Positions 1 to 64,000 of a stretch of DNA of 64,000 nucleotides are shown piece by piece (positions within the stretch are counted from its first letter, which is position 1; every line of letters begins with the position of its first letter). The position numbers were made by a program, and so were the translations under genes. Source of the stretch: Paracoccaceae bacterium. GTDB taxonomy: Bacteria > Pseudomonadota > Alphaproteobacteria > JAPKNN01. The DNA lies in contig JAPKNN010000001.1 of the NCBI GenBank assembly GCA_040266715.1, positions 51,034-115,033 on the forward strand. Reading direction: 5' to 3'. Below the pieces are notes generated by a model. That model saw nothing but the letters and a program-made list of their open reading frames with translations. It searched no databases and was not told the origin of the DNA.

Positions 1-747
1 ATAGATTCGGTTCAAAATTTTTTTTATCCGCATAATTGTATAAATTGTCATACATTGCTACATCATGAAACCAATATATCTATACATAAAAACACTAATT
101 TGCACTTATGCGGGCAATGTTTCTCGCAAATCCATTTTATTGAGAAACCATATTGTCAGAAATCAGGACTTCCTCTTGCCTATGATTATGGCGACAATAC
201 TATATTCGGTGAAGAGCTGTTAAATCAAAAAACCTATTATGACCACGTACGTGCCTGTGTTGCCTTTAACGATCTTTCACGAAAGATTGTCCATCAATTT
301 AAATATGGCGATGAGACTCATCTTGCACATTTCTTATCTCAGCGTATGCATATAGCCGCTATGCATTTTTTCAATTCATGTCCCGATTTTCTTATTCCTG
401 TTCCATTAAATTATACAAAACTTATTAAAAGACGCTATAATCAATCTGCCTTGTTGTGTAATGCTCTATCTGGGTATACAGGAGTAGAATGCGATAACCT
501 CAGCTTTTATAAAAAATACAACACCCCTTCTCAAACAGGTCTAACATTGAAGCAACGTATCGATAATGTACACAACGCATTTGATTTTATAGAAGAAAAT
601 CGGCACCGAATTAAAGATAAAAGCATCATACTTGTTGATGACATTATGACAACAGGCGCAACAGTTTCTGAATGTGCGCGTGTTTTAAAGAAATATGGTG
701 CTACTAAGGTAAATGTTCTTGTCTTTGCACGTGTTCTTGATAATTAA
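1..747 (+). CDS. comF: ComF-family phosphoribosyltransferase (competence protein F-like), 5' end truncated by window edge
   Basis: Frame is open from base 1 (no stop before the TTG at 55); upstream in-frame residues HNCINC plus CGQC form the N-terminal double CxxC zinc ribbon; C-terminal PRTase motif ILVDDIMTTGAT. Confidence 0.7.
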   Translation: MDSVQNFFYPHNCINCHTLLHHETNISIHKNTNLHLCGQCFSQIHFIEKPYCQKSGLPLAYDYGDNTIFGEELLNQKTYYDHVRACVAFNDLSRKIVHQFKYGDETHLAHFLSQRMHIAAMHFFNSCPDFLIPVPLNYTKLIKRRYNQSALLCNALSGYTGVECDNLSFYKKYNTPSQTGLTLKQRIDNVHNAFDFIEENRHRIKDKSIILVDDIMTTGATVSECARVLKKYGATKVNVLVFARVLDN

Positions 748-777
748 GTTTTACGCACCAAAGTAAATTGTACATCT

Positions 778-1581
778 TTAAAAACGTAATAACCTAGTAA
801 AATACAAAATGACGTGTAAAGTCATGAAAATGAGTAGTAAGGCAATCACAATGGTAGGTCCCGCAGGAAGATCAAACCAAAATGAACCTAACAAACCCAC
901 CATACAAGTCGTAATACTAAATAAACCTGCTATTATAACCATCATCGTAGGTGAATAACTCAACTGTCGTGCAATCGCGGCAGGTATAATCAGTATCGCC
1001 GATATTAATAAAACACCAACAATCTTAATAGCAAAAGCAATAAAAACAGATAGTAAAATAAAGAAAATAATCTCATACACAAAAGGATTTCTAAGATATA
1101 TAAATGATAAATCGGCATTAACGATAGATAGCAGCATCGGCCTCCATGTAAAAAAAAGACAGATTATACCCACACAGGTCAACGCTATAATGATGCCTAT
1201 ATCATCTTGTGAAGTTGCAAGTATATCTCCCGTTAACAAAGCAAATAAATCAAGACGCGACACGCCAAATTGACTATGAATAAGCAAGCCAAGGGCTAGA
1301 AAACCGTGCGATAAAATAACCAACAATGCCTCCAAAGGAAGGCGAGCATTATACCGTAAAAAAACCAATGCTAGACTGACTATAAAAACAACAACAATAA
1401 CTGCCAAAAAAATATTTAAATGAAATATCAAAGCAACCGAAATAGCAGGAAGCGTAGAATGGGCTAACGCATCGCTGAAGTTAGCCATACGTTTCCATAT
1501 AGCTAAGCACCCCAATGGAGCAGCCAACAAGGCAATCATAAAACATGTGACAATAGCCCGAATAAAAAAATCATCTAACAT
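778..1581 (-). CDS. znuB: Metal (zinc/manganese) ABC transporter permease, ZnuB-like
   Basis: 267 aa polytopic membrane protein directly downstream of and co-directional with the ZnuC-like ATPase; typical size and hydrophobicity of the ZnuB/TroCD family. Confidence 0.75.
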   Translation of the reverse strand: MLDDFFIRAIVTCFMIALLAAPLGCLAIWKRMANFSDALAHSTLPAISVALIFHLNIFLAVIVVVFIVSLALVFLRYNARLPLEALLVILSHGFLALGLLIHSQFGVSRLDLFALLTGDILATSQDDIGIIIALTCVGIICLFFTWRPMLLSIVNADLSFIYLRNPFVYEIIFFILLSVFIAFAIKIVGVLLISAILIIPAAIARQLSYSPTMMVIIAGLFSITTCMVGLLGSFWFDLPAGPTIVIALLLIFMTLHVILYFTRLLRF

Positions 1582-1584
1582 AAT

Positions 1585-2346
1585 TTAAACATCTTTCGTA
1601 ATAACCCTGCCATGATGATCATGATCATGTTTGTGGGCATACATGGCAATTGTATCAATGTTTTCATCACCAAAAATTTTACGGAAATGGTGATTGTCAA
1701 CAAGTGATTGTGGCGACCCTTCACAGCAGATATGTCCATTTATACACAAAACTTTTTTTGACTGCGCCATAACAAAATGCAAATTATGCGTTACGAGTAT
1801 AATGGCACATTGAAATTTATCACATAGGTTGTTGATGAGTTTATAAAACTCAATTTCACCACGAAAATCTATACCTTGTGTGGGTTCATCTAATACGAGT
1901 AAATCAGGAGAATTAAGTAGGGCTTGCGCTAAAAACATACGTTGAAACTCTCCTCCAGAAAGATGATTTACCTGTTTATTTTCTAATCCAGCGATACCCA
2001 CCATATCGAGCAAAGAAGATATATCTGTTTGCTTATCTTTAGCAAATAATTGCAAAAAATACGAAACACGCAAGGGTAAATAGGGTGATATAGCTTTTAT
2101 TTGAGGAACATAGCCAATACGCAGATTGTGTTTTTTCTTAATGTTCCCAACGCAGGGAGTAATGATACCCAAAAGAGTTTTAATTGTGGTTGTTTTTCCT
2201 CCTCCATTTGGCCCAACAAAAGTTATGATTTCACCACGTGTAATGGAAAAGTTAAAATCCCTAATAATCCATTCTTTCATATATTGAACACCTAAAGACT
2301 CTGCAGATAGTAATATCTCCGTGTTGCTATTATGTGCAGGCTCCAT
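1585..2346 (-). CDS. znuC: Metal (zinc/manganese) ABC transporter ATP-binding protein, ZnuC-like
   Basis: Walker [13 protein letters not shown] signature LSGGEFQR, Walker B LLVLDEPT; His-rich C-terminal tail HKHDHDHHG typical of metal-uptake ATPases. Confidence 0.85.
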
Positions 2347-2457
2347 CTTATCCTCTTATCCCATCTAGGTACATTGACAAAACGACACAACTACCATATA
2401 AATCATATATCGTACAGAAAAATTTCATATCATCTGTCTTTCTTAGGCTTTCCTATC

Positions 2458-4647
2458 ATGAATAATTTTACTCCAACAGGAGCAGAGTTAACAGGTTTCG
2501 TTCCTCAACGGCTTCAGCGTAAAACACACAGTGACAATAATGCGGTTTATGCATTAGACAGTCACTTTTCTCCTTCTGGTGATCAACCTCAGGCAATAGA
2601 AAATCTAGTTAATGGCATCATTCAACAAGAACGCAATCAAATGCTTTTGGGAGTTACAGGTTCAGGAAAAACCTACACAATGGCAAAAGTTATTGAGCAA
2701 ACTAAGCGCCCTGCCCTTATTCTAGCTCCTAATAAGACATTAGCAGCACAGCTTTATGGTGAGTTTAAAAGTTTTTTTCCGCACAATAATGTAGAATATT
2801 TTGTCTCCTATTATGATTATTTTCAGCCAGAGGCCTATATTCCTCGCTCAGATACGTATATTGAAAAAGATAGCTCTGTCAATGAGCAAATAGACCGTAT
2901 GCGTCACTCTGCTACGCGCGCAACGTTAGAATATCGTGATGTTATCATTGTCGCATCTGTTTCTTGTATCTATGGTATAGGGGCTGTTGAAAATTATATG
3001 CAAATGGCACTAAGTATTTCCAAAAATGATATAGTATCACGAAAATCACTTATACAAAAATTAGTTGAATTACAGTATAAACGCAATGAATTCGCATTTC
3101 AACGTGGTGATTTTCGTGCTAAAGGGGATACTCTAGAAATTTTCCCAGCCCATTTTGAGGATAGAGCTTGGCGTATTTCGCTTTTTGGTGATGATGTCGA
3201 AAAAATAGATGAATTTGATCCCCTAACAGGCGAAACGAAAGCCGAACTTGAGACCGTAAAAATTTATGCCAATTCTCACTATGTTACACCTGGCCCTACA
3301 CTTAAACAGGCCGTTGAAAACATCAAACTTGATCTTAAGCATCAGTTAGATATTTATACACAAGAAAACAAATTACTCGAAGCACAACGCTTAGAGCAAC
3401 GTACGTTGTTTGATTTAGAAATGATAACGGCAACTGGTAGCTGTGCAGGGATTGAAAATTATTCACGTTACCTTACAGGCAGAAAACCTGGTGACCCACC
3501 TCCTACATTGTTTGAATATATAACAGATGATACGATTGTTTTTGTTGATGAATCACACGTTACAATTCCACAACTAGGTGGCATGTATCGTGGAGACTTT
3601 CAACGCAAGACAACTTTAGCTAAACATGGTTTTCGTCTACCCTCATGTTTGGACAATCGTCCCCTAAAATTTGAAGAGTGGGACGCCTATAGAACACAAA
3701 CAATTTATGTTTCCGCAACGCCAGGAGATTGGGAATTAAAGCAAACAGACGGAGTTATTATAGAACAAGTTATTCGTCCAACAGGTTTACTAGATCCAAT
3801 CGTTGAAATTCGACCCGCTAAGAATCAAGTCGAAGATTTAATAGGCGAGGCTAAAAAAATTGCTGCAAACGGTAATCGTGTTTTAGTCACAACACTTACA
3901 AAACGCATGTCTGAAGATTTAACCGAATATATGCATGAAGAAGGGTTGCGTGTGCGCTATATGCATTCTGATATTGATACATTAGAGCGTATTGAAATAA
4001 TTCGTGATTTACGCTTAGGGGCTTATGATATTTTAGTTGGTATTAACCTCTTGCGTGAGGGGTTAGACATTCCCGAATGTAGTCTTGTAGCAATATTAGA
4101 TGCAGACAAAGAAGGATTTTTACGCTCAGAACGCACACTTATACAAACCATCGGTCGTGCTGCACGTAATGCGAATGGACGTGCCATCCTCTATGCGGAT
4201 AAAGTCACCCATTCTATTGATAAGGCTATCAAAGAAACCGAAAGAAGACGTAATAAACAATATATCTATAATCAGCAACATAATATTACGCCAACTACTA
4301 TAGACAAAAAAGTGGCTGATATCACATCTGATCTTTGCGATGACGCATATCAAAAAGAGTTCAATGTTATCCAAGATATCACTCTTCAAGGCCACAATCT
4401 TCAAACTTACATAGAAGAATTACGTACACAAATGTTTAAAGCAGCAGAAGATATGGAGTTTGAAGAAGCTGCACGTTTAAGAGATGAGATTAAAAAATTA
4501 GAAAGCAGTACGCTTGTTGTGGTTGATGATCTCACCCCCCAATCATCCAATAAGAAAACGGCACCGAAGGCACGTTCCATATCTGGCAAACCAGGTACAC
4601 GTAAATTACGCTCCAAAAATAAAAATAGTGTTTCACGGAAATTTTAA
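2458..4647 (+). CDS. uvrB: Excinuclease ABC subunit B
   Basis: Strong UvrB similarity throughout (GVTGSGKT Walker A, beta-hairpin region, C-terminal UvrC-interaction domain [14 protein letters not shown]). Track ORF begins at 2332 overlapping the znuC start; the ATG at 2458 (MNNFTPTG...) is the more plausible start. Confidence 0.93.
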
Positions 4648-4662
4648 ATAAATGGCATTGTA

Positions 4663-5481
4663 TCAGGTAATTTCTATAACCATACCATCATATGCGGGTA
4701 CAACATTCTTAGGAAGCGATCTTCTGAGTGTTTGGTAATCCAAATCTATATGCATGTTTGTTAACACTCCCCATCGTGGTTTGATAGCATCAAGCCATTC
4801 AAGTGCTTTTTCAAAATTCAAATGCGCAATATGTTTTTGATATCGCAAGGCATCAATAATCCAATATTCCAGATTGTGCATATGTTCTATAGTCTGTTTA
4901 GGCATATCGTGCATATCTGGAATATAGGCAAGATTATTAAATCGAAAACCAAGTGCGTCAATCTTCCCATGATGAACATGTAAAGGTAGAACATCAATAT
5001 CACCACCCTCACCCATAATGGTAAAAGATTCATTGGGAGAGATAATATGATAAGTTAAGATAGGTGGATATATACTTCCTTGTGCTTGAAAGAAACAATA
5101 TTTAAAACGTTCTAAAAATATATCTTGCGCAAAACGACTAAAATAAACTGGCACTGGCTTTTTTGTTTCTAAAGCAATCATGCGTAAATCATCTAATCCA
5201 TGACTATGATCTGCGTGTTCATGTGTTAACAACACGGCATCAACATGCCCTATTCCTTCTCTCAATAGCTGCTCTCTCATATCTGGTCCAGCATCTACAA
5301 GTATCCGTGTTATGCCTTTTATGCTTTTTTTCTCTATTAATAATGCACAACGGCCCCGTTTATTTTTACTCTCTAGAGGATCACATTCACCCCAATTTCC
5401 TTTTCCGTCTTTTCCTCCTATGCGAGGAACACCGCCAGAAGATCCACAGCCAAGGATTGTTATTTTTAACGACATAATCAC
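4663..5481 (-). CDS. MBL-fold metallo-hydrolase (PhnP-like)
   Basis: HxHxDH motif (THEHADHSHG) and beta-lactamase-fold layout; sits in the conserved holB-metG-tatD-MBL block. Confidence 0.75.
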   Translation of the reverse strand: MIMSLKITILGCGSSGGVPRIGGKDGKGNWGECDPLESKNKRGRCALLIEKKSIKGITRILVDAGPDMREQLLREGIGHVDAVLLTHEHADHSHGLDDLRMIALETKKPVPVYFSRFAQDIFLERFKYCFFQAQGSIYPPILTYHIISPNESFTIMGEGGDIDVLPLHVHHGKIDALGFRFNNLAYIPDMHDMPKQTIEHMHNLEYWIIDALRYQKHIAHLNFEKALEWLDAIKPRWGVLTNMHIDLDYQTLRRSLPKNVVPAYDGMVIEIT

Positions 5482-5487
5482 ATCTCC

Positions 5488-6267
5488 TTACGTGGAAATA
5501 TTTTTGAAGAGTCTAAAAAAATTTTTTGTTGTCTGAGACGCCAAAGTTTCAAGTGAAACATTTCTAATATCTGCCAATTTCTGAGCCGTGTAAACAATAT
5601 ATTGAGGCTCATTACGCTTGCTTCTGTATGGAGCTGGGGTCAAATAAGGAGCATCGGTTTCAATAAGGATTTTATCCTTGTCAATAGTTTGGGCAATATC
5701 GCGTATTTCTTGTGCTTTATTAAAGGTAATAATACCTGAAAAAGAAAACCATGCTCCTAATTCTTTACCTGTTTCAGCTAATTCTAAACCCGAGGCATAA
5801 CAATGTAATAAAATATCAAAATATTTTTTTTTTCTTTGTTCCATAAGAATGTCAGAGACATCTTTATCTGCATTTCTTGCATGAACAATAAGTGGTAAAC
5901 CCGTTTCTTGTGCTGCTTTTATGTGTGTAATAAAAACTTGTTTTTGTATATTTTTATCGTATGAATCGTAATGATAATCTAATCCTGTTTCACCTATTGC
6001 AACAATTTTTTGACCTTGCGATAAAGTTATAATTTCCTCCAACGTAATATCTTTTTCTTCTTCTGCGTAACGAGGATGCGTTCCTATTGTTGCATACACC
6101 GAATCAAATTTCCGAGAAATTTTTTGCAAAGCCTCTAAACGACGTATTTGCGTAGATATAGTCAGCATCTTAATAACACCCTTAGTATGGGCATTGTTTA
6201 CAACAGCTTCTCTATCATCGTCGAAACTATCAAAATCTAAATGGCAATGACTATCAACAAACATCAT
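5488..6267 (-). CDS. tatD: TatD-family metal-dependent hydrolase/DNase
   Basis: N-terminal DSHCHL metal-binding motif, 259 aa, conserved position next to metG. Confidence 0.85.
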   Translation of the reverse strand: MMFVDSHCHLDFDSFDDDREAVVNNAHTKGVIKMLTISTQIRRLEALQKISRKFDSVYATIGTHPRYAEEEKDITLEEIITLSQGQKIVAIGETGLDYHYDSYDKNIQKQVFITHIKAAQETGLPLIVHARNADKDVSDILMEQRKKKYFDILLHCYASGLELAETGKELGAWFSFSGIITFNKAQEIRDIAQTIDKDKILIETDAPYLTPAPYRSKRNEPQYIVYTAQKLADIRNVSLETLASQTTKNFFRLFKNIST

Positions 6268-6279
6268 TTTAATTATTAC

Positions 6280-7848
6280 TTATGATACTTCAATACGTGG
6301 AAAAAGAGGTTCAGGCTTTTCAATTTTTATACCCGAAAGTTGGGAATGTTCATGATTCACATGTATATAGCTTCTTTTGCTGTCAGGAATTTGCAAGAAA
6401 TTAAGTAATTTTTCTGATGCATTGGGCAAAAATGGTTGTAAAACAATCGCTAATACGCGCAATAACTCGGTTGTAACATACAAAATATCCTGCATACGGG
6501 TTTTATCTGTCTTTTGTTTTTTCCATGGTTCTTGCGCATCAAAGTAACGATTTGCTGCGGCAATAACTTGCCAAACAGCAGCAAGGGCAAGGTGCAACTC
6601 AAAACGCTCCATATGAAAAGTAACCTTTTCTGTTAGTAAATAGGCTTGCTCTAACATGATTTGATCATGTTCGTTATCTAACTTACAGGATGGAATAACA
6701 GCCTCGCAATGCTTATATACCATAGACAAAGATCGCTGTGCAAAATTACCTAAATCATTGGCTAAATCTGCATTATAACGTCTCATAATAGCTTCATGCG
6801 AATAATGGCCATCATGCCCAAAGCTCACTTCCCTTAAAAAGAAATAACGCAACGTATCAGAGCCATAATTTTTATGTAAATCAAAAGGATCCACAATATT
6901 GCCTAGAGATTTAGACATCTTCTGTCCATCGTTAAGAATAAATCCATGACTGAAAACCGATTTTGGAATTGGTAAATTTGCCGACATTAAAAAAGCTGGC
7001 CAATAGACAGTATGAAAGCGCAATATATCCTTACCAACTACATGCACATCAGCAGGCCAGAATTGTTGAAACACATTATCTGAGGTTTCAGGATACCCAA
7101 TTGCTGTAATATAACTTGTCAAAGCATCCAACCACACATAAACGCTATGTAGGCTATCATCCTCCAAAGGAATACCCCAACTTAACGAAACGCGTGAAAT
7201 GGATAAATCTTCCAGTCCCGTTTCAACAAATCGTACGACCTCGTTATATCTCGCTTTAGGCAATATAAAATCTTCATGAGCACGATACCAATCAAGTAAT
7301 TTATCTTGATAAGCAGATAATTTAAAAAAGTAGCTTTCCTCCTCAACCCACTCTACAGAAGAACCACTAGGCGTACAAAAAGTTCCATCAATGTTTTTCT
7401 TTAATTCACTTTCATCAAAAAATGCTTCATCAACAACCGAATACCATCCTTTATACTTCCCCAAATAGATATCCCCATTATTTTTCAGTTTTTTCCATAT
7501 ATCCCAAACTGCTTTTTTGTGTCTATCTTCAGTTGTACAAATAAAATCATCATGCGTGCCGTCAAAAAGACGTACCATTTCTTTAAAATAGTGACGATTT
7601 TCTTCAACTAGCTGCACAGGTGATATACCTAGCTTGTCGGCCGTTTGTTGCATTTTAAGGCCATGTTCATCTGTACCCGTAAGAAAATACACGTTATAGC
7701 CAGCTAAACGTCTAAAACGCACTATGGCATCACATGCCAAATACTCATACAGGTGACCTATATGCGGCTTGCCATTCGGATAAGAAATAGCTGTAGTTAA
7801 ATAAAAATCTGTGTTCGTTTTTTGCGTTTTAATAGGCATTATATTCAC
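6280..7848 (-). CDS. metG: Methionine--tRNA ligase (short form)
   Basis: Class I aaRS HIGH motif (PHIGHLYEY) and KMSKS motif (KMSKSLGN); 522 aa. Confidence 0.95.
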   Translation of the reverse strand: MNIMPIKTQKTNTDFYLTTAISYPNGKPHIGHLYEYLACDAIVRFRRLAGYNVYFLTGTDEHGLKMQQTADKLGISPVQLVEENRHYFKEMVRLFDGTHDDFICTTEDRHKKAVWDIWKKLKNNGDIYLGKYKGWYSVVDEAFFDESELKKNIDGTFCTPSGSSVEWVEEESYFFKLSAYQDKLLDWYRAHEDFILPKARYNEVVRFVETGLEDLSISRVSLSWGIPLEDDSLHSVYVWLDALTSYITAIGYPETSDNVFQQFWPADVHVVGKDILRFHTVYWPAFLMSANLPIPKSVFSHGFILNDGQKMSKSLGNIVDPFDLHKNYGSDTLRYFFLREVSFGHDGHYSHEAIMRRYNADLANDLGNFAQRSLSMVYKHCEAVIPSCKLDNEHDQIMLEQAYLLTEKVTFHMERFELHLALAAVWQVIAAANRYFDAQEPWKKQKTDKTRMQDILYVTTELLRVLAIVLQPFLPNASEKLLNFLQIPDSKRSYIHVNHEHSQLSGIKIEKPEPLFPRIEVS

Positions 7849-7873
7849 TACTACATACTATCACTCTAAATTT

Positions 7874-8914
7874 CTACTTACATATAGCAATATTACGTAT
7901 CTGATGCATAAAGTCAAAGAAAACTAGAGATCTGTTTTGATGAATCTGAATAGCTTTTTTGATTTGCATTATAATATTGGCCCTTAATGTTATGGCCTGA
8001 TCTATATGTACAAACTTATTTTCCAGACACGATATTTGTGCAATGGTTTGTATAACATATTCATATAGCCAATCGGCAAGAACATTGCCAATATATTCAA
8101 AATTTTCAATAGCCCTAGCATCAGTATCGGCAATTTTTTTGATAATATTCTGTGTCCTATCCAAATCAATAGTTGGTAGGGCATTAATTATGTGCATAAT
8201 TTCATAAAACAACTCTTTTTGTTCATAATGCATTATAGCCTTAGCAGGTATTCCTTTTGCTTTTTCAATAAAAGGGGCAAGAGATTCTATATCTTCATTA
8301 GGAAATTTTTGTTTTAAGATAGTTTCTAACTCTACTTCGGGAAGCGGCAAACAGCGTAATACTTGGCAGCGAGAACGTATTGTGATAGGCAGTAGGGCTG
8401 TATTATGAGAAATAAAAATAATGAGTGCATCCGAAGGTGGGTCTTCTATAATTTTAAGAAGCGCGTTCGCCGCTTCCTTGTTCAAGAATTCAGCGTCATC
8501 AATAAGACAAATTCTTTTTTGTGCCTTTTTTCGTGCAGCATGCATCGTATAAAATGTAGATACCTTACGCGCCTTATCAACTGAAATAACTGACTTTACT
8601 TTTTTCTTCTTGTCGTCATAATCTGGTGCAAGAAGAAGAAAATCTCGCAATGTACCCTGTTCTATCTGACGATTAACAGGATCTTCATCTGAAACTTTTA
8701 AACCACGCCCCAAAGAGAAGCGATTAGAATCTTCACTATAGATAAAACGAATAAGTTGAAACGCCAAGCTGGCCTTTCCAATACCTTTGTCTCCAGAAAA
8801 TATCCATGTTTGCCCTAAACAATTTTTATCACATAAACTGCGTAAAAATAATTGTTCTTTGTCACGCCCCAGAAGTGTATCGTTATAAACTTTCTTTTCT
8901 TCCATCATGTTCAA
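7874..8914 (-). CDS. holB: DNA polymerase III subunit delta'
   Basis: AAA+ clamp-loader fold with degenerate P-loop (GDKGIGKAS) and sensor SRC motif (TIRSRCQ); conserved position upstream of tmk. Confidence 0.8.
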   Translation of the reverse strand: MNMMEEKKVYNDTLLGRDKEQLFLRSLCDKNCLGQTWIFSGDKGIGKASLAFQLIRFIYSEDSNRFSLGRGLKVSDEDPVNRQIEQGTLRDFLLLAPDYDDKKKKVKSVISVDKARKVSTFYTMHAARKKAQKRICLIDDAEFLNKEAANALLKIIEDPPSDALIIFISHNTALLPITIRSRCQVLRCLPLPEVELETILKQKFPNEDIESLAPFIEKAKGIPAKAIMHYEQKELFYEIMHIINALPTIDLDRTQNIIKKIADTDARAIENFEYIGNVLADWLYEYVIQTIAQISCLENKFVHIDQAITLRANIIMQIKKAIQIHQNRSLVFFDFMHQIRNIAICK

Positions 8915-8941
8915 TGTATCGTGTACGTGTTTATAGTTTTC

Positions 8942-9592
8942 TTAATATTTAATGGCTTTAGCCAAAGGTTTATCGTGTAAAAAAAACTCTATATCTTTTA
9001 TCAAGATATTGCGTATAATTTCTATATCCAATGTGGCATCAATAATTCTACATCGTGTATTATATGCTTTTGCCCTTTCATGAAAGGTCATGAGGATCTT
9101 TTCATGATCAGCAAAACTTTTTTGCTCAAAAAAATCGGGATGCTTGTTTACTTTTTGCCTTTCTAACCATTGTTCATGTGTCATGTGAAAAAAATAGCTT
9201 CTATCGGGTAATCGCCTAATAATTGAACGATCAAGATTTTCAAATAGATAAGCATACTCTTTTTTTAAAACATTTTGATACGCATGACTCGAATCAAAAA
9301 AACGATCACACAGAACGATTTTATTTGCCTCTAAAGCAGGTGATATCACTTTTTCTATCAGATCATTACGCGCAGTGTAAAACAAAAGAAGTTCACTTAA
9401 ATGACTCCAGTTAGCACTACTGTTATGCAGTAAATTTTGTCTTATCGATTCTGCACCGCTTGTACCACCAGGCTCACGCGTTACTATTACAGAATAATCC
9501 AAAGCAACAAGATACTTGTACAACAGCTGTATCTGTGTTGATTTACCAGTGTTCTCTCCACCCTCAAACGTAATAAATAATCCTTTAAGCAT
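8942..9592 (-). CDS. tmk: Thymidylate kinase
   Basis: P-loop FITFEGGENTGKST and TREPGGT motif; 216 aa. Confidence 0.9.
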   Translation of the reverse strand: MLKGLFITFEGGENTGKSTQIQLLYKYLVALDYSVIVTREPGGTSGAESIRQNLLHNSSANWSHLSELLLFYTARNDLIEKVISPALEANKIVLCDRFFDSSHAYQNVLKKEYAYLFENLDRSIIRRLPDRSYFFHMTHEQWLERQKVNKHPDFFEQKSFADHEKILMTFHERAKAYNTRCRIIDATLDIEIIRNILIKDIEFFLHDKPLAKAIKY

Positions 9593-9610
9593 ATACGTAG
9601 GTGTATAGGA

Positions 9611-10819
9611 TTATTCTTTTTTTTTCAAATTTTTTAGTACATGAATACCACCTTGAACAGCTTTCACAACAATATTTGCTTCTTTAACTTCTTTTGTAGC
9701 ATATAGAGGAAAACTATTTTTTATATTGTTATGGGTGATTTCAAGGCGTCCAAGCTTTGTACCTTTATCTATCGGCGCAGTAATTGGAGTGTCATAAATG
9801 ACTTTTTTTATAATTTTATTGTAGTTTTTAAGATTGATCAAAAATCCCACATCTTGATTGGGAGCAACTGGTACAAATTTTCTTTTTCCACCCCATACAG
9901 GCAATTTGATTGGAATATCATCCTTTTTATATAATGCCGTATAACGAAAATGTCTAAAAGCCCAATTTAAAATCTTTTTACTTTCATCTAAGCGTTGACT
10001 TTTACTTTTTAAGCCAACCAAAACAACTGTTAAACGTGTTCCTTTTCTTTTGCCCGTTACTGCAATACTATACCCGCTTTGCTTAAGATACCCTGTCTTC
10101 ATCCCATCAACGGATTTATCATGGTTCAGTAAAAGATTTCTATTCTTTTGCTCAATGTTATTCCAGGTAAATTTCTTATACTTAAAATACCTAGAAAGAT
10201 CAGGAAAATCTTTTATCAAGCGCAATGATAACTTAGCTAAATCTTTAACTGTAGAAAATTGATCCTTATGATGTAAACCACTTGCATTTGCAAATGAGGA
10301 TTGATGCATTCCAATTTTTTTTGCATACGCATTCATAAGCTGAGCAAATTTTTTCTCGCTGCCTGATATTCCTTCTGCTAATGTTATGGCTGCATCATTA
10401 GCAGACTGAATAATTAATCCTTTGAGTAAATTGTCTAAACTTATCTCATCATTAAGTTTAGCAAACATAGTAGAATTTTTAGATCTCGCTCCACCTTTCT
10501 TATACGCATTTTTTGTTACAACAAACCTATCTTCTAAAGATAATCCATTTTCATTCATGAGTGAAAAAATGACATAAGCCGCTAGCATTTTTGTTAAACT
10601 TGCTGGCCTTATTTTATCATCAATATTTTTTTGATAAAGAATTCTACCTGTTTGGTTCTCTATAACAATTGCATATTTTGCTTTTGTCTCAAAATATGGC
10701 AGAAGATCGTTAACTTTTATAGTTGTGCTATCTGCCCATGTATTATTGTGAAAAAAAGGTAATAAGGCAATACCAACAAATATACAGATATATAAATTGA
10801 TTATTTGTTTCATATTCAC
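9611..10819 (-). CDS. dacC: D-alanyl-D-alanine carboxypeptidase (PBP5/6 family, S11 peptidase)
   Basis: Signal peptide, active-site SxxK (SLTK) and SxN-like SAND motifs; adjacent to rlpA as in other Proteobacteria. Confidence 0.85.
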   Translation of the reverse strand: MNMKQIINLYICIFVGIALLPFFHNNTWADSTTIKVNDLLPYFETKAKYAIVIENQTGRILYQKNIDDKIRPASLTKMLAAYVIFSLMNENGLSLEDRFVVTKNAYKKGGARSKNSTMFAKLNDEISLDNLLKGLIIQSANDAAITLAEGISGSEKKFAQLMNAYAKKIGMHQSSFANASGLHHKDQFSTVKDLAKLSLRLIKDFPDLSRYFKYKKFTWNNIEQKNRNLLLNHDKSVDGMKTGYLKQSGYSIAVTGKRKGTRLTVVLVGLKSKSQRLDESKKILNWAFRHFRYTALYKKDDIPIKLPVWGGKRKFVPVAPNQDVGFLINLKNYNKIIKKVIYDTPITAPIDKGTKLGRLEITHNNIKNSFPLYATKEVKEANIVVKAVQGGIHVLKNLKKKE

Positions 10820-10843
10820 TTATCCATCTTGGTTGTTGTACCT

Positions 10844-10868
10844 TATTTGCCGTATTGCCGTATTGCCG
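10844..10868. repeat. Short 8-bp tandem repeat (tattgccg, ~3 copies) in the rlpA-dacC spacer
   Basis: tatttgccg-tattgccg-tattgccg read directly from the sequence. Confidence 0.6.
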
Positions 10869-10908
10869 CTAGGCCAAATGTGTATTATCGTATCACGTAA
10901 TTGTTACT

Positions 10909-12030
10909 TTATTGCGAAGCAACCACAAGCCGCGAATCTCTCCATCCACTTTCTGTTAATTGTGTTAAGCTTTCAAGAGCTTCTTTTTTTGAATATATGG
11001 GTCCTAATCGTACGCGTTGTAGAGTTCTTCCTGTTGATAAAACGGGTTCAATTTGTATTTTATAAATATAATTACGTAAATCCGCTACTACCTTCTCAAC
11101 ATTACCTGTATTACCAAATGCACCAATCTGTACATAATATGAAGGTATGCTTGTGGGCTTTGTGGTTACTTTTTGTTGGGAAGCTGCGTGTTCAAATCTT
11201 CTTGTTTTCGCTTTATCTTGGCGCGCCTGATAAGTAGCAGCTAATTTCGCAGCAGTCTTTCTGCTGACGGGTTCACGAACAACTTTTCGTACTTTGTATC
11301 TTGTTTTTTGAGGGACATAGGAAGGGGATGTATTATTTCTCACATAGGAAACATTACTAACTTTAGGTTGCATATTCCTATTATAACTCTTTTTATTATT
11401 CTTAGCATATTCAATATTTCTGGCTCTTTTAAGAGCTTTGGCATATTGTATTTGGTTATTTGATAATAATTGTCTTTCCAAATTTTCTACATTAGCTAAG
11501 CTTGCCTCTTTAATAAATTCAACTTTTACTTTTGCTGTTCCTTTTTTCTTAAATCCGAGATGCTCTGCAGCTGCTCGTGACATATCTATTTCTCTGTCTT
11601 TTGCAAACGGCCCCCTATCATTAACGCGAACAACAGCAGTCCTGCCATTTTCAAGATTTGTAACTTTAACAATACTCGGCATGGGTAATGTTGGATGAGC
11701 CGCCGTCATAGCGTTCATATCATAAATCTCACCATTTGCAGTAAGACGTCCATGAAAATCAGTTCCATACCAAGATGCGATTCCCACCGATTTATAATTT
11801 TTGTTTTCTTTTGGAATATACCATTCACCTAAAATTTTGTATGGCTTTCCTACTTTTCTACTACCGCCTCCTTTAGGAATTTCTGGCATAACGCCAGCTA
11901 ACTCATCAAATTCTACAATGCGGGCACTAGGAGTAGTTTTATTGCTTGTGCAGCCTATCGTAAAAAACAAGCTCAAAAGAAATAATATTTTAAATAAAAC
12001 GGAAAACTTAGATGTTATCATGGTGTACAC
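10909..12030 (-). CDS. rlpA: Septal ring lytic transglycosylase RlpA (DPBB domain + C-terminal SPOR domain)
   Basis: Lipoprotein-like N-terminus, double-psi beta-barrel region (SWYGTDFHGRLTANGEIYD...VRVNDRGPF) and C-terminal SPOR-like segment (YYVQIGAFGN). Confidence 0.85.
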   Translation of the reverse strand: MYTMITSKFSVLFKILFLLSLFFTIGCTSNKTTPSARIVEFDELAGVMPEIPKGGGSRKVGKPYKILGEWYIPKENKNYKSVGIASWYGTDFHGRLTANGEIYDMNAMTAAHPTLPMPSIVKVTNLENGRTAVVRVNDRGPFAKDREIDMSRAAAEHLGFKKKGTAKVKVEFIKEASLANVENLERQLLSNNQIQYAKALKRARNIEYAKNNKKSYNRNMQPKVSNVSYVRNNTSPSYVPQKTRYKVRKVVREPVSRKTAAKLAATYQARQDKAKTRRFEHAASQQKVTTKPTSIPSYYVQIGAFGNTGNVEKVVADLRNYIYKIQIEPVLSTGRTLQRVRLGPIYSKKEALESLTQLTESGWRDSRLVVASQ

Positions 12031-12168
12031 TCTACAAAAATTTACTAACTATACTCAACTATTAAGGAGTATATGTACTTTCTAGTAAAAAAATTAATGA
12101 ATAATTAGCATATAAAAAAATTTTTAGCTTCCGCTATGTCTTAACACTCTGATCAATTTTTTGATGTA

Positions 12169-12621
12169 TCAAAAAATCACTGTATTACCAATTTTTATCT
12201 TTTCTTGCCTCACAGTGCCAGCTTTAACTTCCAATACCGCTATTACCTCCTTTACAGACGATATAAGTGTAAGGTCATGCGGTTGTGTATCTGTCACTAT
12301 ATGTACAATCTCATTTTTGCTGTCAATAAAAATCATATCCAAAGAAATGTATGTATCTTTCATCCACATATTCACAACACGCGGCGAACCAAAGTGAAAT
12401 AACATACCAGCATTATCCTTAAGATAGCGACGATACATTAATCCGCGCTCTCTTTGTGCTGTTGTACGTGCCTGCTCAACTTGAAAATGCACACGTTTTT
12501 TTTCTGTTATAATTTGGAGAGTTTTTTTTTCAAAACTATCTTGTGCTAATAGATATGTAACACTATTCATAGTTACAATACAACAAAAGCATATAAGACA
12601 AAATTTCTTTACAATAAACAT
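12169..12621 (-). CDS. DUF192 (COG1430) family secreted protein
   Basis: 150 aa with signal peptide and a conserved GLMYR...GMLF segment characteristic of DUF192; function unknown. Confidence 0.55.
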   Translation of the reverse strand: MFIVKKFCLICFCCIVTMNSVTYLLAQDSFEKKTLQIITEKKRVHFQVEQARTTAQRERGLMYRRYLKDNAGMLFHFGSPRVVNMWMKDTYISLDMIFIDSKNEIVHIVTDTQPHDLTLISSVKEVIAVLEVKAGTVRQEKIKIGNTVIF

Positions 12622-12814
12622 GCTTTAATCCTTTCCATAAAATTACGCTTACATTGTTATAATATTAAATTTTGGCAATAAAATATTTTTATTGGAGATG
12701 ATTACTTGCATATTGTATAACTTTTTTATAAAAGGAAAACAATCGAAAGACTATAGTAAGTTTATTTTAATATTTTTTTCACCCCATCCCCTCAACCATT
12801 CTCAATGAAATAAG

Positions 12815-14626
12815 ATGTATATACAAAATCGCTATCGCACCCATCACTGCAACGAACTTACCACAGAAAATATAGGCGAAAAGGTAATATTATCAGGATG
12901 GTTACATAGAAACAGACATCATGGAGGGTTATTATTTATTGATTTGCGTGATCATTATGGCATTACGCAATGTGTTATAGAGCCAGAAAATTCACTATTT
13001 AGTACCGTAGAAAAATTACGTGTTGAGACGGTCCTAAAAGTTGAGGGCATCGTTAGCAAGCGTCCTGAGGACACAGAAAATACACGCTTGAATACAGGGG
13101 GAATAGAAATCAGTATTTCACATGTTGAAATTCTTAACGAGGCATCTGAATTACCTTTACCAGTTTTCCCAGAAACACCCTACCCCGAAGATATTCGCTT
13201 GAAATACCGTTTTTTGGATTTAAGACGCAGTCGTATGCACCAAAATATTATGATGCGCAATAATATTATTTCTACAATCCGCAAGCTTATGCATGAAAAA
13301 GGGTTTATGGAGTTTCAAACACCAATTTTAACGGCATCAAGCCCTGAAGGTGCACGTGATTTTCTTGTGCCAAGTCGCCTTAATCCTGGTAAATTTTATG
13401 CACTTCCACAAGCACCTCAACAATTCAAACAGCTCGTTATGATGGCAGGATTCGATAAATATTTCCAGATTGCCCCTTGTTTCAGGGATGAGGATGCACG
13501 TGCCGATCGTTCGCCAGGTGAGTTTTATCAACTGGATATTGAAATGAGTTTTGTTGAGCAAAAAGATGTTTTTTCTGTCGTAGAACCCGTTTTATATGAC
13601 ATTTTTAATACTTTTTCAAAAGGAAAAAAAGTTATAGAAAAATTTCCTATCCTTACCTATAAGCAAGCTATGGAGGATTATGGTACCGATAAACCAGATT
13701 TACGCAATCCTATAAAACTGGGCGATGTAACAGAATTTTTTGCTGATCCCCAAGTTGAGTTCAAAGCCTTTCATACAATTATCAAGCAAGGTGGTATTGT
13801 AAAAACCATCTTGGCACCTCAAACGGCTAAAATGCCACGAAGTTTTTTTGATAAACTCAATGATTGGGCACGTTCAGAAATGAAAGCCGCTGGATTAGGA
13901 TACATTATTTTTGAAAAGAACAATGACACATTTGTAGGAAAAGGACCCATCGCACGTTTTATACCGCAAAACATTCTTAATGCTATGGCACAAAAAATTA
14001 ATGCACAAGATGGGGATAGTGTGTTTTTTAGTTGCAACACACCTAAAGAAGCTTACAGATTGGCCGATGAAACACGGAAAAAATTAGGACAACAGCTTGA
14101 ATTAATTGACGAAAATAGTTTCCATTTTTGCTGGATTGTTGATTTTCCAATGTATGAATATAGTGAACAGGAAAAACGCATTGTTTTTTCACATAATCCC
14201 TTTTCTATGCCACAAGGAGGTATGCAAGCTCTGAATGAAAAAAATCCACTTGATATTTTGGGTTATCAATATGATGTCGTTTGCAATGGAATTGAATTAT
14301 CCTCAGGTGCTATACGAAATCACAAACCTGAAATACTTTATAAGGCTTTTTCTATAGCTGGTTATACAAAAGAACAAGTTGATGAGCGTTTCGGTGGTAT
14401 GATTCGTGCTTTGGAATATGGGGCCCCGCCACATGGGGGTATCGCTCCAGGAATAGATCGCATGGTTATGCTATTAACAGAAGAAACAAATATACGTGAA
14501 GTAACATTATTTCCCATGAACCAACAAGCAGAAGATTTACTTATGGGAGCACCTGCAGATATAGATGAAAACATACTTAAAAATTTATCATTAAAAATTA
14601 CAGCTAATCATAAAAAAATGTCATAA
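12815..14626 (+). CDS. aspS: Aspartate--tRNA ligase
   Basis: 603 aa class II aaRS with N-terminal OB anticodon-binding domain and catalytic motifs ([14 protein letters not shown]). Confidence 0.95.
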
Positions 14627-14790
14627 ATGCAAGATTACAAAAAACTATACTGAATTAGTGGCATCCATCAATTACAAGATAAACAAAAATAATAATTCTT
14701 CTACTTTACTGTGTTAATTGGCACAGTTTTTGTATACCACTAGTATAGTAAATAAATATAGGTTTAACTATTGTCTATCTGGAGAAATAT

Positions 14791-15636
14791 ATGTCATTAG
14801 CACTTTTTGATATTATTATTTTAGTTATTGTTGCTCTATCTGGTATATTGGCCCTTATGAGAGGTTTAACACGTGAAATTCTATCCGTGGTACCATGGTT
14901 AATTGCTATAGGAGCTAGCCTTGCATGGATTTCGAGTGAAACACTTTCAGTATTTAGGGATTCTTTTGCCAATCTTATGTCTGATTATATTGATGAACAA
15001 ACATCTCTTGTTGTCAGTGCTATTCTTGTTTTTCTAATTAGTTTAAGTGTTGTTTTTACATTTATTGTTAAATTATCAAATTCTATTCTTAATAGTCAAA
15101 TCGGAGCAGTTGATAGAACATTGGGTATGTTTTTTGGCTTATCGCGAGGTTTCTTATTTGTTCTTATTGGTATTCTATTGTTTAATGAATTATTTAATCG
15201 TACTACGCGCGATCGCTGGACTGCTCACTCACAATCGTATGATTTCCTACTTAAAAGTTCAAATTTATCTTTGCAATATCTCGGCGACATAGTAAGTGCC
15301 ATAGCACCAGAAGACAAGCAATACGTGTTACCTCATGCAAATGATGAAGCTGAAAACTCTAAGGATAATGTTTTGATACTTCCAGAAGGCAAAGAAAATT
15401 CAGAACGTAAAGAAAATTCAGAAAGTAGCGATACTATAGAGCTACCTCAAGACAATTCGCCCTCTGAAATAGAAAATTTGAATAAATTTGATAGTAATAC
15501 AGGTAAATCTATAACGAATAAAAAGACAATTAAAAAGTTCAATAGTAAAGAATATCTAATTGATTATAGTGCAAAAAAAACAAACATTACTATCATAAGA
15601 GGTAATAACATAAAAGGCAATAGAGATAAATCGTAA
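14791..15636 (+). CDS. cvpA: CvpA-family membrane protein (colicin V production protein)
   Basis: Polytopic N-terminal membrane domain with low-complexity acidic tail; immediately upstream of purF as in the conserved cvpA-purF operon. Confidence 0.8.
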   Translation: MSLALFDIIILVIVALSGILALMRGLTREILSVVPWLIAIGASLAWISSETLSVFRDSFANLMSDYIDEQTSLVVSAILVFLISLSVVFTFIVKLSNSILNSQIGAVDRTLGMFFGLSRGFLFVLIGILLFNELFNRTTRDRWTAHSQSYDFLLKSSNLSLQYLGDIVSAIAPEDKQYVLPHANDEAENSKDNVLILPEGKENSERKENSESSDTIELPQDNSPSEIENLNKFDSNTGKSITNKKTIKKFNSKEYLIDYSAKKTNITIIRGNNIKGNRDKS

Positions 15637-15751
15637 AGATAGTGATATAATTAAGTCTCATTTGCTTTTCTTTAAATGTATAACTTATTTTTCTTACTGA
15701 CTTTTTGCTCGGCTTTGTCTATGGTACATTGAGTTTTATACGTAACTATTT

Positions 15752-17278
15752 ATGCAAAAAAACGACTACCTTTTACAGAAAATGCAGCGCATTATGCGTG
15801 AGAATCCTTATGTTCCCGATAGCATAGGGCACTATGGCAATGAAAAAGCAATAGCTGAGGAATGTGGTGTCTTTGCCGTTTACGGATTACAAGAAGCTTC
15901 GGTTTATTGCGCATTGGGTTTACATGCCTTACAACATAGGGGGCAAGAATCTGCTGGTATAGCTGCTTATAATGGTAAAGCTATTGAGGTAGAAAGAAAT
16001 ACGGGTCTTGTTGGAGAACATTACAATAAGCATGATGTCATTAACAAATTAAAGGGCTTCATCTCCGTAGGTCATGTACGTTATTCTACACAAGGTGGTT
16101 CGCGTATAGAAAACGCCCAACCATTATCTGCTACATTCTTGTTTGGTAAAACTATTTTATCGCATAATGGGCATATTGTAAATGCTACCAACATTCGTAA
16201 AGAGCTATCAGAAGAACATGGTGATATGTGGCAAACAGATAGCGATAGTGAAGTGATCCTTCAACTTATGGGACATTCAAAAGAAAGGAATTTTTTTGAA
16301 AGTTTTAAATATGCCCTATCTCGCATTATAGGCGGTTATGCTATAATTGCTATGTGTAACGATACAATATTAGCAGCACGTGATCCTAATGGTATTCGTC
16401 CACTCGTGTTAGGAAAGTTAGGAGATGCCTATATTTTATCTTCTGAGAGTTGTGCCTTTAATATTATTGGTGCTACCTTTATAAGAGAAATCCAAAACGG
16501 TGAAATTGTTACCATTACAAAAAATGAGCTAAAAAGCCACTTTCCTTTTGCAAGACAACGCGCACGTCCATGCCTGTTTGAGTATATTTATTTTTCACGC
16601 CCCGATAGTATTTTAAATGGAAAAAGTGTGTATGAACACAGAAAAGCACTTGGTAAACAACTGGCCCTAGAAAACAGCATTGATAATATTGATGTTGTTA
16701 TTCCTATACCCGATTCAGGTATTCCATCAGCTATCGGTTATGCAAAAGAGGCCTCTATTGAATTTGATTTAGGTATCGTTAGAAATCACTATGTCGGCCG
16801 TACTTTTATAGAACCTAAACAGCGTATTAGAGAATTGGGGGTACGCCTTAAGCATAGTCCCAATATCAAACAAATTGAGGGGCGGAATGTCTTGCTTATA
16901 GATGATAGTATCGTACGCGGTACAACCTCAACAAAGATTGTATCTATGATCCGCCATTCTGGAGCAAAATCCGTATCGCTTCTTATCTCGTCACCACAAA
17001 TTAAATATCCTGATTATTATGGCATAGACATTCCCTGTATAGATAATCTTGTATCGGCAAAACAATCGTTAGAAAATATTCGTAAAAAACTGTGTGTTGA
17101 TTACCTGAATTTTATTTCTCTGGATGGTCTATATATCGCTTTAACTGGGCAAAAACGTGATGCTAAGAAGCCGTTTTTTTCAGATCATTGCTTTACTGGT
17201 GAATATCCTACACAGATTCCTACGGATGATCATGATAAGAATCAAAAATCATTGTTTCCTCAAATTAATAATGAGTGA
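15752..17278 (+). CDS. purF: Amidophosphoribosyltransferase
   Basis: Ntn glutamine amidotransferase with catalytic Cys in CGVFAVYG after an apparent propeptide; PRTase motif VLLIDDSIVRGTT; C-terminal Cys cluster. Confidence 0.95.
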   Translation: MQKNDYLLQKMQRIMRENPYVPDSIGHYGNEKAIAEECGVFAVYGLQEASVYCALGLHALQHRGQESAGIAAYNGKAIEVERNTGLVGEHYNKHDVINKLKGFISVGHVRYSTQGGSRIENAQPLSATFLFGKTILSHNGHIVNATNIRKELSEEHGDMWQTDSDSEVILQLMGHSKERNFFESFKYALSRIIGGYAIIAMCNDTILAARDPNGIRPLVLGKLGDAYILSSESCAFNIIGATFIREIQNGEIVTITKNELKSHFPFARQRARPCLFEYIYFSRPDSILNGKSVYEHRKALGKQLALENSIDNIDVVIPIPDSGIPSAIGYAKEASIEFDLGIVRNHYVGRTFIEPKQRIRELGVRLKHSPNIKQIEGRNVLLIDDSIVRGTTSTKIVSMIRHSGAKSVSLLISSPQIKYPDYYGIDIPCIDNLVSAKQSLENIRKKLCVDYLNFISLDGLYIALTGQKRDAKKPFFSDHCFTGEYPTQIPTDDHDKNQKSLFPQINNE

Positions 17279-18018
17279 ATTCTGTTTCAGAAAATATACT
17301 TATGCAAAAACAATTAAACGGCAAAACAGCATTAGTAACAGGTGCTTCGCAAGGTATTGGTTATGCAATAGCAGTAACCTTAGCAAAACATGGTGCACAT
17401 GTTATTTGTATTGCCAGAAATGCAACTAATTTAGAGCATTTAGACGATGAAATTCAACGCAATCAAGGTACTGCGACTTTAGTGCCACTGGATTTAACAG
17501 ATCATTGCGCAATAGATACACTCGGCTACGAAATTGCTAAACGATGGAAAAGTCTTGATATTCTTATCTCAAATGCGGGTACTTTAGGAATACTAACGCC
17601 AATAAATCTTCTTGATCCCCAAATTTTACAAGACAGTTTGTCTCTTAATTTTACAGCCAATTTTCGATTAATTCGTGCTATGCATCCATTATTATTAAAT
17701 GCACATCAGGCTCACGCCATTTTTATGACGAGTAACGTCGTTGGCAAAAACAGACCTTTTTTCACAACATATTCCGCCTCAAAGGCAGCTTTAGAGGAGA
17801 TGGTATTAACCTATGCACAGGAAACACAATCGCATAATATTTGCGTTCAACTATTTAATCCAGGTGCCGTAAAAACACAAATGAGAAGAAAAATTTATCC
17901 TGGTGAAGATCAAAACAAACTTACATTACCAGAAGAAATCGCGACTAAAGTTTTAGAAATACTTACACAAAAAAATCCACAAACAGGGACGATCTATAAT
18001 CATCCCAAGAAATTTTAA
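17275..18018 (+). CDS. SDR-family short-chain dehydrogenase/reductase
   Basis: TGASQGIG Rossmann motif and YSASK active-site motif; 4-bp overlap with purF stop suggests co-transcription. Confidence 0.8.
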   Translation: MNSVSENILMQKQLNGKTALVTGASQGIGYAIAVTLAKHGAHVICIARNATNLEHLDDEIQRNQGTATLVPLDLTDHCAIDTLGYEIAKRWKSLDILISNAGTLGILTPINLLDPQILQDSLSLNFTANFRLIRAMHPLLLNAHQAHAIFMTSNVVGKNRPFFTTYSASKAALEEMVLTYAQETQSHNICVQLFNPGAVKTQMRRKIYPGEDQNKLTLPEEIATKVLEILTQKNPQTGTIYNHPKKF

Positions 18019-18116
18019 ATTTACATCGGTTACTATCAATATTATATATACTTTGTCTGCTCATCACTATATATACTCAATTAATAATATTTCTTCGCGC
18101 TTAATGGATTGGATCT

Positions 18117-21100
18117 ATGGATGACTTACCTTTATACATTCCTCTAAAAACGCATTCTGATTATTCTCTTCTTCAAAGCACCATAAAAATTTCAGATATT
18201 GTTGATCATGCTACAAAGCAAGGTTTTCCAGCAATAGGTATATGTGATAACGCCAATTTATTTGGGGCCCTAGAATTTTCTGAAGCATGTGCAAAAAAAA
18301 ATATTCAACCTATAATTTCTATCAATCTTCCCGTTAACTATGGGGAAAATACAATACCACACAATGTACATACAGATCTGAAACCGCATCTGACCTTGAC
18401 CTGTTTATCGCAAAAAGGGTATGAAAATTTGCTATATCTCAGTAGTCTTTTTTATGACAATCTATATGAAAAAAAGCAAGCCTACATAGTCTTAGATGAT
18501 ATCTTTCAGTATAATGAAGGCTTGGCATTATTAAGTGGTGGATGTCATGGACTTGTGGACACACTTTTAGCATCAAAAAACACACAAAATGCTCATGATT
18601 TACTGCAAGAATGTAAGGGGTGTTTTTCTGATCGTTTATATATTGAACTTCAAAAATGTGATACAAAATCGCATTCATCGGTTTTTTCTGCACTCATTGA
18701 CATGGCAGATAATCTTTCATTACCAACACTCGCGATTAATGAAAGCTATTTTAAAACAAAAGCAGATATGCGCAACCATCAAATGTTGTTGGCAATTAAG
18801 TTAGGCATCACGATCGAAGAGTTAGACGCATATGATTTTGATGAATCACATCGTTTTTTATCATCTTCGGAAATGAAAAATGTGTATAAAAATCATGATT
18901 ATGCTTTACAAAACACCGTTGAGTTAGCCAGACGTATTAACTTCCGTCCACATGGCACAAAAGCTCAATTACCCAATTTTTTGAAAATTAATAAGGACGA
19001 TACAGCAGACAAAGTATTAGAAAAAGAAAAGAACCTGTTATACGAAAAAGCATATCAGGGTTTAACTGAAAAACTATCTCGCTTTGGTGCTGCCCAAGGG
19101 ATAAGTCGTGATACATACTTTAAGCAACTTGATTATGAAACTTCTGTCATTAACTCCATGCAATTTGCTGGTTATTTTTTGATTGTTGCCGATTTTGTAA
19201 CTTGGGCAAAAAATCAATCTATTCCTGTAGGTCCTGGACGTGGTTCTGGTGCTGGTTCTTTAGTCGCTTACAGTCTTGATATTACAACCATTGATCCTTT
19301 GCGCTTTGGATTGATATTCGAGCGTTTTCTTAATCCCGATCGTATTTCTATGCCAGATTTTGATATTGATTTCTGCCAAGAACACAGGGATAGAATTATT
19401 GAATATGTATATGAGAAGTATGGAAACGATTGCGTTGGACAGATTATTACTTTCGGTAAAATGCAAGCACGTGCAGTTTTAAGAGATGTCGGCAGAGCCA
19501 TGGGCCTACCCTATTCTTTTGTAGATAGATTTTGTAAACTTATTCCCAACAACCCTACCGATCCTATCACTTTAGACAAAGCCATAGCAACACAACCGCG
19601 TCTTATAGAGGCTCAACGCAATAATGAAAGTGCAAAAGAACTTTTTAACATTAGTCAAAACCTTGAAGGCTTACATCGTCATACCTCAATACATGCAGCT
19701 GGCATTGTTATAGCTAGTCAAGAAATCGTGAAAACTGTACCAACTTACAAAGATAGTAAAACTCCTTTTAATATTACCCAGTTTAGTATGAAATGGGTAG
19801 AACATGCAGGACTAGTAAAATTTGATTTTCTGGGCCTAAAAACACTCAGTATCATAAAGAAAACGCAGAACCTCCTTGCACAAGAAGAAATACATATTGA
19901 TATTGATACTGTAGAACTTAATGATACGCAGACTTTTACTCTTTTATCTCAAGCCCAAACAATAGGCGTTTTTCAGTTGGAAAGCACTGGTATGCAAGAC
20001 GCTCTTATGAAGCTTGGTATTGATAGATTTGAAGACCTCATTGCTCTTATATCCTTGTATAGACCAGGACCTATGGACAATTTGCCAAGCTTCATTGCTC
20101 GCAAAAACAAAAAAGAAGATATTGAATATATCCATCCCTTGACAGAAAACAGTCTCAAGGAAACCTATGGAATAATTGTTTATCAAGAACAAGTTATGGA
20201 AATCGCACGCATATTAGGGGGGTATTCCTTTAGTGAAGCAGATATTCTCAGACGTGCGATGGGTAAAAAAATTAAATCTGAAATGGCATTGCAAAAAAAT
20301 AAATTCATTGAAGGGGCAAAACAACATAATATCCCTAAACAGCAGGCCGAAAATATTTTTATGTTAATAGAAAAATTTGCAGGATATGGTTTTAATAAAT
20401 CACACGCCGCAGCCTACGCGCTCATATCGTATCAAACTGCCTATCTAAAAGCCCATTATTATGTGCATTTTATGGCCTGTTTGCTTGATTTTGATATTCA
20501 TAACAGCGATAAAATATATCAATATATTTGTGATGTTCGTAAACAAAAAAAACACATCTTACCACCAGATATCAACCTATCAGATTGCAACTTTAAGCCC
20601 GAAAATGGGGCAGTACGCTATGCTTTGGGTGCAATAAAAAATGTAAGCGCCCAAAGCTGCGAAAATATTATTGCAGAACGTAATGCAAACGGTTTATTTA
20701 AGGATCTAAGTGATTTTCTTGCGCGTATTGATGGCCGTTGTATCAATAAAAAAATATTAGAAAACTTTATTAAGTCGGGAGTTTTTGATAGTTTTGGACA
20801 TAGTCGCAGTTGCTTACTTGCCTCACAATCAACAATGTTGACCTATATGGCATCTATGAGTGAGCGTAAAAATAGCGATCAATCGGAATTATTTATTTCA
20901 TCAAATGATGACATACCTTCTCAAGAAAAAATCAACCTTTGTCCCGAAAACGACAATGAAGATACCTTACTAAATTTAAAAAATGAATATGAGAGTTTTG
21001 GTTTTTATCTTTCAGGCCATCCCGTACAAAATTATAGAAAGAGCGTAATAAAAAACGTCCAAAACAGTCAAGATTTGCTTGAAAAACTCAATGTCACAAA

Positions 21101-21611
21101 AAAATCTGTCATAAACATAATTGCTCTCATCACAAACATTGTAGAACGAAAATCTAAAAATGGGAAACCCTACACATTTATCAACTTATCCGATGAATTT
21201 AATGAACTTGAAGCCATATTATTTGAAAGTGAAGCCGAAAAATATGCAAATATACTCGAAAAAGATACGACATATATTGTGACACTTGAAAGTACAAAGC
21301 AAGAAGAGAAGTATAAACATAGAATTTCTAAATTAAAATTAGTAGATGAATTTCTAAAACAAAAACACCTTGGTGAAATCTTGCAATTACGCTTACAATC
21401 TTATGCACCTTTACTAGAATTGCAAACAATATTACAACACTGCCACCTTAAAACAAAAACAGAAAAAGCAACGCAGATCTCAATAATTCTTCCAATTACT
21501 ACACTATCTTGCGAGGCTCATATCATGCTTTCTGAACACTATAGTCTTACATTAGAAAGCATAAACGATATTAATAACATTTCTGGGATAGAAATTATCA
21601 GTACATCTTAA
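18117..21611 (+). CDS. dnaE: DNA polymerase III subunit alpha
   Basis: 1164 aa; N-terminal PHP domain, polymerase core (GVVKFDFLGLKTL, PDFDIDF) and OB fold. Confidence 0.95.
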   Translation: MDDLPLYIPLKTHSDYSLLQSTIKISDIVDHATKQGFPAIGICDNANLFGALEFSEACAKKNIQPIISINLPVNYGENTIPHNVHTDLKPHLTLTCLSQKGYENLLYLSSLFYDNLYEKKQAYIVLDDIFQYNEGLALLSGGCHGLVDTLLASKNTQNAHDLLQECKGCFSDRLYIELQKCDTKSHSSVFSALIDMADNLSLPTLAINESYFKTKADMRNHQMLLAIKLGITIEELDAYDFDESHRFLSSSEMKNVYKNHDYALQNTVELARRINFRPHGTKAQLPNFLKINKDDTADKVLEKEKNLLYEKAYQGLTEKLSRFGAAQGISRDTYFKQLDYETSVINSMQFAGYFLIVADFVTWAKNQSIPVGPGRGSGAGSLVAYSLDITTIDPLRFGLIFERFLNPDRISMPDFDIDFCQEHRDRIIEYVYEKYGNDCVGQIITFGKMQARAVLRDVGRAMGLPYSFVDRFCKLIPNNPTDPITLDKAIATQPRLIEAQRNNESAKELFNISQNLEGLHRHTSIHAAGIVIASQEIVKTVPTYKDSKTPFNITQFSMKWVEHAGLVKFDFLGLKTLSIIKKTQNLLAQEEIHIDIDTVELNDTQTFTLLSQAQTIGVFQLESTGMQDALMKLGIDRFEDLIALISLYRPGPMDNLPSFIARKNKKEDIEYIHPLTENSLKETYGIIVYQEQVMEIARILGGYSFSEADILRRAMGKKIKSEMALQKNKFIEGAKQHNIPKQQAENIFMLIEKFAGYGFNKSHAAAYALISYQTAYLKAHYYVHFMACLLDFDIHNSDKIYQYICDVRKQKKHILPPDINLSDCNFKPENGAVRYALGAIKNVSAQSCENIIAERNANGLFKDLSDFLARIDGRCINKKILENFIKSGVFDSFGHSRSCLLASQSTMLTYMASMSERKNSDQSELFISSNDDIPSQEKINLCPENDNEDTLLNLKNEYESFGFYLSGHPVQNYRKSVIKNVQNSQDLLEKLNVTKKSVINIIALITNIVERKSKNGKPYTFINLSDEFNELEAILFESEAEKYANILEKDTTYIVTLESTKQEEKYKHRISKLKLVDEFLKQKHLGEILQLRLQSYAPLLELQTILQHCHLKTKTEKATQISIILPITTLSCEAHIMLSEHYSLTLESINDINNISGIEIISTS

Positions 21612-22129
21612 TCCTTCGTGTAATCACTTCTATCTAACTCTAGTAAAATACTTTTATATAAATCTTGTTTAAACCAAATAACTTCATCAAGCCATTTCTG
21701 ATTTTTGCGCTGCTGAACAGATAACCATTTATATTCAATAAATTCTTGTTTATGGGTTGTATCTTTTGGAACTAAAGACACCTCTGCTGTGCTGTGAACA
21801 CGCATAACAAACCATTTTTGTGTTTGCCCGACGAAATTTTGCATCTTAATCTCCTCTGGAAATATATACGAATACCAATACTTACTTTCATATACAATCT
21901 TTGGATTAACAATACCCGTTTCTTCATATAACTCCCTAATAGCAGCATTAACAAGATTTTCATTTGCGTCCACTCCCCCTTGTGGCATTTGCCATGCTTG
22001 TTTAAATTTTTTACTATCAACTCGCTTTCCAAGCCATAACTCATTTTTTTCATTAAGTAAAAAAACACCTACACATTTACGATATTTAGCATCTGGTTGA
22101 TGAATTGAAATGGTACAGTTACTATTCAT
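21608..22129 (-). CDS. rppH: RNA pyrophosphohydrolase, Nudix hydrolase (RppH / invasion-associated IalA-like)
   Basis: Nudix box GGVDANENLVNAAIRELYEETGI; 173 aa. Confidence 0.85.
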   Translation of the reverse strand: MNSNCTISIHQPDAKYRKCVGVFLLNEKNELWLGKRVDSKKFKQAWQMPQGGVDANENLVNAAIRELYEETGIVNPKIVYESKYWYSYIFPEEIKMQNFVGQTQKWFVMRVHSTAEVSLVPKDTTHKQEFIEYKWLSVQQRKNQKWLDEVIWFKQDLYKSILLELDRSDYTKD

Positions 22130-22138
22130 AACTTATCA

Positions 22139-23425
22139 CTATTGCGTAGCATATTGTGTTTCTGCATTAGCCATCGCACTAAGAGGGACTAGCTCATAGC
22201 CTCTAAAGCTTAGATTCTTTACCCAGCGAGAAATTTCTTTTATAGATACAGGAAACGCGCTAGCATAACCGATTGCATTACCATTTTGTCGTGCGATTGT
22301 TTGTAAATGATCTAATGACTCGATTATAAAATCTTCTTCTTGTCTCATATCAATAACAACATCGGTGAGCGCATAAGGAACGCCTAATTTATTGAGTGAT
22401 TTTTTCATTCTTTCGGCAGGAGACGTGCCATTATCAAAATACACTAACCCTCTATCACGTAATTCACTTATAAAAAATTCTAAATTATCTTTGTTAGAAA
22501 CGAATTTAGCACCCATATAATTTGTGATACCTATATAATCTGTAAAACGACTCATCAACCAATATAAACGTAGTAAATTATCTCTCTTATTAAGATTATC
22601 AAGCAAAGTATGAGGACCTGGATCATTCTCAGGATACCCATATGGTTCCATTGGAACTTGTAGCAATACTTCATGTCCCTTTTTACGTGCTTTACTTACA
22701 TGATGTTGTAGTTTCTTAGCATATGGCACAAAGGCTAAGGTAACCCCTTGTGGGAAGGATTCCAACGCATTATTTGTAACTTTCTCAGACAATCCTAATC
22801 CACCAACAACAATCGCAATTTTTTTTGATTCTGGTGGTAATTTAAGTGCATCAGCGGCCCCTTTTGAGGCATAGGCATTAAGCGGTTTTAAGCCTGTTTC
22901 TGATATTTTAGGTAAAGGGCCATAAGGGCCGACTTCAATAATATCACCAAAAGCCGATATTATCGGTTCTGTCTGCTTTGACTTTTCGTTAACAGAAGGA
23001 TCAACACTAGCCTGTATTATTACAGGGCGCTTATTATTCTTTATTGATTTATTATTACTATTTAAGTTTTTTTTAAGGGATATAATTTTTGTTTTTACTG
23101 CAGAATCACCTTTATGTGTAAGTGTTGTCTTGCGCTTTTTATCTTCCTGTGTGGGTAGATTATTTTCTTCAATAGGCGTTGACAGCTCTTGGTGTTGTGT
23201 TTTGATAACGGCACTCGTACCATTGCGTAACTCTTTGCTTGAAACTCTATTGACATATTCCGAATCAAATTCAATCAAAGCGATATTACGTGCATTATTT
23301 TCAGGTTCAACAACAATTATGTATCCTATCAAGGATAAGAGCGACGCAATTGAAAAAATTGTAAAAAATAAGGGTAGAATAACAAATAAAATCGTACGTC
23401 TATAGGAGATATGGTCGGATTTCAT
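22139..23425 (-). CDS. Divergent polysaccharide deacetylase family protein (YibQ-like)
   Basis: N-terminal TM anchor, low-complexity linker and C-terminal domain with YibQ-like layout; conserved position downstream of ctpA. Confidence 0.6.
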   Translation of the reverse strand: MKSDHISYRRTILFVILPLFFTIFSIASLLSLIGYIIVVEPENNARNIALIEFDSEYVNRVSSKELRNGTSAVIKTQHQELSTPIEENNLPTQEDKKRKTTLTHKGDSAVKTKIISLKKNLNSNNKSIKNNKRPVIIQASVDPSVNEKSKQTEPIISAFGDIIEVGPYGPLPKISETGLKPLNAYASKGAADALKLPPESKKIAIVVGGLGLSEKVTNNALESFPQGVTLAFVPYAKKLQHHVSKARKKGHEVLLQVPMEPYGYPENDPGPHTLLDNLNKRDNLLRLYWLMSRFTDYIGITNYMGAKFVSNKDNLEFFISELRDRGLVYFDNGTSPAERMKKSLNKLGVPYALTDVVIDMRQEEDFIIESLDHLQTIARQNGNAIGYASAFPVSIKEISRWVKNLSFRGYELVPLSAMANAETQYATQ

Positions 23426-23524
23426 ATAGTCATATCCATAACAAAGCTTAATTCAAAACAAAAAAAATATTTTGTTTATCACTAATAGAATAATGTAAAA
23501 TAAATGCTAATATGTGAGTGTATG

Positions 23525-24889
23525 CTATGTTTTTCCTGTTATAGATGCATTATACGCCTGTTCAGCCGCCGCCTCTCCTTCTAACAGAAGTTTTTTTGCA
23601 AAATTATATTGTGTGTCCTGTTCCTTGTCCTTCGGCACGAAGGATGACGAACCCGATTCCTGTTGCTCGTTACGTGTATCTGAATCTGTTTTTAAATGCC
23701 CTCTTAACTGTGTTTCCCCCCTCTTTAGGTCATTAGAACCAAATTCCTTTGGTGTTTTTTGTTTAACCACATATTGTGCTTCAATTCCTCTAGCCTGAAT
23801 AGAGCGGCCAGAAGGTGTAAAATAACGGGATGTCGTAAGACGTATGGCACGATTGCTTTGAATAGGAAAGACCGTCTGCACAGATCCCTTACCAAAAGAG
23901 CGCGTTCCAACAATTTTGGCCCGCCCGTGATCAAGCAAAGCCCCAGCAACGATTTCTGATGCTGACGCAGATCCCCCATTTATTAATATTACTATAGGTT
24001 TACCATTAGTTACATCACCCTTTTTTGCATGATACCGACTCATATCCTCTTTTCGGCGAGACTGAGTCGAAAGAATTTCGCCTTGATCTAAAAACAAATC
24101 AGATACTTTAACGGCTTGTTCCAACAATCCTCCAGGATTATTGCGTAGATCTAGAATATACCCCTTAAGATTTTCGTCACCTATATCTTCTTTTATTTGT
24201 GTTATTGCATTTTCTAAATGCTTTGCTGTTTTCTCGCTAAATTGCGCAACCCTTAAATAGCCAATACCATCATCCGTTTGTGATCTAACAGAACGTATTT
24301 TGATAACATCACGAATCACTTTAATTTCTATGGGTTTTTTAACTTTTTGGCGCCTTATGGTAAGGGTTATGGGAACATTAACCTCACCACGCATTTTACT
24401 TACAGCCTGCGAAAGTGAAAGACCAATAATTGATTCACCATCAATATGTGTAATAATATCACCTGCCAATATGCCCGCCTTATAACCTGGTGTATCTTCT
24501 ATTGGAGAAACAACGATCACCCTATTATCTTGCATACTGACTTCTATGCCTATACCTCCAAACTGTCCCTTTGTATTAACCCTTACTTCTCTATACCCTT
24601 CCTCGTTAAGATAAGAGGAATGCGGATCAAGTGCACGTAGCATGCCCGAAATAGCACCATCTATTAATTTTTTATCATCGGGCTTTTCAACATATTCATT
24701 ACGCACTCGATGCAAAACATTACCCAAAATATTGAGTTCTTTATAAATTTCTTGCAAATCATCCGCTTGCGTTTTTTTTACATCAAAAAGAACGAATTTC
24801 TCACTCTCTAACTTATTAGCCGCTATAATAACGATAAAAACAACTGAACATAAAATACCAACGATAACGTTCTTAAATGAAAAATTCAT
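23525..24889 (-). CDS. ctpA: Carboxy-terminal processing protease (S41 family, PDZ domain)
   Basis: PDZ domain (GDIITHIDGESIIGLS), S41 catalytic region (GGSASASEIVAGAL...GTRSFGKGSVQ). Confidence 0.9.
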   Translation of the reverse strand: MNFSFKNVIVGILCSVVFIVIIAANKLESEKFVLFDVKKTQADDLQEIYKELNILGNVLHRVRNEYVEKPDDKKLIDGAISGMLRALDPHSSYLNEEGYREVRVNTKGQFGGIGIEVSMQDNRVIVVSPIEDTPGYKAGILAGDIITHIDGESIIGLSLSQAVSKMRGEVNVPITLTIRRQKVKKPIEIKVIRDVIKIRSVRSQTDDGIGYLRVAQFSEKTAKHLENAITQIKEDIGDENLKGYILDLRNNPGGLLEQAVKVSDLFLDQGEILSTQSRRKEDMSRYHAKKGDVTNGKPIVILINGGSASASEIVAGALLDHGRAKIVGTRSFGKGSVQTVFPIQSNRAIRLTTSRYFTPSGRSIQARGIEAQYVVKQKTPKEFGSNDLKRGETQLRGHLKTDSDTRNEQQESGSSSFVPKDKEQDTQYNFAKKLLLEGEAAAEQAYNASITGKT

Positions 24890-24910
24890 GATGTAAACCT
24901 ATATTTAATA

Positions 24911-24952
24911 ATACAATCAATCATGCTATTTATACAATCAATCATGCTATTT
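24911..24952. repeat. Perfect 21-bp tandem duplication in the envC-ctpA spacer
   Basis: atacaatcaatcatgctattt occurs twice back to back (24911..24931 and 24932..24952), 22 bp upstream of the ctpA start codon. Confidence 0.85.
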
Positions 24953-25073
24953 AAAGTGTCAAATGATTTATTCAGTATGAGATTGCTACTTATAAGGCGC
25001 AAAACTCTTCCTATAATGAGTTACTCAAGTCTATACTATTTTATTAGAAAATGATAGCTCAATTATGTCTAAT

Positions 25074-26324
25074 TCATATTTTTTTTTCCCACCAAGATTT
25101 TGAATCCAACGCTTTCCCATCTTTTCTTAATTCAATATATAATACAGAGGTTAAGTCGGCATCGTTACGTGTTAAATTGAGACTCGCAGTAGCATAATTT
25201 CCCATAACGCCAATGGGCTCGCCTCTCAATACAAAAAAGCCTGGCTGTATATAAATGTGTTGCATTCCTGTTAAAAGAAGACGGTATTTCTTCCCCACTT
25301 TAAGAATCACAAGTTTACCGTAATTACCAAAATCGTCAGCATATTCAACCCAGCCATCTACTGGAGAAATAACTTGTGCATAATCTGTTGTCTCTACGAA
25401 TAAACCTTTTGATGCATTACCATCTAAATCTTTTTGTCCGAAGCCTCTTATGACATCTCCATTGACAGGGAATAATAAGGAGCCTTTATTGTTAATAAAT
25501 GAAGTATCTAAAGAGAGTTGTAATTCTTTTCCTTTGTCAAGTGAAGGAGCTGTAATTTTTTTAGATTGTTTTTTTCCTTCTAATAGAGCGAATAATTCTT
25601 TCAGATCTTTTGCCTCTGCGTACCAATTTTTCACTTGCTTTTTTTGCTGCAGTATTTTTTCTGATATATTTTTCTGCGTAAGATTTCTTTGCTTTATGAT
25701 TGCATTAATGTCATTTTTTTCTTTAGTTAATAATGTATAATTATGTGATAAATTCTGCTTCTTTTTTTCAATACGTTCTTGTAAAGCAAGCATTTGTTTA
25801 ACCTCATTTTTCAAGGTTGCGACTTCCTGATTAACGGTATTTAAAACAGTGTTGAGTAACTTGGAAGCACGTATCGCATCATACAATTTTTCTGCATTCA
25901 CAACGATACCAGGGGGAGGATTGCCACCGATGCGTTGCATTGCAATAAGTATTTCAATGAGGTATCCATTGTGCAAGCTTAATTTATTGCGAATAATTTT
26001 TTCTTCTTTTTCTAATTCTTGCATCTGTGTACGTGCCGATTGCATTTGCTGCTCGTAAAGACTAATGCGTCTTGCCTTTGTTACAAGCTCACTGCTAAAA
26101 TTACGCAGTTCTTCAGTTATAGTTTTTCTTAACTCCTCCAATTCTTTATTATTGGTTTCATATAGTTTAATACGTCTTTCAATCTGCCTTAATTCACTTC
26201 TTTTTGTTTCCTCACTTGCATCTGTCGTTGCAACTGCAAATGGCATTGAAACCAATAGTCCCATATTCAAAAAAACACATAGCAATAATAGATCTTTAAA
26301 CATCACGTAAAATATGAGTAACAA
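25074..26324 (-). CDS. envC: Murein hydrolase activator, M23 peptidase-domain protein with coiled coil (EnvC-like)
   Basis: Signal peptide, long coiled-coil region, C-terminal LytM/M23 domain. Confidence 0.8.
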   Translation of the reverse strand: MLLIFYVMFKDLLLLCVFLNMGLLVSMPFAVATTDASEETKRSELRQIERRIKLYETNNKELEELRKTITEELRNFSSELVTKARRISLYEQQMQSARTQMQELEKEEKIIRNKLSLHNGYLIEILIAMQRIGGNPPPGIVVNAEKLYDAIRASKLLNTVLNTVNQEVATLKNEVKQMLALQERIEKKKQNLSHNYTLLTKEKNDINAIIKQRNLTQKNISEKILQQKKQVKNWYAEAKDLKELFALLEGKKQSKKITAPSLDKGKELQLSLDTSFINNKGSLLFPVNGDVIRGFGQKDLDGNASKGLFVETTDYAQVISPVDGWVEYADDFGNYGKLVILKVGKKYRLLLTGMQHIYIQPGFFVLRGEPIGVMGNYATASLNLTRNDADLTSVLYIELRKDGKALDSKSWWEKKI

Positions 26325-26387
26325 TTCATCATTTATTCTTAAAAATTCAGTGCGGGGTAGTTATTCCTGCCATCAGAAAGACAATAT

Positions 26388-26482
26388 GCCAATATAGTTA
26401 AAATAATATACAGCTCACCTTTATCATGTAGCCAATATAGTTAAAATAATATACAGCCCCCCTTTATCATGTAGCCAATATA
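26388..26482. repeat. 43-bp tandem repeat, ~2.2 copies, in the rlmH-envC spacer
   Basis: Copy 1 at 26388..26430 and copy 2 at 26431..26473 differ at 2 positions (cagctcacc vs cagcccccc); a partial third copy starts at 26474. Confidence 0.8.
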
Positions 26483-26483
26483 C

Positions 26484-26971
26484 TCATGAATTTTGATCAT
26501 GATATGGCATATTCTTTTTAATGCAAGCACTTCTATATAGCTGCTCCAAAAGCATAATTCTTACTAATTTATGAGGCCATTGTAGGCAACCAAATGCCAA
26601 ACGATAATGGGACATGTGTAATAACTCGTCAGATAATCCATCCTTCCCCCCAATTAAAAAAACCATATATCTATATCTACCATCCACAGAACCAATGAGA
26701 TTATAAAAACTATGGGTATCAATATTTTTTCCTTCTAGACACAAACCAATGATATAGGCGTCTGGAGGAATTTTTTTTTTACTTCCTCCGCTTCATACTT
26801 TAAGCGTTCTTTTACTGTACGTTTGTGTGAATGCATAATTTCATTAACAGTAATGTTTTTAATACCTAAAGCAGATTGTAATGGGCGCATTGCATCAAGG
26901 TAGTGCACACACAATGCCTCCTCAAGGCTTTTGTGTATTTTTCCAATGCATATAATACGTATATCAATCAT
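26484..26971 (-). pseudogene. rlmH: 23S rRNA (pseudouridine1915-N3)-methyltransferase RlmH, interrupted by a frameshift in an A10 homopolymer
   Basis: Track ORFs 26735..26971 (N-terminal half) and 26484..26744 (C-terminal SPOUT half, FLIGGKDGLSDE...PHKLVRIMLLEQLYRS) are both RlmH-like and lie in different frames; they join at the minus-strand A10 run (plus-strand T10 at 26771..26780). One extra A gives a continuous ~160 aa RlmH (...EAEEVKKKIPPDAYIIGLCLEGKNID...). Confidence 0.75.
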
Positions 26972-27086
26972 AGTTGGTTAGTGTATATAGACGTACTACT
27001 GTCCACCCATTATATTATTTACCTTACCTAAAATTACTTCCGATACCCCACCGATTAGGATATCAAATCTTACGCCTTCATCCATT

Positions 27087-27917
27087 TTATTCACCTGTTT
27101 GTAGAAGTTTTCCATTCTTTTTTGCCGAGCGCAAGAATAAATAAAATATTCTGAGTCCAACTACAAAATACAATGCATTGAGTAACATGCTATAAAACAG
27201 TAAATTAAAATCTAGGATATTATCTATCAATAGACTGCGTAATGCCTCAAAAACATAAGTTGGTGGCAACATATGTGCTATATAATAAAGTACATCAGGC
27301 AAAACATCGACGGGATAATACACACAAGCCAAAGGTAAAAGGGCAAAAGGAATTGTCCATGCTAACCCCTCTGCTCCCAAACCATAACGCAATATCATGC
27401 CGATGATAGGAAGACCAATAGACCAACTTGTTAAAAATATACTGGTAAAAAATAGTATAATAGCAAAACCCATTTGAAATAAATTAAAATCAAACAAAAA
27501 ATAAGCCACTATAATAACTGGAAAGAGACCCACAAAAACCTTCAATAAGCTAAACATCATAAAAGCCAATAACATTTCAATCGGCCTTAGCGGACTCAAT
27601 AACAAATGTCCTATGTTGCGAGACCACATCTCTTCTAAAAAAGAAATAGAAAAACCTAACTGCCCCCGAAAAAGAGTATCCCAAAGCATAACGGCCCCTA
27701 AAAACACGCCGCTTGTTGTAATCAACAATGACCCTGTATTTTCAATAAATATTTGTAAGTAGCCCCACATAAAAACTTGCATCAAGGGCCAATAAACAAG
27801 TTCCACAATACGCAAGCCAGAATGCTTAAATATATAATAATGACGTAACATAAGACCTGCCACACGATGTAAGCAGAATTTCCTATAAATAATTTTAGAA
27901 TTATGCATCAATATCAC
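27087..27917 (-). CDS. ABC-2 type transporter permease
   Basis: 276 aa six-TM permease with ABC-2 family layout; no ATPase partner adjacent. Confidence 0.65.
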   Translation of the reverse strand: MILMHNSKIIYRKFCLHRVAGLMLRHYYIFKHSGLRIVELVYWPLMQVFMWGYLQIFIENTGSLLITTSGVFLGAVMLWDTLFRGQLGFSISFLEEMWSRNIGHLLLSPLRPIEMLLAFMMFSLLKVFVGLFPVIIVAYFLFDFNLFQMGFAIILFFTSIFLTSWSIGLPIIGMILRYGLGAEGLAWTIPFALLPLACVYYPVDVLPDVLYYIAHMLPPTYVFEALRSLLIDNILDFNLLFYSMLLNALYFVVGLRIFYLFLRSAKKNGKLLQTGE

Positions 27918-27951
27918 TTATAAATTTCTATACAAATCTATCTTTCACTAA

Positions 27952-28821
27952 TTAGCGTGTTGGTAGCGCAGGGTTGTACTGATAATCATAAAATCCTTTA
28001 CCTGTTTTTGTCCCCAACCATCCAGCTTCAACATATTTGACCAATAAAGGACACGGACGATACTTTGAATCGGCAAGGCCATCATACAAAACCTGCATAA
28101 CTGATAGACAAACATCAAGCCCAATAAAATCAGCTAATTGCAAAGGACCCATGGGATGTTTTGCACCCATACGCATAGCACGATCAATCGCTTCAACGTT
28201 ACCCACACCCTCATACAAAGTGTATATGGCTTCATTTATCATTGGCAATAAAATACGGTTAACAATAAAGGCTGGAAAATCCTCAGAACGCACTGTTTTT
28301 TTGCCCAGAGAATGGACAAAATGTTCAATTTTTTGATACGTCTCATCATCCGTAGCGATACCCCGTATAAGTTCTACAAGTTGCATTTTGGGTACAGGGT
28401 TCATAAAATGAACGCCCATAAATTGCTTAGGTCTATCGGTTGCTGCTGCCAGACGCGTAATAGATATGGATGATGTATTAGAAGCCAACAAACATGTATC
28501 GGATATGTTTTTACTTAATGCCGTAAAAACATCCCTTTTTATATCTTCTTGTTCAACAACGGCTTCAATGACTATATCCACTTCACTAAAATTATCATAA
28601 TGGGTGCTAGCTACAATTCTTTTTAGTGCGTCATTACATTGTTCCTGTGAAACGAGACCCGCGACAACTTGCTTGTTTATATTGTTCTTAATGAGTTTTA
28701 AAGAATCCGTTATTTTTTCAGAAGAAATATCCGTTAGCATGACATTATACCCAGCCAATGCCGCAACATGCGTGATACCTATTCCCATTTGCCCTGCCCC
28801 TATAACTGCAATGTTTTGCAT
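27952..28821 (-). CDS. hbd: 3-hydroxyacyl-CoA / 3-hydroxybutyryl-CoA dehydrogenase
   Basis: N-terminal NAD-binding GxGxxG (IGAGQMG) and C-terminal 3HCDH domain. Confidence 0.85.
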   Translation of the reverse strand: MQNIAVIGAGQMGIGITHVAALAGYNVMLTDISSEKITDSLKLIKNNINKQVVAGLVSQEQCNDALKRIVASTHYDNFSEVDIVIEAVVEQEDIKRDVFTALSKNISDTCLLASNTSSISITRLAAATDRPKQFMGVHFMNPVPKMQLVELIRGIATDDETYQKIEHFVHSLGKKTVRSEDFPAFIVNRILLPMINEAIYTLYEGVGNVEAIDRAMRMGAKHPMGPLQLADFIGLDVCLSVMQVLYDGLADSKYRPCPLLVKYVEAGWLGTKTGKGFYDYQYNPALPTR

Positions 28822-28869
28822 TTTTTATGCCCCTTCCTCTATACAATTTTGCTCTTAGGATACGCTTTA

Positions 28870-29790
28870 TTATTCCCTACCAAAATTAACTTTAGCTGTA
28901 TCCTGCTTGGCGTCAATAATTTTTTGTCTTACATCTTTTACTGTTGAAAAAATAGTATGCAATTTACTTTCATTATCTTCTTCTATACTTTGTCTGAGAA
29001 CTGCCAAACCATACTCAAAAAAATCTAATACTTCTAATACATTTTTCTTATTGAGTAGAAAAATGTCACTCCACATCGTTGGATTTGAAGAGGCGATCCG
29101 TGTAAAATCTCTAAAACCACTTGCTGAAAATTTAACAATTTCCGTTTCTCTTAATTTTTCAACATTTAACGCTGTATAAGTCAGATTATATGCAATAAGA
29201 TGCGGCAAATGACTTGTAACAGCAAGTGCGAAATCATGTTCTTCATCCGTCATGATTTCTATTTTTGCATGACACATTTTCCAAAAAAGCACAACTTTAT
29301 CGAGGGCTTTCAGTGAGGTATCAGGATGGGGAGTCAGAATAACATATTTATTATCAAATAATTCAGCAAACCCAGCCTTAGGACCTGATTCTTCTGTACC
29401 CGCAATAGGATGGCCTGGAACATACCACACATCCTGTGTTAAAAAAGGCGATAAAGCCTCGTAAAATCCAGCCTTAGTAGAACCCACATCCGTAAGGATT
29501 GCGTGTTTTTTTAAAAGTGGAATAATACGCTTACCTGTCTCAATAATTTTTGCTGGAGGTATGCATAGAAAAACAATTTCTGCATCCCTGACACAAGATA
29601 TATCTGTTGATACAGTATCAAAAATATTTAGATTCTCTGCGTCCTTATAATGCTGCATATCCGTTTCGCATACATGTATATAGCGTGCAATATTATTTTT
29701 TCTAGCTGCGTGTGCAATAGATGCTCCCATCAAACCCGCGCCAATAATTGCAATGGTATTAAAGGTATATATTTCGCCATTATCAATCAT
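28870..29790 (-). CDS. tyrC: Prephenate / cyclohexadienyl dehydrogenase
   Basis: Rossmann motif IIGAGLMG, PDH domain with conserved HPIAG; clustered with hisC. Confidence 0.8.
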   Translation of the reverse strand: MIDNGEIYTFNTIAIIGAGLMGASIAHAARKNNIARYIHVCETDMQHYKDAENLNIFDTVSTDISCVRDAEIVFLCIPPAKIIETGKRIIPLLKKHAILTDVGSTKAGFYEALSPFLTQDVWYVPGHPIAGTEESGPKAGFAELFDNKYVILTPHPDTSLKALDKVVLFWKMCHAKIEIMTDEEHDFALAVTSHLPHLIAYNLTYTALNVEKLRETEIVKFSASGFRDFTRIASSNPTMWSDIFLLNKKNVLEVLDFFEYGLAVLRQSIEEDNESKLHTIFSTVKDVRQKIIDAKQDTAKVNFGRE

Positions 29791-29794
29791 ACGA

Positions 29795-30892
29795 TTATCC
29801 TTGTTTCATGAGGCGCTCAAGACAAAGCAATGTGTATTCATTTGCCTCTTCATCTCCGCAACTATAACGTAGACAATGAGGCAATTTATAAGCACTCATA
29901 TGCCTCAATATAATTCCGTGTTTTTTTAATCCCTCATCAATCCGCGTACATTCTTGAATTGATGCGAAAAAAAGCAGTAAAAAATTACCCTGACTAGGTA
30001 ATACATCAATACCCATTTGCTGCAATCTTGTCATTGCTGTTTTCCGCCATTGATGGTTTTTAGATCGCGCACAAGCAATAAAGTGATCATCGCTGATGGC
30101 CAAAATTCCGCATGATTGCGCCACAGAAGAAACATTAAAAGGACCGCGTATACGATTAAGTACATCAATAATATTTTCATTGGCATAGGCCCACCCTAAA
30201 CGCAAGGCCGCCAAACCATGTATTTTTGAAAAAGTTCTTGTTACAACAACATTACTATGTCTTTCTACTAATTCAAGCCCCGTCATATAATCAGTAGCCG
30301 TGACATATTCTGCGTAAGCTTCATCAAGAACAATAATAATATGCTTAGGCACTTCTTTAATGAAGGCCTCAAGTGTTTTGGCAGTGATATAGCTACCTGT
30401 AGGATTATTCGGGTTAGTTAAAAAGATAATCTTTGTTTTGCCTGTTATAGCTTTGCACATTTGATGACAATCAATAGCATATTCCTTTGCCTGAACCTCA
30501 ACAGGTTTACCTTGTGCAGCAAGTGTTACAATGCGATACATCAGATATCCGTATTGACTATATATAACTTCATCATCCTTGTTAAGATAAGCATTACAAA
30601 GCAATGTGAATATCTCGTCTGATCCATTAGAACATACAATTTTATCATGCGATACATTATGTTTTTGTGCTATAATCTTACGTAATTTTTCGGCGTTTCC
30701 ATCGGGATAACGTTGCAAATTTTTAATATCTATACTCTCTTGACTTGTAATAAGTGGAGAACAGCCATACGGATTTTCATTTGCACTTAATTTATATATT
30801 TTTTCTACACTTTTGTTGGATACAGTATTTTGTCCAGGTGTATACTGTTCTATTTCATAAATATATGGGAGGGCTTGAAGATTTTTAGTCAT
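29795..30892 (-). CDS. hisC: Histidinol-phosphate aminotransferase
   Basis: Class II aminotransferase; PLP-lysine region TFSKIHGLAALRLG; 365 aa. Confidence 0.9.
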   Translation of the reverse strand: MTKNLQALPYIYEIEQYTPGQNTVSNKSVEKIYKLSANENPYGCSPLITSQESIDIKNLQRYPDGNAEKLRKIIAQKHNVSHDKIVCSNGSDEIFTLLCNAYLNKDDEVIYSQYGYLMYRIVTLAAQGKPVEVQAKEYAIDCHQMCKAITGKTKIIFLTNPNNPTGSYITAKTLEAFIKEVPKHIIIVLDEAYAEYVTATDYMTGLELVERHSNVVVTRTFSKIHGLAALRLGWAYANENIIDVLNRIRGPFNVSSVAQSCGILAISDDHFIACARSKNHQWRKTAMTRLQQMGIDVLPSQGNFLLLFFASIQECTRIDEGLKKHGIILRHMSAYKLPHCLRYSCGDEEANEYTLLCLERLMKQG

Positions 30893-30897
30893 AATTT

Positions 30898-31698
30898 TTA
30901 ATCACATGAGTGTGGGAAAGGAAATTGAACATATTTGCCAAGACACACACCATCTACTTCACTCTCATCTGAAGCGTCTTGCATAATCAAAGAATATTGG
31001 GCCTTACCTTGCGATTGCGTTTTAGCATTTTTTAAAACAAGATTAGGAAGTGTCTGCATGTCTTTTTCGTGACATTGTACAACTAAGAATTTTTTTTCTT
31101 TTATATCCATTACATTATTTTTTTTATCCGATGAAGCAGACATATCTATAAAAGACAATTCCATAAAAAGCTTGGCATGGAAATTATTATCACGTTTCTG
31201 GTTTTCGTGTAACAGTTTTTCTGCCATATCATCATTTAAAGCAAAACTTACGATCGCCTGTTCTGTTTTATACATCACGTCAATAATATGGCTGTTATCC
31301 AAAAATTGGCACTGTGCTTGAAAGCCAAAAATATAATCACAATAGCGTTGCAATTCATGTTTTTTTTCTGCTTGGCAATACACGTTTAAATTACCTTGCA
31401 TACACACAGAAGCCGCTATGATAGTGCGCCATATATGATGTAAAGCCAATTTGGAATAATGTACGTCCTGCTTTTCAATAATTGCTTCCAATTTCTGGTG
31501 GATACTTAATTCTCGCAATGGCCTGAATATAGAAGTTGATATGCCTCTTTCCTGTTCCTGAGACTTTTTTGCGTTTACTACATTACGACTACACACGGCA
31601 CGTCTATGTAATAACTCTAGCACTTGATGGTCAATCGCATCTATCTCATTACGTATTGCATTTAATTTTTGTGAAGTGTATGTAGGAAGGGTACCCAT
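30898..31698 (-). CDS. Chorismate mutase (AroQ) domain protein with ~150 aa C-terminal extension of unknown function
   Basis: N-terminal ~100 aa resembles the AroQ helical chorismate mutase (LNAIRNEIDAIDHQVLELLHRR...); C-terminal half is unassigned. Confidence 0.55.
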   Translation of the reverse strand: MGTLPTYTSQKLNAIRNEIDAIDHQVLELLHRRAVCSRNVVNAKKSQEQERGISTSIFRPLRELSIHQKLEAIIEKQDVHYSKLALHHIWRTIIAASVCMQGNLNVYCQAEKKHELQRYCDYIFGFQAQCQFLDNSHIIDVMYKTEQAIVSFALNDDMAEKLLHENQKRDNNFHAKLFMELSFIDMSASSDKKNNVMDIKEKKFLVVQCHEKDMQTLPNLVLKNAKTQSQGKAQYSLIMQDASDESEVDGVCLGKYVQFPFPHSCD

Positions 31699-31798
31699 AA
31701 TATAACTATATAAAAAGTGATCTACTTAATAATTGTTGTATACAGAATATTATGATGTGATACAAGCGACAATCTTTTTTAATGTTCAAAACTTTTGA

Positions 31799-32725
31799 TT
31801 AATCTTCACAATTTTTAGTAATGTGATCTATTATTTGAGTTTCCCTATAGACCTCTTCAGTGAGATTTTGCCATTCTTGCATATATCTCTTTGCCCAGCT
31901 CCATTGTCTTTTTGCATATCGTCTTACATCTCTTTGTATGAGATAGCGTATTTCATCTAATTCTTTTTGTTTGTTACAATATGCATACAAATAATTGAAT
32001 CCTAATACTTGGCGTGCAGTTGCATTATAGGCTATTTTTTGCTCCATAACATGTTTCACTTCTTCTATAACACCATTTTGCAACATATGATCTACGCGAT
32101 CATTAATTTTTTGATAGAGCAATGCACGATCTGGATTAAGAAAAAAACATAACTTTGCTTCGTTAGGAGGTATAATTGCTGTTTTCTTTTGGTTTTGCCA
32201 GAAACGTAAAGAATACCCTGTTTGCAAAAAAACGCCTAAAGCACGTCTTATACGTTTTGTATCATTTTTATGTAATTGTGCTGCAACAGGCTCGTCATAT
32301 TTTAGTAAAATATCGTGTATACTTAGCTGTTTTAGTTGATACTCTTCTACTAAATCATCTATTTTTTTTTCTGTTTGCTTTGACACTTCGGGTATATATG
32401 ACAAACCATTAAATAAAGACAGAAAATATAAACCACTGCCACCAACGAAAATTTTTTTCTTATATCGCAATGCTTTATTAGACAATAAATTTGCAACCTC
32501 ATTTAACCACTGGGCAACGGAATAATGTGTATACACAGAAACATGACCATATAAGAAATGCCTATTGTCATACATATCCGCAAAAGGTTGGGCAGTGAGT
32601 ATCGGTAATTCCTTATATACTTGCATAGAATCGGTATTGATTATAATACCATCAACTTCTTTAGCAACACGTAACGCAAATTCAGACTTTCCTGAAGCAG
32701 TAGGACCTGCTATACATATATACAT
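31799..32725 (-). CDS. miaA: tRNA dimethylallyltransferase
   Basis: P-loop IAGPTASGKS at N-terminus, 308 aa. Confidence 0.9.
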   Translation of the reverse strand: MYICIAGPTASGKSEFALRVAKEVDGIIINTDSMQVYKELPILTAQPFADMYDNRHFLYGHVSVYTHYSVAQWLNEVANLLSNKALRYKKKIFVGGSGLYFLSLFNGLSYIPEVSKQTEKKIDDLVEEYQLKQLSIHDILLKYDEPVAAQLHKNDTKRIRRALGVFLQTGYSLRFWQNQKKTAIIPPNEAKLCFFLNPDRALLYQKINDRVDHMLQNGVIEEVKHVMEQKIAYNATARQVLGFNYLYAYCNKQKELDEIRYLIQRDVRRYAKRQWSWAKRYMQEWQNLTEEVYRETQIIDHITKNCED

Positions 32726-32774
32726 AATATTTTTCCCATAATATAATCATATCAATCAACCGACACCCCATATT

Positions 32775-33656
32775 GTGATAATGCCCAATTATAAAATTAC
32801 CCTCTTTACAATCAAACCCCATACAAATGAAACCGATTTAGATAATTGTTATAACGCACTATCACACGCTCCACTTACCTGTGTAGATCGACATCACACC
32901 ATCTTACCTCACTATGTCACTCTTATACTTAACATTCAAACACAATTATCTTTGCAAAAACTCATTACTTTATGTGGGCAAGCTACAAGTCCATATAATG
33001 TAGATTTTTATGTTCATACACACGTAGATAAGGATTATAAAATATTTATTGCAGATATGGATAAAACACTCATTATGGAAGAATGTATTGATATAATGGC
33101 TGATTCCATTGGTGTTGGCGATGTCATAAAGGAGATTACAGAACAAGCTATGCAGGGTAAAATAGATTTTGTTCAAGCCCTATACAAGCGCGTAAATTTG
33201 CTAAAACGAATGTCACAAGAAACATTATATGAAGTGCGCCAAGAAATTACATTACGTCAACATATGCCATTATTATTATCAACATTAAAAAAGAAAGGAA
33301 TATACACAATTCTTATTTCAGGAGGATTTAGTTTTTTTGTTGAATATTTTGCGAATTTGTTAAATTTTGACAGATATTTCTCTAATGTTCTGTGTATAAA
33401 AAACGATATGTTAACAGGAGAATTAGAAGGAAAGATAGTAGATGCTGCTTTTAAGCGCGATACCCTTCTTCATTTTTGCAAAACACTCAATGTAAGTCCC
33501 GATGAGGTCATAGCAATGGGAGATGGAGCCAATGACATGCCGATGCTGCAAGAAGCAGGATTAGCTATTTCAATGGAGGGTAAAGATATTCTTAAACCCG
33601 TGTGTAATCTACAATTACAACACTGTAAGGCAGATATTCTGCCATTCTTACTTTAA
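32775..33656 (+). CDS. serB: Phosphoserine phosphatase (HAD superfamily)
   Basis: HAD motif I DMDKTLI, motif GDGANDMPML near C-terminus; precise start uncertain. Confidence 0.8.
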   Translation: MIMPNYKITLFTIKPHTNETDLDNCYNALSHAPLTCVDRHHTILPHYVTLILNIQTQLSLQKLITLCGQATSPYNVDFYVHTHVDKDYKIFIADMDKTLIMEECIDIMADSIGVGDVIKEITEQAMQGKIDFVQALYKRVNLLKRMSQETLYEVRQEITLRQHMPLLLSTLKKKGIYTILISGGFSFFVEYFANLLNFDRYFSNVLCIKNDMLTGELEGKIVDAAFKRDTLLHFCKTLNVSPDEVIAMGDGANDMPMLQEAGLAISMEGKDILKPVCNLQLQHCKADILPFLL

Positions 33657-33694
33657 ACATAAATTGACTTTATGTAACAATAAAGAAGCAGGTT

Positions 33695-34369
33695 TTACAC
33701 TTCTAATCTAGTAATACTAGAAAGCGATACGGACTTACCATTAATCGTGACTTTAGGATCGGCTGTACTCATATCCAACGCTGTTATCAATCCTGTTGCC
33801 GTTGTCGAAACATTGACATGTTGGTTAGCATCGTCTCTTGCACTAATAGCGATAGTATAGAGACCATCAGGCATTGCAACACCCGTATCATCCAATCCAT
33901 TCCAATTATATTCTTGTGAACCAGATGGAAGATATACATCAGCCGAATGTACAATTTGACCGTTGTTATCAGAAATAACGATACTTGCTTTAGCATTCTC
34001 CTCTACATCAAATTGCCATTGTGCATTTCCATTAGTTAATGCCGAAGAACTTGTGTCGATTGTCGCTTTCTTGCCCAAATACGAAACAGCATTAGACATA
34101 TTGCTTTGCAAAATTTGCGTCATTTCTTCAAGTTTCTCATTTGTTTTTATGGCCTGTTCCACGCCCGAGAATTGCACTAATTGATCTGTGAATGACGTCG
34201 CATCCATAGGATCAAGTGGATCTTGACTTTTAAGTTGTGCTGTCAAAATATTTACAAAAGTATCAAAATTATCGTTTAAAATAGTCTGACTATTAGCAGC
34301 ACTTGCCGTAGTAGACGTATTCGTGTTGGGAACATAATTATTACCCACAATTCCTACATAATCAGCCAT
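33695..34369 (-). CDS. flgD: Flagellar hook assembly/capping protein FlgD
   Basis: N-terminal FlgD signature FVNILTAQLKSQDPLDPMD and C-terminal FLgD Ig-like domain; 224 aa. Confidence 0.85.
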   Translation of the reverse strand: MADYVGIVGNNYVPNTNTSTTASAANSQTILNDNFDTFVNILTAQLKSQDPLDPMDATSFTDQLVQFSGVEQAIKTNEKLEEMTQILQSNMSNAVSYLGKKATIDTSSSALTNGNAQWQFDVEENAKASIVISDNNGQIVHSADVYLPSGSQEYNWNGLDDTGVAMPDGLYTIAISARDDANQHVNVSTTATGLITALDMSTADPKVTINGKSVSLSSITRLEV

Positions 34370-34401
34370 AATATCAATTCTTCTTTATTATCCTTATTTC
34401 A

Positions 34402-36000
34402 TTATACAAGTATATCCACACCACCATCATTCACTATATGACGTGTGTATATATGCTCTGTGCTGTCTACAGATCGCATGCCTCCACGATACATATTGTT
34501 TTGTTGTTGATTATCTTGATCTTGTCGAGCGAATTGTTCTGCAAAAGATTTACCCTGACCATGATTACCCAATGACAATTGTATTGAATTTTTATCTGTG
34601 TTTATGCCGACACTCTCAAAAGCTTTTTCCAACACGTTGAAATGGTTACGCACATAATCTAGAGCAACATCATTATCAAAATGAAACGAAGCACTCACTT
34701 TTCCATCCTTGTCAAATATCATTTTGACATCAACTGCCCCTAATTGTTCTGGGTATAATTTAAGCGTAAATTCTTTATTTCCGTTATTGACTTGTTGCTG
34801 TAGTTGAAAAGCCAAATTTGAAGCGGCTTTATAGGCTTGGTTGTGTGAATTTTGTGCTTGAACCACTTGCGTATAACTCTGGGAGGCTGTTACTCCTATA
34901 TCCAAATCTCTAGCTATAACAGGTATTGCGTTTCCATCAGCTACTCTTGCCTCCTGATTTCCCTGCCTCAACACGGGATTCATGGTGTTATCTAGCTCTA
35001 GAGTATTTTCATTTTTCTGAACAGTTGAGACATCCTCCGATATATTTTCCGAAAGTAATGCATGTTTCTTTTGTTTGCCTTCTTCTACAGGTAATACAGT
35101 ATGTGATATTCCTTGTGTTGGCGTTACTGTTGTTACCTTATCAACAAACAGGTTTGTAGAAGGTGATTTTTCATTTTTTGGCATCTCTAAAGACCTAGTT
35201 ATTGCTATAGCCTCATCGTCAATTGTTGTTAAAGCCAAAGAATCATCTATTGGCGAATGATATAAACCCTCATCGCTACGTATTGCTGGTGCTCCCACAG
35301 ACAAATTTTTGCCCATCATTATAGAGGTTTCCTTTGGCAAAATCTGGATATCTGATTGTTTATTATTTTTGAGATGCAAGGGCATGGTGTCAAGGTCTGC
35401 TAGCGATGTATCTTCTAGAGCCTTCTTGTTTTGAGCAATGTGCACCCCATCTAATGTAGCACTATTTATCTGTGTATTATCTTTTTTCGACTGTGCCGTT
35501 ACTAATGCGTCTGTATTTTGCGATGATACGTGTTGCGTTGTATCATTAACCTTGATCATCTCTGGTGCTCCAGATGCAAAAAGATAATGTAACTCTGTGT
35601 CTTTCCCTTCACTCATAGGCTGTGTATCAAGGGGTGTATCAACAACAAAATTCTCTTGCTCGTTTTCCTCAACGGCACTCATTTGTAAAAGATTTGTATC
35701 TACACTTTCGGAAGTCATGTGTATGTTTACAAAGTGAGTTTGCAACGTATCTTGTTCTGATTTGCTCTCTTGCATAGGTAGTATTTCAAATTTACCTGAT
35801 TTTACTTTTTCAGTATCTTGTGTTGATAAAGCGTTTTTATCTTCCACGTCAGTGGATTGCTTATCTTCTTGCAACATATTAAGTTCTTTGCGAAAATCCT
35901 GTTCACTATTCAACGGCAATTTAGCACTTCGTGTAGCAACGGACGAATCGGGAAGGGTATTTTTATAACTACTAAAATAATCTATAGGTGCATTTTGCAT
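34402..36000 (-). CDS. fliK: Flagellar hook-length control protein FliK
   Basis: 532 aa, low-complexity N-terminal two-thirds and conserved C-terminal Flg_hook domain (FTLKLYPEQLGAVDVKMIFDKDGKVSASFHFDN); directly upstream of flgD. Confidence 0.7.
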   Translation of the reverse strand: MQNAPIDYFSSYKNTLPDSSVATRSAKLPLNSEQDFRKELNMLQEDKQSTDVEDKNALSTQDTEKVKSGKFEILPMQESKSEQDTLQTHFVNIHMTSESVDTNLLQMSAVEENEQENFVVDTPLDTQPMSEGKDTELHYLFASGAPEMIKVNDTTQHVSSQNTDALVTAQSKKDNTQINSATLDGVHIAQNKKALEDTSLADLDTMPLHLKNNKQSDIQILPKETSIMMGKNLSVGAPAIRSDEGLYHSPIDDSLALTTIDDEAIAITRSLEMPKNEKSPSTNLFVDKVTTVTPTQGISHTVLPVEEGKQKKHALLSENISEDVSTVQKNENTLELDNTMNPVLRQGNQEARVADGNAIPVIARDLDIGVTASQSYTQVVQAQNSHNQAYKAASNLAFQLQQQVNNGNKEFTLKLYPEQLGAVDVKMIFDKDGKVSASFHFDNDVALDYVRNHFNVLEKAFESVGINTDKNSIQLSLGNHGQGKSFAEQFARQDQDNQQQNNMYRGGMRSVDSTEHIYTRHIVNDGGVDILV

Positions 36001-36063
36001 AACTGAAAACTACTCACTTCTTCCTATACGAAAAGGCATTTCACACGCCTTAATTATAAAGAA

Positions 36064-36084
36064 AGTTTGCAAAGAATATACCAA
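36064..36084 (-). promoter_or_regulatory. Sigma-54-like -24/-12 element upstream of fliK-flgD (tentative)
   Basis: Minus-strand TTGGTATATTCTTTGCA has the GG and TTGC elements at the consensus spacing (TGGCAC-N5-TTGCA), ~65 bp upstream of the fliK ATG; CAC replaced by TAT. Confidence 0.2.
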
Positions 36085-36164
36085 TTAGGTAAGACGAAAA
36101 AACCTTTTTAATTCAAGCACTTAACAAATTAGACGCGTATTTCTTTTAAACAGCAGGAAAAATA

Positions 36165-36186
36165 TGCCGACATTTTTTGCCGACAT
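36165..36186. promoter_or_regulatory. Direct repeat TGCCGACAT x2 (13-bp periodicity) between recO and fliK
   Basis: tgccgacat at 36165..36173 and 36178..36186; ~100 bp upstream of the sigma-54-like element on the fliK strand. Confidence 0.25.
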
Positions 36187-36214
36187 TATAGAAAAAAGGC
36201 ATTTATTACCTAGC

Positions 36215-36943
36215 CTAGTGTTCCATTTTTTTTATATATTCAACGAGTAAATCTCGTGTAATGGGAAGGCTTTTATTAAGAGGCTTATATATATCCTTAT
36301 CTAAAAAATAAGACATAAGTGTAAAACCAGCCATGATATCGTCTTTTGTTACATTTGCCTCCATATTACACAAAAAAGCTGGCAGTTTAAATAACTTATC
36401 ACGATACGGATGTCCAACTTCTTGTGTAACGGCTCTACCTGTTCTGGGTGATACATATGTTAAATTTGTTTTAGATTGTGTTACAGCACAACGGGTAAGA
36501 TCAAGTCCAAAACCCGATTCTTTTAAAAAAATATGTTCAAAATAAATAAACCAATGCAGCCATTCTGTGTGTGTCTTCATGCGCTTGATAAGCATGTGCA
36601 TAACATCATAAAGTGCAGCGCTTGATTGTCTTTCTGGGAGCGTTGTAATATGATTGCAGATAAGAATCAAAGCATGTAACATGTCTTGTTTTCTTATGAA
36701 AGCAGAAGCGTAATGCTGTATTATATCAAAAGTAAAATAACCTAAATGCTTTTCTAAACGTGCTTTCCATTGCACATCTCCATAATTACCGATTTGAATA
36801 TAACCGCTTTTTTTATGAGATTGCCCCCCCTTAATAACACCATTATAGCAACCATGATCACGTGTAAAAATACTGACAATAGTATCATTTTCCGATAATT
36901 TTTTAACTCGGACAATAAATCCTTTTTCTTGCCATGTAACCAC
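36215..36943 (-). CDS. recO: DNA repair protein RecO
   Basis: 242 aa, N-terminal OB-fold region, conserved position downstream of era. Confidence 0.85.
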   Translation of the reverse strand: MVTWQEKGFIVRVKKLSENDTIVSIFTRDHGCYNGVIKGGQSHKKSGYIQIGNYGDVQWKARLEKHLGYFTFDIIQHYASAFIRKQDMLHALILICNHITTLPERQSSAALYDVMHMLIKRMKTHTEWLHWFIYFEHIFLKESGFGLDLTRCAVTQSKTNLTYVSPRTGRAVTQEVGHPYRDKLFKLPAFLCNMEANVTKDDIMAGFTLMSYFLDKDIYKPLNKSLPITRDLLVEYIKKMEH

Positions 36944-36952
36944 AATCTGCCC

Positions 36953-37858
36953 TCAAACCATATCAAGCGCCATTGCCTTATAATGTTGAATTTTGTTTTG
37001 CCAATCTGGGCTTATTTTAACAAATAAAAAAAGATCAACAACGTCACAGCGTAAAAAATCTTGCATCTCTACACGGGCCAGTGAACCGATATGCTTTAAT
37101 AAAGCCCCCTTATGCCCTATAACAATCTTTTTCTGACTTTGTCTTTCTACATAAATTGTTTGCTCAATGCGCATACGTTTATTTTTAAGTTTTTTGCATT
37201 TATCTGTTTCAACAGTCAAAGCATACGGAATTTCATCATGTAAATTAAGAATAAGTTTTTCCCTTGTGATTTCAGCTAAAAAAAACCGCTGCGGCATTTC
37301 GGCAATTTCTTCTTCTGGATATAGCCAATTCATCTGGGGAAGATTATTGTTAATATATGGAAAAATATCACTGATTCCATTATTGGTTTTTGCGGAAACC
37401 ATAAAGACTTTATCAAAGTTATACGATTGGGTTATCTCATTACACAATGGCAACAATTTTTCTCTACTAAGCTTGTCGATTTTATTGAGTATAAGACATA
37501 ATTTATTACTGTGTTTTATACATTGCTCTAATATTTCTGTTTCGCTTTCATCAAAAATTGTGCAACTATCTTTTACATACAAAACAATATCGGCATCGTT
37601 TATAGCCTTAATCGCTGCCGAAAACATTGATTTATCAATCGTTTTCTTAGCAGTAAACAAGCCTGGAGTATCAATAAATATAATCTGCGTTTCCTGATAT
37701 ATAGCAAAAGCTCTTATACAGCTACGAGTGGTCTGAGCCTTATGCGTAATAATTGATATTTTTTCCCCTACAAACCTATTCAACAAAGACGATTTACCAG
37801 CATTCGGCCTTCCAACAAGTGCCACATAACCACATTTTTTTTGCGATTTGATTGTCAT
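36953..37858 (-). CDS. era: GTPase Era
   Basis: G1 GRPNAGKSS, G3 DTPG, G4 NKID motifs and C-terminal KH domain. Confidence 0.95.
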   Translation of the reverse strand: MTIKSQKKCGYVALVGRPNAGKSSLLNRFVGEKISIITHKAQTTRSCIRAFAIYQETQIIFIDTPGLFTAKKTIDKSMFSAAIKAINDADIVLYVKDSCTIFDESETEILEQCIKHSNKLCLILNKIDKLSREKLLPLCNEITQSYNFDKVFMVSAKTNNGISDIFPYINNNLPQMNWLYPEEEIAEMPQRFFLAEITREKLILNLHDEIPYALTVETDKCKKLKNKRMRIEQTIYVERQSQKKIVIGHKGALLKHIGSLARVEMQDFLRCDVVDLFLFVKISPDWQNKIQHYKAMALDMV

Positions 37859-38598
37859 ATCACTAACCCCTTATGCACAAGAAGAAGCTGCGCAACCTTT
37901 TGCTGTGCCTCACGTTTTGATTTACCTTGTGCCTCAAATATTTTCTTTTCATCTTCAACGCATAACACAACCTTGAATACGGGGTCGTGTGCAGACCCTC
38001 CACATTGTTCGGCTTTATATCGTGGTAATGGCAAAGCGTTTTGTTGATACCATTCTTGTAATTTACTTTTAGCATCAATGGGTGTTTCATCTGTAAGCGT
38101 ATTGATATAATCTTTCCACATGCACTCAATAAATTCTTTGGCACTTTGGAAATCGGAATCTTTGTATATAGCGGCTATAAGTGCTTCCATAGTATTTGCT
38201 AATATATTATTCATTGACGTTAGGTGTTTTTGATTCACAGAAGGTCCAACACGTATATATGCTTGCAAGCGAAGATCTCGGGCAATTTTTGTGCATATAT
38301 CATGATTAACCAAAGAATTGTATCGACGTGCTAACTGGCCTTCTGTTTCTAAAGGGTATCGTTCAAAAAGGATGGTTGCAATGGCAAGCCCAAGCACCCT
38401 GTCTCCTAAAAACTCAAAGCGTTCATTATCAGACGATTCATGATTATTTATGTCCTTTTTGTCACGTCCCTTGTTAATAATTTCAAAGCGATAACTCGAA
38501 TGTATCAAAGCCTGCCTTAGGTAATCCAAATGCTTAAATTTGTAAGTCAGTTGCTTTGCTAAATCCAATACCAAATAATCATCAGTTTGCGATTGCAT
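37855..38598 (-). CDS. rnc: Ribonuclease III
   Basis: RNase III signature ERFEFLGD and C-terminal dsRBD. Track ORF extends to 38664 into lepB; the ATG at 38596..38598 overlaps the lepB stop by 1 nt (TAATG) and is the likely start. 4-bp overlap with era. Confidence 0.9.
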   Translation of the reverse strand: MQSQTDDYLVLDLAKQLTYKFKHLDYLRQALIHSSYRFEIINKGRDKKDINNHESSDNERFEFLGDRVLGLAIATILFERYPLETEGQLARRYNSLVNHDICTKIARDLRLQAYIRVGPSVNQKHLTSMNNILANTMEALIAAIYKDSDFQSAKEFIECMWKDYINTLTDETPIDAKSKLQEWYQQNALPLPRYKAEQCGGSAHDPVFKVVLCVEDEKKIFEAQGKSKREAQQKVAQLLLVHKGLVI

Positions 38599-39389
38599 TA
38601 TATTTTTGTGAATATTCTTTCCCATCGTATACTTTCTGCCCATAGCCAAAACGCCAGTAGCCATTGATTCTCGTCTTTTGATAGAAAAATTATTTCAGCT
38701 TTACCCAAAAAATTTTCTTCTGGAATCATCGATACAACAGTACCACGACTATCTTCTGACTCATCTCGATTATCACCCAACACAAAATAATGTCCCTTTG
38801 GAACATTAAAAACCATAGGATACCCATATAAAGCTAAGCCTTTGCGTTGTAAAACAAAATAACTCTGCCCGTTTGGTAGGGTTTCCTTATAGCGTAAGTA
38901 TTTTTTGGAATAGCCACCGCTATCTTTATGCACATACTCCCCTACAAACAGACGTTTTACATCTGTTCCATTAATTTTAAGACGAGAATCAGCTGAAATT
39001 TCAATCCTATCTCCAGGCAGACCAATAACCCTTTTTACAAAATCTATATTCGGTTGGTTTTTAGGTCTAAACACTGCAACATCACCATTTTTAATTTCGT
39101 CTTTAAAAATTCTGCGGTCAGACAATCCTAAAAGTGATGCCAAGGGAAACGAATATTTACTATAGCCGTAGCTAAATTTTGAAACAAAAATATAGTCACC
39201 AATCAATAATGTAGGAAACATTGAGCCTGAGGGGATTGTAAATGGTTGAAAAAAGAACGATCGCACGACAAAAGAAATTAAAACTGCATAGAAAACAATT
39301 TTTAGAGTTTCAAAAAAGGTCTGGCCTAACAGATTATTGAGCATTTTAAGCGGATTACTATAACGTATGCGATTTGTGTTGTGCTTCAT
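38598..39389 (-). CDS. lepB: Signal peptidase I
   Basis: N-terminal TM, catalytic Ser region IPSGSMFPTL, conserved GDNRDESEDSR box E. Confidence 0.9.
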   Translation of the reverse strand: MKHNTNRIRYSNPLKMLNNLLGQTFFETLKIVFYAVLISFVVRSFFFQPFTIPSGSMFPTLLIGDYIFVSKFSYGYSKYSFPLASLLGLSDRRIFKDEIKNGDVAVFRPKNQPNIDFVKRVIGLPGDRIEISADSRLKINGTDVKRLFVGEYVHKDSGGYSKKYLRYKETLPNGQSYFVLQRKGLALYGYPMVFNVPKGHYFVLGDNRDESEDSRGTVVSMIPEENFLGKAEIIFLSKDENQWLLAFWLWAESIRWERIFTKI

Positions 39390-39470
39390 TGCGATGTCCC
39401 TTCTAAAAACATAAGTAAATTATAATGCTTAAATGATTTTAAATCCAATATTATTTCCATGTATCAAATC

Positions 39471-39872
39471 TCATGAATCCATTGACTGAATAATTACCTG
39501 AGCATACGCATATGGATAATCATCCGTTAATGATATTAAAATTTCGGCTTGTGAATGATTGGGAGTCAATTCTTGAAGTATTTTCTTTGCATTTCCATAA
39601 AGACACATTATTGGCTTACCACTCGATTCTTTTGAAACTATCATATCAGCAAAACCTATCCCCCGTGAAAATCCTGTTCCCAAAGCTTTTGCACAAGCCT
39701 CCTTTGCAGCAAAACGCTTGGCTATAAAGGAAGCCTTATGATTAATTTTCATAGCAACTTCCCTTTCCGCTGGTGCTAATATGCGTTGCTCAAACCGACT
39801 TCCAAAACGATTGAGGAGATTTTCTATTCGCCTTATATCAACCAAATCTACACCTAAACCAATAATACGCAT
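39471..39872 (-). CDS. acpS: Holo-[acyl-carrier-protein] synthase
   Basis: 133 aa 4'-phosphopantetheinyl transferase (GVDLVDIRRIE, FAAKEACAKALG); start/stop adjacent to pdxJ. Confidence 0.85.
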   Translation of the reverse strand: MRIIGLGVDLVDIRRIENLLNRFGSRFEQRILAPAEREVAMKINHKASFIAKRFAAKEACAKALGTGFSRGIGFADMIVSKESSGKPIMCLYGNAKKILQELTPNHSQAEILISLTDDYPYAYAQVIIQSMDS

Positions 39873-40627
39873 TATACACTAATATGATTGTTGATTGTAT
39901 GCGCCGTTTGCATAGATTTTTTCATTCTTGTAATTGCTTCGCTAAGACCAATAAAAAGTGCTTCACTAATCAAGAAATGTCCAATATTTAAACATGTAAT
40001 GTCTTGAATAGCTGCAATGTCAGCGACATTAGCATAATTAAGACCATGCCCCGCATGAATATCTAAATGACAATCTTTGGCGGTTTTTACTGCTTCATGA
40101 ATCGCAGATAATATCTTATTTTTCTCTAGTTCTTTGTGTTGATTGCAATATTGTGCATAGAGACCTGTATGAATCTCTATACAATCACCCCCTAACGCGT
40201 AACATTGTTTTACAATGTGTATATCAGGTTCTATAAAATAAGATACTTTTATCCCTCTGTTTTTTAAATCTGCCGTAGTTTTTTTAAGATAATCTGTTTT
40301 TATAGCTGTATTTAGGCCTCCTTCCGTAGTAATTTCTTGCCTTTTCTCTGGAACAAAACACACGCTATGCGGCCGTAATTGTAAAGCAATATCAACCATC
40401 TGTTCTTCTAAGGCAATTTCTAAATTAATAGGAATATTGACTTCTTCTTTCAAACGCCATACATCATCATCTCTGATATGCCGTCTATCCTCACGTAAAT
40501 GTACTGTAATATTATCAGCTCCTGCCTGCTTGGCTATGTGTGCTGCCCGTACTACATCAGGATACCCCTCACCTCTTGCATTACGTAAGGTAGCAACATG
40601 ATCAATATTAACACCGAGTTTTATCAT
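39872..40627 (-). CDS. pdxJ: Pyridoxine 5'-phosphate synthase
   Basis: N-terminal LGVNIDHVATLRNARG motif, 251 aa TIM barrel. Confidence 0.9.
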   Translation of the reverse strand: MIKLGVNIDHVATLRNARGEGYPDVVRAAHIAKQAGADNITVHLREDRRHIRDDDVWRLKEEVNIPINLEIALEEQMVDIALQLRPHSVCFVPEKRQEITTEGGLNTAIKTDYLKKTTADLKNRGIKVSYFIEPDIHIVKQCYALGGDCIEIHTGLYAQYCNQHKELEKNKILSAIHEAVKTAKDCHLDIHAGHGLNYANVADIAAIQDITCLNIGHFLISEALFIGLSEAITRMKKSMQTAHTINNHISV

Positions 40628-40695
40628 AAACCATACTTTATCTATAACTCTATTTATATGGACTATTTTACATAACCTATTCCAACATATTGCAG

Positions 40696-41169
40696 TTATG
40701 TTTTTTTGTTAAATTGTAACAAAAGAAGGTAAAAAACAAAAGATACTGGAAATCCTACAATTATCCATCCAATAATTAAAGCCAATAAAAAAGGTTCCAT
40801 TGTCGTAAAAACCTCTTGCGAAAACATCAAAAAACTCTCCTGACTGCTGGATAAATTTTCAATTGCCGTAACAAAATCGTTATAATTTGCCGTGTCAACA
40901 AACAGACTGCCAACAAAAAAAGTTATAATATAAATGAAAGGAAAAGTAAAAGGATTACCAACGATAGTACCAATAAAACCTGATACATAACTGGCACGGA
41001 TTAAAAAGCAAATTATCAAGACTATAATCATATGGAAGCCTATAAAAGGCGAAAAAGAAGCAAAAACACCAACGGCAAAACCTAACGCCACCTTATAGGG
41101 AGAAGATTTAATATCCCCCAATTGTTTATTCGTCTTTTTTATAAAATCCTTTAACATAAAATACACCAT
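40696..41169 (-). CDS. DUF2062-family membrane protein
   Basis: 157 aa, hydrophobic segments with DUF2062-like layout; function unknown. Confidence 0.5.
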   Translation of the reverse strand: MVYFMLKDFIKKTNKQLGDIKSSPYKVALGFAVGVFASFSPFIGFHMIIVLIICFLIRASYVSGFIGTIVGNPFTFPFIYIITFFVGSLFVDTANYNDFVTAIENLSSSQESFLMFSQEVFTTMEPFLLALIIGWIIVGFPVSFVFYLLLLQFNKKT

Positions 41170-41292
41170 TCCTTACAGTGAGTTAGATGAAAATATAACC
41201 AAATCCTCCCCTTACCACAAAGCTAGCCTGTAACACAAATAAATTATATTTATATTACAATTTTGAGAAGATTATAGCATATCAACAAAATA

Positions 41293-43449
41293 TCAGGATA
41301 AACTTCTCTCAACTTGATTAATAAGTGGAAGTTTCCGCAGAATCATCATGAGTTTGTGAATGTCTTGTGCATTATAAACACCAATATCTATACGCAATCT
41401 ATACATTTTATCTATTTTCAATAAAACCATATTCGTAATATCAACATCGTTATCACTCAATTTTTTTGCAATAGTTGCTATTGCTCCAACTTGATCGTAA
41501 AAACTCATACTTAATGTTGCATGAAAGCGTTTTTTATTATGATCATTAATATTCCATCTCAAATCATAAATGCGTTTTTTACCGATTGTTTTTTCTAATT
41601 TCTTAAAAGATTGAGAGTCGACATTATACACAGCAATAGCTTTATCGCCATCATCAATCCCTACTATAGTATCTCCAGGTACGGCCCCTACTGAATCACC
41701 AAAGTTTAATCTCCTTTCATGACCACCTCCCGATATAGGTAATCCTCCCATATTTACATCTTGCGAACGCGACAATAATGTTTTTTTTATATCTTCAGTG
41801 AGTCGATGCTGTGGCAAATTATCAATGAGTGCTTTAAAGAAAAAATCCCTTTCTATCTCTTCTTTTCCTAAAGCAATAACAACTTGTCGTGCGTTTTGAT
41901 ATTGTAATTGTATGGCTACCGCATTCAAACTATTTTCACCCACACTAATTTCAGCACGCGCTGCACGTCGTTTAATAATTTGCATACCATCCGAGTAGTA
42001 CGTACGCAATTTTTCCTCAGTCATTCTTTTGCGTATTAAGGAACGTGCTTTGCCAGTTTGTAAAAAATTGAGATAATATTCTTGATACTGTTCTTGCTGT
42101 GCTGTTTCAATATACACTTCATCACCATTTTTAAGAATATCGCTTAAGCTTCTCCTTTGCTCATTGATATAGCACCCTTTTGCACGACTACCTATTTCTG
42201 TATGGACGTTATAGGCAAAATCTAAAGCGCAGGCATTACGCGGTAAAAATATAATCTCCCCTTGTGGGGTATAGCAATATATATTTTCTGTATTTATTTC
42301 CCTTAGGGCATTTTGAAAAAAATCTTCTGGATTAAGCTCGTTATTTTGCAATAATTCAAATGTTTGTCTTAAGCGTTTAATAGACTCATTCATGTGCCAT
42401 TGGTTTTTTTCAGAGTCATTATAAATTTTATACCAAGCATGAGAAGCAACACCTAAACGTGCATTCTCATCCATTTCATACGTTCTTATTTGCAATTCCA
42501 TGCGCTGCTTATTGGGTATCCATACAGCTGTATGTAAAGAGGAATATCCATTTTTTTTAGGTAAGGAAATATAATCTTTAAAACAGCCAGGAACAACTGG
42601 AAAAGCATTATGAATAATACCAAGAACTGTATAACATTCTTGCAACTCCTTTACGAGGATCCGAAAACCATATATATCTGATATTTTACGAAAACTTACA
42701 TTACGAATATGCATTTTTTTCCATATAGAAAAAGGGGCTTTGATTCTACCTAAAATTGATGCGTCAATTCCTTCTTGTAACATTTTTTCTTTTAAAATTT
42801 GCTTTGTTTCCTCAACAAGAGTTTTTTTTTCGCTATCTAAATCATGTAGGCGATTAACTATTTCACTATATTGTTTGGGATGAAGAATTTTGAAGCTTAT
42901 ATCTTCTAGTTCGGCGCTTATACTTTCAATTCCTATTAACTTAGCCAAGGGAGCATAAACATTCAGCGTTTCTGTTGCGATACTCTTCTGTTTTGATGGC
43001 GACATAAAGGAGATTGTACGCATATTATGAAGTCTGTCTGCCAATTTAATTAAAAGCACTCTAATATCTGTAAAAATAGCTTGTACAAATTTTTTAAAAT
43101 TTTGAGCGTTGTAATGTCCATTATTCAATACATTCACTCTTTTTAATTTTGTTAAACCATCTACAATAAACGCAATATCTTTTCCAAAATCTTTCTCGAT
43201 ATCTTCTTTAGTTACTGGCGTATCCTCAATTACATCATGTAATAAGGCGGCAGCGATTGTTGTACTGTCCATTTTATAGTGCATCAATATGGTTGCAACT
43301 TCATATGGATGATTAATAAACGGTTCTCCCGTTTTTCTTTTTTGTGCATCATGTGCTATTGACGCTTTAATGTAGGCCCTTTCGACTAAATCTGTATCGA
43401 CTTTACCTTGATAACTCTGTAATTTTTTAATTAATTCAGATTGATGCAC
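41293..43449 (-). CDS. rsh: Bifunctional (p)ppGpp synthetase/hydrolase (RelA/SpoT homolog)
   Basis: 718 aa with N-terminal HD hydrolase domain (HDVIEDT), synthetase domain, TGS and C-terminal ACT regions. Confidence 0.9.
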   Translation of the reverse strand: MHQSELIKKLQSYQGKVDTDLVERAYIKASIAHDAQKRKTGEPFINHPYEVATILMHYKMDSTTIAAALLHDVIEDTPVTKEDIEKDFGKDIAFIVDGLTKLKRVNVLNNGHYNAQNFKKFVQAIFTDIRVLLIKLADRLHNMRTISFMSPSKQKSIATETLNVYAPLAKLIGIESISAELEDISFKILHPKQYSEIVNRLHDLDSEKKTLVEETKQILKEKMLQEGIDASILGRIKAPFSIWKKMHIRNVSFRKISDIYGFRILVKELQECYTVLGIIHNAFPVVPGCFKDYISLPKKNGYSSLHTAVWIPNKQRMELQIRTYEMDENARLGVASHAWYKIYNDSEKNQWHMNESIKRLRQTFELLQNNELNPEDFFQNALREINTENIYCYTPQGEIIFLPRNACALDFAYNVHTEIGSRAKGCYINEQRRSLSDILKNGDEVYIETAQQEQYQEYYLNFLQTGKARSLIRKRMTEEKLRTYYSDGMQIIKRRAARAEISVGENSLNAVAIQLQYQNARQVVIALGKEEIERDFFFKALIDNLPQHRLTEDIKKTLLSRSQDVNMGGLPISGGGHERRLNFGDSVGAVPGDTIVGIDDGDKAIAVYNVDSQSFKKLEKTIGKKRIYDLRWNINDHNKKRFHATLSMSFYDQVGAIATIAKKLSDNDVDITNMVLLKIDKMYRLRIDIGVYNAQDIHKLMMILRKLPLINQVERSLS

Positions 43450-43647
43450 AATTTTTATCTATCTCTCGTTTATATCATCTAAAATAAATATATAGGCCCG
43501 TAATATAAAAAAAATATATTGATAACTAACACGCAAAAACATACACTTTTAAAGTATATCTATCAAGTTTTTAGACTGTTTTTTATTAATTTTCCACTTG
43601 ACACATTATATTTTTTTCTATAGCTAGAACTCCTTAGGAGTTAATAA

Positions 43648-43773
43648 ATGCGTGTTATAAATTCATTACGTTCTCAAAGAACGCGAGACAAAAATAATAG
43701 AATAATCCGTCGTAAGGGGCGTGTTTACGTTATAAACAAAAAAAACCCCCGCATGAAAGCACGACAGGGTTAA
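43648..43773 (+). CDS. rpmJ: 50S ribosomal protein L36 (cysteine-free B-type), absent from the ORF track
   Basis: ATG at 43648 preceded by AGGAG (43636..43640); translation [41 protein letters not shown] (41 aa) matches the L36 pattern K/R-V-x-S-L-...-RRKG-x-[15 protein letters not shown]. Confidence 0.85.
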
Positions 43774-44113
43774 GAGTAAAACAACCAACGGTAAACCCGT
43801 CTATCGGTGTGTTCTGTACGCTTTGGATGTCTGCATCTACGCGTTGTGTGAGTTGATTCACTACATTGCTGTCTACATTACAAGTGTGGCACATTACAAA
43901 CAAACCTCTCCTGATTCAAAAATACAGGCAATTTGAAATAAATAGCCTTTAAAATAAATAGATTATGTAACAAAATATAGCATAATTAAAAAATTACATA
44001 ATTACATATAAAGGCCATATTTACCTACCCTATCTCCAGTTTTTAAGTATAGAGAATAATTTTCAATTACGTATAACTGTTTACTAGACAACAATATGTA
44101 TGTTTTTCTCTTT

Positions 44114-44131
44114 TTGTAATACACCTGTCAT
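44114..44131 (+). promoter_or_regulatory. Putative Pho box (PhoB binding site) upstream of pstS
   Basis: TTGTAAT-ACAC-CTGTCAT: two 7-bp direct repeats with a 4-bp spacer, 57-74 bp upstream of the pstS ATG; resembles consensus CTGTCAT-N4-CTGTCAT. phoU-phoB are in the same locus. Confidence 0.35.
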
Positions 44132-44187
44132 ATTTCTCAATTATCTATCTGTTACATATTATAAAAACTATAAAGGAGATATGAATT

Positions 44188-45234
44188 ATGAAAAATATAA
44201 AAATATTTTTATACACATTGGTGATAGCCAATATTGTGGGATTTTTTGCACTGTCATCCTCTGATCAGGCTTACGCCCGTGATCAAATCAAAATAGTGGG
44301 TTCATCAACAGTTTTCCCCTTTTCTTCAGCAGTTGCAGAAAGATTTGGTAAAACAAAATACAAAACACCTATCGTAGAATCGACAGGAACAGGTGGAGGA
44401 TTTAAAATTTTTTGCAGTGGCAGAGGTTTAAATACTCCAGATATTTCAAACGCATCAAGACGGATTAAAAAAAGTGAATATACAAAATGTTTGGATAATG
44501 GTGTAACTGTCACAGAAGTGCAAATAGGTTATGACGGTATTTCTGTTGCTTATAGTAATAAGAACGGAGATTTAAACCTAACACGTGAACATCTCTATAA
44601 AGCCCTCGCTAAAGAGGTTGTTATTGATGGAAAATTAACAGCTAATCCATACAAAAAATGGAGTGATATTGATAGCTCTTTACCAAATATAGCTATTAAA
44701 GTTATGGGACCTCCACCAACCTCAGGAACACGCGATGCCTTTTTAGAATTAGCAATGGAAGCAGGTGCAAAAACTGATCCCGTACTCAGTGCACTTAAAA
44801 AATCTGATTCAAAAGCTTTCAAAAAAGCATCCCATACCCTTAGAGAGGATGGCGCCTATATAGAAGCTGGTGAAAACGATAATTTGATTGTTCAAAAACT
44901 AAAAGCAAGTCCCGATCTTATCGGTATATTCGGATTTAGTTTTTTAGAAGAAAATGCTGATTCAATAAAAGCAATTAAAATTGAAGGTGTATTGCCTACA
45001 TTTGATAACATTATTGATGGGAAATATACCATTTCTCGCTCATTATTTTTCTATGTAAAAAGAGAACATGTTAAAGTTGTACCTGGCTTAAAAGAATTCG
45101 TTGAAACTTTTGTTGATGAAAACACCATGGGTATTAATGGTTATCTTGTTGATAAGTCGCTTATCCCATTACAGCCAGATCAAGCCAATAAATATCGCGC
45201 CGATGTAGCTTCTATGAAGCAACTAGAAATGTAA
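44188..45234 (+). CDS. pstS: Phosphate ABC transporter substrate-binding protein
   Basis: Signal peptide, PBP-like fold, STVFPF and SGTRDAF motifs; first gene of the pstSCAB-phoU-phoB block. Confidence 0.9.
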   Translation: MKNIKIFLYTLVIANIVGFFALSSSDQAYARDQIKIVGSSTVFPFSSAVAERFGKTKYKTPIVESTGTGGGFKIFCSGRGLNTPDISNASRRIKKSEYTKCLDNGVTVTEVQIGYDGISVAYSNKNGDLNLTREHLYKALAKEVVIDGKLTANPYKKWSDIDSSLPNIAIKVMGPPPTSGTRDAFLELAMEAGAKTDPVLSALKKSDSKAFKKASHTLREDGAYIEAGENDNLIVQKLKASPDLIGIFGFSFLEENADSIKAIKIEGVLPTFDNIIDGKYTISRSLFFYVKREHVKVVPGLKEFVETFVDENTMGINGYLVDKSLIPLQPDQANKYRADVASMKQLEM

Positions 45235-45370
45235 CACCTATTGTATGTTTAGATATTAATAAAATATAAGCAATAAAAAGAAAAATTTCTGTTGTATATT
45301 TTTATTAATTTATACTACAATTAGGTAAGAAGTGTGACTAGTTTGATACTGCGAATAGGAATTTAATATC

Positions 45371-46780
45371 ATGTTTGGTTTTATATATAATATATACTTA
45401 CTGTTTATTATATTCCCTGTAATCTATTACATAGGATACTTGCGCGGTATAAAGCTAGTCAATGCTTTACACAATAGGGATTATGCAAATCAGAAATGGC
45501 AGCAAGCCATTTCTCATGCGTATGAGCATGGTCTTTTTCTTGCCATTATTGTTACAGTTTCTACTTTTCTATTATCCATTATTCTGTATTTTTATATGCA
45601 ACATTATATCAGTACGCTGATACACGAAACTGTTGTAGCTATTTCCGCACAAGAACTAGATTTTCATATATACCACACCATAACACAGCAAATATATGCA
45701 TATATACAATATGGTACCTCACATAATATTGACAATATGCATACCGAAATAGAAGTTATAAAATCACGTATCATACAGAATTATATACTTTTTAATATCG
45801 TTTTTCTTAGTATTATAGCGACCATTTTTTATTTCACTTATAATAAAATTACACTTACCTTCCCTTCGCGCAAATATTTAGAGAAATTTTTAATCGCAAT
45901 AATGTTCCTTTGTGCTACGTTCGCTATATTGACAACCTTTGGCATCGTTTTGTCATTAATTTTTGAAACCATTCAATTTTTCAATAAAATTTCAATCATT
46001 GACTATCTATTCGGCACACAATGGAGTCCACAATTGGCAATAAGAGAAGATCAAGTAGGCAGTTCGGGGGCTTTTGGAATTATACCATTGCTCACTGGAA
46101 CTTTACTAATTACAGTCATTGCTATACTCATTGCGGGACCTATCGGATTACTTTCTGCAATATACTTGACAGAATTTTCTAGTAAAAAGTTACGCAATTA
46201 TATCAAACCTCTTTTGGAAATTTTAGCTGGCATACCCACCGTTGTGTATGGTTTTTTTGCCGTTGTTACATTTGCTCCTTTCATGCGTGATTTAGGATAT
46301 GAATTTAACTTTGTCATTTCAACAGAATCCGCTTTAGTAGCTGGCATAACAATGGGTATTATGATTATACCTTTTGTTTCTTCTTTATCTGATGATATTA
46401 TGCACGCGGTACCACAATCCTTGCGTGATGGATCTTACGCACTAGGTTCAACGCGAACAGAAAATATTTTAAAAGTTGTTATTCCAGCAGCCTTACCTGG
46501 AATCGCAAGTGCTTTTTTACTTGCAATATCACGTGCCATTGGCGAAACCATGATTGTTGTTATGGCCGCGGGAATGGCAGCTAATCTTACTCTCAATCCC
46601 TTTGAAGCAGTAACAACAATAACCGTACAAATGACAAGTCTTCTCGTAGGCGATCAAGAGTTTGATAGTTCTAAAACACTCGCAGCCTTTGCATTGGGGT
46701 TCACGTTATTTGTGGTCACTTTACTGCTTAACTTTATTGCTCTTCGTATAGTCAAGAAATATAGAGAGATTTATAGCTAA
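45371..46780 (+). CDS. pstC: Phosphate ABC transporter permease PstC (long form)
   Basis: 469 aa; C-terminal half carries the PstC permease core and EAA-like loop (ISRAIGETMIVVMAAG); N-terminal extension as in long-form PstC. Confidence 0.88.
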   Translation: MFGFIYNIYLLFIIFPVIYYIGYLRGIKLVNALHNRDYANQKWQQAISHAYEHGLFLAIIVTVSTFLLSIILYFYMQHYISTLIHETVVAISAQELDFHIYHTITQQIYAYIQYGTSHNIDNMHTEIEVIKSRIIQNYILFNIVFLSIIATIFYFTYNKITLTFPSRKYLEKFLIAIMFLCATFAILTTFGIVLSLIFETIQFFNKISIIDYLFGTQWSPQLAIREDQVGSSGAFGIIPLLTGTLLITVIAILIAGPIGLLSAIYLTEFSSKKLRNYIKPLLEILAGIPTVVYGFFAVVTFAPFMRDLGYEFNFVISTESALVAGITMGIMIIPFVSSLSDDIMHAVPQSLRDGSYALGSTRTENILKVVIPAALPGIASAFLLAISRAIGETMIVVMAAGMAANLTLNPFEAVTTITVQMTSLLVGDQEFDSSKTLAAFALGFTLFVVTLLLNFIALRIVKKYREIYS

Positions 46781-46813
46781 GCTCAATTCTAAAAAATGAC
46801 AATGTGCCTTTAA

Positions 46814-48055
46814 ATGTATAAAATAAATCCCAGACAATTACGAATGCGCTACTTCAAGGAAAAGTGTCTACGTGTTTTGTGTGTTTTAAGTCTTTTAATC
46901 AGTTTGTGTTTTTTGATTACACTTATTGGATCCATTGCCTATAAATCTATTCCTGCACTGACTACTTCTTACCTTACGATAGATGTTTCAATACCAGCAA
47001 CACTAGATGCCAGCAAAGATAATGGACGAAATCTCTTGAGAAATGCTATTTTTCAGCTATTTCCTGATACAAAAACGCGAAAAAAAAAGAAAGCACTATA
47101 TGCATTACTTAGTTTCTCTAATGAAACGCAATTAAATACTATTATACGTAATAATACAGAATTTATTGGCAGAACCATACAATTTAAGGCGTTACTATCC
47201 GATAATAGCACACATTTTTTACGCAAATTGGATAATACAAATGACGTAAAAAAAATTACAACGAAATTAAGTACATATCAACAAAGCGCACTTTCTTCCC
47301 TCTATGAAGAAGGATATATTAGCTGGCATTTTAATACAGTGTTCTTTACTAATGGTGATAGTCGTGAACCTGAAAATGCTGGTATTATAGGCGCTATTAT
47401 TGGATCGATATATGTTTTAGGCATTACTTTACTTATTAGTTTGCCCGTTGGTGTTGCTGCAGCACTTTATTTAGAAGAATTTGCAGCTAGAAATAGATTT
47501 ACCGAAATCATTGAAATCAATATTAATAATCTTGCTGCTGTACCTTCAATTGTTTTTGGCCTTTTAGGCTTAAACTTGTTTATCAATCATTTTTCCTTAG
47601 CGCGTTCTTCTTCAATTGTGGGCGGCCTTATTTTAAGTCTTTTGACCTTACCTGTTATTATTATTGCCAGTCGTTCTGCTATAAAAGCCATTCCTGTATC
47701 CATTAAGCATGGCGCTCTTGCTTTAGGTGCTTCACCCGTTCAGGTAGCTTTGCATCATACTTTTGTCTTGTCATTACCTGGAATATTAACGGGAAGCATA
47801 ATCGGAATGGCCAGAGCTCTGGGAGAAAGTGCACCATTATTAATGATTGGTATGGTGGCCTTTATTGCAGATATCCCACGTACCATTACCGATTCCGCAA
47901 CCGTTCTACCTGTACAAATTTTTATATGGTCCGATAGCCCCGAAAGAAGTTTTGAAGCCCTAAGCTCACTGGCATCCTTGATACTTGTGATTTTTTTAAT
48001 TGCTATGAATGCCGTAGCAATCTATCTTAGAAAAAAATATGAAAAAAAATGGTAA
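46814..48055 (+). CDS. pstA: Phosphate ABC transporter permease PstA
   Basis: 413 aa; conserved LGASPVQ...GMARALGESAPLLMIG region. Confidence 0.88.
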   Translation: MYKINPRQLRMRYFKEKCLRVLCVLSLLISLCFLITLIGSIAYKSIPALTTSYLTIDVSIPATLDASKDNGRNLLRNAIFQLFPDTKTRKKKKALYALLSFSNETQLNTIIRNNTEFIGRTIQFKALLSDNSTHFLRKLDNTNDVKKITTKLSTYQQSALSSLYEEGYISWHFNTVFFTNGDSREPENAGIIGAIIGSIYVLGITLLISLPVGVAAALYLEEFAARNRFTEIIEININNLAAVPSIVFGLLGLNLFINHFSLARSSSIVGGLILSLLTLPVIIIASRSAIKAIPVSIKHGALALGASPVQVALHHTFVLSLPGILTGSIIGMARALGESAPLLMIGMVAFIADIPRTITDSATVLPVQIFIWSDSPERSFEALSSLASLILVIFLIAMNAVAIYLRKKYEKKW

Positions 48056-48076
48056 CTCAAAAAATAATGTACAATT

Positions 48077-48850
48077 ATGAATGAAAAAGAAAAAAAAATT
48101 AAAATTCACGTACACAATTTTAATGCCTATTATGATGATAAGCAGGTACTTTTTAACGTTAATTTAGATATTTTTGAAAACGAGATTACTGCGCTTATTG
48201 GCGCTTCTGGTTGTGGTAAATCAACCTTCTTGCGTCAGATAAACCGAATGAATGATGTTATAGAGAACTACTCTTGTGACGGAAGTATTATGCTGGATTC
48301 AGAAACAATAATTGGAAAAAGCATTGATGTTGTTCAATTACGTGCCCGTATAGGTATGGTTTTTCAAAAACCCAATCCTTTTCCAAAATCCATTTATGAT
48401 AATGTCGCTTATGGCCCGCGTATTCATGGATTGCATAAGAATAAAACAGACCTTGATCGTATTGTAGAGCAAAGTCTAACGCGTGCAGGGTTGTTTAATG
48501 AAGTCAAAGACCGATTAGCCGAAAGTGGAACAAGTTTATCTGGTGGTCAGCAGCAGCGCCTATGTATAGCCCGTGCTATTGCTATTAACCCCGAAGTTAT
48601 TCTTATGGACGAACCATGCTCAGCTCTTGATCCCATCGCCACAGCTCATGTTGAACAACTTATCGATGAATTACGAAAAAAATATACTATTATTATTGTC
48701 ACACACTCAATGCATCAAGCCGTTAGAATATCACAACGAACTGCATTTTTTCATCTTGGAGAAGTTATAGAAGTCAATGATACCAAAGCATTATTTGAAA
48801 AACCAAAACATGAACAAACACTACATTATGTGACAGGTAGATATGGATAA
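48077..48850 (+). CDS. pstB: Phosphate ABC transporter ATP-binding protein
   Basis: Walker [10 protein letters not shown], signature [14 protein letters not shown], Walker [12 protein letters not shown]. Confidence 0.95.
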
Positions 48851-48870
48851 TTTAACAAAGGAATAATATT

Positions 48871-49548
48871 ATGAGTGAGCACATCGTTTCAGCCTATAAC
48901 AACGAATTAGAAGAACTTCGTCTTAAGGTCATTCAAATGGGAGGGAGTGCCGAACATTCTTTATCACAGCTTGTTTCTGTTATGAAGTATTTTAATCCTA
49001 GTGATATTGATAACATTATTGAGAACGAAAATAATATAGACAATATGATGCTGGAGATAAAAACATATGCCGTTATGCTTATCGCAAAAAGGCAACCACT
49101 TGCAGTAGATTTAAGAGAGATCATTACTGCCATAGATCATGCTTCAAATATAGAACGCATTGGTGATCTCATCGAAAATATCTGTAAAAGATTACAAAAA
49201 ATTGACCTTGTAATTGCCGAAAAACATATTCAATCGCTTAGAAGGCTTGCCGAAAAAACTCTTAAACAATTAAGCCAGTCACTCATTGCCATGACGAGCA
49301 ATGATATAGAACTCGTAAAGAAAATTTGGGTTAAGGATGATGAAATCGATGAATATTATTTTTCCCTCTATAAAGATATCATTGAATTTATGCAAAAAGA
49401 CGCACATAGAATTAATATCGCAACGGAGTTACTATTTATAGATAAGAACTTTGAGCGCATAGGAGATCATGCAACAAACATTGTAGAAAATATATTTTAT
49501 CAAATTACAGGTAAAAATTTTGACCCTAATAAAATGCATCCCGCGTAG
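48871..49548 (+). CDS. phoU: Phosphate signalling complex protein PhoU
   Basis: 225 aa, two PhoU repeats (ERIGD appears twice). Confidence 0.9.
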   Translation: MSEHIVSAYNNELEELRLKVIQMGGSAEHSLSQLVSVMKYFNPSDIDNIIENENNIDNMMLEIKTYAVMLIAKRQPLAVDLREIITAIDHASNIERIGDLIENICKRLQKIDLVIAEKHIQSLRRLAEKTLKQLSQSLIAMTSNDIELVKKIWVKDDEIDEYYFSLYKDIIEFMQKDAHRINIATELLFIDKNFERIGDHATNIVENIFYQITGKNFDPNKMHPA

Positions 49549-49568
49549 TTTTTTATATCATACTTCTT

Positions 49569-50255
49569 ATGACACGTGTTTTTATTATAGAGGATGAAAA
49601 ACCCATTGCAGATTTGATTAGCCTTCACATTAAAAATGAAGGATGGACACCTTTGATTTTTGATGATGGTCTGGAAGGACAAAAATCATGTGTCATGGAC
49701 AAGCCCGACATTATTATTTTAGATTGGATGTTACCCTCACTTAGTGGTTTTGAAATATGCAAGAACATTCGCCAAAACAAACAGAGTAAAAACATTCCCA
49801 TAATTATGTTAACCGCCCTAGGTGAAGAAGAAAACAAAATATCTTGTTTGCGTGCTGGCGCTGATGATTACGTAGTTAAACCTTTCTCTCCTGCCGAGTT
49901 AATCGCACGTATACATGCTAATTTGCGTCGCAGTCAACCACAGCTAGTGTTACCAACGCTGACTTTTGAAAACCTCACACTTAATAATGAAACTTTTACA
50001 CTTACATGTGAGGGCAAAATTATAGAAATAAGTAAAATAGAATTTAAACTTATCCAGTTCTTTATGCAAAATCCCTCTCGTACTTTATCAAGAGATAGCA
50101 TTATGGACAATGTATGGGGTTATGATACAGAAATAAATGACCGTACTGTAGATGTTTATATCTATCGCCTACGAAAAAAAATACTCAATCAATCTGCAAA
50201 TTGTGACATAAAATCACACAGAGGATTTGGTTATACACTAACACGGCATCCATAA
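49569..50255 (+). CDS. phoB: Phosphate regulon response regulator PhoB (OmpR family)
   Basis: Receiver domain (IILDWMLP, PIIMLTALGEE, DDYVVKPFSPAEL) and winged-helix output domain (VDVYIYRLRKK). Confidence 0.9.
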   Translation: MTRVFIIEDEKPIADLISLHIKNEGWTPLIFDDGLEGQKSCVMDKPDIIILDWMLPSLSGFEICKNIRQNKQSKNIPIIMLTALGEEENKISCLRAGADDYVVKPFSPAELIARIHANLRRSQPQLVLPTLTFENLTLNNETFTLTCEGKIIEISKIEFKLIQFFMQNPSRTLSRDSIMDNVWGYDTEINDRTVDVYIYRLRKKILNQSANCDIKSHRGFGYTLTRHP

Positions 50256-50315
50256 TCACAATAAAATACCACTATCTTATATTGCTTATAAATCAAAAAA
50301 GACAATTACATATTT

Positions 50316-50951
50316 TTAAGACATTTTCTGCTGTTTACAATAAAGTTGAATTTCCTTTTGAATAAGTGCTGATTTTATATCAATCCCCCATCTATAGTTG
50401 TTGATTCCACCGTTCTTACTGACTATCCGATGACACGGTACAAGCAAAGAAATCGGATTTTTAGCAACACCCACCGTAGAAACACTATGTGTATATTGCG
50501 GTCCTTTTCCCAGTCTTTGTGTGAGCTCACTGTAAGTCATTGTTTCCCCTGCTATTGTATGGATAAGTCCTTTCCATACACTGTGTTGATACTTCGTACC
50601 TACAAGCATCATTTTTACAGTTTTAGGTTTCTGATTAATTGTATGCTTTTTAACAAATGCATTAATGCTATTATCATCGTATTGAAAATCTAAAAAGTGA
50701 AACTGCTTTTGTAAATCTTCTAATGCTTCTTGCTTGTTTTTTTTATCATCACAAAAACCCAGAGCAAATAATGACCCCTCATATATGCATAAAATAAGCG
50801 ACATTTTTAAACCATAAATTAAGGATTGATGATAACCATAATGAATTGTTTTTGGTTTTAAACCCTTGCATATTTGTGTAAGAAAAATATCCTTTTCTAC
50901 ATATACAACATCCAAATTTGTGTGTGTATCAAACATAAATACCCTCTTCAT
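50316..50951 (-). CDS. ogt: Methylated-DNA--protein-cysteine methyltransferase (Ogt/MGMT family)
   Basis: C-terminal active-site PCHR motif (VPCHRIVSKNGG), 211 aa. Confidence 0.75.
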   Translation of the reverse strand: MKRVFMFDTHTNLDVVYVEKDIFLTQICKGLKPKTIHYGYHQSLIYGLKMSLILCIYEGSLFALGFCDDKKNKQEALEDLQKQFHFLDFQYDDNSINAFVKKHTINQKPKTVKMMLVGTKYQHSVWKGLIHTIAGETMTYSELTQRLGKGPQYTHSVSTVGVAKNPISLLVPCHRIVSKNGGINNYRWGIDIKSALIQKEIQLYCKQQKMS

Positions 50952-51143
50952 TTATCATTCTGCTTATATGTCTTACAATACATATACCATTATGCGTAAT
51001 TTTAAGAAAATAAATATATTGAAAATATATATTAATATTAGTCAACAGAAAAAACACCTCCACTGCATGATAATTTCTGCAAACTTACTTGTCTTATCAT
51101 AACGTATAAAGTAAGTATTACGGTAATTTATTCAAATTCATAT

Positions 51144-51803
51144 ATGTCAAAACCTACTACACAAAAATTATCCAAAAGGATTGAGGCTATTTTTTCTATA
51201 TTAGAAAACGACAATCCGCATCCCAAAGGGGAATTAAATTATACCAACACCTATACTCTTCTTGTAGCTGTTGTGCTTTCTGCTCAGGCTACCGATATAT
51301 CGGTCAATAAGGCTACAAAAAAACTATTTCAAATTGTTGACACCCCTGAAAAAATGGTGTTACTCACTGAGGATACACTCATTAAACATATACGTACAAT
51401 CGGTTTATTTCGCTCTAAAGCTAGCAATGTAATTGCTTTGTCACGCATTTTAGTTGAAAAATATAATAGCCGCGTTCCCTGTGATAGAAAGATTTTACAG
51501 AGTTTACCTGGTGTTGGACGTAAAACGGCTAATGTAGTTATGAATATCGCCTTTAATGTGCCCTATATTGCTGTTGATACACATATTTATCGTTTATCCA
51601 ATCGCCTTAAAATAGCTCCAGGAAAAACCCCCTTAGAGGTTGAAAATAAATTAGAAAAAAATATTCCCTCTCACTACAAATTACATGCACATCACTGGCT
51701 TATTTTGCATGGTCGTTACATCTGTAAAGCACGTAACCCACTATGCGCACAATGCCTCATAGCGAAACATTGTTCCTCTAAAGATAAAAATATTCAAACA
51801 TGA
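51144..51803 (+). CDS. nth: Endonuclease III
   Basis: HhH-GPD motif (LPGVGRKTANVV) and C-terminal 4Fe-4S Cys cluster (C-x6-C-x2-C-x5-C). Confidence 0.9.
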   Translation: MSKPTTQKLSKRIEAIFSILENDNPHPKGELNYTNTYTLLVAVVLSAQATDISVNKATKKLFQIVDTPEKMVLLTEDTLIKHIRTIGLFRSKASNVIALSRILVEKYNSRVPCDRKILQSLPGVGRKTANVVMNIAFNVPYIAVDTHIYRLSNRLKIAPGKTPLEVENKLEKNIPSHYKLHAHHWLILHGRYICKARNPLCAQCLIAKHCSSKDKNIQT

Positions 51804-51804
51804 C

Positions 51805-52779
51805 TTATGTATGTGGATGTGCCTTTTTATAGACCTGCATTAAATACTGATCATCCAATTCTGTGTAATGTTGTGTAGTCGCAAGGCTCTCATGTCCGAG
51901 TAATTCTTGAATACTTCGTAAATCACACCCATTGGCTAGCATATGTGTAGCAAAACTATGCCTAAACGTATGAGGTGTCATGCAGGTTTCATCATTTATA
52001 AGGCCTCTTATTTCTTCTAATAATAATTGTATTATACGAGCCCGCAAAGGTCCTCCGTTTTTTCCTTTAAAAAAATGTGTATCTTCCTTGCAAGGATAGA
52101 TGCATAATTTCCTATAGTTATGCATAGCTTCAATAACCACAGGTAAAATGGGGACAACGCGCATTTTTTTTCCTTTACCCACAACCCTATAGCTATAACT
52201 TCTTTGTATCGTCTCAAAATCTCTATCATATAGAGATAGTGCCTCCGAAATACGCATGCCTGTACAATATATCATTAAAATTACGGCATAATCACGTGCG
52301 ATTATCCATGCATGCACTCTTTTGTGCGTAAGATAATCCTTAATTAAGTGCGGTATTTCTATGGCATTTTCTAAACGCAAAGGTTTAGGCAAGCTTTTTT
52401 TATATTTAGGCAAACGAAGCGTTGTAATTGCTAAATTATCAAAATATTCTCTTTTTTTTGCAAAATAAAAAAAACCTCTTAAGGCCGAAATACAACGTGC
52501 CAGAGAAACAGATTGAACATGACGTTGTCGTTTATAAACTAAAAAAGCCCGTAGATCTGCCGCAGTAATTTTTTCTACATCAATAGCTTCACGTTTTACT
52601 GCATAATGTTCTGCCAAGAAGGTAAATAATTGTTGGATATCACGTCGATAATTAGTTACCGTATGCTCACTGTAACGCTTATGTTTTAACAAATAAGATA
52701 ACCATGCCTCAATAGCATCATCAAGCAAGCAAATAGATTTATGTATATCAAAATTTGTATTCATAGACGTATAATACAA
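51805..52779 (-). CDS. Site-specific tyrosine recombinase, XerC/XerD family
   Basis: Catalytic C-terminal region [12 protein letters not shown]...[13 protein letters not shown] (R-H-R-Y family); no phage or mobile context seen, so a chromosome-dimer-resolution Xer protein is more likely than an integrase. Confidence 0.8.
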
Positions 52780-52856
52780 AAACTTAGTTTACTATGTGTG
52801 AAGACAGTTTATAAGAAACAAAAGAATTAAAACCAAATATAAATATTGCCACTATC

Positions 52857-55049
52857 ATGTCATACGACATCTATTACGACATTGTTTTTCCTCTCTATCT
52901 TCCATCAAGTCTCATCTACGGTGCACACAAACATACAAACTTTATGCTTGGCGATTATGTACAAGCTGAAATAGGAAAAAAACGTATTTTTGGCGTTATA
53001 TGGGGCCAAACATCACACAAGCGGCTCGATGCGATCAAAAATATTCATACGATCAAGCCTATTATATGTAAAAGTGATGTAGAACCCATGTCAGAATTAA
53101 TGAGATACTTTGTTGATTGGGTAAGTTATTATACATTATCAAATAGAGGATTAGTATTAAGACAAGCTTTTCCCAATAAAAAATTTTTAACTTCTTCCCA
53201 AACAGAAAAATTTTATTATTTATCAACCCGTTTGCCAACACAATCCACTAAAACCGTTGCCCGTGTTATCGCATGTTTTGACGAAACAGACATGATAGCC
53301 CATCGCTTATTAGTAAAACAGGCTAAAGTTAATAGCAAAACTCTCAACGCCATGTGTGACAATGCATATCTTATACCCGTTATGAAAAAAATTGTAAAAA
53401 ATGAGACATCACTTTCTAAAAAAATATTGCACAAAGATATTACTTTATTAGAAGAACAGCAGATCGCAGCAAAAAAAATTATTTCAACTCTACACAAAAA
53501 AACTTTTACATGCTTTTTACTAGATGGAATTACAGGATCTGGAAAAACTGAGGTCTATATGCAGGTAATTGCAAAGCTACTCCATGCACACAAGCAAGTC
53601 TTGGTTATGGTGCCAGAAATATTACTTACACCTGATCTGATAAATCGTTTTGAGCAATATTTTAATATTAAACCCATATCTTGGCACTCCTCTTTAACAC
53701 AAAAAAATAAAACCGATTACTGGAGACAAATTTCTACTGGAGAAGCGTTACTTACTATCGGGACGCGCTCTGCCTTATTTTTACCATATAAGAATTTAGG
53801 TCTTATCGTTGTAGATGAAGAACAGGACAGCTCGTATAAACAAGAAGAAATCGTTGTGTACCATGCGCGTGATATAGCTATTAAAAGAGCTTCACTACAA
53901 AATATTCCTATTATTCTTGCATCCGCTACGCCCTCAATAGAAAGCTATAATAATACTAAAAACGAACGCTATACGCATGTAACTTTGCATAATCGTTATG
54001 GTCAGGCCCAATTGCCACAAATCCATATCATTGACATGAATACCGAAAATACTCCAGCAGGTTCTTATTTAAGCTCAACCTTAAAGGATGCTATACATAA
54101 GCAAAAACAAAAAAACGAGCAAACATTGCTATTTCTTAATAGACGTGGATTTTCACCACTTATTTTATGCACTGGTTGCGGTTTTCGTTTTCTTTGTGCT
54201 AATTGTGATAGCTCCTTAGTAGAACATCAAAAAAAATCTCTTCTGATGTGTCATTACTGCGGTGCTATAACGTCTCCCCCTCCCTCCTGCCCTAATTGCG
54301 GTCACAGAGATAATATTATTTCCTGTGGTGCAGGTGTAGAGAAAATTGCTCAAGAAGTTAAAGAGTTTTTTCCTGATTATCGTTATGTGATTATGTCCAG
54401 TGATTATAACGAGAATATTACAGATATGACCGATACAATTAATCAGATAAAAAATCGGGAAATTGATATTGTTATTGGCACACAATTAGCCGCAAAAGGA
54501 CATAATTTTCCTTATTTGACACTTATAGGAGTCATAGATGGTGACATGGGAATGGATACAAATGACCCACGCACAAACGAACGATGTTTTCAAATGCTCG
54601 TACAAGTAGCTGGCCGTTCAGGAAGAGGAAGTAGTATGGGCAAAGTTTTTATTCAAAGCTGGTATCCACACAATCCGATCATAAAAGCTTTACAAACACA
54701 TGATAGGGAAAAATTTTATACCCAAGAGCTTATGTTACGCAAGAAGGCACAGTTACCACCCTTTACACGTATAGCTGCAATTATTATATCAAGTCCTTAC
54801 GCCGATGACGCAAAACAATATGCACAAACTATGCGTCATAGGGCGGCCTTTAATAACGACATTACTTTATTAGGCCCAGCACAAGCTGCACTTTTTAAAT
54901 TACGAAAACGATATCGGTATAGAATCTTGCTACGAACACACAAAATAAATATTCTCCAACCCTATATACAAGACATGCTTAATCAGTTACCCAAACCAGC
55001 CTCGCATATACATGTACAGATTGATATCGATCCTATACAATTTCTTTAA
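52857..55049 (+). CDS. priA: Primosomal protein N' (replication restart helicase PriA)
   Basis: Walker A GITGSGKT, DEEQD helicase motif, Cys-rich zinc-binding insert (CTGCG...CANC...CHYCG...CPNCG). Confidence 0.9.
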   Translation: MSYDIYYDIVFPLYLPSSLIYGAHKHTNFMLGDYVQAEIGKKRIFGVIWGQTSHKRLDAIKNIHTIKPIICKSDVEPMSELMRYFVDWVSYYTLSNRGLVLRQAFPNKKFLTSSQTEKFYYLSTRLPTQSTKTVARVIACFDETDMIAHRLLVKQAKVNSKTLNAMCDNAYLIPVMKKIVKNETSLSKKILHKDITLLEEQQIAAKKIISTLHKKTFTCFLLDGITGSGKTEVYMQVIAKLLHAHKQVLVMVPEILLTPDLINRFEQYFNIKPISWHSSLTQKNKTDYWRQISTGEALLTIGTRSALFLPYKNLGLIVVDEEQDSSYKQEEIVVYHARDIAIKRASLQNIPIILASATPSIESYNNTKNERYTHVTLHNRYGQAQLPQIHIIDMNTENTPAGSYLSSTLKDAIHKQKQKNEQTLLFLNRRGFSPLILCTGCGFRFLCANCDSSLVEHQKKSLLMCHYCGAITSPPPSCPNCGHRDNIISCGAGVEKIAQEVKEFFPDYRYVIMSSDYNENITDMTDTINQIKNREIDIVIGTQLAAKGHNFPYLTLIGVIDGDMGMDTNDPRTNERCFQMLVQVAGRSGRGSSMGKVFIQSWYPHNPIIKALQTHDREKFYTQELMLRKKAQLPPFTRIAAIIISSPYADDAKQYAQTMRHRAAFNNDITLLGPAQAALFKLRKRYRYRILLRTHKINILQPYIQDMLNQLPKPASHIHVQIDIDPIQFL

Positions 55050-55094
55050 TTGTTGTATGATTGCATAGACAATAGTTTATCTATAATAGGCGTA

Positions 55095-55727
55095 TCAATG
55101 ATGAGAAAAAATATCCTTATTTTCCCATCCCGCTAAATCAAGAATAATCCGTGATGCCAAAAAATCAAAACACGATTGCGCTAAAGCCATACGCCCCTCT
55201 CGTTCTAGCATTTTTTCTAATTTCTCCCGCAAAACATGTAGATGCAAAACATCCTGCGCTGCATATTCCAATTGTTTTTGCGAAATCTCTTGCTGCGCCC
55301 AATCACTTGATTGTTGTTCCTTTAAAAGATTAATATCTAAAAATTCATGACATAAATCTTTTAAACCGTGCTTGTCTGTATATGTTCTTACTAATTTGGA
55401 AGCTATCTTTGAACAAAAAATAGGTGTAGGTATGAGTTTAAAGGACCTAAACAACATTGCCATATCAAAACGTGCATAATGAAAAATTTTTAAACATTTC
55501 CGATCTTCTAACAATTTTTTGAGATGTGTTGAATCATATGAGCCCATATTCATTTTAACAAGATGTATTTGCGTATCACCAGGTTTATATAACTGGATAA
55601 GACACACCCTGTCTCTATGAAGATTAAGCCCCGTAGTTTCTGTATCTATAGCAATCGATTCTTGCCAAACAAAATCACTTGGCAAGTCATTCTCATGCAG
55701 AATTAGCTCTATATCTTCAATATGCAT
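55095..55727 (-). CDS. 3'-5' exonuclease, short RNase D-like (DEDDy family)
   Basis: 210 aa with exonuclease motifs (IAIDTETTGL; YAAQDVLHL). Confidence 0.7.
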   Translation of the reverse strand: MHIEDIELILHENDLPSDFVWQESIAIDTETTGLNLHRDRVCLIQLYKPGDTQIHLVKMNMGSYDSTHLKKLLEDRKCLKIFHYARFDMAMLFRSFKLIPTPIFCSKIASKLVRTYTDKHGLKDLCHEFLDINLLKEQQSSDWAQQEISQKQLEYAAQDVLHLHVLREKLEKMLEREGRMALAQSCFDFLASRIILDLAGWENKDIFSHH

Positions 55728-55743
55728 AAATTATAGGCTCCTC

Positions 55744-57381
55744 TTAGACCAATCGTGAATGTTTTAATGACGCATTAACAAAACTAACAAACAAAGGGTG
55801 TGCATCAAAGGGTTTTGATTTCAACTCTGGATGATATTGAACTCCGATATACCAATCACATGAAGGCGCTTCAATAACTTCAGGTAAATGTCCATCAGGA
55901 GAACGCCCCGTAATTTTTAGTCCACTTTTTTCTATTTCTTTTTTATAATCAATATCTATTTCATAGCGATGTCTGTGTCTTTCAAAAATATGATCTTTTT
56001 GATAAATCTGAGCAATTTGACTTCCATTTTCAAGATTCGTCATATAACTACCCAAACGCATAGTTCCACCTCTATTATTATTTTTCGAGCGATCAATAAT
56101 TTTATTTTCTTTTATCCATTGTTTCATGCGTCCAACGACTATTTGCGCGTTATGGTCTTTTTGAGAAAATTCTTCTGAGCTCGCCGTTTTTAGTACTTTA
56201 GAGTATCTCAATCGACTAATAACGGCCAGTTGCATACCGTAGCATATTCCTAAAAAAGGGATGTTATTTTCATACGCATAGTTTGCGACCATCATTTTCC
56301 CTTCGGTTCCGCGGCTACCAAACCCTCCAGGCACAATAATACCATCAATGCCTATAAATTTTTCTTTCAGTACTGATTCCTCTATACTTTCAGCATCGAT
56401 TTCTACAATATTTACTGCAACTTTATTATGCAATCCTCCATGATATAACGCCTCAAACAACGATTTATAGGCATCTCTTAGATTTGTATATTTGCCTACT
56501 ATACCAACCGTAATTTGGGCTTCAAATGCCTTATTTCTATCAACTATCTCTTTCCAAAAATTTATTTGGGGGCGTTCTTTTTCTTCAATATTAAGTTCTT
56601 GCAGAATTATCGTATCTAATTTTTCCTGATGATAGGCATATGGAACTTCGTATATATTATTTTGATCCATTGCCTCTATAATGGCCTCATAGCGCACATT
56701 ACAAAATAGTGATATCTTATTTCTATCTGCTTTTGAGATCGGATGCTGCGTTCTACAAATAATGACATTGGGTTGAATACCAATAGAGCGGAGCTCTTTT
56801 ACAGAATGTTGTGTTGGTTTTGTTTTTAGTTCGCCCGCTTTTTCAATATAGGGTAAAAGTGTAAGATGTACAAATATGGCATGATTCGCAGGAACGTCAT
56901 TGGCAAATTGCCTCGCAGCTTCAAAAAAAGGAAGCCCCTCAATATCACCAACCGTCCCGCCTATTTCACATATAATAAAATCATATTTATCAGCTTCATA
57001 TGAAAAATGCTGCTTTATAGAATTTGTGACATGTGGAATAACTTGAACAGTTTCTCCATTAAAATCGCCTCTTCTTTCTTTTTTCAAGATTTCATCATAT
57101 ATTCTTCCGGTGGTGATACTATCATTTTTTGTGCACTCAATCCCCGTAAATCTTTCATAATGCCCAAGGTCAAGATCAGTCTCCGCACCATCTTCCGTAA
57201 CAAAAACCTCGCCATGTTGGAAGGGATTCATTGTTCCAGGATCGTAATTAAGGTAAGGGTCAAATTTTCTTAAGCACACAGAGTAACCTCTTGCCTGCAA
57301 CAGCGCTCCGAGTGTAGCCGAAACTATACCCTTACCAAGTGATGAAACAACACCACCAGTTATAAAAATGAATCTACACAT
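55744..57381 (-). CDS. pyrG: CTP synthase
   Basis: 545 aa; N-terminal synthetase domain (ITGGVVSSLGKG) and C-terminal glutamine amidotransferase domain (GICYGMQ). Confidence 0.95.
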   Translation of the reverse strand: MCRFIFITGGVVSSLGKGIVSATLGALLQARGYSVCLRKFDPYLNYDPGTMNPFQHGEVFVTEDGAETDLDLGHYERFTGIECTKNDSITTGRIYDEILKKERRGDFNGETVQVIPHVTNSIKQHFSYEADKYDFIICEIGGTVGDIEGLPFFEAARQFANDVPANHAIFVHLTLLPYIEKAGELKTKPTQHSVKELRSIGIQPNVIICRTQHPISKADRNKISLFCNVRYEAIIEAMDQNNIYEVPYAYHQEKLDTIILQELNIEEKERPQINFWKEIVDRNKAFEAQITVGIVGKYTNLRDAYKSLFEALYHGGLHNKVAVNIVEIDAESIEESVLKEKFIGIDGIIVPGGFGSRGTEGKMMVANYAYENNIPFLGICYGMQLAVISRLRYSKVLKTASSEEFSQKDHNAQIVVGRMKQWIKENKIIDRSKNNNRGGTMRLGSYMTNLENGSQIAQIYQKDHIFERHRHRYEIDIDYKKEIEKSGLKITGRSPDGHLPEVIEAPSCDWYIGVQYHPELKSKPFDAHPLFVSFVNASLKHSRLV

Positions 57382-57475
57382 AATGATTTCTATACTAGGT
57401 TAGAAAAAATATTTTTACAACTCTACTTACTATAATTGAATAATTTTACCCAACAATTATATAGCAAGAAAAATA

Positions 57476-57940
57476 TTATTGCGTCTTTGGAGCTTGCGGA
57501 GAAGATGAATCCTGCTCACTGGAACCTTCCGAGCTAGGTACACCTAACAATTCCTGAACTGTAGAGGCTCTGCCATTCGCATTCACATCACCGCCCAAAA
57601 TACCTTTTTCATTTTTTGAGGATATTACAGCCAAAGCAATACTCAATAAGAAAAAAGCTGTTGCAAGAAACGCTGTGATACGCGTTAGGAAATTGGCTAC
57701 TGAACGATTACTCATCATTCCTGCAGACATATTTGCATCCGAAGTAAAGCCACCTCCTTCAGAACGTTGCAACAAAATTACGCCGACAAGCAAAAAAACA
57801 ACGCATAAATGTGCAACAGATAGGATTGCTTGCATAATGATCTCATATTCTTGTTGTTTCAAACATTTTTTTGTTTTCCATATTTCTGCCCCCCAAATAT
57901 GAACAAAAATCATTGTGTAAATTTTTTTGTACAAAGTCAA
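57476..57940 (-). CDS. secG: Preprotein translocase subunit SecG (with low-complexity C-terminal extension)
   Basis: Two TM helices with conserved LLQ..EGGG loop (ILLQRSEGGGF); conserved secG-pyrG arrangement. Confidence 0.8.
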   Translation of the reverse strand: MTLYKKIYTMIFVHIWGAEIWKTKKCLKQQEYEIIMQAILSVAHLCVVFLLVGVILLQRSEGGGFTSDANMSAGMMSNRSVANFLTRITAFLATAFFLLSIALAVISSKNEKGILGGDVNANGRASTVQELLGVPSSEGSSEQDSSSPQAPKTQ

Positions 57941-57973
57941 GAACTATAAAGCAAAAAATTAAATATTCTGCCT

Positions 57974-59140
57974 TTATAATTCGTGTCTACGATTAATACT
58001 GACATTCATCACAAGACCAAGAGCCAGAAGCTGTGTAACTAACGCAGTACCACCAAATGATACTAACGGTAAAGGAATTCCAACTACGGGAAGTAATCCA
58101 GCAACCATAGCCATATTAACAAAAATATGAACAGAAAAATTTGATGCGATTACTATCGCCAGCAAACGACCAAAAATACTCCTCGCATTATAAGCAACAA
58201 CGAAGCTATATATAATAATAGAAAAATATAGAGTTAATAAAATCATTATGCCAAAATAGCCAAATTCTTCACCCAACATCGTAAGAATAAAATCCGTATG
58301 TTTTTCAGGAATAAAATTTAATTGTGTCTGGGTGCCTTTAAGAAAACCTTTGCCATATAACCCTCCCGAACCCAATGCTATTTTAGATTGGATGATATGG
58401 TAACCATTACCTAACGGGTCACTCTCTGGATTTAAAAAGCCGATAATTCTTTCTTTTTGATATCCTTTTAAATAAGACCATAAAATAGGGACACTAATCA
58501 ATCCTATAGCTCCTGTAACAATAAAATAATATTTATTTATACCAACAGCATACAAAATAATTACACCCGAAAAAGCAATCATAATAGAAGTACCAAGATC
58601 AGGCTGTTTCGAAATCAAATAGCAGGTAAGAAGAAGAACACTCAAAGGAAAAAGTAGATACAAAGGATGCGAAATGTTTTTTCTTTCACAATCTGTATAG
58701 TAACGTGCCAGCAACATAACGAGGCTAATTTTAGCAACCTCGGATGGTTGGAAAGAAAAATTCAATATAGTAAGCCATCTTTGTGCTCCGCCTGCGCTTT
58801 GCCCTGAAAATAAAACCATAACCAATAAAATGATTACAAAAAAGTGAAACACATAAGCACTATTAAAAACCCATTTTATAGGTATTAAGGCTGCAATAAG
58901 AAACATAGTCATGCCTATAAATAATCTTATAAGCTGAGAACTTGCCCATGGAGAAAAATCCCCACCAGACACAGAATACAACAATCCTACACTCACACAA
59001 CAAATGAGCATAACAATGATAGTAAAAAATAAACTGAAATGTGATATCCTGCCAAAGATAGTTTCAGAATTTTTATACCCAATAGGTCGTGAAGGATAAG
59101 ATTGATTTCGTAAAAACATACACGCTCGTGATAGAATCAT
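57974..59140 (-). CDS. rodA: Peptidoglycan glycosyltransferase RodA (SEDS family)
   Basis: Ten-TM SEDS protein (FtsW/RodA family), 4-bp overlap with upstream mrdA. Confidence 0.85.
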   Translation of the reverse strand: MILSRACMFLRNQSYPSRPIGYKNSETIFGRISHFSLFFTIIVMLICCVSVGLLYSVSGGDFSPWASSQLIRLFIGMTMFLIAALIPIKWVFNSAYVFHFFVIILLVMVLFSGQSAGGAQRWLTILNFSFQPSEVAKISLVMLLARYYTDCERKNISHPLYLLFPLSVLLLTCYLISKQPDLGTSIMIAFSGVIILYAVGINKYYFIVTGAIGLISVPILWSYLKGYQKERIIGFLNPESDPLGNGYHIIQSKIALGSGGLYGKGFLKGTQTQLNFIPEKHTDFILTMLGEEFGYFGIMILLTLYFSIIIYSFVVAYNARSIFGRLLAIVIASNFSVHIFVNMAMVAGLLPVVGIPLPLVSFGGTALVTQLLALGLVMNVSINRRHEL

Positions 59141-60990
59141 TCCCTATTAGTATTATAAATGTACTGCATAATATCCTTTGCAATTGGCGCGGCAGTCTTA
59201 GAACCACTTTTTCCATGTTCAACGATAATTGATAAGGCATAACGTGGGTCATGATAAGGTGCATAGGCAACAAATAAAGCATGATCCCTATGTTCTCTTT
59301 TAATCTCATCTTGTGACAATTCTTCCGTACCTTCTTGTATCTTTATAACTTGTGCGGTTCCCGTTTTGCCTACCATTTCAAAGTCAGACAGACCTAAACG
59401 CGACCGATAAGCTGTTCCACCCCATTCATTTACAACACTCCACATACCATCTCTTACTATTTTCATATATTCATCATTTATTGGTAATTCTTCAAAACCC
59501 TTTCTGGGTTGTTTTTTAAAATGACTTATATCCTCTCTTCCATATGGACCAGCATTACCTACAGAAGTTAATAAGCGCGGCATAATTTTTTTACCTGCCG
59601 CAATACGTGCAGTCATCATAGCCAATTCCAAAGGCGTTGTTGTAACAAATCCCTGCCCTATACCAGCTATAACTGTTTCGCCAGGATACCACACCTTTCC
59701 AAAGGTTTCTTTCTTCCATTGAGGTGTAGGTAAAATACCTTTTTTTATATTATTAAAACCAATATTCTCATAAGCTGTTGACAAGCCCATTTCATATCCC
59801 ATCTCGGCTATCGTCTCTATACCAATTTTCTGGGCCATTGTGTAGAAATAAACATCACAAGATTTTTTTAAAGCATAGGTTAAGTCAAGTCTTCCATGCC
59901 CTTCCCTTTTCCAACAACGCATAAGACGTCCACCCATTCTATAATAACCAGGACAATTGACTATCGTCTCGGGATCCCAGTTTTTATACTGCATAGCAGC
60001 CAAAGCAACAACCATCTTAAATACAGATCCTGGTGGATACAAGCCTGCATGTGCTTTTGCCAGCAAAGGTTTATAGGGATCATTGGTTAATTTCCGCCAC
60101 TCATTTCTACTAATACCTTTTGTAAAAGATTTAGGATCGTAACTAGGTGCAGAAACCATAGCAACAATATCTCCATTTTTGACATCTATGACAACTGCCG
60201 CCCCACTTTGGTTATTAAAACGTTTGAAAATAAAATTCTGCAATCGGGCATCAATTGTTATGACAATATCTTGACCTGATTGGGCATGTGTTTTGGATAA
60301 CTCTCTTACAACTCTTCCATGGGCATTTATTTCATACTGTTTCTGCCCCATTTTACCCCTTAATACGTCCTCATGCGTTTTTTCGGTTCCTATTTTACCT
60401 ATCTGAAAATCATTTTGTTTAAGTAAAATATCTTGCCCCGCTTCTTGAGAATTTGGCTTTGCAGTGTAACCTACAACATGGGCAAGAGATGAACCAAAAG
60501 GATAGGTACGTGTAACACCCGAAAAAAGATGCACACCAGGTAATTTAGGTGAATAGAACCCCATTTTTGAAAAATCATTCCATGACATATTATCTGCAAC
60601 ACGTAATTTTTCAAAATTTGCCATTGTCTTGTTCTTCTCTAGCAAATATGCAATTTTCTCATTACTCAGCGTAATAATTTTTTGTAACTTTTTAAGTGTA
60701 TCATGTACTGATTGTGTCTGTTCTGGAATAATATATAATTGTAAATTTTGTATATTCGTGGCTAAATAATAACCATTTTTATCAAAAATACGCCCTCTTT
60801 CCGGCTGCAATACCGATACATTAATACGATTTTCTTCTGCCTGAAGTGTAAATTTTTCTGTATCTAAAACCTGCAATTTATATAAACGTCCTGCTAAGGT
60901 CGCAAAAAGCAATGACTGCCCTGCAAGAAGAATGAACATTCTTCTATCTAACTCGGATTTGCTTATATCTTCTTCTTTATGTGTAAACAT
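59137..60990 (-). CDS. mrdA: Penicillin-binding protein 2 (elongasome transpeptidase)
   Basis: N-terminal anchor, transpeptidase SxxK (SVFK), SxD (SCD) and KTG(T) (KTGTAQ) motifs. Confidence 0.9.
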   Translation of the reverse strand: MFTHKEEDISKSELDRRMFILLAGQSLLFATLAGRLYKLQVLDTEKFTLQAEENRINVSVLQPERGRIFDKNGYYLATNIQNLQLYIIPEQTQSVHDTLKKLQKIITLSNEKIAYLLEKNKTMANFEKLRVADNMSWNDFSKMGFYSPKLPGVHLFSGVTRTYPFGSSLAHVVGYTAKPNSQEAGQDILLKQNDFQIGKIGTEKTHEDVLRGKMGQKQYEINAHGRVVRELSKTHAQSGQDIVITIDARLQNFIFKRFNNQSGAAVVIDVKNGDIVAMVSAPSYDPKSFTKGISRNEWRKLTNDPYKPLLAKAHAGLYPPGSVFKMVVALAAMQYKNWDPETIVNCPGYYRMGGRLMRCWKREGHGRLDLTYALKKSCDVYFYTMAQKIGIETIAEMGYEMGLSTAYENIGFNNIKKGILPTPQWKKETFGKVWYPGETVIAGIGQGFVTTTPLELAMMTARIAAGKKIMPRLLTSVGNAGPYGREDISHFKKQPRKGFEELPINDEYMKIVRDGMWSVVNEWGGTAYRSRLGLSDFEMVGKTGTAQVIKIQEGTEELSQDEIKREHRDHALFVAYAPYHDPRYALSIIVEHGKSGSKTAAPIAKDIMQYIYNTNRE

Positions 60991-61014
60991 GATATATTTA
61001 TGAAGATGTGCGTT

Positions 61015-61563
61015 TTATCTATTCGCTTTTCTAAATACAAAATATGGCTGTATTAAATAAACACAAGGCAGAAGTAATAAATTGAATACCAACCCCCATA
61101 TGACGCCACTCAATGAAAATGTAAACATGGTAAAAATAATCACAAGCATATATTTCACAAAGTAAAGCCAAACGACAAAAATACTTCCAAAACCCACAAA
61201 AGCGATAATGTTTTTTTGCATATTGAAACTTCCCAATAAGAAGCAGTACACATAAAACCCTATCAAAAACAAGGCTGCATGGAAACCATACGGTGCATGC
61301 GATATAATATCATATATGAAGCCCAGTGTAAAAACAAAGGATGGATGAGCCATTCTATCACATACAATTCTATTGTAAAAAAAAGATATAGGTAACAAAA
61401 AAATAGTTATTTGCTCTGAAAAAATATACAATAAAATTTGCGACAAAAAAATCAGTAGAGAATACCAAAGGGCTGACTTGCAGAAATATCCAAAGGTAAA
61501 TGTTTCATTTTTTAACTTGTTAATCATTATTTTCATCGCTTTTTGGTATAGCAACGCGAACAT
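61015..61563 (-). CDS. mreD: Rod shape-determining protein MreD
   Basis: Small polytopic membrane protein immediately downstream of mreC; true start probably internal to the track ORF, which overlaps mreC by 44 bp. Confidence 0.7.
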   Translation of the reverse strand: MFALLYQKAMKIMINKLKNETFTFGYFCKSALWYSLLIFLSQILLYIFSEQITIFLLPISFFYNRIVCDRMAHPSFVFTLGFIYDIISHAPYGFHAALFLIGFYVYCFLLGSFNMQKNIIAFVGFGSIFVVWLYFVKYMLVIIFTMFTFSLSGVIWGLVFNLLLLPCVYLIQPYFVFRKANR

Positions 61564-62347
61564 ACTCTAATGATCGTTCTTTTTCAAAAAAAACAACCGA
61601 TATCATGTTTTTGTCTTTCACCCTAATAACACCTACAGGAACGCCTACAGGCCATTTTTTACTAAAATCTGAAGTTACAACGACATCCCCGTCTTTTAAA
61701 TCTTGATCAAAAGGTAAAAAATCAATATACGCTTCACTGTTACCATTACCACGAACAATTCCCCTAAAATAACTCCCTTTAACAATCACAGGTATCATAC
61801 TATTGAAATCCTGCACAAGTAATATACGTGATTCATGCGGGAAGACATCTATAACATGCCCCACTATACCATAGATACCAATAACGGCTGCCCCCTCCCT
61901 AATACCGTTTTCACGACCTTGTTTTATAACAATAGTTTTTGAAAAAAAATTACGTGTATCTGCGTAAACTCTTACAGTTTTATACCTAAATTTTGTAGAA
62001 AGATTAAGTTCAAGAAGCTGCTGATATAAACTAATTTGTCTTTCTTTTTCTTGTAATTGCCATTTTACTTGATTATAGAGCAACTTTTCCTGTCTAAGGA
62101 TATCAAGTTCTTTAATCATATTAGCATGATTTTCCCAGCTGGAAAAATAGGATTTTCCCCAATGAATACTGTGTCCAATTTCCATCTGTAGAGTGTAAAT
62201 TGATGACTGGATATTTTTTTTAAAAGCGCTAACCACATGCCAGTTTTGACGCTCTCCAAAAAGAAGTAATAATGAGAGCAGTAGCCAAAAAAACAAAACA
62301 CATGATCGCCATAATGCTGGTGGGATCATTTGATACGAAAAAAACAT
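61520..62347 (-). CDS. mreC: Rod shape-determining protein MreC
   Basis: N-terminal TM, coiled-coil segment and C-terminal beta domains; between mreB and mreD. Confidence 0.85.
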   Translation of the reverse strand: MFFSYQMIPPALWRSCVLFFWLLLSLLLLFGERQNWHVVSAFKKNIQSSIYTLQMEIGHSIHWGKSYFSSWENHANMIKELDILRQEKLLYNQVKWQLQEKERQISLYQQLLELNLSTKFRYKTVRVYADTRNFFSKTIVIKQGRENGIREGAAVIGIYGIVGHVIDVFPHESRILLVQDFNSMIPVIVKGSYFRGIVRGNGNSEAYIDFLPFDQDLKDGDVVVTSDFSKKWPVGVPVGVIRVKDKNMISVVFFEKERSLEYVRVAIPKSDENND

Positions 62348-62369
62348 TATGTATAAATTTTAGCTAGAA

Positions 62370-63494
<1,125 letters not shown>

Positions 63495-63527
63495 CTACAC
63501 TAAATTTAACTTATGTATAGACTATTT

Positions 63528-64000
63528 TCATCGTTGTACAAAATATTTTTCATTTTTTTCACTGACAATCACTGTTTTTTGTACAATTTTTTCTACAATT
63601 GCCTCTGCATTTAGTCCTGCCTGTGCATACATATCATCTGGACTGGCATGATCGATAAAATAATCTGGTAACATCATAGGAATTAATTGGAGGTGCGGAT
63701 TAAGACTAGAGTGTTGTGCATAGTGATTTAAAATATAGCTTCCAAAACCTCCCATTGCTCCTTCTTCAATTGTTATGAGCACCTTATGATTGAGTATCAA
63801 ATCATTGACTAATGCCTCATCAAGAGGTTTTGCAAATCTAGCATCGGCTAATGTCGCTTGTATATTATAGTTTTTCAACAACTCTACTGCGCGTTTTGCC
63901 TCATACAAGCGTGCTCCATAGCTTAAAATCGCGACATCTTCTCCTTGACATATAATACGCCCTTTTCCAATTTCCAATGGGTCATCTGTATTACTTTCAT
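63528..64000 (-). CDS. dxs: 1-deoxy-D-xylulose-5-phosphate synthase, C-terminal part (gene continues beyond the window)
   Basis: Transketolase C-terminal domain similarity (EIGKGRIICQGEDVAILSYG...ADARFAKPLDE...GGFGS); reading frame stays open upstream to base 64000. Confidence 0.85.
   Translation of the reverse strand, partial: ESNTDDPLEIGKGRIICQGEDVAILSYGARLYEAKRAVELLKNYNIQATLADARFAKPLDEALVNDLILNHKVLITIEEGAMGGFGSYILNHYAQHSSLNPHLQLIPMMLPDYFIDHASPDDMYAQAGLNAEAIVEKIVQKTVIVSEKNEKYFVQR

Follow-up and report, generated by a model that had tools for sequence, protein, structure and literature searches.

The gene rlmH is split between two minus-strand reading frames in the window, the whole 64-kb stretch of alphaproteobacterial DNA analysed here, and the frame changes at a run of ten A residues; the observation is far beyond chance. 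The locus is the gene for the 23S rRNA pseudouridine-1915 N3-methyltransferase, an activity predicted from the protein sequence. Our preferred reading, to which we give a probability of about 45%, is that a run of eleven A residues (A11) in an intact rlmH has undergone a real and recent contraction to A10, leaving an allele that is leaky by non-programmed slippage. The original prediction had taken the two open reading frames (ORFs) as the halves of RlmH in different frames, meeting at A10, and had proposed that one extra A restores a continuous protein, and both points stand. The parts of the locus are as follows.

26484..26971, minus strand: whole rlmH locus, 488 nt in the present sequence; with A11 it would have 489 nt (162 codons plus stop).
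26735..26971, minus strand: N-terminal frame, 78 aa, with its ATG at 26971, the A10 run at codons 65–67 and a TAG at 26737..26735.
26484..26792, minus strand: C-terminal frame, bounded by an in-frame TGA at 26795..26793 and open from 26792 onwards.
26780..26771, minus strand (T10 on the plus strand, 26771..26780): A10 homopolymer, the site of the frame change.

The minus strand at the junction is GAA GCG GAG GAA GTA AAA AAA AAA TTC CTC CAG. Read in the N-terminal frame, the run gives GUA AAA AAA AAA UUC, where A11 would give V-K-K-K-I, and it is followed by 11 out-of-frame codons (FLQTPISLVCV, a readthrough peptide that marks the truncated product) and then the TAG. The resulting 78-aa product, whose ORF is a called gene in a public protein collection, lacks the SAM-binding knot. 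The C-terminal frame codes for IPPDAY...PYHDQNS, including the GGxxG motif, PH, EQLYR and PYH; the peptides IPPDAYIIGLCLEGK and NIDTHSFYNLIGSVDGR lie in this frame only and would be made only with the frame restored. Its first listed start is a TTG at 26744 (ORF 26744..26484, 86 aa), from which the earlier extent of the C-terminal half (26484..26744) had been taken; the frame was correctly assigned and the extent was too short, as the frame is already open from 26792. Independent translation of the C-terminal half as part of a split enzyme was considered and rejected, because the TTG at 26744 has no Shine–Dalgarno (SD)-like sequence and lies past the conserved I68–L77 strand. The switch between frames is bounded by the conserved residues E60 in the N-terminal frame and I68/P69 in the C-terminal frame, which places the frame change within or directly beside the A run.

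Read with A11, the restored protein is 162 aa long, in line with the approximate 160 aa first proposed, and it matches the Pfam profile PF02590 (SPOUT_MTase) over positions 2–154 of 154 with 120.1 bits (E = 1.1e-34; gathering threshold, 27 bits). The N-terminal half covers profile positions 2–64 (E = 1.6e-3, by itself under the gathering threshold) and the C-terminal half positions 72–154 (E = 3.5e-23). Homologues align across the restored junction, V-K-K-K-I-P-P-D-A-Y, without an indel: K at positions 66/67 and I/P at positions 68/69 are the commonest residues in 171 of them, and B. subtilis YydA has SKISPDAHVIALAIEGK at the same place. An A8 run would also put rlmH back in frame, but only with one residue deleted, which makes A11 the parsimonious choice. 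All nine NCBIfam RlmH equivalog models score under their cutoffs (best NF000989, 126.7 bits against a cutoff of 169), as likewise do some intact neighbours, for example prephenate dehydrogenase.

Like canonical RlmH (E. coli YbeA, PDB 1NS5 and 5TWJ; B. subtilis YydA, 1TO0; S. aureus, 1VH0), the restored protein is a full-length SPOUT_MTase with the E-R-Y triad and the PH and GGxxG motifs, and its gene lies in rlmH–M23–ctpA synteny. Unlike the canonical enzymes, it has an interrupted ORF, a tail that reads PYH-D-QNS instead of PYH-R/K, no basic equivalents of R25/R26, and a full-length identity to any known homologue of only 29–37%.

The rest of the gene is in good condition. An alignment of 171 RlmH sequences has 31 columns with at least 90% conservation, and the restored protein agrees with 29 of them. 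The catalytic residues H134, E143, R147, Y157 and H158 are present (E. coli H129, E138, R142, Y152 and H153), as are the SAM-loop glycines G108/G109/G112 (E. coli G103/G104/G107), all at columns that are 93–100% conserved in the 171 homologues. E138, Y152 and H153, together with R142 and H129, have been shown to be essential in E. coli RlmH (PMC5430550). Sequence identity of RlmH is 29–35% between the window and three reference genomes and 49–59% among the references, and its intact neighbours behave in the same way (M23, 29–30% against 43–61%; RppH, 36–40% against 57%). The divergence of RlmH is therefore in proportion to that of M23 and RppH, indicating that rlmH has evolved at the pace of its lineage and not faster. 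Long-standing decay, which had already been doubted when the split was first noticed, is rejected on both grounds, the retained conserved columns and the proportionate divergence.

A fresher loss of function is a separate matter. In this rival reading rlmH is a young, functionally dead pseudogene, the deletion in the A run was the first disabling event, and any slippage product is irrelevant or inactive; we regard it as unlikely. It draws on residues outside the catalytic centre. R25, R26 and R154 of E. coli RlmH form part of a proposed helix-69-binding patch, and the window RlmH is the only one of 151 homologues without a basic residue at all three equivalent positions. At the position of R154 it has D159 (tail PYH-D), where the 171 homologues have K (81), R (79) or H (2), that is R or K in 160 of 171, and where neither D nor E is among the top counts. 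The E. coli R154A variant is inactive and binds the ribosome poorly (PMC5430550). The missing R25/R26/R154 equivalents and D159 together suggest that the enzyme may already have been impaired. The protein also has Q131 where 159 of 171 homologues have T. C150, at the position of S145, is not counted as a defect, since 15 sequences of the 171-sequence set have C there, against the statement in PMC5430550 that this residue is always S or T. The subthreshold NCBIfam equivalog scores, the altered upstream context described below and the fact that rlmH is non-essential in E. coli can be read in the same direction.

Set against a dead pseudogene is the retention of the catalytic triad, the H153/H129 equivalents and the glycine motif despite about 70% sequence replacement, which implies that purifying selection was acting until very recently. 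To deviate at two conserved columns is ordinary, 45 of the 171 homologues having at least two such deviations and E. coli itself five. Lysines 152/153 might make up for the missing R154 equivalent, and an A10 run is expected unavoidably to give some A11 transcripts.

The gene neighbourhood was compared with three Hyphomicrobiales loci, L001 (Chelatococcus composti), L002 and L003. Downstream, the order rlmH, M23 (EnvC-like), CtpA, divergent polysaccharide deacetylase and RppH is the same in all three. Upstream (window 26972..27917; L001 5589..6567; L002 5351..6433; L003 5601..6539), rsfS directly precedes rlmH in each of the three loci, often with nadD before it; the window has no rsfS there, and instead an ABC-2 permease gene, hbd and tyrA-hisC. 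The replacement of rsfS by the permease and hbd genes indicates that a rearrangement breakpoint adjoins rlmH, and this breakpoint may have taken away the native operon and promoter context of the gene. The original prediction listed a sequence error, a recent pseudogenising deletion and slippage rescue, and favoured the first and the last over long-standing decay; long-standing decay is indeed ruled out, but a fresh pseudogene is less unlikely than it implied, because basic residues and the rsfS–rlmH context have been lost. The gene for RluD, which is needed for pseudouridine-1915 methylation, is not present within the 64-kb window.

Two features of the intergenic DNA flanking rlmH were seen in passing. 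A terminator-like hairpin lies between the permease gene and rlmH (27067..27039, minus strand). Between the rlmH stop and the M23 start, 26388..26473 holds a 43-nt unit in perfect-register tandem duplication, with copies that are 95% identical (CTCACC versus CCCCCC) and have no other copy within the window; the duplication shows no significant RNA fold (z = +0.67).

Whether the A10 run is itself genuine depends on how homopolymers behave in the rest of the window, which is 35% GC and about 94% coding. It contains 45 A/T runs of at least 8 nt, about 4–5 times as many as composition predicts; 41 lie within ORFs, 33 of them as sense-strand poly(A). Homopolymers of at least 9 nt number 10 in the 64 kb, and all are sense poly(A) in coding sequences, with no poly(T) and none intergenic. 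The rlmH run is one of just two that reach 10 nt. The other is in tatD.

5824..5833, in tatD (5488..6267, minus strand): second A10 run, sense and in frame, AGA AAA AAA AAA TAT = R-K-K-K-Y.

The tatD product matches its Pfam profile over positions 1–253 of 253, and this run thus provides an internal control: intact genes in this DNA tolerate A10 tracts. All 40 other in-ORF A/T runs of at least 8 nt (8–10 nt) are in frame, and rlmH is the only broken gene among the 59 large ORFs of the window: the other 58 ORFs of at least 90 aa all have full-length domain matches in the Pfam or NCBIfam scan, which bears out the earlier description of an otherwise intact conserved block. An assembly with pervasive homopolymer errors was rejected, there being no second split gene among these 58. 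The long runs elsewhere thus reveal no systematic homopolymer problem, although a single under-call may still have occurred at one of the two longest runs.

Such an under-call is the core of another rival reading, in which the real genome, or that of most cells, has A11 and an intact rlmH, and the consensus is one base short through an assembly artefact or tract-length heterogeneity. We rate this as possible, and as less probable than a real contraction. No assembly error is commoner than a one-base under-call at the longest homopolymer class, and long-read consensus error or PCR stutter typically leaves just such a deletion of one base, here in one of the two longest homopolymers of the window. 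The gene is otherwise perfect and its neighbourhood fully intact, and the record is a draft contig of 362,384 bp from a single-genome lineage. That one of the two A10 runs is out of frame fits an under-call equally well, which weighs against the contraction reading. What speaks against an artefact is that the 40 other runs, including the tatD A10, are in frame and that AT-rich genomes of host-associated bacteria commonly carry real indels at tracts of this sort (PMC3017870). Blochmannia carries 4–8 genes per genome with real poly(A)-tract frameshifts, about 30% of whose transcripts are full-length (PMC3017870), and since the tracts of the window are similarly dense, a single genuine case within 64 kb would be unsurprising.

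No RNA family was found anywhere in the window with Rfam. An apparent gap of 738 bp between spoT and pstS holds a 41-aa ORF (43648..43773, plus strand) whose product, by eye, looks like ribosomal protein L36 (rpmJ).

On the contraction reading, AT pressure would have turned the V-K-K-K-I stretch into an in-frame A11 (GTA AAA AAA AAA ATT), from which replication slippage would then have removed one A to leave the A10 of the present consensus. Measured against the life of the gene the event would be recent, as rlmH shows no other damage. As sequenced, the DNA codes only for a 78-aa N-terminal fragment unable to bind SAM, and full-length RlmH could arise by two routes. RNA polymerase might stutter and add one A, the favoured direction of slippage on A/T runs, or the ribosome might slip –1 on A_AAA_AAA. 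Both routes would be adventitious and non-programmed, with an expected yield of roughly 10–30% by analogy with measured A10–A11 tracts. As RlmH is a dispensable enzyme, selection would hardly act on a leaky allele, which could therefore either stay in the population or revert.

These expectations follow measured systems. Insertion of a single nucleotide is the dominant transcription error in A/T runs, and its frequency grows exponentially as the run gets longer (Traverse & Ochman 2017, PMC5574713). The A11 run of Citrobacter tssM gives about 20–25% frame restoration (PMC4256274), and frameshifted genes of Buchnera aphidicola and Blochmannia are described as rescued by transcriptional slippage (Tamas et al. 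2008, as cited in PMC3017870). The rlmH case resembles those of Buchnera and Blochmannia in having a single indel in a sense A run of at least 10 nt within an otherwise intact housekeeping gene, in an AT-rich genome with many long poly(A) tracts in coding sequences, and in that one added A restores the frame; with 10 poly(A) runs of at least 9 nt in its 64 kb, the window has a density comparable to the one in Blochmannia. It differs from them in its host, an alphaproteobacterium related to Hyphomicrobiales with flagellar, repair and cell-wall genes, and in that the window is 94% coding with no second lesion. The endosymbiont cases are moreover defined by a strain-conserved frameshift together with transcript heterogeneity. 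Citrobacter rodentium tssM1 and Yersinia tssM3 (Gueguen et al. 2014, PMC4256274) have A runs of similar length with a stop a few codons downstream, and their full-length proteins likewise need an extra A in the mRNA. Both tssM length variants are functionally required, however, whereas the short rlmH product, which lacks the SAM-binding knot, has no evident role.

The sequence around the run raises the question of a dedicated signal, because the run is flanked on both sides by a perfect 7-bp inverted repeat.

26783..26789, minus strand: 5' arm GGAGGAA, also SD-like, coding for part of A-E-E.
26764..26770, minus strand: 3' arm UUCCUCC, coding for part of I-P-P.

With GGAGGAA/UUCCUCC as stimulator, a programmed and selectively maintained recoding site could fix the ratio of the 78-aa fragment to full-length RlmH, by –1 ribosomal frameshifting on A_AAA_AAA or by stimulated transcriptional slippage; of the readings considered here, we hold this to be the least probable. 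A canonical X_XXY_YYZ slippery heptamer is present in the zero frame (GU-A_AAA_AAA-AAA), an SD-like GGAGG lies 4–7 nt upstream, and the repeat hairpin is part of the minimum free energy fold (z = –2.29; 7 of 200 shuffles fold equally well). The geometry is wrong for such a role, however: the slippery site sits in the loop, so that the hairpin cannot be downstream of a decoding ribosome, and the downstream 91 nt contain no significant stimulatory RNA structure (z = –1.28; 23 of 200 shuffles fold equally well). Stimulatory SD spacing for –1 shifting, as in dnaX, is about 10–14 nt. Only 4 nt separate the end of the GGAGG element from the first possible heptamer, and 7 nt from the second, so that it is not at a stimulatory distance. 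The arms code for commonly conserved residues (E60/E62 and I68/P69/P70), and 7-nt inverted repeats of this kind occur five times in 800 nt, making the element weak evidence. The searches turned up no family of homologues in which rlmH is frameshifted, nor is there a plausible function for the 78-aa fragment. The locus therefore shares with dnaX-type –1 frameshifting a zero-frame slippery heptamer of the A_AAA_AAA/G type and an upstream SD-like element, and differs from it in having no significant stem–loop 5–9 nt downstream, the wrong SD spacing and no evidence of conservation. Between the insignificant downstream fold, the short spacing and the geometry of the repeat, a programmed frameshift with an RNA stimulator was judged unsupported.

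A more speculative reading, which we consider very improbable, makes the out-of-frame A10 a stable, selected attenuator of this isolated, symbiont-like lineage that would keep RlmH low by RNA-polymerase slippage, in an enzyme with a remodelled ribosome-binding surface (R25/R26/R154 equivalents lost, K152/K153 gained). The GGAGGAA/UUCCUCC hairpin, with the A run in its loop, would then possibly aid slippage. If true, no rRNA-modification gene would have provided a maintained recoding site before, and this one would come from outside the gammaproteobacterial insect endosymbionts that are the classic hosts.

The organism belongs to an isolated alphaproteobacterial lineage affiliated with Hyphomicrobiales. 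CtpA and Hbd are nearest to Hyphomicrobiales (Chelatococcus, Hyphomicrobiaceae, Methyloceanibacter and Parvibaculum), and the GC content of the window, 35%, compares with 64–70% in the nearest Hyphomicrobiales relatives. Apart from a self-match at 100%, the best relatives in protein collections reach 67% identity for Hbd, 59% for CtpA and about 36–37% for RlmH, and in 15 billion sequences the proteins find nothing that exceeds about 67% identity. The lineage looks host-associated or fast-evolving. Its divergence is illustrated by two genes with weak or no matches: the ABC-2 permease gene upstream of rlmH (27087..27917, minus strand; Pfam 29.2 versus 26.9 bits, no NCBIfam match) and an ORF between mreC and the PBP2 gene (61015..61563, minus strand; no Pfam match), which by its position is probably a divergent MreD. 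The organism keeps flagellar genes, MreBCD/PBP2/RodA, UvrB, RecO and SpoT genes and genes for aromatic amino-acid and purine biosynthesis, and is therefore only moderately reduced. An organism with flagella, repair and cell-wall genes is not a classic tiny-genome endosymbiont of the kind in which these frameshifts are documented, which also counts against the contraction reading.

Close relatives were sought in several collections. The word-indexed search for RlmH relatives went no higher than 37% identity; an exhaustive phmmer search with the C-terminal part against 1.84 billion representatives gave 6092 RlmH matches, the best at 46–48% identity and none below E = 1e-30. DNA pattern scans for A8–A13 between exact flanks were empty in genome and metagenome contig collections, a genome contig scan with the neighbouring M23 protein matched 66 stretches among which no relative was confirmed, and the neighbouring Hbd protein, looked up by exact match, led to no contig that encodes it. 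With no close relative in any collection searched, the length of the tract is not comparable across strains.

The split rlmH adds one more case, from an unusual host lineage, to a phenomenon that is already well described, and leaves current understanding unchallenged. For annotation, the gene is best flagged as 'frameshifted at homopolymer, possibly intact' and not recorded as a loss of rlmH. If the A10 run is real, it would extend the occurrence of poly(A)-broken but otherwise intact housekeeping genes, classically known from insect endosymbionts among the Gammaproteobacteria, to an alphaproteobacterium that branches deeply and is only moderately reduced, and it would provide a clean test case for how much of a non-essential rRNA-modification activity can be sustained by slippage alone.
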